DNA of 64,000 nucleotides from the human T2T-CHM13v2.0 reference genome, Homo sapiens. The stretch lies in the NCBI RefSeq assembly GCF_009914755.1, contig NC_060934.1; one strand, given 5' to 3'. A program made the translations under genes and the position numbers. Under the pieces are notes generated by a model that saw only the letters and a list, made by a program, of their open reading frames with translations, was not told the DNA's origin and did not search any database. Below, one piece after another: positions 1 through 64,000 of the stretch. Position 1 is the stretch's first letter. Each line of letters starts with the position of its first letter.

Positions 1-3000
1 TAGGCACATAATATTTAGGATAGTTAAGTCATTTTGTTGGATTGAACCATTTACTATTATGTAGTGCTGTTCTTGTCCTTGTCTAATGTTGTTGATCTAA
101 AGTCTATTTTATCTGATATAAGAATAGTGATCCAAGCTTTCTTTTTTTCTGTTTGCATGACGGATCTCTCTCTAATCCTTTACTGTGAGTCTGTGGGTGT
201 TATTACATGAGAGATGGGTCTCTTGAAGACAGCAGACATACAGTTATTGTTGTTTTTTACCCAATTTGCCACTCTGTGCCTGTTAAGTGGGGTGTTAAGG
301 TCATTTACATTCAATGTTAATATTGATGTGTGAGGTTCTGTTCTATCATGAAGTTGTTAGCTGGTTGTTTTGTAGTTCCTATTGTGTAGTTGCTTTAAAG
401 GGTCTGTGGGTGATGTACTTGACCGTGGTTTTGTGGTATTCTTCTTTCATCTCCATGTTTATAATTCCCTTAAGGATCTCTTGTATGCCTCATCTAGTGG
501 TAATAAATTTCCTTCACAATTCTTTGTGTGAAAAAGTTTTTATTTTTCCTTTCCTTATGAAGCTTAGTTTGGTGGGGTATACATTTCTTGGTTGGAGCTT
601 CTTATCTGAGAATGCTAAACATAGGCCCACAGTCTCTTCTGGATTGAAGGGTTTCTTCTGAGGAGTACACTGTTAGCCCTAGGGAGTTCCCTTTGTAAGT
701 GATCTCAGCTTTTAAGATTTTTTCTTTAGCCTTGACCTTAAACAGTCTAGAGACTACATGGCTTGGCGATGTTCATTTTGTGTTGTATCTTACAGGTGTT
801 TCTGGATTTCTTATATCTGAATGTCTACCTTTCTAGGAAGATTAGGAAAATTTTCTTGAACTATTCCTTCAAATATGTTTTCCAGATTGTTTACATTTTT
901 CCTTCTCCTTCAAGAATGCTAATAATTAATAGGTTTGATTGCTTTACATAATCCCATATTTCTCGCAGATTTGTTCATTTTTATAATTCTCTTTTAAAAT
1001 TTTTGTCTGAATGGCTTAGTTCAACAGACTGGCCATCTAGTTCTGAAATTCGTTTTCTGCTTGGTCTAGTCTATTGACAAAGCTTTTAGTTGTATTTTGA
1101 AATTCTGCAAGTGAGTTTTTCAGTTCCAGTAGCTCTGATTGATTTCTTTTTAAAATGTTTACCTTTTCCTTTATTTCTTGGATTGCTTTACAGGTTTCTT
1201 TGTCTTAATTTTCAACCTTATCTTGGAGCTCATTGAGTTCTGTGATCCATGCTTTGAATTATCCGTCTTTTATCTCTATACCTACATTTTGGCTTGGCAT
1301 CATTGCCAGAGAGTTAGAGTGAGGCTTCGGTTGTCACACATTCTGATTTTTTATAGTGGCAGAAATCTTACGCTGCTTCTTTCTCATCTGGAGAGTGTTG
1401 CATTGGGTAGGGTATTTTGGCTTTGCTTCTGTAGTCCTCTGCACTTCTGGCAGCAGGTTTTGTATTGGGCTGTGTGGTCCAACCTATAGGCCAGTAGGTG
1501 ATATTTGCAATAAGAGCCAACTGCTGCATAAGCAGGTATGTATGAACTTGATCATTGTTTACTGTGAGGTAATTTCTGTAGTTTCAGGTGAAGGGCTGAA
1601 CAGTGGGGTGTTCAATATCCTGTACTGTTGAGATGGCAGGACACAGCTAGGCAGAGCTGGAGCCCCTCACTTGCCCATGAATATCCCAGTGGTGAGTGTA
1701 GGCACCTGCCATGATGAGGGTGGCTGGGTGAAATTCCTGGTGAAGTGCGCTGAGGAGGCTGCCACAGCTCCCTGTCCTAGAAAGGCAGGAATGAAATCTG
1801 TTTCCCTATGGCACCCCTGTTCCAGGTCCCTTGACTCCTAGTTCAGATGCATACCAGAGTCTATCTCTGGGCTATAATATGGTTGAAACCAACAGGGAAT
1901 GCCTGTTTTGTGACTCTTTATGGGAGTGGTTTCATGGCATAACCTCATCACTCAACCCGATATAGATACCTTTAAAGCTTGCCTGTTCTTCGATGTGGCA
2001 GGATCACCGCTTCTCGTAAAGGGAAGGAGGGCTCCATCTTTGCACTCATGTGAGCTTGCCAGTGAGTGTTGGTTGTCATGGTGTCAGCTGAGTGGGTTGG
2101 CCCAACCTCAGACCCTGAGGGAACAGGACAGGTGCTAACAGAGTAGGTTGTTCTCCAGTTCCCAGGCTTCCAAATGGCCTACTGGACAGTGTGTATGAGT
2201 CCTGAGGGGGCTGGACTCGGGTTGGGTTAGCACAGAGTTCAGGTGTTGGCTGTTGTGAAGTTAGGAGGGGTGGACTGTTCCCTGGGTCACCAGCCAACCT
2301 CTCAGGTAGGGGCTGGTAGAACACTTACGCAGTGGGATCCTAATTATCATAGTCTTGTAGGGGCTGGGTTTTCAGAAGGGCCCTGGGATGCAGGTGAAAT
2401 GTTCAGGCAAGGGCAGGATGGTTGTGCTGTAAGACTTTCATTGGAGAAGGTGGGATCCCTGAGCTGGCGCAGTGGAGATTGTTGGCTGTGGGGTGCCTGG
2501 CACACTCACACTTCTCTTTCACTCAAATGATGCCCAGCTTTACTGTTGAGGGCATGCAAAAATGCCAAGCATTGTGTTACCCCTGAGAGTTTTGTTCCGT
2601 GGAAACACAGACACATAACCCACTGTAGTGTTCGGGGGGGCGGTGGGGTCATTGTGCTTGAAGCGCAAGCCATGGAGCCTTGACTGGTTGGGAGCAGTGG
2701 GGCTGTGGGGGGTTGGCGGTCACAGTCTGCAGCCTGGGCGTTCCCTGGGGCAATGGAGGGCTGTGCCTGCCAGCACAGTTCAGGCACGGGGAGGGTCACT
2801 GTGGTGCTAGAAGCCAAAGCTGGCTAGCCTTGCTTGGCTCAGAGCAGGGATTCACACTACCATCTGGGAGGTTTCCTAAGAAATGTCAAGCTGTACCCAC
2901 TGGCAGAGTTCAAGCAGGAGTGGGGTCACTGCGCTGGACACCCAAGACAAACTTCCTGGCAAAGAGAAGCACAGCAGTCTGTCTGCTCCTCAGCACTGTA

Positions 3001-3400
3001 ATTGTGGCATCTATCAGAGCTATGGCAGTGGGCACCTGGCTGCTCAGGAATCCCAGACCTGTGGGGATCCACTTGGGGGACTCTCACTCACTCACCCTCT
3101 CCCTGTTGTCAGGAGTTTCACCAGGCCCCACGCAATTACGGGTAGGTGGCTGCTGCCTGGCTTTGCTACTGTCAACAGACAGCAGCAAAGTAGCTAACCC
3201 AACAGTAGCTAACCCGACCCAGGTCCAGCCCCCTCAGGACTCATATACACTGTCCAGTGAATTGGGATTCACATTGGGTGAATCCCAATGTGGTCTCTTA
3301 GACAAACTACTTGAAGAATTACTATTTACTCTCCACTTTGTTTTCTCTCTGCAAGAGTGTTGCACACTAGCTGCTTCTAGTCAGCCATCTTGAACTTTGT
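1..3400 (-). mobile_element. Old LINE-1 (L1PB-like), 5' portion: long 5'UTR, decayed ORF1, start of ORF2 endonuclease; continues off the left edge
   Basis: 3372-3392 reads CAAGATGGCTGACTAGAAGC on the minus strand (L1 5' YY1-motif start). 1-400 matches antisense ORF2 EN region (atatttaggatagttaagtc...ccatttactattatgtagtg). ~450-1300 is ORF1-like antisense; 1500-3390 is a GC-richer 5'UTR. Confidence 0.85.
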
Positions 3401-3844
3401 TCTCCTTTATATCAAAGCAAGATCAAAAAGAAATGCCTTACTTATCTTCTCTCCTTTCCTACTCTGTCACCTGAAAAACACATTATTTACTCTTCTTTAT
3501 CAAACATGTGTATACTGACAGTACAATTAGCCCCAAATGATCTTTCCCATTGATCCACCTGCCTGATTTCAATCAGGTAGCTTAGTACCAAGGAATACAA
3601 TGTATGTCACCTTTAACCTGGGTGGGTCATTCTTAGTGTGATTCAGCATAGGTGACTAATCTTAATTCTGGACCACTGGAAATGTCCTGAAATAATAAAC
3701 ACTGGCATAGCATCTGTCTATGTCAAGTCCAACTGAATGTTTCTGCTTCTGCTATTTTGTGAATTACCACATATTAGTAACACATATTAATTTCAATTAA
3801 ATCTTATTAATATCTAGCATATGTATAACTACAAGTAATGATAT

Positions 3845-3944
3845 TTTTTTCTTTTTTTTTATTATACTTTAAGTTTTAGGGTACATGTGCACATTGTGCA
3901 GGTTAGTTACATATGTATACATGTGCCATGCTGGTGCGCTGCAC
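3845..3944 (-). mobile_element. Very young, severely 5'-truncated L1 3' end (L1PA2/L1HS-like, ~100 bp with poly-A)
   Basis: poly-T followed by attatactttaagttttagggtacatgtgcacattgtgcaggttagttacatatgtatacatgtgccatgctggtgcgctgcac, which matches the young L1 3' terminus as I recall it. Confidence 0.9.
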
Positions 3945-4674
3945 GATAATTTTATTTTCAAATAAAATTTGGAGAAAGGAGGTAATCTAATGACCAGTAG
4001 AATGTAGTTCTATTTCTGTTTAATTGTAGGGACAAATGCCATCCTTGGAAGTCTTTTTTACTATTATAGTTTGATTACATTATTATCTTATTTGATCATT
4101 ATCAAGAAAAGATAATCACAATAAATATTATTATTCAGGAATAATTATGCAACAAACACTGAGTTATTAAACTATAATTATACTCATTTTGTAGCTAAAT
4201 AACTTGAAACATGTAGAGATGTAATTATTACTAGAAATCACATTTCAGGAAAGTGGGAGAGTCACTCAGGAACCCTGTTCTTTCTCATACTGAATTCCAG
4301 ACTTAGAGGCATTCTTTGATAGTGCATTTTAAATATTTTATTATTTCCATTCTAATTTCTAAATCTCACAATGCTTTTCATTGCACCGTTCAGGCTGGTT
4401 TTACTAGCTGCCTTTCTATAAAAATAATGTTAAATATTATCTCTATCTTGTGTTATCTCATTGTCAGAGGAATTTTGTAATCTTAGTATTAGTCTGCTTA
4501 AAAATACACCCAGTTTTGGTAATAAAGATACTGACGATGTTAAAAGTAAAAGTTACCATTTACTGGTCAGTTAACACATGCTAGGGTCTATCTTAAATTG
4601 ATTCTCACACAATTCAGAGCAGTTAAAATATATAGAGGCAGAAAGATGAATGACTGTGTAAGAATATGAAGAAT

Positions 4675-4940
4675 TTCTCTCTGCCTGGAACAATTTCTTT
4701 CACAACACCTGCAATGTGATTACAACTCATTCTTCAAGTTTCAACTTAGAATTTACTGCTCCATGTAGACTTTCAAGTCCCCATATCAATTCCTGACAAT
4801 GCATGGCTATGTACCCCGACCTATATGTTCCCTTTTATCCTTTATCATAACACTATGAACTATGTAAGTATAGGAACTTGTTCATCATTGCATCCTATTT
4901 TTAGCAATAATGCTGTTTAATTTGAACAATAAATGAACTA
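4675..4940 (+). mobile_element. Degenerate L2-like 3' fragment
   Basis: ctctgcctggaaca...ctcattcttcaagtttcaactt...catcattgcatcct...aataaatgaa motifs; highly diverged. Confidence 0.35.
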
Positions 4941-5970
4941 ATTATTGGAACTTAATTTCTCCCACCTCCACATTCTTTTGCATTTGAACTAGAAGGAATC
5001 TCTAGTTTAATCCTGGCGGGTGCTTTTGGTGGCTGAAAAAACATTCTCTGAGTCTGTCTATGATTTCAGGCCAAAAGTGGTAGACAGTTCTTACTTCCAT
5101 TGACAAAGTCCTACCTAAACATAATGTGTTTGCATTTCTACTTTTTGGACCCTACAGTTTCTCTAAAGTCTTAAAAATGATCAGCTCATGTAAAAGCACA
5201 TCATGGAAATAAGGGAGAGTTAACTCCCATCAGAGCAACTAACAATTTAAACAGTAAGAATCTTCAGTTAATAACTCGACTTCCAACCTGTTCCACAGAC
5301 AATTTCTGGCAGGCTTTCTGTAAGCTTCTCTGAAGTCCTGGAGTAATATTGCTTAATTCTAAATCAGTGCCTTTTATAAAATACCCTGATATTGGCTTTC
5401 TCTCCATTGTATTTCACATCCCATGCTTTTTCACTCTTGTTCTTTAGAAACAAATCCAAATAACCTGTACTCAATTCCTTGCTTCAAACTGAGACCTTCA
5501 GAAACTATAAAAATCTATTGATCACTAGATTTCTAGATTCATTCAGGTTTTTCCTCCAAAGACAACTTTTCCTCACTCCTCTCTGAACTTGAATCATTAG
5601 CCTGCTTTCTACTTTTAGATTGCTATGACATATAGCATGACAAGATGTAATACTAATATAGCAATGATAGATTCCATTTCTGTGTCTATTCTTCCCAGTC
5701 TTTCTGCAGTTCCTCTACTAATTTTAAGTTTACACAATGACTACCTCTTCATACTCAATCTCCTTGTAATGCTGTAGGTCTCAACTTACTCATTATACCA
5801 TAGCCCTTATTCTAGATACTGAGATGAAATACCTAGAGACCAAGGAAAGGTTGAGTTGGAATTGCTTTGAATTGCAATGAATCTTAATTCAGAAGCATAT
5901 TATTATTGTTATTTAAAAACATCTCTTACCTATTAATTTATCTTTATGTCCTTTTTCTCCTAATGCATCA

Positions 5971-6050
5971 AATATATATATATATATATATTCTGATATA
6001 TATATATATATATATATATATTCTGATATATATATATTTACATTCTGTAT
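5971..6050. repeat. Compound (AT)n microsatellite interrupted by repeated TTCTG
   Basis: (AT)n-ttctg-(AT)n-ttctg-(AT)n...cattctg seen directly. Confidence 0.95.
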
Positions 6051-7445
6051 GTTTATATGTTCATATTATATATGGGGATAAATATATATCCTCATTTCTT
6101 ACCCTATTTTCGATTACTTATATCCCCATTATTATATGTAATACCCCCCTTCATCTCAAGGGTATGGAATCTTTGGCTTTAAAGTAGGAGAGTTTGGAAA
6201 AATACTGTCTTCTTATTTGGGGTAGTAAAAAGATGGAGAAAAAATAAGCTTAGAAAAATACATAATAAACATAAGAAAGGAAGAAAAACTCATCTCTAAA
6301 GAAATGGGGGGATAGAAAATGAATAACTGTGAATTCTTCCAAGATGATTATTGCATTCAGGGGCTTCCTCTATGAGAAAGTATCAATTCCAGCAGGTTCT
6401 TATGCCCTGGGATGTCACATTTCATTAACTATTTTTCAGCTTGTGTAAAAAATATTGTTTTTGTTTCTGTTCATGTACTGAATTGCAGTGAGTGAATTTC
6501 AAGGAATAAATCATTTGCTAAACTAGAATCAACCAATTTGATTATAATGCATTATGTTTCTAAAAATATCTTTGTAATTGAGTTGCTAAAATTTTTGTTT
6601 TGATATGTTCCTTCTATGGTCAAGATAATTAGTTTTCTTCCCTTTTTACTCTTAATATTTTAGTCAAACTATACTGACTTCATAAACTCAGTTGAAAAGC
6701 ATTGGTATTTTTTTAATAACGTGGAAGATTTTGGTAAAATTGGTATTGATTTCACCTTAAATGGTGGAAGAATTTATGAGAAAAGATTAAAGTGGTAAAA
6801 CATTTCTTTTTGGGAAGTTTTTTTTTATTCCCATTCTCTTTATAATAACTTTGCATGAGTAGTATTAAAAAGTTTTGTTTTGTTTTTTAAATATAGGAAT
6901 TAGTCCTGATCCTATGGGAAGTTACATAATAGTATATATTTAATAATATAGGCATACATATAAGATAATCTATATCTCTAGCACACATCTGGTCAATGTA
7001 TCCTTTGTCAAAGTCTAGTGATATATTTCTACACAGATTCTGTTCTTACAATTTTTTCTAAGCTTATTCAGCTTTTTATTTGTTGTCCTCTTTTGGACAT
7101 AGAAATCTCTCCTCAAGTATGAAGTCATTCTAAAACTTTTTCTTTCTGTTTATCCATAACAAATACATCCATAAATTAACTGTCATTATGCCTACCACAA
7201 ACAGGGTATCAATATTACCTGTCCACAATTTATGGTAAAGCTAAAATGATACACTTTCTTGAGAGCATTCATGAATTATCCTCAGTATCACATAAAGAAT
7301 ATTTACCCATTCTCACATTAATCTGTGACAGAATTCAATGGGAGAGAATTCTTGGAAAAAAGAGATTTTCAGAGAAGTAATTGTCATTGTAACTATGCCA
7401 GAGGGCATAAGAGATAATCATATCATTCGATCAGCAACTATAAAA

Positions 7446-7477
7446 GTGTGTGTGTGTGTGTGTATGTATGTATATAT
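7446..7477. repeat. (GT)n/(GTAT)n microsatellite
   Basis: seen directly. Confidence 0.9.
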
Positions 7478-10400
7478 TTCATTTGTATAGCAACTCATAA
7501 GGGTAAAGTGTATATACCTAATTGTAAAGATACATGATATATTTTTGTTATTTTATAACTGAGGCCTGTTAAGAGCATTTAGAGTGAAGCAATTACTGAC
7601 ATGGATTTGTTTGCAACATAAAAAATGTTTTTTTTTAAAAAAGGGAGAAATTCTCAAGGCTGTTTGTTGGAAAAAGTACATATTCACTCATGAATCAATG
7701 GAGTTAAATGAGTTTTAGTAAAAAAGACTTTGAGAATATATGGAAACTCAATCACAATATAAAAAATAAATGTTTTCTTCAAAAAATGAATTAATTTTAG
7801 TTAAGTGTCATACTTATATTCTTACATACTTTAAGGTCATATAATTTAGAATTCAAAATTTCAGACAGTTCTATTTTGAAATGGTGAGAGAAGTCACTAC
7901 CTTCAATGAAAACTAGAGGAGGACAAACTTCTCTGAGTGCTGCGCTTTCTCTTCCTTCCCCCTTAATAACCAGAATCAGTTTAATAATATTTAAACTGAG
8001 TAAGTCTTCCAGGAATGCTTTTCTTATTTATACATCTCTCCTATCAATTAGCTGACAAAAAGCAATACTGCTTCTGGAATTTCACAAGGGTAATACTATA
8101 AAACAAAATACTATAAAACAAAATGAGGGAAAGATTGGCTATTTTCTTTTCCCTTTTAATTTTACTTTTTCATTTATAATGTTTCCAATTTGATAACTTA
8201 TGGAGTCTGTAAAATGGACCTGTGTGTAAGTCTTGGTATTTCCTATTTGCCACAAGCTTTCTTCTTGAATGTAGTGTTTGTCCCTGTTTAATAGCATTTT
8301 AAATCATTTTTTCTGGCAAAATAAACCTGTACATGTAGGGAAACAGATATAATTTTCATATTACCAGTTGGTGAACTGGGGAAATCGGTCCAGCTCAAGG
8401 TCATAGTAATTACAGTCAAAGCACACACATAAAAGAAGAATCTCCTACAAGTTGATTTTGAGAGGCTAATAAAGCGTATCTACAGTATTTTGTAAACTGC
8501 AAGACATGATACTTTAAATATTCTTATTATAATACTCATATTAAGAAACATTCTCAAATATAAATCATAGATGAATTGTTTCAAATAAAGTGTGAGTTTA
8601 TGCCTCCATTTTATTTGTGTTATTTTATTTGTGCAAATAAAGAACTATGTTTACTTTCCTTTTGCTTATGTGCTTAAACAATTATAAGTTAGAGATTAAT
8701 TTACAAATTAATCACAAACAAAATAACCAAAGCAGTAAAATTCTATCTAATTAACAATCTTAATTGAGTGTAATGGATTGCTTATATTACTGAGCTGGAA
8801 ATAAATCACCGATTTTGTTTTTAAATTAGAAATATAATGTGCCAGGTTTTGTTCTATAATTAATGTTTTTTCCTCTTTTACTTCAATACTACTTATGTAG
8901 AGTTCACTGATTTACAATCTATGTTATACAATATGTACCTGAAAATATTAAGACTTTGTTTTCCTATTATAATCAGACCTCATATTTATCTAACACTCAA
9001 CTAATGAACATTTGTCACTTTAAAGATGTGTCATTTATTATAACGCCATCTTACTCTCTTAAATATAAGATTAACCCTGCAGTTTAATGAATTCTGAATT
9101 GAATAAACATGTAGTCCAATAATTGTTAGAATAGAAAAAATACTCCTGGCATATTTATTAAAACTTCTGGAGAGAATATTTCAGGAAATAATGTGCAAAT
9201 AGGTGATTCAAATATATGGAGATATCTGTTGAAAATGGGCTATAATACTATCTCTTGCTTTGAATTCTGCTGCCTACACCAGAGTGTACTCTGTGACAAC
9301 CCAGCTCCCTTGATTTTTTGTATTATTTAAATTACTGAAAGTCTTAGTTTGCAAAAAGCACTAGGTCATTTGGTTTTAACTTTACAAACATATGATTGTT
9401 AATACAGAAATATTAGTCATAAAAATTAGCAATCCTCAGTTGAACAACGTGGTACAGAACATGTTTTTTGGTGTTTATTAAATTACGAATTGAACACCAC
9501 AAATTCAACAATCTTAGAGTGAATCAAGAGTCACAGGAGCATTTTCAAATATGCTGATAGTCCTCAAGTTGAAAAATTTTGCCATTCTGTCTCATAGCAG
9601 AAGAAATGGTTTATGAAACAATTTTGAGGAAAATAATCAACAGCCCTTTCTTGTTTTCATCACCATCATCATTATCATCATTTTTATCCTCACAGTTATT
9701 TTGAAATGTACTAACTTGATCTCTGCGTATGTATACTGTTCTTGAGAATTCTAATTTTCTAATTTCAGATGATGAAACTTTCTTTTCTTTGAATAATCAA
9801 TTTCCCCTAATTGAATAAGTTAATTCAAATTATTTACTTCTGAATGTATATATTCTCCACAAATATTCTTATCATAATGATAATAATTATACTCACTTGA
9901 AAAGGGGCAATCAAAATATTACAAACTACTTTCAGAGTGGAAGATTAAAATATGATAGTTTCTACCTTTTCTTCACAAGGTAGGTACTTATAGAGGATTG
10001 CTTATTTTGATGAATTGGTTCCTGAAATACAATTATTTAGAAATAAATAAACATACATATTTTATAGAGAAAGTGTATCATGCAAATATAATGAAATCAA
10101 ATGAGTTTTCTAAGAAAAAGAATACTGTCTGGCCATTGCTTTTTAAATCTAGTAAATATTTGTGTCCATTTTTTAAAGAAAAAGAAGAATAGCTGTAATT
10201 GAATATGAAGTTTACTGGTACAAGTATTTATAAAGAATAATTGTGAATAGACAATTGATCATACATATCTACTTGTGCTGTACTTTTAAAATAGTTATTA
10301 CAGGAAAGTGTTTTTCAAGATGGTTGACCAAAGACATTGTATGCCAGTTCTCCTGAAAAAGGACATAATTTACCAGTGAATAATTGTAACTTAAATGTAA

Positions 10401-13400
10401 TATTGAGGGGATAATGCTTGAGCATGTCAGAGAACTCACAGAAAGAAGCTGAGGCACAAAAAAAGGAGCAAGAGTTAAGCAGAGATTGAACCCCAGTGAA
10501 ATTGAAGTCCCATGAAAAGGGTAGGTGGGGGTGTTTTTGGCTCCCCTCATTCCTGTGGCAGACTGCTGGTTCTGAAATGTTGGATAGTTGCTTTGCCCTT
10601 GTGAGTCCAAGTGCTGGTGAAGGTGGTAATTTGGTAACATCTTTAGGGTATACCAGGCTGCCTGGTCACACAGTGTCACTCTTCTTCCTTCTACACACAA
10701 GCTGTTGGGGTGGGCATGATACTTGATTTGCACTCGTTTTAAACCTCTTTCCTGACCAGGGAATCTCAGTCATGTGTCTCCTCATCACTGGATCTTCCAT
10801 GAATATTCTCCGGCACATGTTTCAACTGCAGTAGTCACGATGAGCCAGCAGGACCCAAGGCAGCTGTGGGATTCCTGGTGGTCTGACTCTTGGAACAGGC
10901 TACTCCTAGGGGAAGGAAGACTGCAGCCACCAAAGCAGCACCCTTGGGACAAAGAAAATGGAAGTGTGTGCTCTCCTGTGCCTCAGAGGCCCCTGCCTGT
11001 GAAAAGAAGGTGACTGTGACCCTTTCAGTGGAGACACAGGTGCTGTACTGGGCTCTGTGGAGAAGTATGGTTTGTCCCCAGCAGCCAGGTGGCACAGGTG
11101 CTTGCACACAGACATAGAGAGGGGGATTCCTCCTCTACACCCACCCACCTCTGCGATGCAGCCATGGCTGTATCCATGTGGGAATGACATAAATGTGCCT
11201 ATGGATGTCCATTCCATGGCTAATGGGGGACCTGAACCCCCACTGGCAGTGTGTTCACTAGGCCTGGGTTTGCACAAAGGGTGGAGTCCCTCCCTATTTC
11301 TCCATGGAGCAGCAGCATTTCTACAGCAGAGATCAGGTGAGACATAAGGTTGTCTGTTTCAGGCTGAGAGAAGAGATTCTGACCCAAGGTCATGTCAGTG
11401 GAGAGCTGCAAAACAGGTGTTTTTTGTGACCATCAGCTACAATGCAGCCTGGGGACAAATGCCAGTATCCGTCTAAACTAAAAATCTGAGCCATGGGACG
11501 TGGTTGTGATAGGAAGGCAAATCACATTCCTGCTTGCCAAGGATGTGAAGCTGGTACGACCCCCTCCCCTCTCTGCAAAGACCTTGACGCAATGCACACT
11601 GAGCTCTCATTGCCACTCCCAGTAGGGCTGGTGCTTGTACTCATCATTGAGGTATCTGAGAGTGAGCTTGAGGGTCCATTTCTACCCAGTTTTGCCCCAG
11701 CTACAGGGCTGAGCATTATATACAGGTCATCACCGGACATACTACAGACCAGCCCATCACCTAAGACAATGGAGAGCTCCCCACTGTAAACAACAATCAA
11801 GCACATACTCATCTGCTTCTGCCTCAGCCAGCTCTTACATATAAGCCTCACCTCCTGATGTGGAGGTTGAACTGCAAAACCTAATACAAAATCTGCTGAG
11901 AGAACCGCAGAGCACCCTCAGATGAGATGAGATTCCTGAGATCTCCACAATCCCAGTTCTACAGAAAATAGTAATCCTCCTAATATGCCCAGTACATCAC
12001 TCCTACTAGCAACATTTTAGAAAGACACTGAACAAAGGCTATCTAACACCAAGGAACTCAGAGCCTTTGGCCTCCTGCAAGCACCAAGAATTAAAGTTAC
12101 ACACCATCAAAAAGATGCATGGCACTCACAGCTTAAATGAAGGGAAAAAGAATCCCATCCAAATGAAAGTAAATTCAAAAAGAAGTGACAGCTTCTAGAG
12201 ATGAAGAGAAACCAGGGTAACCTTTTTGGCAGCCTGATAAAACAGGGTGTTCACAACACCTGTAAGGGATCTTACTGGCCTCTAACAATGGAGCCTTATC
12301 AAAATGAAAATTCTTAAATGCCACATAAAGAATTCAAAATATGGATTGTAAGGAAGCTCAATGAGATTCAAGTAGAAGTTGAAAACTAACATAAAGAAAT
12401 CAGAAAAAAAAGTCAGGCTATCAACAAAAAAATTACTAAAGAGATGTATATTTTTTAAAAAGAAATTCTGAAAATGAAAAATCACTGAAGAAATTACAAA
12501 ATATAGCTGATAGCTCTAAAAATAGGTTTAACCAAGCAGAAGAAAGAATTTCAGAGCTTGAAGATCAGTCTATTGATTTAACCCAGTGAAAAAAAATAAA
12601 GAAAATGACTTTTTAAAAATGATCAAAGCCTTTGAGAAATATAGGGTTATGTAAAGCATCAAAATGTATGAGTAATGAGTATTTCTGAGGGAGAAGAAGG
12701 ACAAGTAGAAAGTCTGAAAAACCTATTTGAGGGAATAATTGAGGAAAACTTCCCAGGTCTTCCTAGAGATTTAGGCACCCAGACAGAAGCTCAGTTTATA
12801 AGCCCTAAGTACAAGATATAGATTGGCAGAATGGATTAAAAAAACTAATCATATGTTGCTTGCAAACAATGCACCTAACTAGTAATTATAGACTCAAGGT
12901 AAAGGGGTTAAAAAATACATTTCATGCAAACAGAAACCAAAAGCGAGCAGAAATTATCTATGCTGATTTAAAAACAAAAAAAACAGACTTTAAATCAACA
13001 ACAGTAAAAAAGACAAAGAATGCCATTATATAATGATAAAGGGGTCAATTCAATAAATAGACGTAAAAACTCAAGAAATACATATGTACCTAATACCAAA
13101 ACACCCTAATTCATGAAACAAATACTACTAAATCTAAGAATGAAGATAGACATATTTTCATTGTGGGGGATGTCAACACCCACCTTACAGCATGAGATAG
13201 ATTATTGAGGCAGAAAATCAACAAAGTAACACCAGACTTTATTGGACTCTAGACTAAATTGAACTAACAGATTTTTACCAAACATAGCAAACAACTGTAG
13301 AATATACATTGTTCTCATCAGTGTACAGGACATTCTTCAAAATAAACCATATGTTAGGCCACAAGAAAGTCTTAATACGTTTTTAAAAATTGAAATCATG

Positions 13401-14276
13401 TCAAGTATCTTCTTGGACCACAGTAGAAAAACACATGTAGAAGTCAACATCAAGAAAAACACTCAAAATTATACAAATACATAGAAATTAAACAGCCTGC
13501 TCTTGAAGGATCTTTGGAACAACAAGAAAATTAATATGAAAATCAAAAACTTTTCTGAAATGCATCAAAATAGAGAAACAGCATACAAAAATCACTGGAG
13601 TATAGCAAAAGCAGTGCTAAGAGAAAACATTAGAGTGATAAATGCCTAAATCAAAAAGAAAGAAATATCACAAATTAATGAACACCATACCTCAAAGGAC
13701 TAGAAAAAAGGACAAATTAAGCTCAAAGCTAGCAGAAGAAAAATAACAAAGATCAGAGCAGAATTAAATTAAATGGAGACAAAAAAGGATCAATGAAACA
13801 GAAAGTTGATTTTTTTAAAGGATAAACAAAAAATTGAAGACCACTAGCCAGATTAACCAAGGAAAAAAGAGAGAGGATTTAAATAAGACTGATCAGAAAT
13901 GAAAAAGGAGACATTACAACTAATATCATATAAACACAAAAGACCATCAAAGACTACTATGAGCATCTCTACACACACAAACTAGAAAACTCAGAGGAAA
14001 GTGTTAAACTCCTGGAAGCATACAACCTCTCAGGATAGAACCAGAAAGAAATAGAAATATTGAAAAGACCAATAATGAGCAGTGAAAATGAATTGGTAAC
14101 ATAAAGTCTCCCAGCCAAAAAAAGCCCAGGACCAGGCAGATTCGTGGTGAAATCTATTGATACGAACTGTACAAGGAACAGGTACCAATTCTGCTGAAAC
14201 TGTTTCAAAATATCAAGGAGAAAAGAATACTCTTAAGTCATTATATAAAGGCAGCATTATCCTGATACTAAAGTCA

Positions 14277-14277
<1 letters not shown>

Positions 14278-14317
<40 letters not shown>
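14278..14317. repeat. (CA)n microsatellite inside L1 ORF2
   Basis: ~20 uninterrupted CA units. Confidence 0.95.
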
Positions 14318-14319
<2 letters not shown>

Positions 14320-14765
14320 CTACAGGCCAATATCATTAACGAACCTAGATGCAAATACCCTCGACAAAATACTAATGAACAACAGCATATTAAAAAATTA
14401 ATACACTATGATCAAGTGAGTTTTATTCCATGGATGCAAGGATGGTCCAACATATGCAAATCAATGAATACGATTCACCACATAAACATAATTAAAAACC
14501 AAACTATGTAATCATCTCAATAGATGCAGAAAAAACATCTGATAAAATTCAGCATTGCTTCACAAAAAAACAAAACTCAAAAAACTATGCATAGAAGGAA
14601 TCTACCTCAAAATAATAAAAGCCATATATGACAAACGTATAGGCAATGTCATATTAAAAGGGAAAAAGTTGAAAACATTCCCCTAAGAACTGGAGCAAGA
14701 TAAGGATGGCCACTTTCACCATTCCTATTCATCAAAGTACTGGGAGTCTTTGTTACAGCAATCAG

Positions 14766-14767
<2 letters not shown>

Positions 14768-14805
<38 letters not shown>
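14768..14805. repeat. Poly-A tract (38 nt) expanded within L1 ORF2
   Basis: replaces the A-rich caagagaaagaaataaaa motif of ORF2; L1 sequence is continuous on both sides. Confidence 0.9.
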
Positions 14806-14807
<2 letters not shown>

Positions 14808-15849
14808 AAAAACATCCAAACTGGAAAAGAGGAAGTCAAAATATCTCTGTTTGCTGATGACATAACCTTGTACCTAGAAAGCCCCAAAGACTCCTCCAAA
14901 AGTCTCATAGACTTGATAAATGATTTCAGCAAAATTTAAAGGCACAAAATCAACCTAGAAAAATCAGTAGCATTTCTATACTCCAATAACGATCAAGCTG
15001 AGAACCAAATCTAGACCTTAATCCCATTTCCAAAAGAAACCAAACCTAGAAATACATTTAATTATAGAGTTGAATGATTTCTACAAGGGAAAATACAAAA
15101 CACTGTAGATGACACAAACAAATAGAATAGCATTCCATGTTCATAGATGGGAAGAATCAACACTATTAAAATTACCTTATTGGCCAAAACAATCTACAGA
15201 TTCGATGCAATTCCCAGCCAGTCACTAATGCCATTGTACACAGAGTTTGAGAAAACAATCCTAAGTTTGTATTGAACTATAAAAATGCCCAAATAGCTTT
15301 GCACTGCCATGGAGTATTACTCAGCCATTAAAAAAAGGAATAAAATCATGTGTTTTTCAACAACATGTATGGAACTGGAGACAATTATCCTGAGTGAAAT
15401 AACTCAGAAACAGAAAGTTGAATATTGTGTGTTCTTACTTATAAGTGGAAGCCAAAGAATATGTACACATGGACATACAGAGTGGAATATTAGACACTGG
15501 AGATTCCAAAATATGGGAGAGTGAGAGTGAGGTAAGAGAGGAAAAATTACCCATTGAGTACAATCTACACTGTTCCTGCCATGAGTACGCTAAAAGCCAA
15601 GACTTCACCACTATGGAGTAAATCTATGTAACTAAACTGCACTTGAATCCCCTAAATCTATAAAAATAAAAATATATATTACAAGATTAACATATGAATT
15701 GAATTATGATATACCAATGATACTAAGGCAGAATAATACTGAGAAATGAAATAAAATTACAATTCAAAAAATCTATGCAAATAGTTTTTATATTCTTTAG
15801 GATAGTTGTAACATTACGAATATTTACAGAGGAGGGACTTCTTTGCATA

Positions 15850-16200
15850 TTTTTATCCATTATATAGAGGAAGAAATTGAGAGTCAAAGGTATCTCACCA
15901 AGGTAGGCGTTGAGTAACTTGGGACATAATTTTAGTTTTCTTTAGTATTTTCTGGTTGTTTCTTCCATTCAGTTGGACAAAATTTTCAACCAGTAGCTAG
16001 AAAATGGAATTAAAATATTATTTTCTTTTAAACACTACATCTATTTTAGCTATTTGACCATAATTATACTCGTAGCATGTACTTCCCAATTTCTTCATCT
16101 TAAAATGGGAATACAAAACTAACTCAGATAGTTGTAAAGATTGAAGGAGATAATATACATATACATTTATTGGAGAGTTTATCATGCAGTTAAAATTTAT
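15850..16200. mobile_element. Degenerate MIR fragments
   Basis: tatccattatatagaggaagaaattgagagtc and ttcttcatcttaaaatgggaata...gttgtaaagattgaagga resemble the MIR core in opposite orientations. Confidence 0.4.
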
Positions 16201-16505
16201 GAAAGGTAATAATAGTAGTAATGGTATTTTTATTTCAATTCTCATTCAATGACAAGCCTGCTTGTATTTCTTGTGCTTAATGTTTATGGTTTTAATTTAT
16301 ATTTTAAGAAAGTCTTAGGCAACTATATTAATAGACTTATAGAATGGTATTCGTTCTAATGCAGAAATATTTTATTTGATTCTAGTTTTGCTTTGGTTTC
16401 CTGTTGTAGATATATCTTGTTAAATTTTAGACACATTGGGAAACTAGTGTAAAAATGTGGTTGTCAGCAAAAAATAAGATGAAGTTTTTTTTGAAGGATG
16501 GGAAG

Positions 16506-16612
16506 TGTTCATAGATGGGAAGAATCAACACTATTAAAATTGCCTTATTGCCCAAAACAATCTATAGATTCGATGCAATTCCCAGCGAGTCACTAATGCC
16601 ATTGTACACAGA
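16506..16612 (+). repeat. Dispersed 107-bp copy of L1 ORF2 segment 15138-15244
   Basis: 103/107 identical by direct comparison. Confidence 0.93.
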
Positions 16613-17076
16613 ATACATTAGGAGAGAATATGAAACATTGAAAAAATACAGGATTATTGATAATGGGAAGATTAAGATCAATACGGAGATTAAGAATGCA
16701 TGCTAGGAATGAAGTTTCCTGACTTGAAACCAAGTAAGTTTTTCTTCTGAAGCTCTGAGGTTGGGAACTTTGTCTACTCTGGGGTAATTGTCCTGGGTGG
16801 CCACAGGTGGATGGTTTTCCATGGTGAGCATCACAGTTCCTAGATGTAGATGGGTAGATCTGCTCGATGTGATTTTTCAAGCCTTGATGACCTTAAATTA
16901 CACAACACGCTGTCTCGGATGTAATCAGGCAACGTGCCCAATCGCTGACTTGCATTGTCAGGTGACACTTTCTTAATGTTTTTGACAAGTTTGTGTTTTT
17001 CAGGAATTTGAAGATGACCCAAAGATATTTCTTCTTGCAGTTTATGGCTCTAAGAAATATATAAGTCATGTGCTAA

Positions 17077-17790
17077 TGTGTCCATAATTGGTTCCTTCTG
17101 GTGGGTTCTTGGTCTCGCTGACTTCAAGAATGAAGCCATGGACCCTCACGGTGAGTGTTGCAGTTCTTAAAGGTGGCACGTCCGGTGTTGTTTGTTCCTC
17201 CCAGTGGGTTTGTGGTCTCACTGGCTTCAGGAATGAAGCTGCAGACCCTCGCGGTGACTGTTACCGCTCATAAAGGTAGTGTGGACCCAAAGAGTGAGCA
17301 GCAGCAAGATTTATTGTGAAGAGCAAAAGAACAAAGCTTCCACACAGTAGAAGGTTACTGGAGCAGATTGCTGCTGCTGGCCCGGGTGGCCAGCTTTTAT
17401 TCCCTTATTTGGCCCCACCTACGTCCTGCTGATTGGTCCATTTTACAGAGTGCTGATTGGTCCATTTTACAGAATGCTGATTGGTCCGTTTTTACAGAGT
17501 GCTGATTGGTGCATTTACAAATCTTTAGCTAGACACAGAGCACTGATTGTTGCGTTTTTTACAGAGTGCTGATTGGTGTGTTTACAAACCTTTAGCTAGA
17601 CACAGAGCACTGATTGGTGAGTTTTTACAAAGTGCTGATTGGTGTGTTTACAAACCTTTAGCTAGACACAGAGTGCTGATTGGTGTGTTTTTACAGGGTA
17701 TGGATTGGTGCATTTACAAACCTTTAGCTAGACAGAAAAGTTCTCCAAGTCCCCACCCAACCCAGGAAGTCCAGCTGGCTTCACCTCTCA
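17077..17790 (-). mobile_element. Solo LTR12-family (ERV9) LTR
   Basis: TG...CA ends; 4-bp TSD ctaa (17073-76 / 17791-94); tandem gtgctgattgg (CCAAT) units 17425-17710; characteristic ggacccaaagagtgagcagcagcaagatttattg. Confidence 0.92.
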
Positions 17791-17867
17791 CTAAGATTAT
17801 GTGCAATCTATTGAATAGACTGAATTTCATGGGAGTGGGCAAGCAGAGTGTTTTTTCTTCTTATAAA

Positions 17868-18283
17868 TGTCTACGTTAGGCCATTTTACATCACTATAAA
17901 GGAATATCTGAGGCTGGGTAATTTATAAAGAAAATAGGTTTATTTACATTCACATTTGTGCAGGCTGCACAAAAAGCATGGTTCCAGCATCTGCTGCTGG
18001 TGAGGGCTTAGGAAGCTTCCTATCAGGGCAGAAGGCAAAGGAGGAGCAGGCATGTTTCATGGTGAGAGAGGAAAGAAGAGAGAGAGATTATGGGGAGGTC
18101 CCATGCTCCCTTAAACAAGCAAATCTTGTGCAAACTCCAGTGAGAACTCACTTATTATTGCAAGGAGGGCACCAAGCCATTCATGAAGGATCCTCCCCCA
18201 TGACCTAAACTCTTCTAGGCCCCACCTTTGATATTGGGGGTTACATTTCAAGATTTGCAGGAGACACAGATCCAAACCATGTC
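17868..18283 (-). mobile_element. Solo MST (MSTB-like) ERVL-MaLR LTR
   Basis: gaggctgggtaatttataaagaaaa...ctggtgagggcttaggaagctt...tccaaaccatgtc. Confidence 0.85.
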
Positions 18284-18319
18284 GCTGTTTTTAAACCTTT
18301 AACATTGTGCAATTATCTT

Positions 18320-18360
<41 letters not shown>

Positions 18361-18369
18361 GACACACAG
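18320..18369. repeat. (CT)n(CA)n compound microsatellite
   Basis: seen directly. Confidence 0.95.
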
Positions 18370-18424
18370 ATGAGTTTATTTCTAACACCTTTTTTCTAAT
18401 TCATCACTGATTACGTTTCATTTG

Positions 18425-19015
18425 TCAATACCATCTGGCCAAAGACCACTAAGAACACACTTGCAGTTAAGCAAGTTGGATTTCAAATCTGTTACACCCA
18501 GGTATACTCTAGGAAACTGTAGGGTATCTTATTAAGATGGTGTTAGAAAGACTTAGCATAGAGTTTCAGCTTCTCTTAGGTGATTTTGGGGAGATTTAAA
18601 GAAAAGGGGCTTTGCTTTTGCTTGCGTATTGTCAGAAAGTAGAGTACTTGTATGATTGGGTTGGGAATCTAAATAAATATCTATGAAGAGGGCTGACTAG
18701 AGAAAAAATATAGTTATAAATGGTAAAAAAAAATTGGAGTCACTTATTTTAGTCAGAAGAGAAGTATGCTTGGTATTTTGTAACTTGGACAATGATCATG
18801 TTTGTCTATGTTCAGACGTAATTATGGAAGAGTCTTATTTTTATTTCGGTTATTCTTTATCAGAGAATGACTTTGTCTGATATTCATGTTCTGTGACATT
18901 ATTTATGTTCAACAGAAGAACGCCACGTCCTGGCTGTGAATATCATTCTGGCTCACAGTGACACCAAAGCCTGGGTGATAGTGTCAGAGCAGGTTCTGAA
19001 TGTCAAGGGCTGCTT
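18425..19015. mobile_element. Probable old ERV LTR, subfamily unresolved
   Basis: recalled LTR-like motifs (ggtgttagaaagact, aggtgattttggggag, gttctgtgacattatttatgttcaacagaagaac); ends uncertain. Confidence 0.4.
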
Positions 19016-21957
19016 ATCTTATATGATGCCTTACATTGGTTTATGCATTTTTCCCTCTAAGATAATATACCTCTTGGATTAAAGGATTATGTATTATCAT
19101 ACCCCAGGAACTCTCTATAGCACCAGGCATGTAATAGGGTCACAATGAATATTAGTGGAATTAATGTCTTAATTAACAAAATGTGACTAGTTTTCTAAAA
19201 ATAAACATTTGAAAGGAATACTCTTATTTACTCAGTGTTCATCTATTCCATCATCATTAACTGGTATATAGATATAACCAGTGAACAGTGCACTCCTTAT
19301 CAGAAAAATATAAGTACAGACCCTAAAATATATTTTTCTTAAAAGAAGTATCATGGTTTAAAATGAATTGCATCACAAAGGATATAAAATTAGTTACAGT
19401 TTGTGATTACAGCTTTTAGGCAGCAGCTTTGTAAAGGAAATTTAAATTATTATCTCTATTTGATCATTGACATCTTTGTCAATTTTTGATTTCACAGTGC
19501 AATTATAACATTTTCTCTTAGAAAAGTCTTGTAATGAGCCTAGGTTTGTTCACCTTGGATTCCCAGATACTACTTACGAAAATAAGAGTATGGCATCTCA
19601 TATCTGGGGTCATGTTCCTGAGCACAAACTGGTGACACTGTGATGATACATTGCAATAGTAAATAATTAAACTTACTTCTCTCCTCTCCCTAGTGCTCCA
19701 CTGACAGATGAGACTGCGTAGTATATTATCACAGCACCATTGTACTAGTGATGCATTGGAACAGAGTGCCACCAGAGAGTCTTTCCCCTAAGTGAAATAT
19801 GGATCTGTCACAGGGTTTTAGACATCTAAGTATGCATTTTCAAATCCACTCCATGGGCTTGAGAAATAAAATCAAAGTTTTTTTATTTTTTTAATCATAA
19901 TATATCAAATATTGCAATGCAAGTGTGTGATAGCTGGGAGCTCAATCAATTCAAACTCATAAATAATGTATTTTCCTTGTATTGTATATATGTGAAAAGG
20001 TTAACTTATCTTCTGTGAAAAAAGCTTAAGGTATAAAGGGCAGATACACTAAACAACTGTCCACAAGACTGAGTGTTATTATGGACTTCAGGATGTATAG
20101 AGGCCATTTATATGAGCTTTAAGGAAAATGTTCTCTGAGCTGCCTTGCAAGAAAAAACTGATACAGTGAAAATATATATTTTTTTACTTTTAAATAAGCT
20201 TTGAGACCTTTTCTTCCAAAGTGTAAAGGCTACAGTTTCAACCCCACATATTTATTTAAGTGGTTCCAACTGAACAGAATAAATGAGGGCATGAAGATTC
20301 ACTTGGCAAGCTGAAAAATAAAAGAGAAATGAAAAGGCTATGAAATCCATTCCAGCTACTTTATGGCAACTTACGTGTATCCTTTTCAGAAAAGCTAGAT
20401 TAGTCTGACCCAAAATAACCATCCAATGTATCAACTGAGCCAAAGAACCATCAAGCTATGTGAGCATATGGGGAAGTGTACTAGGACTACCTGCCCAGAG
20501 TGACTTAATAAAACCTGTATGTGGCAAAGGAGACACAAATAGGGCTTGAAATCCATTCCATACTCTGCTCACCAAGCCAGTGGTTTTAATGCGGAGGGGT
20601 TAACTCAGAGGATGGGGGATTTGGAGAAGGTGACATTTATGAATGGTCTGCCCATAGGAACATATTTTTTATAACTAGCACAGAAAGGCCATATGTGCTA
20701 ACAGAGTACCTCAAAAGGAGGAAAAATGGTCAGGCTTTTCTAAGAAGTTACAGGAAATCGAGCCTAGCCTTCATTTGGCCAGATGCTATAAGGAATAGTA
20801 ACCCTATCAGGACTCAGATTCCTTTAGCAACTGTAAACAAATTGACTGGGTATAGGAAACGACCCCTTTCAATACCCTTCATCCCTGGCTTTTTGCAAAA
20901 TCTGGCTCATTTTCTTGACTTTCAACACTTGAGTTTTATTCTGTACATTCTCTGTTGAGCTGGTTAAAGTTTTCAGTATGCAGACCCATATTTCTTCCTG
21001 AATTATTGTTTCCTGCATTGATGAAACCATGGATAATATTCACAATCTATAAAAATTGTATAGCATTGTCCTGTTAGAATGATACAGACCTTACAACTGA
21101 AGCTGAGTCCTAGAGTCTCCCAGGTTTGGCCAGAAATTAGTCTTTATTATCTGGATACTGGACATTTTGTGTTTCTTGGGGGAAATGAAGCACTTTGGGT
21201 AGCAAGGAGGCAACTCAAGAATCATGAATTTATTCATTTATCAGCCAGTGTGGGTATATTCAATACTTTAGCAATTGGTGCAGTTGTTTCAAATGTGTGG
21301 GATCAATGTAAGTCATGGGTGGAACTGACCTTGTGCTTCTACCGAAGGCCCTCTTCCCATTTATATTTTATAACCAAATCTTGTTGTCATTTTATTAACT
21401 GCCATTTGTGCTTCCCTGTCAGGTTAGGCCTTGCATCTTTAATCAGTAAATCCCCAGTACTTCATTATTAGAAATCACAATTTTCTTTTCTGATTTAGTG
21501 TAGTTTAATTTGAAATTTCTTACTTTGCCACTGAAGTAAACTAGTGTATCTAAGTATGTCTTCAGTACATTATTGCTTCATCTATGCATATATATCTTAT
21601 CATTTATATCTTTAATCTCTGTATATTCATTGATTTCTTCTTTTATACTCACAAAAAGAATCAAGCTTTCCCATCCTAAAGTGGCATTTCTTCTAGCCTG
21701 TCTCTCTTGATCAAAAAGTTCTTTTAAACACCAAAGTTTTTGAAAGTAGAATCCTTACTTCTTTGCTTATATGATTTCACTCACAAATCCACTATAATCT
21801 GAATTTCAATATACCAGATTATAAATAGGTCTCTGCTAAAACAATTATTGATCTACAAAGAACCATTTCAATGGTTTATTTTCTTCCCTTAAAAATTCGA
21901 TGCTTTCTGTATCAAAATACACTTAGCAATTATTAAACAATTACACTAAGCAATTAT

Positions 21958-24417
21958 TAAAAGCTTATCCACCACAATCAAGTCAGTTTCATCCCTGGGT
22001 TGCAAGGCTGGCTCAACATAGGAAAATCAATAAATGTAATCCATCACATAAACAAAACCAATGACAAGAAACAAATGATTATCTCAATAGATGCAGAAAA
22101 TGTCTTTGATAAAATTCAACATCCCTTCACTTTAAAAACTCTCAGTAAACTAGATATTAATGGAACATATCTCAAAATAATAAGAGCTATTTATGACAAG
22201 CTAGAGCCAATATCATGCTGAATGGGCAGAATCTGGAAGCATTCCCTTTGAAAACCAGCACAAGACAATGATGTCCTCTCTCACCACTCCTATTCAACAT
22301 TGTATTAGAAGTTCTGGCCAGGGCAGTCAGGCAAGAGAAAGAAATAAAGCATATTCAAATAGGAAGAGAGGATGTCAAAGTGTCCTTGTCTGCAAATGAC
22401 ATGATTCTATATTTAGAAAACCCCATTATCTCAGCCCAAAAACTCCTTCAGCTGATAAGCAACTTCAGCAAAGTTTCAGGATACAAAATCAATGTGCAAA
22501 AATCACGAGTGTTACTATACATCAACAATAGATAAGGAGAGAGCCAAATCACGAATGAACTCCCATTCACAGTTGTTACAAAGAGAATAAAACACCTGGG
22601 AATACAACTTACAAGCGATGTGAAGGACCTCTTCAAGGGGAACTACAAACAACTGCTCACGGAAATAAGATAGGACACAAACAAATGCAAAAAAAAAAAT
22701 TCCATGCTCATGGATAGGAAGAATTAATATCATGAAAATGGCCATACTGCCCAAAGCAATTTATAGATTCAATGTTATTCCCATCAAGCTACCATTGACA
22801 TTCTTCTCAGAATTAGAAAAAACTACTTGAAATTTCCTATGGAACCAAAAAAAGAGGCCATATAGTTAAGACAATCCTAAGCAAAAAGAACAAGAAACCT
22901 AAGCAAAAAGGCACTACTCTACCTGACTTTAAACAATACTACAAGTCTACAGTAACCAAAACAGCATGGTACTGGTACCAAAACAGATATATAGATGAAT
23001 GGAACAGAACCGAGTCCTCAGAAATAACACCACATATTTACAGCCATCTGATCTTCAACAAACCTGACGAAAACAAGCAATGGGGAAAGGATTCCCTATT
23101 TAATAAATGGTACTGGGAAAACTGGCTAGCCCTATGCAGAAAACTGAAACTGGACCCCTTCCTTACACCTTACATAAAAATTAACTCAAGATGGATTAAA
23201 GACTTAAATGTAAATCCCCAAACCATAAAAACCCTAGAAGAAAACCTAGGCAATACCATTTAGGATACAGGCATGGTCAAAGATTTCATGACAAAAACAC
23301 CAAAAGCAATTGCAACAAAAGCCAGAATTGACAAATGGGATCTAATTAAACTAAAGAGCTTCTGCACAGCAAAGGGAACTAGCATCAGAGTGAACAGGCA
23401 ACCTACAGAATGAGAGAAAATTTTTACAATCTACTCAGCTGACAAAGGTCTAGTATCCAGAATCTACAGGAACTCAGACAAATTTACAAGAAAAAAAAAA
23501 CAGAAAACCCCATCAAAAAGTGGGCGAAGGATATGAACAGACACTTCTCAAAAGAAGACATTCATATGGCCAACAAACATTTGAAAAAAAGCTCATCATT
23601 ACTGATCATTATAGAAATGCAAATCAAAACTGCAATGAGATATCATCTCATGTCAGTCAGAATGGCGATTATTAAAATGTCAGGAAACAATAGATGCTGG
23701 TGAGGCTGTGGAGAAGCAGGAATGCTTTTACACTGTTGGTGGGAGTGTAACTTAGCTCAACCATTGTGGAAGACAGTGTGGCGATTCCTCATGGATCTAG
23801 AATGAGAAATACCATTAGACCTAGCAATCCCATTACTGGGTACATACCCAAAGATTATAAATCATTCTACTATAAAGACATATGCACATGTAGGTTTATT
23901 GCAGCACTATTTACATTAGCAAAGACTTGGAACCCACCCAAATGTCCATCAATGATAGACTTGATAAAGAAAATGTGGCACATATACATCATGGATTATT
24001 ATGCAGCCTTAAAAAAGAATGAGATCATGGCTTTGCAAAGACATGGATGAAGCTGGAAACCATCATTCTCAGCAAACAAAGGAACCAAAAACCAAACCCC
24101 ACATGTTCTCACTCATAAGTAGGAGTTGAACAATGAGAACACATGGACCCAGGGAGAGGAATAGCACACACCAGGGCCTGTCCTGGGTTGGGGGACAAAG
24201 AGCAGGACAGCGTTAGGACAAAGAGCAGGACAGCGTTAGGACAAATAGCAAATGCATGCAGTGCTTAAAACCTAGATGATTGATTGGCAGTTGCAGTAAA
24301 CCACCATGGCACATGCATACTTATGTAACAAACCTGCACATTTTGCACATGTATCCTGGAACTTAAAGTAAAATTTAAAAACAAACAAATAAAAAAACAA
24401 GTTAATAAAAAAAAAAA
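21958..24417 (+). mobile_element. 3' half of an L1PA7/8-like element (RT, C-terminus, 3'UTR, poly-A)
   Basis: ORF 22000-22221 [32 protein letters not shown] is L1 RT. The 3'UTR reads ttaggacaaatagcaaatgcatgc...aaacctgcacattttgcacatgtatcctggaacttaaag. The A-tail ends in aaagatacctgaaa. Confidence 0.95.
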
Positions 24418-25986
24418 GATACCTGAAAATGTGGAAGCAACTTTGGACCTGGATAACAGACAGAAGTTGGAAGAGTTTGGAGGGCTCAGAAGAAGACAGG
24501 AAGAGAAGCAAAGTTTGGAATTTCTTTTGAGACTTGTTAAGTTTTTGTCACCAAAATGCTGATAGTGATGTGGACGGTGAAGGCCAGGTTGATGAGGTCT
24601 CAGAGAGAAACAAAGAATTTATTGGAACTGAAGCAAAGGTCATTCTTGTTATGACTTAACAACAAATTTGGCTTCATTTTGTTAATGTCCTAGGGATCTG
24701 TGGAAGTCTAAACTTAAGACTGATGACTTATAGTACCAGGTGGAAGAAATTTCTAAGCAGAAATACATTCAAGAAGTTGCATGGCTGTTTCCAACAGACT
24801 GTGATCAAATATAGGAGTAAAGGAATGACTTAAAGTTGGACTTTATAATTAAAAGGGAAGCAGAGTGTAAAAATTTAGAAATTTAACAATGTGGCCATGT
24901 GGTAAAGAGGGATAAAACATTTTCAGGAGAGAAATATAAGTGGGTTGCAGAGAAGCCACTTGCCAGATAGGGAGCCAAGATAATGGGGAAAAAGCTGTAG
25001 AAGACATTTCAGAAATCTACAAGGTAGCCCCTCCAATCACAGGCCCAGAGGCCTAGGAGTAAACAACGGTTTCAAGGGCCAGACACAGGGTCCCACTGCC
25101 CTGCACAGCCTTGGCACACTGCTTCCTGTATCCCTGCTGCTCCAGCTTCAGTCATGGTTCAAAGTCCTAAGTGCAGCTCAGACTGCTACTCCAGAGAGCA
25201 CACACTGTTAGACTTGACAACTTACATGTGATGTTTACTCTGCAGGCACACAGAATGCATGAGTGGAGGAGGTTTGACAGTTTCTACCTAGATTGCAGAG
25301 GATGTATGGGAAAGCCTCAGTGCCCATGTGAAGCTTGCTGCTGTGGTGAAGCACCACAGAGATACTCTAACAGGGCAATGCTGAGGGAAATGTGAGACTG
25401 TAGTCCCTACCAGGGTACTGCCTAGTGGAGCTGTTGGAAGGAGGGCAATGCCCTCCAGACTCCAGAACAGTATAGTCACCAGCAGTTTGCACTCTCAGTG
25501 GGAAAAAAACTGTAGGCACTTAACTCCAACCCATAAGAGCAGCCATGTGGGCTGCGCCCTGTAAAGCCACAAGGGCAGAACTGCCCAAGGGCTTGAGAGC
25601 CTACCCCTTGCACCAGTGTGCCCTGGATGTGAGACATGGGGTCAAGGATTATTTTAGAGCTTTAAGGTTCAATGTCTGCCCTGATGGGTTTCAGGCTTGC
25701 CTGGAGGCTGTTTTCCTTTCTTTTGGTGGATTCCTCCCTTTAGGAATGGGTATGTTTATCCAATGCCTATTCCATCATTGTATCTTGGAAGTAAATCACC
25801 TGTTCTTGATTTTACAGGTTCATAATTGGAAGGAGCTTGCCTTGCCTTGAGTCTCTGAAGAGACTTTGGACACTGACTTTTGAGTGATGCTGCAATGAGT
25901 TATGACTTTTGGGGACTATTGGGAAGGGGTGATTGTATTTTGCAGTATGAGGAGAACATGAAATGTTAGAGGTGCCAAGGGTAGAG
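24418..25986 (+). mobile_element. MST internal region (ERVL-MaLR int)
   Basis: gatacctgaaaatgtggaagcaactttgg...tttggagggctcagaagaagacagg and caccagtgtgccctggatgtgagacatggggtcaagga are hallmark THE1/MST-int sequence. Confidence 0.9.
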
Positions 25987-26382
25987 TGATATAGTTTGTA
26001 TGTTTTGTCCACTCCAAATCTCATGTTGAAAGGTGATCCCCAATGTTGGAGGTGGGGCCTAATAGGATATATTTGGGTCATGGGTGGATCTCCCATGAAT
26101 TGCTTTTTGCTGTCCTTGCAGTTATGAGTGAGTTTTCACTCTGTGAGTTCATTTAAGATTTGGATGTTTAAAAGAATCTTGCACTTCCTCCTTTGCTCTC
26201 TTGTTCCCTTTCTTGCCATATGACACACTGGCTCCCCCTCACCTTCTGCTGTGAGTGAAAGCTAGATGCCAGCATTCTGCTTGATGTACAGCCTGCAGAA
26301 CCATGAGCCAAATAAATCTCTTTTCTTTATTAATTACCCAGTCTCAAGTATGTATTTAGGTCAATGAAAACAGACTAACACA
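25987..26382 (+). mobile_element. MSTB-like 3' LTR
   Basis: tgatatagtttg...ccaaatctcatgttgaaa...gcctgcagaaccatgagccaaataaa...cagactaacaca. Confidence 0.9.
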
Positions 26383-26865
26383 GTGCCCCACTCTGCAAAA
26401 AACTAGATTAGGTGATGAAACAATAGGATAAAAAGTAGTTTTATGAGTCTCAAGAAATGGAGGTAGAGACAAAACAATATAAAACACTTATAAGTTAGCA
26501 ATTATTTTTAAGAGGATATAAAAATAAAAATATCTTTAAGGTGATCACATTTGAACAAGAATTAAAAAAATATTTAGGGAGGAAATTGATATGATGCAAT
26601 TTACTGTATAAATGATGTGTAATCAGTTAAAGGTAACAAACTCTGGAGTGGAAAGTCTTTGCACATTTAAAAATACACTATACAATGTCAGCAGGAGCTG
26701 TGGGTATATGTTAAGCCAAAGGATTTATGAAGAGAAGTCATGTTTTGAAAAATAAGGATAATACATGGATGGAGAGAAGGTTATTCTGAGTAGATAGAAG
26801 TTACCTAGAACCAATTTTGGAAGGTAGAAGTAGAACAGTTGCTTTGAAGGGTGATTAAACTTTAG

Positions 26866-27011
<146 letters not shown>

Positions 27012-30000
27012 CTGTGAATCTGTCTGATCGTGGGCTTTTATTGGTTGGTAGGCTATTAATTACTGCCTCAATTTCAGAACTTGTTATTGGTCTATTCAGG
27101 GATTCACCTTCTTCCTGGTTTAGTCTTGGGAGGGTGTATGTGTCAGGGAATTTATACATTTCTTCTAGATTGTCTAGTTTATTTGCATAGAGGTGTTAAT
27201 AGTATTCTCTGATGGTGGTTTGTATTTCTGTGGGGTCAGTGGTGATATCTCCTTTATCATTTTTATTGTATCTATTTGATTCTTCTTTCTTTTCTTCTTT
27301 ATTAGTCTAGCCAGTGGTCTATTTTCTTAATACTTTCAAAAAACCAGCTCCTGGATTCATTGCGTTTTTGAAGGATTTTTCAGTTTCTCTATCTCCTTCA
27401 GTTCTTCTCTGATCTTAGTTATTTCTTGTATTTTGCTATCTTTTGAATTTTTTTGCTTTTCTTTTCTAGTTTTCTTCATTGTGATGTTAAAGCATCGATT
27501 TCATTCTTTCGCATTTGCTGAGGAGTGTTTTACTTCAATTATGTGGTAGATTTTAGAATAAGTGCCATGTGGCACTGAGAAGCATGTATATTCTGTTGAT
27601 TTGGGGCGAAGAGTTCTATAGATGTCTATTAGGTCCACTTGATCCAGAGCTGAGTTCAAGTCCTGAATATCCTTGTTAATTTTCTGTCTCATTGATTTGT
27701 CTAATATTGAGAGTCGGGTGTTAAAGTCTCCCGCTATTATTGTTTGGGAGTCTAAATCTCTTTGTAGGTCTCTAAGAACTTGTTTTAAAAATCTGTTGCT
27801 CCTGTATTGGGTGCATATATATTTAGGATAGTTAGCTCTTCTTGTTGCATTGATCTCTTTACCATTATGTAATGCCCTTGTTTGTCTTTTTTGATCTTTG
27901 TTGGTTTAAAGTCTGTTTTATCAGAGACTAAGGTTACAACCCCTGCTTTTTTCTTGCTTTCCATTTGCTTAGTAAATATTACTCCATCCCTTTATTTGAG
28001 CCTATGTGTGTCTTTGCACATGAGATGGGTCTCCTGAATACAGCACATGGATGGGTCTTGACTGTTTATCCAATTTGCAAGTATGTGTCTTTTAATTGGG
28101 GCATTTAGCCCATTTATATTTAAGGTTAATATTGTCATGTGTGAATTTGATCCTGTCATCATGATGCTAGCTGGTTATTTTGCACAGTAGTTTATGCAGT
28201 TTCTTCATACTGTCATTGGTCTTTATATTTTGGTGTGTTTTTGCAGTGGCTGGCACCAGTTTTTCCTTTCCACATTTAGTGCTTCCTTCAGGAGCTCTTG
28301 TAAGGAAGGCCCGGTGGTAACAAAATCCCTCAGCTTTTGCTTGCCTAGAAAGGATTTTATTTCTCCTTTGCTTATTAATCTTACTTTGGCTGGATATGAA
28401 ATTCTGGGTTGAAAATTTTTTCTTTAAGAATGTTGAATATTGACCCCCACTCTCTTCTGGCTTGGACGGTTTCTGCAGAGAGATCTGCTGTTAGTCTGAT
28501 GGGCTTCCCTTTGTAGGTGACCTGAACTTTCTCTCTGGCTGCCCTTAACATTTTTTCCTTCATTTCAACCTTACAGATTCTGATGTTTATGTGTCTCGGG
28601 GTTGATCTTCTCATGGAATATCTTAGTGGTATTCTCTGTATTTCCTGAATTTGAATGTTGGTCTGTCTTGCTGGGTTGGGGAAGTTTTCCTGGATAATAT
28701 CCTGAAGTGTGTTTTCCAACTTAGATCCATTCTCCCCATCACTTTCTGGTACACCAGTCTATCACAGGTTTGATCTTTTCACATACTTCCATATTTCTTG
28801 GAGGCATTGTTTGTTCCTTTTTGTTCTTTTTTCTCTCATCTTGTCTGCATCCCTTATGCCAGCAAGGTGGTCTTTAATTTCTGATATCTTTTCTACCACT
28901 TGATCAACTGAGCTATTGATATTTGTGTATGCTTCACGAATTTCTTGTGCTGTGTTTTTCAGCTCCATCAGGTCATTTATGTTCCTCTCTACACTGGTTA
29001 TTCTGTCTAGTTAGCAGTTCCTGTAACCTTTTATCAAGGTTCTTAGCTTGCTTGCATTGGGTTAGAACATGCTCCTTTAGCTCTGAGGAATTTTATTAGC
29101 CACCTTATGAAACCTACTTGTGCCAATTCGTCAATCTCATTCTCCGTCCAGTTTTGCCCCCTTGCTGGAGAGGTGTTGCCAACATTTGGAGGAGAAAAAG
29201 CATTCTGGCTTTTGGAATTTTCAGCATTTTTGTGGTGGTTTTTCCCCTTCTTCATGGATTTATCTACCTTTGATCTTTGAGACAGATGACTTTTGGATGG
29301 GTTTTTTGTGGGGGGTTCTTTTTTGTTGATGTTGTTGTTGCTTTCGGTTAGTGTTTCTTCTAACAGTCAAGCTCCTCTTCTGCAGGTCTGCAGGTCTGCA
29401 GTTTGCTGAAGGTTCACTCCAGACCCTGTTCACCCAAGTGTCACCAGTGGAGGCTGCATAACAGCAAAAATTGCTGCCTGCTCCTTCCCCTGGAAGCTTC
29501 GTTGCAGAGGGGCACCTGCCTGATGCCAGTTGGAGCTCTCCTGTATAAGGTGCCTGTTGACCCCTGTTGGGATGTCTCTCCCAGTCAGGAGGCACGGGAT
29601 TCAGAGACCCACTTGAGGAGGCAGTCTGTCCCTTAGCAGAGCTGGTGTACTGTGCTGGGAGAATCCCCCTTGTCAGGATCAGCTGCTCTCTTCAGAGCCG
29701 GCAGGCAGGAAAGATTAAATCTCCTGACGCTGTGCAGGCAGCCGCCCCTTCCCTCAGGTTCTCTGTCCCAGGGAGTTGAGACTTTTATCTGCTGCATTTC
29801 CTTCAGAGACACCCTGCCCAGCGAGGAGTAATCTAGAGAAGCATTCTGGTCACAGCCACTTTGCCACGCTGTGGTGATTTCTGCCCAGTCCAAACCTCCC
29901 AGTCTCCTTAGCACTGTGAGGGGAAAATCGCCTACTAAAGCCTCACTATTGGTGGATGCCCCTCCCCCACAAATGTCGACCGTCCCAGGTCGACTCCAGA

Positions 30001-30568
30001 CTGCTGTGCTGGCAGTGAGAATTTAAGCCAGTGGTTCTTAGCTTGCTGTGCTCTGTGGGAGTGGGACCTGCTGGGCGAGACCACTGTTTCCCTGGCTTCA
30101 GCCCCCTTTGCAGGGGAGTGGACAGTTCTCCTCTCTTGCTGGGGTTCCAGGCACTGCTGGGGTATGAAAAAAACTCCTGCAGGTAGCTCGGTGCCTGCCC
30201 AAACAGCCGCTCAGTTTTGTGCTTGAAACCCAGGGCCCTGGTGGTGTAGGCTCACGAGGGAATCTCCTGATCCACAGATTGCAAAAGTCCGTGGGAAAAG
30301 CGTAGTACCTGGGATGGGTAGCACGGTCCCTCACCACTTCCCTTGGCTGGGAGAGGGAGGTACCCCGGTCCTTGCACTTCTCAGGTGAAGCCACACTCTG
30401 CCCTGCTTCTGCTTGCTCTCCATGGTTTGCACTCACTGCCTAACCAGTCCCAGTAGAATGAACTGTATTCCTCAGTTGGAAATGCAGAAATCACCTGCCT
30501 CCTGCATTGATCTGACTAGGAGCTGCAGACTGGAGCTGTTTCTATTAGGCCATCTCAGTCCCCCTCAC
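27012..30568 (-). mobile_element. 5' half of an L1PA7/8-like element (5'UTR, ORF1, ORF2 EN to pre-RT)
   Basis: ORF1 remnants (ENTLQDIIQENFPN...YKGKPIRLTADLSAET; MELKNTAQE), EN remnant (RQKINKDIQDLNSALDQVDLIDIYRTL), and 5' end gagatggcctaatagaaacagctccagtctgcagctcc on the minus strand. Confidence 0.95.
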
Positions 30569-31032
30569 TTTCAGGTATCTTTATAGCATCATCCCACTCC
30601 TAGGTATCAATCTTCTGTATTAGTCCATTTGTGTTGCTACAAGGGAATGCCTTAGACTGGGTAATTTATAAAGAAAAATGTTTACTTGACTCATAGTTCT
30701 GTAGGTTGTGCATGAAGCATAGTGCCGGCATGTGCTTCTGGTGAGGGCCTAAGAAAGCTTACAATCATGGTGGAAGGTGTAGGGGAGCCAGTGTGTCACA
30801 TGGCAAGAGAGGCAGCAACAGAGTGAGGGAGGAGGTGCAATGCTTTCTTAAAGAAGCATATCATAAGTGAACTCACAGAGCAAGACCTCCCTCGTACCCT
30901 GAGTACAGCACTAAGACATTCATGAGGGCTTTGACCCTACAACCAAACACCTCCCACTAGGCCCCAACTCCAACACTGCAGAACACATTTCAACATGAGA
31001 TTTGGAGGCAACAAAATATCCAAACCATATCA
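30569..31032 (-). mobile_element. MSTB-like 5' LTR (30617-31032) plus the first ~48 bp of MST-int
   Basis: minus strand reads tgatatggtttgg...ggactaataca|gaagattgatacctaggagtgggatgatgctataaagatacctgaaa. Confidence 0.9.
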
Positions 31033-31895
31033 GGAAAATCTAATCAATTGAATGGGTTCACATGCTCATCATTGTCTACTACCCTTGCAAGCAATATAGA
31101 ATATCTTCTCAGCCACTTGTTAAAAAAATCTCAGAACCTCCATATATTTTCTGCTTGAGATTTAACCTTTATCCTCTGCTACCTTTCATCCTGTCTTTTA
31201 AATGGTCAAAAATGTATCAGAAAAAAGGGAAAATCATGTATACTATACTTAAAACTGTTAGGAAGTATTTTTTGAAAATATTAAAGTTATTTTCAAAACA
31301 CAAAAATAAAATGATGGCAGACGTATGTTTGTTATTTCAGAAAAGGCACATTAGAGGGAAAATAATAAAATAAGATCTCATATCAGACTTACATTTTAAA
31401 TTTTCATTTCAAAGAAGTAAATTAACCCAGAATAAACAGAATTCAACTTATAAGGTTCTTGTTGTTTGAAACTGTATTGCACCATTTCACAGGAAAACAA
31501 GCTGCTAAAAATTTAGCACATAATTTATTATTCCCACTTATATTTATATTTGGAGTCTTGTAGTACATACTATTTATTTTCAAGGAGTTTGGCCACCTAT
31601 TAGAATCTTGTGATCTCTAAGAGTCAGAGTATATGATATTATTCATCTTTGTTTATGTATTAATTGAAATGAGGGCAGAAAATTCATAAAAAGTCCTTCA
31701 TGATCTGACTTGATGCCACCTTAAGGAGTCACTCAGAGTTCAGGAAAAAAAATCACTACTTGTCAGATAATTATTTTAGTAGTACACACAAAAGAATTCC
31801 CAAATTGTGGAAGATTTAGTAGATATTTTAATAGATCCTATTTGTGTTTTCAATGGTCCCATCAGTTCCCACACTGCTTCCAACAACTCTTCTCT

Positions 31896-31945
31896 TTAAA
31901 TATAAATGGGCTAAATGCCCCAATTAAAAGACACGGGCTTGCAAA
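31896..31945 (+). repeat. Isolated 50-bp L1 ORF2-start fragment (inverted copy of 28074-28123)
   Basis: 47/50 identical to the reverse complement of 28074-28123. Confidence 0.85.
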
Positions 31946-34676
31946 CTAAAGAAACAAGTATATATGACAGAGAACCAATTCAGCTCAGCAGCAGTTTTCC
32001 TCAAAAAGCTTGTCACACATTCAAGACTTCTGTTCAGCTGTATTGAAATGATGGTTTAATTCCCAAAGTCCTGATTACGATTCAGGTCTTTATATTCAGC
32101 CAAGCCTACTTTTTGGATATAAACACTCTCTACCCTGGTCAAAAAGAAGAAAAGAATAAGCAATGACATGTTTGTTGTCTTAGAAAACATCGGCTTAAAA
32201 GCTGAAACAAGTAATGGATCTCTTTCTTTCAGACTACCCAGAATAATCACTGCCTCTGCTAATCACTGTTTTTCTAACAGTATGTACTACTGATGGTATG
32301 AATATTTTAATACATGTCTTGCATTATTATTTGATCATTTGGGTATATGTGCTGGGGCATTCTATTTTCTTTTTCAAAATGTTATGTGTTCTCTGGAGAA
32401 ATGTTTTGATCCCTCTCTCTCCAAAAAATACATAGACATAATTCTGTATGTGACTTATGAAAATATTTTTTCTTAATAAATATATACTCCTACATGACTT
32501 TGAACTTAAGCAGAATGAAAATGGGGAAAAATTGGGAAATTAATTGCAGTGGGTTGCTCTGTTTAGTAGCTCTTGTATCAATGTCCTAAATTCAAAACTA
32601 CTTAACATATTTTACAGTACCCTAAATTTCAATTTGAAAAAGTGAAATTCAACACTATTTATGTTTCCTCTCAATACAAGAAAGTTTCTATTTGTATTTA
32701 TTGGATGGTAGTAAAACAAATTCATGATGACAGAAGCAAAACATAAGAAATATATTTGTCATGCAGGGAAGTTATTAGAAAGTTGAATCAAGTAAAATAA
32801 AATTAAAATATTTACTCAGTTTTGTGGTAACAAAATAATTTGGCTTATTATAAATAGGATACTTTTTAGCTCACATAAAAATTTAAAGATGGTTTTAGTT
32901 CAAGAAGCACAAACTTCTATACAATGGTGCTCACAATAATAAGTTTTTAGAGAAGTATTAGTGGGTATAGTCCATAATTTTCTCATTGTAAGATTTTATG
33001 GGTTAGGAGAAATATGGTTTGTGGAAGAGACTAAAAACTACAAAAATCAATGATGTGAGTTTACTTTGCAACCAGTGGCACTAGTTGATTTTTATATCAG
33101 CTCTTCCTAACTTTCTATCTCTTTCAGTGTAAAAGTGAATCATCAATCTGTGCTATATAGTTCTCTCCCACACTAATATTTATAAAGTATATGAAAGACA
33201 AACATCTGTCTTCTTTAAAAATACATTTACATAGTGGCATATTCCCTTTTTAACTTAATAGAGCTGTTTAGACAAATATAGAAAAATTATAGTGGCATAG
33301 ATCACTTGAGAAAAATATTTAAGCACACAAATTTATATGGATACACAAATAGATTTGTGTGTGCATATATATATATATAAAACCTAATACATTATCCTAA
33401 TTTTGTTCTTCATAACTGTTAATCTGACACCAGTATATTTATTTATAATATTTATCATTTAAAGCAAAGATTTAAAATAGGATTAATTCAGAATTTATCT
33501 GATTTTTAAGGGCTTTTCTCATACAGAAGACCTCAAATCCCCTTAATTATCTCCCATCTGGCTTTCTTTGCTTGTCTCTATAGCTTTGTCCACTGCAAAG
33601 TTCTATTTTGTGGTGATATTTTTATTAATTTCCTCATGACTAAAACCACCATGAAAAACTCATATGAGGAGCAAACTTCACTAAAAACATTAATGTTTCC
33701 TGGGGAGGAGAGAAAAACTTAAAATTCAATACTATTCATGCTCACATTCCCAATACGATGAAGTTTCTAATTGTATTTATTAGATATTAGTAAAAAATTA
33801 TGATAACAAGAGCAAAATATAAGTAATAGATTTGTTACTCAGCGAAGTTATTAATTTCTACTGGCTAGGGAAATAACTGTCTATGAAATTGTAGTAGATA
33901 TTTTTAAATAACCGATGATCAAGATTTTTTATGTCTGGTATTCTATTGAGTATTGTCCACGTTATTACAGAATGTGTAAATCTGCGAAGACATAGAAAAC
34001 GTTTAATTTCTAAACAACTAACACATACCAAAATCATAACAAGTTTTACAATATTTGGGAGGCAATGTAAGTTTTCATTAATTATCTTGCAAAGAACTTA
34101 TTGCCAGTGAGTTTGATGCCTTATAATGACAATCTGCCTTGTCTTTAGAAAGTTGTCGCTGGTACATGAAATGATGAAAGCTTCGTAAACCTAGAATATA
34201 GTTTAGTTTTTGAACTGACTAAATATAGTCATATAGAAAATCCAATTTGCCATTCATAAATTTGTTCACATACTTCCAGCATAAGTATAGAAAATATATT
34301 ATTCCACTTTATGTTGAGAATCCAATGTTATAGCCACCTAGGGATGACAAAATAACAATTTATGTTAAAAGAGATGTTTTTAGCCCATAATAGGAGATGG
34401 TTGCTATCTAAAATAAACTGTTCCTAGTAATTGTCATATTTTAATCCTATTCTCAGCTACCTTTACATGATATAAAACCTCTTTCATCCTGTGAGGTTTT
34501 CTATTGTTTATTAAAAGCACCTCTTCTATGGAAGTTTGCTGCAGAGAACGCTTTCTCCTCAATACCATTTTTTATATGTGAATGTGGAATCTGGAAGAAA
34601 TATTAAACGAAAGTTAATGTTCTTACAAATGCACATACTTTTTATCCGTGTTGAATGAATTTTAGGTTGCTTTTTT

Positions 34677-34679
34677 ATT

Positions 34680-34714
<35 letters not shown>

Positions 34715-34998
34715 TTTGAGACAGAGCCTCACTCTGTCACCCAGGCTGGAGTGCAGTTGTGTGATCTCGGCTCACTGAAACCTCCGCCTCCATGTTAAAA
34801 TGATTCTCCTGCCTCAGCCTCCCAAGTAGCTGAGATTACAGTCGTGCACCACCATGCCTGGCTAATTTTTGTATTTTTAGTAGAGTTGGGGTTTCGACAT
34901 GTTGACCAGGCTGGTCTCAAACTCCTAACTTCAAGTGATCCACCCTCCTTGGCCTCCCAAACTGCTGAGGTTATAGGCGTGAGCCACTGAACCCGGCC
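34677..34998 (-). mobile_element. AluS (Sx/Sz-like), full length, (TTTA)n tail
   Basis: dimeric Alu; TSD tgctttttt 34668-76 / 34999-35007. Confidence 0.95.
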
Positions 34999-36250
34999 TG
35001 CTTTTTTAAATTCAAGATTTTGTCATCAAAACCAAGCAAACTTATGTACACAAAGCTACTTACATGGTAGATGATTGCTAAACATAGAAATACCAGACAC
35101 ATGAGAGCTTATCAGTGTGTGATTTCCACAATCTAACTATCAGATACTGATATAGAGTTTGAATATCTGATTGAGGTAGCTTCTTTTTCACTATATTGGC
35201 TTTTTTTGCATAACTTTCGCCACTGCAATTAACTCAGTTCAGTAAAGACGTTATTTTGGGTAATACAAAATGATTTGTGATCCCCTGCCACCATAACCAT
35301 ACAGAAATCCCTGGTTGTATATTTTAATGAGAGATTTGAAATACTTCCTTGGGGATTTTAATTGACATAACCATACTACCATATATTCATATTTGAGGCA
35401 GCTGACTTTATGGCCAAGTAGGTATTTCAATTGCAAATCATTATTTTATTGGTAGATCAGATGATTGTGGCCTTATTTCATAGAGAAGATCCACTACATA
35501 AAATAAGACTGTTAAGGTGCAATAAAATTACTATTTTTATTGTACCAATTACCATCTTCTCACTTCTTTTAATTGTCTCATTCGTTGTAGATCAGAAATG
35601 GAAACAGCCTATTTTTCCTGAAATCAGTATGTTCCTGAATTCTCTGAGTATTTTTCCACTTAATGTAAAAAGTTAACTTTTATAGGAGATGGAATTTGAT
35701 AAATTTAAAAAGTTAATCTTTATCATAACAAAGAATAAGTTCTGGATGAATACATTGCCTTACATTAAATAATTATGCTCTCTCAGTGTTTTCTTCTTGT
35801 AAATCATGGCTGACATATTAAATAGCTTAAATTTTGTTGTAATCCCCAAATCTGTAGTTATATGACATCCTTAATTTTAAATATTTTAAAGGATGGCTTT
35901 CTGATTGTCTCATTGCTTTCTATGTAATGTATCAAATAGTTTACTCCTTGGTAAATTAAACAAGTTAAATGAGTTCTAGAAAACATTTAAAATATACCAT
36001 ATGCTGCCTACTTAGGGTACACTAATTAAAGTAAATCATTATATATTTCATCTATGTGAATTGTTATCTTCTGCCTTTGCATAATACACCATAGGGGCAT
36101 AATATATATCTGGATAATCTATCATGTATGAAATGACATTTATGCCCCACAATGTGTATTGAGTGATGTTTATTTCTTATAGATGACATAGTTGCAATTA
36201 GTAGTCACATCTCTTCACCTACTCACTCCTAACCATGATGGTAATTTTTT

Positions 36251-36577
36251 TCTTTATTTTATTTTATTTTTATTTTTATTTTTTAATTTTTTTGGCCATG
36301 GTCTTCTTTGTCACCGAGGCTGGAGTGCAGCTGCTGCAAGGTTCACATCAACCTAGACTTCCCTGGCTCAGGAGATCCTCCCATCTCACCCTCCCAAGCA
36401 GCTGGGACCAAAGGTGCACGCATGCGCACTACCACCCCCGGGTAATTTTTGCATTTTTGTAGAGATGGGGTTTTGCTATGTTGAGCAGGCGGATCTCCAA
36501 CTCCTGGGCTCGAGCGAGCCTCCTGCATTGGCCTCCCAAAGTGCTGGGATTACAGGCCTCAGCCACAGCACTCGACC
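36251..36577 (-). mobile_element. AluJ, full length
   Basis: AluJ-type ctcctgggctcgagcgagcctcc; degenerate TSD catgatggtaatttttt / aatgatggcaatatttt. Confidence 0.9.
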
Positions 36578-36819
36578 AATGATGGCAATATTTTAATCAA
36601 AGTCTGGTCTTTTCAAATGTATCTAAGAAAATGTGGTAAAAGGAAACATGTATAACCATGTCTAAAGAGATATTATAAGGCATAAAACATTTTGGGAAGA
36701 CTTTGGAAGAAATAAAAATAACTTTGAATTTTAGATCTCATTTTATATTGATATTTGTTTAATATTACCATCACTGAAGTTTGATTTTGCTTTAGGTCGT
36801 CTAATATTAAGAATTCTTG

Positions 36820-37143
<324 letters not shown>

Positions 37144-37650
37144 TTATTTTTGTCAGATTCTCCCCTTTCCTCCCAACCAAACTCTCTACCTGTTGTGTTG
37201 TCCTCCTTGTTCCAAGGCTTATCTTCACCTTAAACATTGGGTTATTCCCATATTGAATGAATCTCATGCTAGTCAACTGTTTTTCCCTCCTTCTCTCTTT
37301 ATTCCAATAAAATATCTAAACATTTATTATTAGGGTGATTGCCTTTCCTCCTTGATCTGAAGACAGAAGTTGTATCTGCTTTTAAAGTGGATAGGAGTCT
37401 CAGCACCTAATAAAAATGACTTGTGAAGCTTTTGCACCACATGTAACTTCATCCTTAAGAATATTTCCATTGTAGCATAATTTAAAAGTGTGTTGTTGAC
37501 ATGGCAATCAAGGTCAGAGAAAAAGAAGCAGAGAATTATTTGTAGTAGATATGGAAATGGGTAAGTAGAAGGATACTACGTGTATCCATATCTACTACAA
37601 ATAATATAATAAATATAAAAATATAATTTCTAGGTTTTTAATCTATTGAT

Positions 37651-37704
37651 AAAGTAAAATTTGAAAGTAATTTTTTGAAAGTAAAATTTGAAAGTAATTT
37701 TTTG
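37651..37704. repeat. Perfect 27-bp tandem duplication
   Basis: aaagtaaaatttgaaagtaattttttg x2. Confidence 0.95.
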
Positions 37705-37764
37705 GGTATATTCTCAATTAATTACATTTGATGTGACATTGAAAATTGTATACCTTAAAATAAA

Positions 37765-39066
37765 TTTTTTAAACTTTTATTTTTAGTTCAAGCATACATG
37801 GGTAGGCTTGTTACATAGCTAAATTGTGTGTGAAGGCGGTTTGGTGTACAGATAATTTCATCACCAGATAGGTGGTTTGATGATCCTCACCCTTCTCCCA
37901 GCCACCACCCTCCAGGAGACCCCGGTGTCTATTGTTTCCTTCTTTGTGTCCCTAAGTACTCCATGTTTAGCTCTGATATGGTTTGTATTTGTGTCCCCAC
38001 CCAAATCTCATGTCAAATTGTAATCCCCAATGTTGGAGCTTGGGCCCTGTTGGGGGTGATTGGATTATGGTGGCTGATTTCTGACTTTGATACTGTCTTG
38101 GGATAGTGTTCTCAGGTGATCTGGTTGTTTAAAAGTGTGTGGTACCTCCCCACTGCTTTCTTCCTCCTGCTCCAGCCATAAAGACATGCCAGTTTTCCCC
38201 TTGCCTTCTCCTATGATTCTAAGTTTCCTGAGGCCTCCCCCACCATGCTTCCTGAAAAACCTGCAGAATGGTGAGTCAATTGAACCTCTTTTCTTTAAAA
38301 TTATCCAGTTTCTCGGGTATTTCTTTATAGCAATGTGAGAATTAATACATCTCCCACTTACAAGTGAGAACATGTCATATTTGGTTTTCTGTTCCTGTGT
38401 TAGTTCCCTTAGGATAATGGCCTCCAGATCCATCCATATTGCTCATTCTTTTTTAAGGCTGCATACAATTCCATGGTGTATATATACCACATTTTCTCTC
38501 TTTACTCACTCTACTGTTGATGGGCATTCAGATTGATTCCTTGTCTTTACTATTGTGAATAGTGCTTCAATGAACACACACGTGCATGTGTTCTTGTGGT
38601 ACAACAGTTTATATTCCTTTGGGTGTATACTCAATGATGGGATTGCTGGGTTTAATGGTAGTTCCATTTTAAGTTTTTGAGAAATCACCACATTGCTTTT
38701 CACATGGCTGAACTAATTTACATTCTCACCAGCAATGTGTATTTCCTTTTCTCTGTAACTTGGCCAGCATCTGTTATTTTTTAACTTTTTAATGATAGCT
38801 ATTCTGACTGGTGCGAGACAGTATCTCACTGTGGTTTTAATTTGCTTTTTTTTATGACGATTAGTGATGTTGAGTATTTTTTAATGTTTTTTGGCCATGT
38901 GTATGTCTTCTTTTGAAAAGTGTCTGTTTATTTACTTTGCCTACTTTGTAATGGAGTTGTTTTTTTTTTTCTTGTTAAGTTCTTTATAGGGTCTGAATAT
39001 TAGACCTTTTTTAGATGCATAGTTTGCAAATATATTCTCTCATTCTATAGGTTGTCTGTTTACTCT
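37765..39066 (-). mobile_element. 5'-truncated L1PA13-16-like 3' end, interrupted by an MSTA LTR
   Basis: antisense 3'UTR (ggtttggtgtacagataatttcatcacc) and ORF2 C-terminus (ELPLNPAIPSLSIHPKE; MDLEAIILRELTQEQKTKY). Confidence 0.9.
37974..38349 (+). mobile_element. Solo MSTA LTR nested in L1
   Basis: tgatatggtttg...ccaaatctcatgtcaaattgtaatcccc...gcaatgtgagaattaataca; host L1 tttagctc|ccactta resumes after it. Confidence 0.9.
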
Positions 39067-39969
39067 TGAATGCTCATTTTAGCCATCTTTTCACGTGTGA
39101 CAACTTAGCATTAAAAATCTGCCGAAAATCAACTTATCATCACCGGCATGCTTCTGCAATCTGTTCTGTTGTCAAGGTGAAATGAGAACTTAACAATTTC
39201 ACAGTCAGTTCGATTCAGCAAACATTTTATGAAACATCTGCTATGTGTTAGGAATTTTTCTAGCTGTGGAGTGAACCTCAGTAAGAAGTCACACATAGCC
39301 TCTGCTCTAAGGGATTTTGCTATCTAATAATGGTAACATAAAAGTTCATGTACCTGTAACAAAAAAGAGTACTTAATAGATCTTAATAGATGCAAAGACA
39401 AGAACAACTGTGGCAGACTCAGAGGACTAAGGAATAGTCATGGAAGAGAAGCTTGAGATAGAGCTTGTAAGTTAGATAATATTTCAACAGGTAGAGATAG
39501 AGAATTCATATCTAGGGAAATAGTAAGCAGAGCTTAAAGGTGGTAAATTGCATTTGTCTATCTAAAAGGACTTACTGCAAGTAATGAGGAGATGGACCAA
39601 TAAAGCTAATATAGGCTCAGATCTAGAAAATCTAGGATATTTGTTTAATAACTGGGAAGTTTGCAGTTTAAGTCATTTGTGAGTAATGCATTTATCCTTT
39701 ATGTGTTTGTTAACTTGTATAAATCTTGCTTTTGTACATTGACTTTTTCCTGTATGAGAACCAGTTTACTAAAAAGCAGATAAAATATCTACAGATATAT
39801 TTTTCCCACTCAACAATTTTTAAAAACTAAACAACTTTTTAAAAAAGTACGTTACATTTTTCCCAATTTTATTAAATGTGTAAAAAATAAAATTATATTG
39901 TTTTTTAACCCTAATCAGGGCATTGTCACATTTTTGCCATCCTTTTGTCTGTTTAAAAACTAGACAACT

Positions 39970-41575
39970 TGCTATTCAAAGGGATGTTCAGATTCAATGT
40001 AATCCTCACCAGAATAAAAATGGCATTCTTCACAGAAATATGAAAAACAATCATAACATTTATTAAAAAATCAAAAAGGACCCTGAAAAGCCAAAACAAT
40101 CCTGAGCAAAAACAAACAAAACAAAACAACAACAAAAATGCTGGAGACTCCATACTACCTCTCTTTAAAATATACTACAAAGCTATCCAAAATAGCAAGG
40201 TGCTGTGATAAAAACAGATATGTATACCAGTGGAAGACAATGGAGAATTCAGAAGCAAATCCATATATTCACAACCAACTCACTTTCAACAAAGGCACCA
40301 AAAACATACATTGGAGAAAGTAAAGTATCTTGAATAAATGGGGCTGAAAAACTGGATATTCACATGCAACAGAATGAAACTGGATTCCTATCTTTTACCA
40401 TATAAAAATCAACTCAAAATAGATTAAAAATTGAAATGTAAGACCCAAAACTATAAAACTGCTAGAATACAACATAGGGGAAATGCTTCATGCTATTAGT
40501 CCAGGCAAAGATTATTTGAGTAAGACCTTGAAAGCACAGGCACCAAAAGCAAAAACAGACAGATTAAACTCTATCAAGCTAAAACGTATCTGCACAGCAA
40601 TGGCCACAACCAATAGAGTGAAGGTGCAACCTATAGAATTGGAGAATATAATTGCAGTGTATCCATCCAACAAAGAATTAACATTCAGGATATATAAAGA
40701 GCTAAAAGAATTCAATAGTTTTTAAAAATTTCATTAAAAAGTGTGCAAAGGACGTGAAGAGGAATTTCTTCAAAGAAGACATACAAATGGCCAACAGGTA
40801 TATTAAAAAATGCTAAACATCACTAACCATCGGGAAATGCAAATCAAAACCACAATGAGATATCACCTCACATCTCTTAGAATGGCTATTACCTAAAGAA
40901 TAAAAGGTAAGTATTAGCGAGCATGCAGAAAAAGTAAACTCTTATACACTGTTGGTGAAAATGTAAATTATTATAGCCATTATGGAAAAACATATGACTG
41001 TTCTTCAGAAAACTAAAAATAGAAATATCATGTGACCCAATAATCTCACTACTGAATATATATCCAAAGGAAAGACAATGAATACATTGAAGAGATAATT
41101 GAATGAAATCTTGCCATTTGTGGAGGACATTGTATTTAGTGATATAAGCCAGGTACGGAAAGACAAATACTCCATGTTCTCACTCATATGTGGCAGCTAA
41201 AAAGTTGATGTCATAAAAGTAGATATTAGAATAGTGGTTACCAGAGGAAGGGAAGGATGAGGTGGGAAGGGGAGATAGGAAGAGGTTGTTTAATGGGTAC
41301 ACAATTACAGTTAGATAACAAAATAACTTTCTAGCGTTCTATAGCATAGTACAGTTGACTAGAGCTAATAACAATTTATTATATACTTCAAAATAGCTAG
41401 CAGAGAGGAATTTGAATGTTCCCAACACAAATTATGAACATTTAAGATGATGAAGATAATACATATACCAATAACCTAAATTTGATCACTACATATTGTA
41501 TACATGTAATGAAATATCATGTGTTTTATAAATATGTATAATTATGTATCAATTGGAATTTTAAAAATTGTATTA
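39970..41575 (+). mobile_element. 5'-truncated L1MA-type element
   Basis: ORF2 C-terminal remnant plus L1MA 3'UTR (gaatagtggttaccagagg, aattacagttagata, gaatgttcccaacacaaa). Confidence 0.85.
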
Positions 41576-42359
41576 AGAAAAGTTGATATCCACCCACCAT
41601 CATTCATCTAAAAAATATATAAACGATTTTATCTGTAAGCAAAACTGTTGACAACTATTAAATAAAAAATACATTTTCAATGTTAATTATTCAAATAACA
41701 TATGGAGTAAACTATGGCAATATTTTTTCAAATTCACCTCACTCCTTTCATGCATTGAAGTAAAACCTTGATATCCATATAATGTGCATTCTATTCATTG
41801 TAACTATATATATATGAATATATATACATATCTCATTTTTGTAAATGGAGTCCTCATATATGCATTGTTATGACTAGTATTTATTTCTTATTAACAATGA
41901 CTCCCAGATGTTTGTCACTCTTTATTCTATTCCTCCAGAAAAAATGCAACTATGAAAACGTTTGCTCATTTATTTTTCTCTACATGTGTAAATATTTGCT
42001 TTATAAATTAAAGCACTTAAAAACACAAAAACTTGAAAGACTTTAATCAAGAATATCAAACTTTAAATAATCTAATTATTATAGAGTTTTAATAAATAAT
42101 CATTGTTTATGTTATAAAATCATACATACATGCCACTAGCTCTTTTTGATGTACACTATTTTCTTTTCTTCATTTCTGGTTGTATTTCTTCTCCCCTCAC
42201 ACTTCTCTGTCCCAAGTAACTCATGTTTAAAACCTCCTAATAAAACTCCATATGTTCATTCATGTGTGTATAATTGTATGCACAAAAAAGCTGTATATTT
42301 ACATGTAAATACATATAGAAATATATGTGTGTATGTGTATTTATCTATTTGTTCCTAAA

Positions 42360-42985
42360 CAGTTGATTCTCACTATTCATAGATTCCATATTTCACAACT
42401 CCCCTATAGATTGAATGTATTTCTACCTTCAAAGTCAATACTACTTATGGCCTTATTGCAGTCAGTATTGACATATGCAGAGCAGTGAAAAATTTGAATC
42501 ACTCAGCTCACATTTTCTGAGCTGAAGTAGAATAAAGTGGTGTTCTTTCTTCTCGTTTCAGTTCTAATACTATAAACGTGTACTCTTTTTGTAGTCTATT
42601 TAGTCCCATTTTTTTTTTGCATTTTTGTGCTATTTTTGTTGACCTTATTGCTTAAAACGCCCTCTAAACATATGACTGAGTGCTGTCTGCTGTTCACACA
42701 CACAAGAAGGCAGAGAAAATACGTATATTAAATAAGCTTTGTTTAGGCACGGGTTATAGTACTGCTGGCTATGAGTTCAATGTTATTGAATTAACAATGT
42801 ATATTAAGTGATGTATTTTAAAATAGAAACACACATAAAACCAGTTATGTGTTGATTGGCTGACAAAAATGTTTTGGGTTGATGCTCACTGGAACCTAAC
42901 CCTATTTTCTTCAAGGAGAAATTGTCCAATATTGCTAATTCAGTGTTTGCAGCAATTATACATAACATTACTACAAGTAATAAGA

Positions 42986-42987
<2 letters not shown>
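42360..42987. mobile_element. Tigger4 (Zombi)-like non-autonomous TcMar DNA transposon
   Basis: starts cagttgattctcactattc; internal gaaacacacataaaaccagttatg and ggaacctaaccctatttt...gctaattcagtgtttgcagc; right terminus degraded. Confidence 0.7.
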
Positions 42988-43026
<39 letters not shown>

Positions 43027-43033
43027 ATCTATC
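42986..43033. repeat. (TCTA)n tetranucleotide STR
   Basis: ~10 perfect units, then tca-tcta. Confidence 0.95.
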
Positions 43034-43228
43034 CAAGTATGTTTTGAGGGCAACACTACCTAAAAGAATAAACAGATTCAGGACAATTGCCATCAAAATT
43101 CCAACAGCTGTTTTTGCAGATATATAAAAAACTATCTTCAAATTCATAATGGAACTACAAGGGACCCAGAATAACCCTAACAGTATTGAAAAATAACTGA
43201 GTTGGAGGAGTCACACTCCCTAATTTTA

Positions 43229-43404
43229 TTATATTATTTATTTATTTATTTATGACAGAGTCTCGCTCTGTCACCCAGGCTGGAGTGTAGTGGCACTATC
43301 TCGGCTCACTACAGCCTCCGCCTCCCGGGTTCAAGCAATTCTTGTGCCTCAGCCTCCTGAGTAGTGAGCAGCTGGGAAAACAGGTGTAGGCCACCACACT
43401 TGGC
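43229..43404 (-). mobile_element. 5'-truncated Alu (right monomer only) with TSD
   Basis: perfect 15-bp TSD cactccctaatttta 43214-28 / 43405-19. Confidence 0.9.
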
Positions 43405-43463
43405 CACTCCCTAATTTTAAACCTTATTACAAAGCTACAGTAATCAAAATAATGTGGTGCTGA

Positions 43464-44267
43464 TGATATGGGAGCAGGGCGGGAAGTGCTGGGTAGAGAA
43501 AGGGGGTCCCTGGCTAGGGCTCCACCCCCATGGACCTAGGTGAGGACTGGAACACCTGCTTTCGAGTCCAAATGTTGCATTTTCCAAGACCACCCTGGCC
43601 TGCCACGCTCCCATCCTGGGCCTGTAGACATCCAAGACCCTAGCAAGGCAGAGACAGAAGCGGATGGATGTGAAGAGGAGCGGATTGGCAGAAGAAGACA
43701 CAAGGGCTGGACGGCAAGAAGACGTCAAGGGGAGCACGCCAGCAGAAGGGCACACTGACAGATGCCGGCACGCCAGCAGGTCATCGACTGGAGGCTAGAT
43801 GTGGAGTTTGGCCGGGTTAGTTGTAGGAGAGCCGGGGCTGTTGAGTGGCCCAACTCTAGGGGAAGACCATCTCCCTTCTGGCTCCTTCATCAGCTGAGAG
43901 CTACTTCCGCTCAATAAAACTTTACACTCATTTCCAAACCCATGTATAACCCCATTCTTCCAGTACACCAAGGCAAGAACCCAGGATACAGAAAGCCCTC
44001 TCTCTCCTTGAGACAAGGTAAAGGGTCTAATTGGGCTGATTAACACAAGCCGCCTATAGAAGGCAAACTAAAAGAGCAACTTGTAACACACGCCCAATGG
44101 GGCTTCAGCTATAAACATTCACCCCTAAACACTGCCCGTGGGGTTGGAGCCCCACAGCCTGCCCGTCTGTGTGCTCCTCTAGAGGTTTGAGCAGTGGGGC
44201 ACTGAAGAAGCGATCCACATCACCATTGCATGCCCTGTGAGGGAACAAGGGAACCTTTCCCGTTTCA
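43464..44267 (+). mobile_element. Solo ERV1 LTR, LTR1-family-like
   Basis: TG...CA ends, 804 bp, TSD ctga/ccga, AATAAA at 43913, opening gggaagtgctgggtagagaa...ggacctaggtgaggac. Confidence 0.8.
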
Positions 44268-44442
44268 CCGACACAGACATAGAGACCAACGTAATAGAAT
44301 TTAGAGTATAGAAGAAATATACCTATAAATATGTAGTCAACTGATTTTTTTCAACGGTTCCAAGTCCATTTAATGAGGAAAGAACAGTCTCTTCAACAAA
44401 TGATGCTGAGACAAGTAGATTTCCACACGACAAAGAATGAAG

Positions 44443-44845
44443 ATTTTGGCCATTTTTCTTCAAATATTCTTTCTGCCCCTTTCTGTCTCTCTTCTCTCTT
44501 TGGAACTTTCACAGTGCCTAGTCTGATTAGTCTGATTCCTGGTGTTCCACAAGTCCTTTATGCTCTGTTACCTCTTTTTCTTCTAATAACAGATAGTTTC
44601 AATTTTCATATATTCAGGTTCACTCATGCTGTTTTCTGCCTGCTCAGATCTGCTGCTGAATTGCTAAAGAAGTTTTTTTTTAGTCATTGTACCTTTGGAT
44701 TCAGAATATTTGTATTCCTTTTAAAAAATGTTGATCTCTATTGATAGTCTCATTTTGTTCATACATCATTTTCCTGATTTTCTTGAATTCTTTTTTCAGT
44801 TTTTGTTTTAGCACTTTGAGAATATTTATAACAGTTGTTTTAAAA
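44443..44845 (-). mobile_element. Ancient L1M ORF1-region fragment
   Basis: ttttggccatttttcttcaaatattctttctgcccctttc...ttttctgcctgctcagatctgctg is typical antisense old L1 ORF1. Confidence 0.6.
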
Positions 44846-45065
44846 TCAACAGCAGAACAAAACAATCCAATTTAAAAAATAGCAAAGGACTTCACACATC
44901 TTCAGAGAATATATACAAATGGTCAATCAGCACATTTTTATGAGTAGCTTTTTAGCTATTCAACCCCATTAGTCATTAGAATAATGGTAATCAAAATCAT
45001 GAGATACTACTTTACAACTACTGAGGTGATTATAACTTTTTCCTTTTTTTTTTTTTTTTTTACTT

Positions 45066-45186
45066 TGTAATTCTCAGTGTAGGAGGAGGGACCTGGTGGG
45101 AGGTGACTGGATCATGGGGGAGAATCTCCCCCTTGCTGTTCTTGTGGATAGTGAGTGAGTTCTCATGAGATCCAGTTGTTTAAAAG
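45066..45186 (+). mobile_element. Internal fragment of an MSTA-like LTR
   Basis: cctggtgggaggtgactggatcatggggg...gtgagtgagttctcatgagatc; both LTR ends are missing. Confidence 0.8.
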
Positions 45187-45297
45187 ATAAGTAGAATTTC
45201 TGCTTATCTGACTGGCTTTTTATTGTATAATAAAGACCACTTTTAGTTACTGTGTATTTTTTTAGTTCAATAATTTCCATTTGATTCTATTTGTTTG

Positions 45298-45724
45298 TGT
45301 CTTAGTTTTCTGTTATTGTAGCAGATTGCCTGAGACTGGGTATTTTATAGAGAATAAAGGATTGGTTTTGCTGACGGCTCTGGAGTCTTGGAAATGAAAG
45401 ATCAGGGAGTCCCATTCTAGTCACTTTCTGGTGAGGCTCTCATGCTGCATCATCATAACATGGGAAGAAGTGGAAGGGGAAGAGGGCACACGCAAAGAGA
45501 GCAAACACCAGGAGGAACCTCTTTTTATAACCACCTGCTCTGTGGTAACTAATCCAGTTCTGTGAGAGAGAGATTCACTCATACAAGATAGCATAAATCT
45601 ATTCATAAAGAACATAACCCCATGACCCAACTCTTTCCATTAGGTCCCACCTCACACACTGCACAATGGTAGTCAAATTTCAGCATGCATTTCAGAAGCA
45701 ACAAACCATATTCAAACCATAACA
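45298..45724 (-). mobile_element. Solo MaLR LTR (MSTC/MSTD-like)
   Basis: tgtcttagtt...ctgagactggg...aaaccatattcaaaccataaca. Confidence 0.75.
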
Positions 45725-47304
45725 GTATGGATTTGAGTTATGTCCATTATTTTTGTTTCTTCCAACTATGTTGTCCATATATTTTTTGTTTTTCTCATAT
45801 TATTCATCAATATTTTCATAACTTTTGACTAATTCCAACATTTAATAGTTTGTGTTTTTGGTTTTATTTCCTTCTTATTCTCTTGGTCATTGGTGATATT
45901 CTTTACCTGTTGTGCCAGCTGCTAATAACTGGATTATGCCATTTGTTTCTTTCACAGAAATACCTGAAGATAAAAGAAAGGAAGTAGTTTCTCTTATATG
46001 GGATTTAACCATGATATAATTAAATTTTCTGTACAAAATACTCATATATACAAAACTATTTTAATGTTCCTGTCTGGTGTTAATTTTTGAACTGTCATTA
46101 ACATTAACAGTCAATTCTTTAAAAATCTCTATTCCAATTCCAAAAATCTATTCGACATTAAAATTCTTATCTCTCAAATTTTTCCTGAGAGAAAAAATGA
46201 AATATGTGTGATGGATGAAGCACAGTGAGGTTAACAAAATGGCTAAATATACTCATACTAAAAGTAGGAAAATGCTTTCCAGGGCAGACTATGCACTTTT
46301 ATTTTTATGAAACATTTGTCTTATAGTTGACTTGGTTACATGTTTGTCTTTCAAAGTAGGAAAGCTTCATGAAGGTCAAAATATAATCTCTTAAAATCGT
46401 TATCTCACCGTCATTGCAGGACTCACTGTTAGATACAGAATAAACCACTTGGATTTTTTTCAACTTTCCTATGAAACTTCTGATACAACAGTGTTTAAGA
46501 GGAGATAAATTTCAAAGAGGCAAGAAGCTTTCAGAGAAGGGCTGAGAATCTACATTTGACCTGGAAGTCATAACCCCATTCTTGGCACTGGCTTAGTATC
46601 AAGGTTTTTCCTTCAGGTCCTTTAAGGAATTATGAAAATTGAGTAGTACTGGAAGTTAAAGAATTAAGCCAAAGCCGTAGAAAAACAAAGTGGTATGTTC
46701 AAAGCCACTAGAATTGAACATGGAAGAATACCAAATAAGATTCTAAAGCCCAAGAGAGAGGGTAAATTGAAATTTTTCTGTGTGGTCACTTACCAATCTG
46801 GACACAGTAAGTATGAAGTTCTATATTATTGCAGTTTAATTTCCAATTCTATCATGAAAATGATGCTCATCTGTTTTTCATGTGCTTTTGCATGTCAATT
46901 TTTATATAACTTTATTTTTATAAAGTGTCAGCTCAAGTTTTTGCCTACTGATAATATATTATCTTTGTGTTACAATTTTTAATTTATAAAGTGAGATAGA
47001 TTCAGTATAACAAAATAAATATATGACAAAGACTGTAAAAGTTATAAAGTACAACACAATATTTTTATGAATACAGATGAAAAAACCTATCCTCATGAAA
47101 TGTAAAAAATTTGTTCCACTTACATATAAATATAACAAATCCTGATCAAATAAGTTTTATTATAGACTTTAACATTGGAAAATTAAATTAAAATTAAAGA
47201 AGGATACCTGTCAATATTATTCTAGAGAAAAATAAACATTTAAAAATAATGTTATTTATATTAGCATTCAAACCATCACGCATATTGAAATAAATAGAAG
47301 AAAT

Positions 47305-47603
47305 CTCACGGTTCTGCATGCCTGGGGAGGCCTCAGGAAACTTAACAATTATGGCAGAAGGGGAAGCAAACATGTCCTTCTTCACATGGCTGCAGCAAGG
47401 AGAAGTGCTGAGCAAAAGGGGGAAAAGTCCCTCATAAAACCACCAGACCTCGTGAGAACTCACTCACTATCACAAGAACAGCATGAGGGTAACTGCCCCC
47501 ATGATTAAATTACCCCTCACTGAGTCCCTCCCATGACACATGGGGATTATAGGAATTACAATTCAAGATGAGATTTGGGTGGGGACACAGCAAAACCATA
47601 TCA
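47305..47603 (-). mobile_element. THE1 (THE1C/D-like) LTR with the 3' end missing
   Basis: ggggaggcctcaggaaactt...attcaagatgagatttgggtggggacacagcaaaaccatatca. Confidence 0.9.
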
Positions 47604-47699
47604 GTGTGTGAATATCTATGTATGTAAATATACAAGTTATTTCTAAATTTTCATAAAAAATAATCTGTGAAAAAAACAATTTAAAGCTGTTTTAACATT

Positions 47700-49620
47700 G
47701 AACAATATATGATTGATGTAGGGACAGAAAAATAATAGACAACTTATAAATGAACCCACATATATTCAGTCACATGACTTATGGTAAAATGATCATTACA
47801 GTGAAAACTATGATCTTTGTAATAAATGATATTGGATTAACCAGATATCAACATAAAATAAGTTCTCACATTCATTAATTAACAGGAATATGCAAAATTA
47901 AGCTACAATACAATACAACTACCTGTAAAATAGAGTGTCTAAAGTAAAGAAAGTACTAAATATCAAGTTTGGGCAACAATGTGCAGCACCTCAAAAAGCG
48001 TTGATGTTGTAGACAAAATTTTTAATGGATAAAGTTGCATCATAAAACTGCCAGTAAGTTAAGAAGTGAACACATACAAATCCCATGACACACAATTTCA
48101 CTCCTAGGTATATATCCCACTATAATGCTTACATATGTTTAAAATACATGGACAAACATTTATTGTAAATGTTTGTATTAGCATTGTTTATAACAGTTCA
48201 AATTGTAAACTTGCCAAATGCCTATTAACAGGAAAATTAATAAATGTGTTAAGTTTACTCATGAAGTGAGTAATGAAAACAAGTGAATACAGCAATGAAA
48301 ACAAGTGAATAGTAACTCAGCAACAGTATTAATGGTTGTCACAGGCAAAAAATTTTAAGTGAATCAGACCAGAGGAGTATGTATTGTACGATGCTAATCA
48401 TAAGAAGTTTTAGTACAGACAAAACAGATTAAGGCTGTTAAATGTTAGAAAAATGTTTATTTCTGTGTAGATAGTGACTTGAAGGTGACCAGAGTGGAGC
48501 TTCTGTGATTTTCTCAATGTGGCATTACACCGTTTATATTGTTTTTTCTAAGCGTTCTTTCTCTCAGCATCATGTGTTCAGATTGCCTAATATATCAGTA
48601 GATTACATCTTTATATTGTCAATTAGTATTGCATTACATCGATGTACCAAAGTTCGTTCATCCATTATCCTATTTAGAGTCATCTAAGCTATCTCTATTT
48701 TGGAACTATTTTGCCATTTATTTGAATTGTTTACTGTATTAACATTTAATTGAAAGATTCATATGGTTAGATTTCGGTTTACCATCTCTTATGTCTTTTC
48801 TATTTTACTCCTCAATTTTTTATTCTCGTCTTCCTTCTTTCTTGTCTTCTTTTGGTTGACATGCAAATTTTTGGAATTTAATTACTATTTGTCATTTATG
48901 TTTACCAATAACAAATTATTTTTAATATTAGCTACTCTATGGATTAAAATGTCATTTTTCTTTTATATTAATGAAAACTACTTATCATTAATATTTTACC
49001 ACTTTACATAAAATATAGGTAATTTCAATTATCTACTTACATATTACATTACCATATATATAACATTTACATGTCATACACTTGATAAGAAACTATTGTG
49101 TCTATTTGTAGTCATGTGTATACTAAATAAATTAAGATGGCAAGATATTTTTTTCCATTTGTACATACGAGTATCTTTTTAAATGCTCCTAATTCCTTCA
49201 TAGGGTCATAGATTTTGTTTGTTTTTCCCAGTGTAATTTTCTCTCAACTGAAGGAGTTTCCATTAGATGGTGATACATTTTGTTTATTTTATATTAAAAG
49301 GGATTTACCCTTCATTCTTGCAAGATATTGCCAAGATATTGAATATAATATTTTTGGTTAGGAGTTTTTTGGATCACTACATTAAAGATACTGGTTCACT
49401 GATTTCTTCCAATTTATGATGAGAAGTAAACAGCTACTTGAGTCATTATGTCCCTGTATGTAACATTACTTACTTTCCGATTGTTTTCAATTTTTTTTTT
49501 AAATTTGGATTTTAGAAGTTTGACTTTGATGCACTAGACATTGCTTTGTATTTATAATCTTTGACCTCAAGAATGTTCTGCTTCTGCAATATGTAAATTT
49601 ACGTCTGTTACCAATGGTAG
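47700..49620. mobile_element. Highly decayed L1M fragments (both orientations)
   Basis: scattered motifs such as cacaatttcactcctaggtatatatccc and gcattgtttataacag. Confidence 0.45.
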
Positions 49621-49627
49621 GGAATTA

Positions 49628-49879
49628 TTTTTAATTTCAACTTTTATTTTAGATACAAGGGTTACATGTGCAGATTTGTTACATGGGAATATTATATGAA
49701 TATTCCCATGTAATCCCATTACCCAGGGAGTGAGCATAGTACCCAGTAGGCAATTTTTTTTTACTCCCCACACTCTCTAATAGTCCATAGTGCCTGTTGT
49801 TCCCATATTTATTACCATGTGTGCTCAATGTTTAGCTCCCACCTGTAAGTAAGAATGTACAGTATGTGACTTTTTGTTC
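49628..49879 (-). mobile_element. L1PA16-like 3' end, 5'-truncated
   Basis: caacttttattttagatacaagggttacatgtgcagatttgttacatggg...gtgagcatagtacccagtagg...ttagctcccacctgtaag. Confidence 0.85.
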
Positions 49880-51388
49880 AATGGCATAGTTGTATATTGA
49901 CTTAGACAGTAATCATATAAGTCAAAAATGTTTATTGAAATATAGTCTGACAATCAGTAATATAAAGATTATTTGTTTCAAAAATGAAATAAAAATACCA
50001 AAGCAAGATATTTTTATTTAACGTAAGTATTTTATGTAATGAAACAATATACTTTTGGTTCACATAATCAATTTAAAAGTTGACAAAGTGTTTACATTTT
50101 TTAATGATTTCACACTCCAAATAATCTGAAAATTGTCTTCTGCAGGGTCACATGCTCATACAGTCCAAACTTTCTGCATTGAAGATGTTAATAAAATATT
50201 TTCGATGCAGTCATATTTAAGCACATTAAATAGTACATTAATTTTAAAGTGTGCCTTATAATTATTTAAGTGAATCATCAGTAACCATAAATTGAATAAG
50301 TAATGAGAAAAATATATATGTGCAGTTTATTTCAGCATGTGATTGTTGGTGTTAACTCATACTTAAATTTTTTTTACAAAAAAATACTTAATGTAACATT
50401 TTCTTTTAAAGGCATCTTTATTAGAGAACTTTATTATTACTTAAAATTAGGTTCCTCTTCATAATTGATATTTTAGACTGTAGTTTTAATATATTCCTAA
50501 TTCTAATGCTGGTGATATAAAAACAAAGTGATTATTTGTATTTTATTAAAGTAGCTAATATGTAGATGTCATTTTAAAAATGAATAGGTAAGGTCACTAT
50601 TTCTTATTTTCTGCAGCATCACCATTTTGATTTCAAAATAGTTTCAAACATTTAAGTGATTGACTGATTATAAATGAATTCTTTTAGGACAAAAAGAACT
50701 AGAAAAAAGCTAGCACACAATCACAATGTTAAACCTAAGGCTGGTATAGCATTATAACTTGTGATGTTGCCATGTGTTTACAAAATTTAACTACAGTGAA
50801 CAAAACCCTTTGGGTTTTTGCATATAAAATACTTGTGTCACCTACTAAGCTTCTGGTATTGAGCTCCAGGGAGGGAATTTGAACCAATCACTGTGGCTTC
50901 ATGTTAGTAATGCTAGGATTCAATACTTCCTTGCATATAGCTAAGGTTTCATTCAGTGCAACGTAATGATGCCTCCTACTGGTCTGAAAAACAAATAGAT
51001 AATTGCCTACTGAACAATTTGTCTCTAAGACATAATGAAAGAAAACTAGCATTATTGAACAGTAGCTTTGAGAATAAAAGCTTCTTTTGAACTAAGGCAA
51101 TTTTTAAAATGAAATTGGGAAGGATATGTTGAATACTAAAGTATTTTGAGCTTGTTAAGATCTTAAGCAGAGGCAAGAAACATACAATTTGAAAATAGTG
51201 ATACGATGTTTATGATTTTTTGACAACCAGGTTGTACCTGATTTTCTGAATCATTAAATTTTCTAGGTTGACAACCCCAAGAAATGTCTGCTTCATTAAA
51301 ATAAAACAATGCAGGTGCATGTCAAATGTTAGTATCCAAAAACTAAAAATTTTAATTCTAGCATAAAGGTTCTCTTCAGAATAAACTA

Positions 51389-51433
51389 GTATATATGTGT
51401 GTGTCTGTGTATGTGTGTATGTGTGTGTGTGTA
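51389..51433. repeat. Imperfect (TG)n microsatellite
   Basis: seen directly. Confidence 0.85.
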
Positions 51434-52224
51434 TTAGTGAAAAGAAATACAAGTTATTTTCTTTTTTCTTGAGAAAGACACAAGTGTACTTCCATGTATT
51501 TTTGGACATAGGGATTGTTCCCTCACTGAGAGTAGTATTTGCTTAGCTTAGAAAATGGGTAAAATATGGATCTTACACCAACAGCTAGAGACAGAATGGC
51601 AATTTAAACAAAGCTAGGGGAAAAAAAGTTCCAGATCTACAGAGTAACACGATTTACAGTTTCTATTGTAATTATTGATGAGAGGAAATTAATAACCCTG
51701 GTAGCACTAACAGCAACAGGAGTATGACAGCACGGTATACATGTTATCCAGAGGTAGCTGAAGAGATGAAATTTGGCCATGTACAGGGGCTTCTTGGAAA
51801 CCAAGTCCTGGACCTACGGAATATTCAATTAAAAATGGTCTATCTAATGAGCTCTTTTGTTTATAACCATGATTAAAATTAGAATTTTTAAAATAAAAAT
51901 TTAAATATACAGAAATTGTAGCATTTTTATAGTAGCTAAAATTTATTGAATGCTAAATATATAGCCATCCATATTTTAAAAGTCTTTATATTTCCTCTTT
52001 ATAACAGCTCAGTGAAATAGTTAATACAATTGTCTCTATTTTAAAGTTAAGAATTCTTAGAAAAAAATGAAATAAGGCTTGTATAATGATCAAAAGTTTC
52101 TGTGTGGCAGAACTAAAATCTGAACCCATGATTACCATGATTATTTCAAAGCATTTGTTCTTAAAAACTGCCTATAAAGCACTTTCAGGAAGGCACATAC
52201 TGTTCCCTATTTCTCTTAGTAAAT

Positions 52225-52655
52225 ATAACAAACAGTGCTGAACATTATTTACAAAACTTAAGAAGACTCTGAAAGATGAAGAGAAGTTGGACTTTCTGGG
52301 GATGTCAATACCCAAGGAAGAGCACAGTGGTGAGTTACCTGGGTATTCTTTTTGATTCATATTTTACAGAACTGGAACTGAAGAAACAAGCAACCTAGAA
52401 ATCGCAATGGGCACAGACAGAAAATGCCCCATTGAAGGAGTAGGAAGGAAGCAGCATCACAATATAGAAACTTTGAGAAAATAATGGCTCCAATCCAGGC
52501 AAGCACCAGAGTAAAACATGCTCCACCCTCACCTACACCAACAAAGGCTAAGTGGGGAGTCTATATTTCACACTCACTAGGGTGTAAGGACTTACCCATC
52601 ACACAAACCATGGTGTTATCAGAGATAGATAGGCAGAGAGTCAAGAAATTCCCCA
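52225..52655 (+). mobile_element. Possible ancient L1M 5'-end fragment (L1MD-like)
   Basis: recalled motifs gtggtgagttacctggg, aatgggcacagacag, aaaggctaagtggggag. Confidence 0.4.
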
Positions 52656-53755
52656 GAAGTAAAAAAACACATTTTGAAGATGGCATGAATTCTATTAGTT
52701 TGTATCCCTAAATGAATGGATGTTCTTGTAACACCATAAATTGTAAGATGTACTATTTTTAAAGTACATTAACAAAGAAAAATAGCTGTCAATTTCAATG
52801 ACAAACTAGCACTTATATAAGGTGACTCAATTTCAGATATATTAAATATATGAAAATTAAGGTGCTGCTTAGAATTTGTAAAATATAGTATACAGTAGGC
52901 AGTTTACAAAGCATTTTCATAAGCATTAAAATATTCATCATTAGAACTATCAATTGACTTATGGAAATATGATGTCCAAGAAGTGAAACGATTTGCTAAA
53001 ATTATCAGGGCAATTGTGTGGCTAAGCCTGGCACACAGCCAGAGTTTTCTGACTTCAGTACTCTATGGATTTATATATTTTTTTGTAAATACTGTACGGT
53101 TCTACATTTATATAGTCCTTGATTAGGTGGTAATAATGGTTGTCAGATAAAGCCATGTTAGAAGTTTAATACGGTTTCAGCTTGCAACTTCACTGCATCT
53201 GCATTTCTTGTCAATCAGCTGTGTGTGCTATTGCTAACTATAAATATAACCCCTTTTTACAAGATTAACATAGTGATCTTTTATTATGGCCCTTTTATAG
53301 CTTTATGTAGAATACATGTGAATATCCACAATTTTTCCCTATGGTGATTTCAATTCAACAAGGAATAAAGACTTGCTATCGGCACTAAATAATTTCATTG
53401 AATATATGATTTAAGTTGTTCAATACATTATTTGACTTAAATATTATGGATTCAGGATTACTCTTTTTCTCTGGTGTGTCTTCTATTACTCACCACAATC
53501 TTAGGTACACTATGTGGTATTATCTACTCCTCATCATCATAGTTTTATTGCGATCTTACTATAAGTTATCATCCCATGTTCTGAAAAAGTTTATGTTTCA
53601 GAAGGAGATTTGCATTGGTTAGGATAGAAATAGAAAATTAAAACAAATCAAGGATGTATATGATGCAATCTTTATCTTAATAAATTCTAGTTCCATCGTC
53701 CTATTGCCATCTTTCAGTAAATTCTTCCTACCTCTTCTCTCTCCTTTTTTTCTAA

Positions 53756-54199
<444 letters not shown>

Positions 54200-57100
54200 C
54201 ATCTTCCTGTGTTTTATAATATGTATTAGAATCCTTGTTGTTCTTCCTTCAGGTGTTTTTAAGTGGTTATGTACTTTTTGATATTTTGAGAACAGAGAGA
54301 AATGCTTTTTAATTTTTTTTTCTGAAAACCACCATGTTTTAAAATACTTCCTCTTGGGATGTATGTTTTTCATGTAGTTATTTGTTTTTATTCCATTCTC
54401 TTTTTCCTCTTAACATTTATGTTTAAGTCCCACTCATGTTTCTTTCTGATTGATACTCAGTTTTAAATGGGATCAGTTGTTTACATGGGTGTATACAGAT
54501 ATAAGATGGTGTAACAGGAGTGAAGTACTGAAGTTGATAGTTTGGATTATTTTGCTTAAAATCCTTATCCCAACAGTTTATTATTTCTTTATCTTGGGTT
54601 AATGTATTTGTTCAGTTTTATTTCTGAAAACATGAGTTTGGGATAAATTTTGTGGAACCAGTTTTTCTGTGTAATAATCTAGTAACTACCACTTTCCTTA
54701 AATTTTAAAAAAGTTGTTTATTGGATTATGACAACTTCTAAATAATTTTCTTGTTAAGAATCATTTCAGTTAAGGTGGTTGTGAACATTTCACTCAATAA
54801 TCCGATGTGGCAGTTATGTTATGTGATTGCTCAATTTTAATCAGTCATATAAATATGGAAGAGTAAGCTGAAATTTTCAGTAGTAAATACTATAGATTTT
54901 GATAGTAAGTGCCTCATTAAAAGGAGGTAAACCATTCCTTTTTCTTTGGGTGTAAGATTCAGTGGATGTGTTTAGGAAGAGAATAATATAATTTCAAGAT
55001 ATTTATGATATGTTTATATACCTGTGTATGAAAGAGAGATTTCTCCTTGGTCACTGTTTTAAAAGTCACATCCAGCCATTCAAGCAGTGCCCAATTATAG
55101 CTCCCACTGCCCTCAATGAAATGGCCACTTTTTTTCTGGCGTAATTTAATAAAAATTAGACAATTACAGAACCAAACTTCCAAGGAACCTTCAAAAAGTG
55201 AGAAGGGGAAAAAAAAGGCACATTTTGAACAAACTATTAATTTTAATGAGTCACTTGGGTAACAGGAGATTATTGCCTCAGTTAGTCTGAGCCATGCACT
55301 TGTGATGTAAAACAGTTAATGCAATTTCCCTATTCAAATAAAATTAACACTCATATTTAGTGTTCTTGAAAAAATTTTTGGCATATTTCTAGTTGTCAGT
55401 AAACAATCTTGGACTTGCATTTTCACATTTGTTTTAGCAAGTCATGCTATAGTAGTATCTTTAGACGCTGATTATCTGCTACCCTCATTGTGACGTAGTT
55501 TTGACCCTCAGCAAAGCTGGAAAATGCATGTAAGGGACCAAAGATTTTGCAGGCAAATATAGCATGGTTGAAAATACATGCCAAGATTTAAGTAAGGCAA
55601 GAACAGCATCCCCATTTTGCTCACCTGTCGCTGAATAGTTCCTGGTCATTCCTGTTCAGAAAGTTATTAGTAATCAATAAATATTAAACCAAATATGCCA
55701 TGTACAGTTGGTCCATGTGGGGTTATAACTATTTCCTACACACTCTTGTATGCATTGCAAATGATTATATTGTCTTCCAGTGATGTAACAAGATATTTGG
55801 CACCAGGAGAGGGTAATTTTTTAAAAACCCTTTGTTATTGAATAAAAGCATTTTAAATAATAATTATATAATAGTTCAGTAATAGTAGTTTCTTGATTTT
55901 TTTAGTTTTAAACAATTAATGATTTTAAAATGATAAATTTCAATTAAAATGTATTATTCAGATTCTGTAAAATATTGTATGTATAATTCAAAATTTTCCC
56001 CTTAAGAAAGATATTACATCTTGCGGTCTACATTATGTTTTAATTTTTAAAATTTGAAACCAAATAAAATCTCTAAATAGTTATAAAGAATGAGTGGATT
56101 GAAATAACTCAGATTCTATTCCTTCATCTTTACAACCATTGCAGCCATTGTGCTGTCTTTATTGATTTTTGAATCTACTATTTAAATGATAAATGGGAGC
56201 TAGCACAGGAGTAGACACAAAGTGTATCTGGTATTAGCTCCCAATTACAAAAATACTCTATTCATTAAAGGTTAGTGTCCCTAAGCCCACATTTTGAGTT
56301 ATTTTGATTAACTGTCAGTTATTCTAATTAACATCCATAAAAACCACAGTTTCTTAATAGGTAACTAATAAAACATTCTTATGTTAAACATGTATATTTA
56401 TTAATACAAAAACATAGATTAATAAAAGTCTTTTACAACCATGAGGTATAAAATTTAGAACACAAAAAGATTATATTTCAGGGAAGAATAGTACATAATT
56501 GGCCTTTTTTAGGCTTGCCTGCACATCAAGATAAGAAAAAAAGCAGACTATTAGTCAATTTTATTATTACTTTAAGGTTTCTAGGCAATTTACCTCCGCT
56601 AGGACTTACAACTCCTTACCTTCAGCCATTGGTATGGCTAATCTCAAGTACTTTAGAATTGTGTTTGTGACCCTGTGTTTGTTTCTATGTACGTGTGTGT
56701 GCATGTGAATGCTTGACCTTATCTTCCATATTAGAAGGTAAAATTCTTGCATGTAAGCTCAGAAATTGATAAAGCTCTGCAACAGATGTGAATAGCAATC
56801 AAAACAATCGAACATCTAATTTGAGTATCTTAAATTATCTTACTTTTGTATTAATATATATTTTGGATTAACTGATAAACACCAAGGCCACACCAGCAAG
56901 AGTATTCACAACTTGAATCATTTGTGGAAATAATGATGTTTAACTTCTGTCTTAAATATTTAAAAACAGATGATATTTTTGTTACCAGTTACAGATGTCA
57001 TCCCAAAAATTGAAATGCAAAATTTAAAACACTAATGCTAAATGTGTGCATGCACACAGACACACAAACACACACATACATGCATGCACAATTCTGATGC

Positions 57101-57344
57101 TACAAATTTTACACAAAAATGAATAGACATTTAAGAACAGGTTTAGTTACCTTTGACTTTAAGGTGATAATTTATCTTTAAAAGTGCAACTATTCCCAGG
57201 TAAAATGAAAAGTAGAAAATATAACTTCTTGTGTCTGGCTTTTCCAGCAGCCCGCAGCCAAACCTAAGTTTGGTTATATAACCTCAAATAAAATTGGGAG
57301 ATAATGCATTATAAGGTATCTTTAATGTGCTACCTAATTCCTTA

Positions 57345-57925
57345 CTGTAATTGTTATTTATTAATGCACAACAAATACAGAGTATCCTCAAATCAGCAGC
57401 TTGAAACAATAAATATTTATCTCATAATTTCTGTGGGTCAGAAACTGAACACAGCATAGTTGGGTACCTATGACTCAGGGATCTTTCACAAGTTTGCAGT
57501 AAAAGTGTTGGCCAGGGCTGCAGTTTTATCTGCAGTCTTCACTGGGGAAGATCTACTCCCAAGATCACTCATGTGATTGTTGCAAAATTCAGTTTTTCTT
57601 GAATTAAGGCCTCAGTTCCTCAGGAGCTGTGGCTGAATGTCTCTTTTAGTTTCTTGCCACGTAGTCCTATCTGAAGACTGTCTGAAAACATGACAGACAG
57701 CTTCATGAATGGAAGAGTGCAAGGTAGAATGCCAATAAAATTGAAAGTGAGTTGAAGTATTAGGAATACCACAATCTTTTGTATCCTGAACATGAAAGCA
57801 CTATATCCTCAATATAATGGGGCTATAAGTGGCCAAGTATAGTCCAAATACAAAGTGAGGAGAATAATATAAAGATAAAATACCAACAGGTAAGGATCAT
57901 GAGAGATGATTTTTTAAATTTGCCC
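57345..57925 (-). mobile_element. MLT1 (MLT1E/F-like) MaLR LTR
   Basis: atctcataatttctgtgggtcag...gttggccagggctgcag...actggggaagatctactcccaagatcactcatgtgattgttg. Confidence 0.65.
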
Positions 57926-59249
57926 ATTCAGTTACTACATGGACAGCTTCAAATTTCTGTACTTTCTATTATTGTACTATCCTATTCTACTCTGCATGTT
58001 CTATTTGTCTTTGTTATAAACTTAAGACCAGTTATTCCAAATGATTTAAAAGTTTAACTTCTCCCTTACAGCATGGTCAATAGTGGGAAAATAAATTATT
58101 TACTATGGAAACACATTATTTAAATTAAGTAATTTGCAAGGAATTCGAAAGATGTGCTTGTGTGTAGGGTTGGGTGGGCAATAGACAGCCTTTGAACGTC
58201 CACCTTCATTTTATTTTTGCCCCATTTTAAAAACTACATATTAAATTTAAATAAGTTTTGTTACTACTTACTGGATAAAATATTCTGGACAAGTAAAAAG
58301 TTTTCAAAATTATTTTATTTTTGTAATGATTTTTCTGTATTTTATTTTGAGCGAGAGCAATTATTAGTCATTATTGTATCATAAAAATAACAGAAAAATC
58401 CATTTTTCTTGACTTAATCTGGTAGGTCTATCAATGTTTAATTAAAACTGAAGTATTGATATAAACATGAAGTGAAAACAGAAGAAATAGATATTTTAAA
58501 TTTTAGAATTCACTTGCACAATTTTATTTTTACAGATCTGATTTCTGTGACCATATATTAGTTTAGGATTTGCAAAATTTTATATAAATGTAAATATAGA
58601 TTTTGCACATTCTCAAAAGGTCCTGGTTTCTTACACTTAGAAAAATTATTTTGACTTTCACCCATGTTGCTGTATTTAGTGATTGTCCATGAATTTCTTA
58701 TTATTGCTAAAGAGTATTTTATTGTATGCATATACCACAACTTGTTTATTCATTTATTAATACCTCTTAATGGGCATTTGGGTTTCCCCCATATTGAGTG
58801 AAATTTAGTTGTGAATTTTACATAAATCTAATATTTGGGAGTAAACCGTATGTGCTAAGAATATATTTTAAGATTCTATTGTCTAAATTGTCTTTTTAAT
58901 TTATCCTGTTCAGGGCAGCAATGACCAAGCCTAATAATATGTGTAAGTAGTGTTGGGAAGCAATGTGGGGAATTGGCCTTTGTGGGTTATGATGAATGTT
59001 CCTTATTTCTTCATATAAAATTGTATTTTATTTATTTTTATTTTTATTCTGTATATTCAAGGTGTACAACACAATGTTTTGATATACATATACACAATAA
59101 AATGATGACTATGGATGTAAATTAACATGTCCATCACCTTCCATCCTTACCTTTGTTATGTTACAAGAGTACCTAAAATCTACTCTGTTAACAGATTTTT
59201 AAAAATACAATACAATAATATTAACTCTGGTCTTTAAGGTACACATTAG

Positions 59250-59563
<314 letters not shown>

Positions 59564-60205
59564 AGTGCACATTAGAGTTATATGCTATACGTTAGATCTT
59601 TAGACTTATTCATTTATCATAATAGCAAATTGGGTGACCTGCTTCACCCAATTTCTTCCACTTCCATGATGCTGGTAACCACCATTGCACTCTGATCCAA
59701 TGAAGACTACTGTTTTTTATATTGCACATATAAGTGATATCAGACAATCTTTTTCTTTTGATGTCTGAAAATGAAGTGTCTTAGCAGACTGTTCTTCAGG
59801 TTCATTCATGTTGTTGCAAATGGTAGTATCTTTTTTTTTTTTTTTAGAATGAATAGCATTGTATGGTATATGAACACTAAAATGTCTTTATTCATCCACT
59901 GATGGACACACACTGTTTTCCCATATCTTGATTATTGTGAATAATACTGCAATTAACGTGGGCGGACAGATATCTCTACAAGGTAAGGATTCATTTTTTT
60001 GGGGTGCATAACCAGCAGAAGGATTTCTGGGTCATATGGTAGTTCTATTTTTAGTTTTTTTGAGGAAACTCTATTATATTATTTTTTATAATGGCTGTTG
60101 CAATTTATATTTTCACCAGTTGTGTATAAGAGTTTCCTTTTCATCACATTCTTGCCAACATTTAGTTCTTGACACTTTGATAATAGCTATTCTAAAGGGT
60201 GTGAA

Positions 60206-60557
60206 GGCCGGGCGCAGTGGCTCACACCTGTAATCCCAGCACTTTGGGAGGCCGAGGCGGGCGGATAACGAGGTCAGGAGATCGAGACCATCCTGGCTAA
60301 CACAGTGAAACACCATCTTAAAACTGAAGTTGTTTAAGTTTGGTATAAACATGAAGTGTTTATAAAATACAAAAAAGTACCCGGGCGTGGTGGCGGGCCC
60401 CTGTAGAATCTACTCGGGTGGCTGAGGCAGGAGAATGGCGTGAACCCGGGAGGCGGAGCTTGCAGTCAGCGGAGATCATGCCACTGCACTCCTGCCTGGG
60501 CAACAAAGGGAGACTCTGTCTCATAAATAAATAAATAAATATATAAAAAAAATTTTA
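60206..60557 (+). mobile_element. AluY, with a ~45-bp foreign insertion at the central linker
   Basis: accatcctggctaacac and ggagaatggcgtgaacccgggaggcggagcttgcag; TSD aaagggtgtgaa 60194-205 / 60558-69. Confidence 0.93.
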
Positions 60558-62129
60558 AAAGGGTGTGAAGTGATATCTCATAGTGTTTTTCTATTTGTAT
60601 TTTCCTACTGATTTGTAATGTTGAACACCTTTTCATACACCTGTTCATTATTTGTGTGTCTTCTTTAGAAAAATGTCAACTCAAATTTTTTGCCCATTTT
60701 TAAATCTTGTTTGGTTTTGTTGCTGTTATTGAGTTGTGTGACGTTCTTATGTTTTTTGGATATTAATCCCTTATAGAATATATGGTGTGAATTTATTGTC
60801 TTCAAATCTTTAGGCTGCATTTTCACATTGTTGATTGTGGTGCAGTAGCTTTTTTTGCTTGATGTAGTCCCACTTGTTTATTTTTAATTTTTGTGCTTGT
60901 CATCTGAGCTTTTGGTGTGATATCTAAAAATTACTGCCGTCTTTAATATGAGGCACCTTTTCTCCAATGTTTCTTTGTATAAGTTTTATGGTTTAAAGTG
61001 ATGGAATTAGGTCTTTAATTCATTTTGAGTTGATTTTTGTGTATGGTATAAGTAAGGGTCCAATTTCATTATTTTTCATGCGGATATAGTATTCCCAACA
61101 TCATTTCTTGAACAAATTATTCTTTTCCTATTGCATCTTCTTGGTAGCCTTGTTGAAAATTAGTCAACTGTATAGGTTTGGGTTCATTTCTGGGCTCTCT
61201 ATTCTGATCCACTGGTCTCTGTGTCTGGTTTTATGTTACTATCATATTTCTTTGATTACTATAGCTTTGAAATATAATTTAAAATCTGGAAGTGTGACAC
61301 CTCTTTTTTTTTTCATTGTCAAGCTTGTTTTGGCTGTTCAGGGTCTTTTGAGTTCATGCAAATTTTAAGATTGCTTTTTCTATTTCTGTAAAAAAATGAA
61401 AATTGGAGTTTTAATAGGGATTGAATTGAATCTTTATGCCATTTTGGGTAGTACAGACATTTTATCAATGCCTATTTTTCTAATTCATGAACTCAACATA
61501 TCATTCCATTTATTTGTGTCTTTCTCGATTTCCTTCATCAATGTTTTATAGTTTACATCATATAGATCTGGCACTTACTTGGTTAAACTCATGTTTAAGG
61601 ATTTTAATTTGATGCTTTCATAAATGAGATTTTAAAAATTTCTTTTTGCATAGATTGTTATTGGTGCAAAGAAATGCCACTAATTTTTGTATGTTGATTT
61701 TGTATCTTGCAACTTTACTGAGTAACTTTTAACACTATGTTTTATGGAGTTTAGGGTTTTCTACATATAGGATCATGTCACCTGCAAACATGAATAATTA
61801 TACTTCTTCCTTTCTGATATAGATGTGATTTTGTTGTTTTACTTGTCTAGTTCCTCTTGCTGGTACTCTCAATAGCATGTTATGTAGAAGTGAGAATGGG
61901 TATTTTTTGCCTATTTTTATATCATAGGGGAATAGCATTTATATTTCTTCATTGATTATGATGTTAGCTTGGAATTTTCATAAATGGCCATTATTTTGTG
62001 AGGAAAATTTTCTTTTATTCTATTTATTGAAAGCTTTTATCATGAACGATGGTTTAACTTTTTCGATGCTTTTTCTACATCTATTGAGATAAGTATGCTT
62101 ATCTCAATAGGTGCTTTCATCACCCTTCA

Positions 62130-62573
<444 letters not shown>

Positions 62574-63087
62574 CTATTTTATTGAGGAGTTTTGCATGTC
62601 TGTTCATGTTGACCTGTAGCTTGCTTTCTTGTATCTTTGTTTGGCTTTGGTATGAGGGTGATGCAGGCTTATAAAATGAGTTTGAAAATGTTTCCTCTGA
62701 TTTTGTTTTTTAGATGAGTTTTTAAAAAGTTAGTATTAATTCTTTGAATGTTTGCTAGAATTTAATCAGGAAATTATCTGTTCTTGGGCTTTTCTTTGTT
62801 GGGAGATTTTTTTTATTACTACCTAAATCTCTTTGTTATTATTCTATTAAAGTATTTATTTTTAATTCAGTATTGGTAGGTTTTTTGTTTCTAAAAATGC
62901 ATTTGTTTCCTCTAGATTATCCAATTTGTTGGATTATAATTATCCATAATCATCCCATATAATCTTTTTTATTTCTGAAGCACCTGTTGTAATGTCTTCT
63001 CCCTCATTTCTGATTCTATTAGAATTTTCTGTCTTTTTTAATCAGTTAGTTGAGCCAAGGTTTGTCTATCTTATTTTTTGAGAAAAC

Positions 63088-63921
63088 AAAACTAGAAGAA
63101 ATGGATAAATTCCTTGACACATACACCCTCCCAAGACTAAGCCAAGAAGAAGTCTAATCCCTGAAGAGACCAATAACAAGTTCTGAAATTGAGGCAGTAA
63201 TCAGTAGCTTACCAACAACAACAACAACAAAAACAACAAAGCCCAGGACTAGACGGATTCACAGCCAAATTCTACCAGAGGTACAAAGAGGAGCTGGTAC
63301 CATTCTTTCTGGAACTATTCCAAACAATTGAAAAGGAGAGACTCCTCCCTAACTCATCTAGCATCACCCTGATACCAAAACCTGGCAGAGACACAACAAC
63401 AACAACAAAAAAATTCAGGCCAACATCCCTGATGAACTTCAATGCAAAAATCCTCAATAAAATACTGTCAAGCCAAATCCAGTAGCACATCAAAAAGCTT
63501 ATCCACCATGATCAAGTCGGCTTCATCCCTGGGATGCAAGGCTGGTTCAGCATATACAAATCAATCAACATAGTCCATCATATAAACAGAATCAATAACA
63601 AAAACCACATCATTATCTTAATAGATGTCGAAAAGGCTGTTGATAAAATTCAACATCCCTTTATGTTAAAAACTCTCAATAAACTAGGTATTGATGGAAC
63701 ATATCACAAAATAATAAGAGTTATTTATGACAAATCTATAGCCAGTATCACTCTGAATGGGCAAAAGTTGGAAGCACTCTCTGTGAAAACTGGCACAAGA
63801 CAAGGACATCCTGTCTTACCACTCCTATTCAACATAGTATTAGAAGTTCTGTCCAGGGCAATCAGGCAAGAGAAAGAAATAAAGGGTATTCAAATAGGAC
63901 GAGAGGAAGTCAAATTGTCTC
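63088..63921 (+). mobile_element. L1PA (PA7/8-like) ORF2 segment, 5'-truncated; interrupted by an Alu at the window edge
   Basis: ctagaagaaatggataaattccttgacacatacaccctcccaagactaa through gaggaagtcaaattgtctc. Confidence 0.92.
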
Positions 63922-64000
63922 TTTTTTTTTTTTTTTTTTTTTTTTTGAGGCGGAGTCTCGCTCTGTTGTCCAGGCTGGAGTGCAGTGGTGTGATCTCGGC
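63922..64000 (-). mobile_element. Alu 3' end with poly-A tail, cut by the window edge
   Basis: 25-nt T run, then gaggcggagtctcgctctgttgtccaggctggagtgcagtgg. Confidence 0.93.

What the first reader, a model, noticed from the sequence alone, without database searches (positions are those of the whole stretch)
21918..31032. ~5 kb inversion that split one full-length L1 and its host MST provirus; TSD copies now on opposite strands
Seen: the + strand L1 3' half ends in AAAGATACCTGAAA (24415-24428) and runs into MST-int. The - strand L1 5' half is preceded, on its own strand, by the same 14-mer (tttcaggtatcttt, 30569-30582), which is the broken start of MST-int behind an MST 5' LTR. The two L1 halves are complementary and do not overlap: the 5' half stops at ...gattcacag (27012) and the 3' half starts at aaaagcttatccacc (21958). 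About 230 bp is missing, judged from the equivalent L1 segment at 63265-63492. The right breakpoint also cuts an Alu exactly at the start of its right monomer. Inference: the ancestral order was LTR-int[TSD-L1-TSD]int-LTR on the minus strand. Segment ~21958-27011 was later inverted by a non-homologous mechanism, with sequence lost at both junctions. Twin priming cannot explain this, because host MST and flanking DNA lie between the halves.
Basis: partly seen in the sequence, partly recalled or inferred. Interest (0 to 1): 0.8.

Follow-up and report, generated by a model that had tools for sequence, protein, structure and literature searches.

The report
Old 5-kb inversion splitting one L1
A full-length L1 retrotransposon that had landed inside an ancient MaLR retroviral-like element was later broken when a 5-kb stretch of DNA flipped over, an ordinary kind of small, non-homologous inversion in a gene-free part of human chromosome 10.

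Summary

- **Target-site duplication.** The 14-mer AAAGATACCTGAAA occurs only twice in the window: at 24415-24428 (+), after an L1 poly(A), and at 30569-30582 (-), before an L1 5' end. In intact MaLR elements this is a single-copy site. The two flanks here are its exact upstream and downstream neighbours.
- **Two L1 pieces, one element.** The pieces are 30568→27012 on the minus strand and 21959→24414 on the plus strand. They do not overlap and map collinearly onto full-length genomic L1s. They lack 234 nt, which are ORF2p residues 478-556. Both are equally diverged from those references.
- **The rearrangement.** Only flipping 21959-27011 (5,053 bp) rejoins the pieces. No inverted homology links the two breakpoints.
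  - One junction is blunt: an Alu left arm joined to L1.
  - The other carries a 24-bp tandem duplication and up to 3-4 A of possible microhomology.

Best reading: a canonical L1 insertion, then a two-break, non-homologous inversion with loss of sequence.

Not shown here: the date, fixation in humans, loss at the Alu-side junction, and the subfamily names. No outgroup genomes or pangenome haplotypes were on hand. The event belongs to a known kind and touches no annotated gene. Interest is low to moderate.

The parts
21915..21962 (+). 24-bp tandem duplication in the left flank. Its second unit runs into the first A's of the L1 piece at junction J1 (21958|21959).
   Evidence: family D8: 21915-21937 and 21939-21961, 21 of 23 identical, spacing 24. 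One search prints both units (21 of 24).
21959..24414 (+). L1 3' piece: ORF2 from residue 557 to its end, 3' UTR and poly(A). Degenerate, with many stops.
   Evidence: homology starts at 21959. (ORF2p 557-636, E 4.9e-35 to 8uw3_A). (stops).
24415..24428 (+). Downstream copy of the L1 target-site duplication.
24429..25986 (+). MaLR internal sequence downstream of the insertion site.
   Evidence: collinear with the internal region downstream of the 14-mer in 8 of 8 reference copies, 67-71% identity.
25987..26382 (+). MaLR 3' LTR.
   Evidence: genome matches cover query 8-404. (72% to the other LTR). (ends).
26383..26874 (+). Single-copy DNA that flanked the provirus, carried along in the inverted segment.
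   Evidence: the only genome match is itself.
26875..27011 (+). Alu-type left arm, A-rich linker and TTAGCC. It ends at junction J2 (27011|27012).
27012..30568 (-). L1 5' piece: 5' UTR, ORF1 and ORF2 residues 1-477. It has an internal deletion of about 277 nt at 27489-27497.
   Evidence: (ORF2p 417-477, E 4.9e-25). (internal deletion). (homology to full-length copies starts 6-16 nt from 30568).
30569..30582 (-). Upstream copy of the L1 target-site duplication.
30583..30615 (-). MaLR leader between the 5' LTR and the insertion site.
   Evidence: matches the stretch upstream of the 14-mer in intact copies.
30616..31032 (-). MaLR 5' LTR.

Best explanation
**Step 1 (shown).** A full-length L1 inserted by ordinary endonuclease-dependent, target-primed reverse transcription. 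The target was the leader and internal region of a complete MaLR (MST-like) provirus lying on the minus strand. The insertion duplicated 14 bp of the target.

**Step 2 (shown as an outcome, mechanism inferred).** The chromosome later broke at two places. One break was inside L1 ORF2. The other was about 5 kb away, at the end of an Alu left arm in the DNA flanking the provirus. The 5,053-bp segment between the breaks (now 21959-27011) was rejoined in reverse.

**Consequences.**
- 234 nt of L1 were lost (ORF2p residues 478-556).
- Probably the rest of the Alu and some flank were lost too.
- The present order is therefore the derived one.

**Mechanism (inferred).** The joining was non-homologous. 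I favour two double-strand breaks repaired by end joining (about 55%). The Alu|L1 junction is blunt. The other junction shows up to 3-4 nt of A microhomology and a 24-bp local duplication, which could be templated fill-in. A replication-based template switch (FoSTeS/MMBIR type) giving deletion-inversion-deletion is the main variant (about 30%).

**Function.** None is expected. No gene or functional element is annotated in the window or within 100 kb.
For: **The 14-mer is a true target-site duplication.**
- It has 2 copies in the window, on opposite strands.
- The 14-mer plus the next 10 nt occurs 557 times in the genome, with 0 hits for the reversed control.
- In 8 of 8 fetched copies it is single-copy. 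Its upstream and downstream neighbours match the window's minus-strand and plus-strand flanks respectively.
- The plus-strand internal part is collinear with 8 of 8 references.
- No other MaLR internal sequence is in the window.

**The two L1 pieces are one element.**
- 19 of 22 genomic L1 references carry both anchors on one strand. The distance is 227-244 nt in 18 (median 234) and 557 in 1.
- ORF2p residues run to 477 in one piece and from 557 in the other.
- 7 of 14 references of 7 kb carry all 15 tiles of the two pieces collinearly.
- ORF tiles average 86-88% identity for the 5' piece and 85-88% for the 3' piece.
- The best genome hits are 87-90% and 88-89% identical.
- A 5'-only L1 fragment without a 3' end cannot arise by retrotransposition (established knowledge).

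**The joining was non-homologous.**
- 0 of 21 inverted-repeat pairs in 21400-27600 link the two junctions.
- The bases at the junctions show no overlap at J2.

**Sequence was lost.** The 234-nt piece is found in the window only in unrelated L1 copies.
Against: - No outgroup or second human haplotype could be examined, so the ancestral order is inferred from one genome.
- The two LTRs are only 72% identical (275 of 382). Neither is among the other's 40 scored genome hits.
- The 5-bp MaLR target duplication matches at only 3 of 5 positions.
- Loss at the Alu junction is not shown. The Alu piece could be a free left monomer ending naturally near 27005.
- The 24-bp duplication may predate the event.
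- End joining and template switching leave the same end product and cannot be told apart here.
Confidence: 0.85

Rival explanations
1. The inversion arose during L1 integration itself, by twin priming or a related integration-coupled rearrangement, rather than afterwards.
For: - L1 copies with inverted 5' parts are common. Several reference loci fetched here show strand switches inside one L1 (L055, L062, L067).
- Such junctions often lack some L1 bases, as here (234 nt).
Against: - 2,597 bp of host DNA (TSD, MaLR internal part, LTR, single-copy flank, Alu) lie between the two pieces.
- L1 base 1 abuts the upstream TSD in normal orientation, and the poly(A) abuts the downstream TSD. Both ends were therefore joined canonically at one site.
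- In twin priming the internal L1 position, not base 1, abuts the upstream TSD (established model, recalled).
Confidence: 0.02
2. Two unrelated L1 fragments sit in two unrelated MaLR elements that happen to lie 6 kb apart in opposite orientation.
For: - The LTRs are only 72% identical to each other and are not each other's best genome matches.
- The MaLR target duplication matches at 3 of 5 positions.
Against: - Two insertions would have to hit the same 14 bp. One would have left only the upstream MaLR part and only the L1 5' part. The other would have left only the downstream parts, with end points 234 nt apart and no overlap.
- A 5'-only L1 is not a product of retrotransposition.
- At this age, 72% LTR identity is what two LTRs of one provirus would show. 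Each LTR is only 72-79% identical to its best genome hits.
- 3 loci are shared between the two top-40 lists, drawn from 5,483 and 6,528 candidates.
Confidence: 0.01
3. The order is an assembly artefact of this genome, or a rare private allele rather than the fixed human state.
For: Only one assembly was available. Nothing here tests other haplotypes.
Against: - Both flanks of the junctions are single-copy in the genome, so reads of ordinary long-read length would span them unambiguously (inference).
- An assembler flip would not delete 234 nt of L1.
- The 24-bp duplication at J1 already differs at 3 of 24 positions. If it arose with the event, this points to an old event.
Confidence: 0.05
4. 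A more complex, multi-step or multi-break history (for example inverted re-insertion of an excised segment, or several template switches) rather than a simple two-break inversion.
For: - There is an extra deletion of about 277 nt, with about 7 unaligned bases, 480 nt inside the L1 5' piece.
- There is a 24-bp duplication at J1.
- Loss at the Alu side is inferred.
- Non-homologous human inversions with small insertions or deletions have been ascribed to single complex FoSTeS/MMBIR events (PMC6748972, passages read).
Against: - One flip of 21959-27011 is enough to restore both the L1 and the MaLR order.
- The blunt J2 junction lacks the microhomology expected of template switching.
- The internal L1 deletion may be an independent later event.
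Confidence: 0.3

Closest known systems
Non-homologous (NH) human inversions with small deletions or insertions at the breakpoints (Giner-Delgado et al. 2019, PMC6748972; passages read)
   Same: - No inverted repeats at the breakpoints.
- Kilobase size.
- Sequence lost in the derived allele.
- Expected unique origin.
   Different: - Those are polymorphic and were typed in populations and apes.
- Here the population state and outgroups are unknown.
- The event is inferred from a split L1 and its TSD in one genome.
L1- or Alu-associated inversions between human and chimpanzee (Lee et al. 2008, PMC2603318; abstract and sections 6 and 14 read)
   Same: - Breakpoints fall inside L1 and Alu sequence.
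- That paper reports 63 of 252 inversions with a retrotransposon at one breakpoint only.
- It also reports one case explained by breaks within two L1s followed by reversed rejoining.
   Different: - Here an L1 lies at one breakpoint and an Alu at the other, with no homology between them.
- The date relative to the human-chimpanzee split is unknown.
- I did not see this locus in the main text I read (0 occurrences of 'chr10'). The supplement tables were not seen.
Retrotransposon recombination-mediated inversion (RRMI; Lee et al. 2008)
   Same: After the event, the target-site duplications of the affected elements end up on opposite strands.
   Different: - RRMI needs two same-family elements in opposite orientation and yields two chimeric full elements without loss.
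- Here one L1 is cut in two and 234 nt are lost.
L1 twin priming (5' inversion made during integration; recalled, no paper read here)
   Same: Two parts of one L1 lie in opposite orientation, with a gap in L1 sequence at the split.
   Different: - Host DNA lies between the parts.
- L1 base 1 abuts the upstream TSD.
- The host provirus is inverted along with the L1.

Membership tests
Post-insertional non-homologous inversion | Flipping one segment restores the collinearity of older elements that span the breakpoints. | tested here: met
   The L1 tiles and anchors map collinearly on references only if 21959 follows 27012. The MaLR upstream and downstream parts flank one 14-bp site.
Post-insertional non-homologous inversion | No inverted homologous repeats at the two breakpoints. 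| tested here: met
   0 of 21 inverted pairs in 21400-27600 link the junctions. The partners are L1 against Alu, and single-copy DNA against L1.
Post-insertional non-homologous inversion | Insertions or deletions at the junctions in the derived allele. | tested here: met
   234 nt of L1 are absent. Loss at the Alu side is inferred only.
Post-insertional non-homologous inversion | Ancestral (uninverted) order present in outgroups or other haplotypes. | not testable with these tools
   The genome has no relatives in the collection (header). There is no paralogue of either flank.
L1 twin priming | Both L1 segments lie inside one TSD pair with no host DNA between them. | tested here: not met
   2,597 bp of host DNA (24415-27011) lie between them.
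L1 twin priming | An internal L1 position of the inverted segment abuts the upstream TSD. | tested here: not met
   The L1 5' terminus abuts the TSD.
Retrotransposon recombination-mediated inversion (RRMI) | Two same-family elements in opposite orientation span both breakpoints and become chimeric. | tested here: not met
   L1 at one breakpoint and Alu or single-copy DNA at the other.
Canonical endonuclease-dependent L1 insertion | Target-site duplication of about 7-20 bp, a poly(A) tail and an A-rich target. | tested here: met
   14-bp TSD. The poly(A) ends at 24414, and the target reads ...T|AAAG... in intact copies.
LINE-1 (ORF2p) | Encodes ORF2p-like sequence. | tested here: met
   Matches to solved human ORF2p at E 4.9e-35 and 4.9e-25.
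   No repeat library was available. Only the level of divergence was measured: 12-14% pairwise in ORF tiles.
MaLR provirus (reader: MST) | LTR - internal - LTR in one orientation after the flip, with TG..CA ends. | tested here: met
MaLR provirus (reader: MST) | Matching 5-bp target duplication and closely paired LTRs. | tested here: inconclusive
   3 of 5 positions match. The LTRs are 72% identical. The subfamily name was not tested.

The most novel reading that the evidence does not exclude
All five lesions arose in one replication-based template-switching event: the flip, the 234-nt loss and the ~277-nt loss in L1, the loss beside the Alu, and the 24-bp duplication at J1. That event would be specific to a late branch (apes or humans), or even still polymorphic. 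It would then be a base-resolved, datable example of a small complex rearrangement, recognisable from a single genome by transposon archaeology.
Probability: 0.15. Interest if true: 0.35.

Novelty: new member of a known kind. Interest (0 to 1): 0.25.

Why it matters
- **Method.** A split retrotransposon with its target-site duplication on opposite strands lets a fixed, cryptic inversion be read from one genome. It also gives the derived orientation and base-level breakpoints. This could be used to catalogue small old inversions without outgroups.
- **This case.** It lies in a gene desert with no annotated gene or functional element within 100 kb, so no functional effect is expected.
- **Value.** It serves as a clean worked example of a known class. 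If dated in primates, it could be a phylogenetic marker.

Tried and rejected
**Tests that were uninformative**
- LTR-to-LTR identity as a test of one provirus. The two LTRs are 72% alike, against 72-79% to their best genome hits. Elements this old cannot be paired that way.
- The MaLR 5-bp target duplication matches at 3 of 5 positions, which is weak.

**Searches that found nothing**
- A paralogue of either flank that might keep the ancestral order: both flanks are single-copy.
- The lost 234-nt L1 piece near the locus: it occurs only in unrelated L1s at 63265-63492, 14174-14373 and 62548-62682.
- A second copy of the Alu's upstream flank (a retained Alu target duplication): none near J1.
- Inverted or staggered-break duplications at the junctions: none.

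**Readings rejected**
- Twin priming and recombination between inverted repeats, both on anatomy.

**Sources not available**
- A paper on L1 subfamily ages was not held under the id I recalled.
- Literature searches gave context. I did not see this locus described in them. None of the searches was by coordinate.

**Slips corrected.** Two PDB queries failed on stop codons and were re-sent on stop-free stretches.
Full report
**What was checked.** The window is G000:C10:56916001-56980000 of a complete human assembly (header). I read 21000-32500 and tested each element of the finding.

**The 14-mer is a real L1 target-site duplication.**
- AAAGATACCTGAAA occurs only twice in the 64 kb at up to one mismatch, at 24415-24428 (+) and 30569-30582 (-). 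0.10 matches are expected, and 1 of 100 shuffles gave two.
- The 14-mer with the next 10 bases of the plus-strand copy occurs 557 times in the genome (281 forward, 276 reverse). The reversed control gave 0. It is therefore part of a dispersed repeat, the MaLR internal sequence.
- In 8 of 8 copies fetched (L001-L008) the 14-mer occurs once. It is preceded by the LTR end and a leader of about 33 nt, and followed by the internal sequence.
- The window carries the upstream context on the minus strand (LTR end, leader, 14-mer, then the L1 5' terminus). It carries the downstream context on the plus strand (L1 poly(A), 14-mer, then internal sequence).
- The plus-strand internal part (24415 to about 25985) is collinear with 8 of 8 references over about 1.5 kb at 67-71% identity.
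- The window has no other MaLR internal sequence. It has only extra LTR-like pieces at 17894-18283 and 37974-38335.
- The target in intact copies reads T|AAAG at the nick side, which fits an endonuclease-type site (read; the consensus site is recalled).

**The two L1 pieces are complementary halves of one element.**
- I fetched 22 genomic L1 copies. Eleven were the best matches to the end of the 5' piece and eleven the best matches to the start of the 3' piece.
- Homology of the 5' piece ends at 27012 in 18 of the 21 references that matched it. It ends at 27013, 27011 and 27036 in one each.
- The 3' piece begins at 21959 in 18 of 19 references and at 21961 in one.
- In 19 of 22 references both anchors lie on one strand in the expected order. 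The distance between them is 227-244 nt in 18 (median 234). It is 557 nt in one copy, which has an insertion.
- Independently, the translated end of the 5' piece aligns to solved human ORF2p up to residue 477 (E 4.9e-25).
- The translated start of the 3' piece aligns from residue 557 (E 4.9e-35).
- Allowing for one and two retained bases of the cut codons, 234 nt are missing.
- The missing piece is found in the window only in unrelated L1 copies.

**The halves are of the same age.**
- The best genome hits are 87-90% identical for the end of the 5' piece (39 non-self full hits scored of 6,611 candidates).
- They are 88-89% identical for the start of the 3' piece (39 of 10,470).
- Because each reference set was chosen on one half, I tiled both pieces (400-nt tiles) on 14 references of 7 kb (L055-L068).
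- ORF tiles average 86-88% in the 5' piece and 85-88% in the 3' piece. UTR tiles are lower on both sides (77-82% and 77%).
- Seven of the 14 references (L056, L057, L058, L059, L063, L066, L068) carry all 15 tiles collinearly on one strand. The other seven are 5'-truncated or internally rearranged.
- Homology to full-length copies begins 6-16 nt from 30568, so the element was full length: 3,557 + 234 + 2,456 nt, plus an internal deletion (see below).
- A pairwise difference of 12-14% implies about 6-7% per copy, assuming the copies radiated from a common source at about the same time. With a neutral primate rate of roughly 0.15-0.2% per million years (recalled, from no call) this is some 30-45 million years.

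**Geometry.**
- The left edges of 21959 and 27012 must be joined to restore the L1. Only a flip of 21959-27011 (5,053 bp) does this in one step.
- The flip also puts the MaLR 3' part and 3' LTR (25987-26382) behind the 5' LTR (31032-30616) on the minus strand.
- The present order is derived, because it lacks L1 sequence.

**Junctions.**
- *J2 (27011|27012).* An Alu-type left arm with linker and TTAGCC meets L1.
  - The Alu piece aligns to a complete Alu of the window up to exactly that base. That Alu then continues with its right arm.
  - In 19 references the L1 continues past the break with bases that share nothing with the Alu end. The join is therefore blunt.
  - The Alu's intact 5' start at about 26875 argues for a resident insertion, not filler.
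  - Whether it was a two-armed Alu or a free left monomer is open. No second copy of its upstream flank survives.
- *J1 (21958|21959).* Single-copy flank meets L1.
  - The last 48 nt of the flank are a 24-bp tandem duplication (21 of 24 identical).
  - Its second unit ends in the A's that begin the L1 piece.
  - This allows up to 3-4 nt of microhomology and could be templated synthesis at the repair. It could equally be older than the event.
- No inverted repeat links the two junctions (0 of 21 pairs). Homologous recombination is excluded.

**What did not help.**
- The two LTRs are 72% identical (275 of 382, with a 21-nt gap).
- Each is 72-76% or 76-79% identical to its best genome hits, and neither lists the other among its 40 scored hits.
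- Three loci are shared by the two lists.
- At this age the test has no power.
- The MaLR target duplication matches at 3 of 5 positions.

**Mechanism and rivals.**
- Shown: a canonical L1 insertion, later separation of its halves with loss of 234 nt, and no homology at the breakpoints.
- Inferred: two breaks and end joining (favoured because J2 is blunt), or a replication-based template switch.
- Twin priming fails on two tested features.
- Two independent elements would need two hits on the same 14 bp and a 5'-only L1.
- An assembly flip would not delete L1 sequence, and both junction flanks are single-copy.

**Comparison with what is known.**
- Lee et al. 2008 (PMC2603318; abstract and sections 6 and 14 read) found 252 human-chimpanzee inversions.
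  - 49 arose by recombination between inverted L1 or Alu pairs.
  - 63 had a retrotransposon at one breakpoint only.
  - One was explained by breaks in two L1s and reversed rejoining.
- Giner-Delgado et al. 2019 (PMC6748972; passages read) classed 21 of 45 common human inversions as non-homologous. [quoted passage not shown]
- The present case belongs to this class.
- I did not see it described in the texts I read.

**Verdict.** This is a real, well-resolved, probably old inversion of an ordinary kind, in DNA without annotated function. Its date, its state in human populations and the subfamily names remain open.

Noticed in passing
window 27489-27497 (minus-strand L1 5' piece): An internal deletion of about 277 nt relative to four full-length L1 references, with about 7 unaligned bases at the join. 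It lies about 480 nt from breakpoint J2. It could belong to the same event or be independent.
   Followed up: partly
window 24193-24238: A perfect 23-bp tandem duplication inside the L1 3' UTR (D7). A third, diverged unit appears to follow in the read-out.
   Followed up: no
window 63089-63919: Another L1 of similar type on the plus strand. It covers the stretch missing at the split (63265-63492, 81-83% identical to reference pieces).
   Followed up: partly
window 38348-39066 (-) and 39977-41069 (+): Two older L1 pieces in opposite orientation about 900 bp apart (67-73% identical to the 3' piece). They may be a 5'-inverted L1 or two separate insertions.
   Followed up: no
window 17894-18283 (-) and 37974-38335 (+): Further MaLR LTR-like sequences (65-82% identical to the LTRs of the split provirus) with no internal sequence beside them. 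They are probably solo or fragmentary LTRs.
   Followed up: no
loci L055, L062, L067 (reference L1 copies): Tiles of the L1 switch strand within these 7-kb reference loci, as expected of 5'-inverted L1 insertions. They make a useful contrast to the window's case, where host DNA lies between the parts.
   Followed up: no
window 22873-22910: A 16-nt direct repeat with 22-nt spacing inside the L1 ORF2 part (D17). It is a small local duplication.
   Followed up: no
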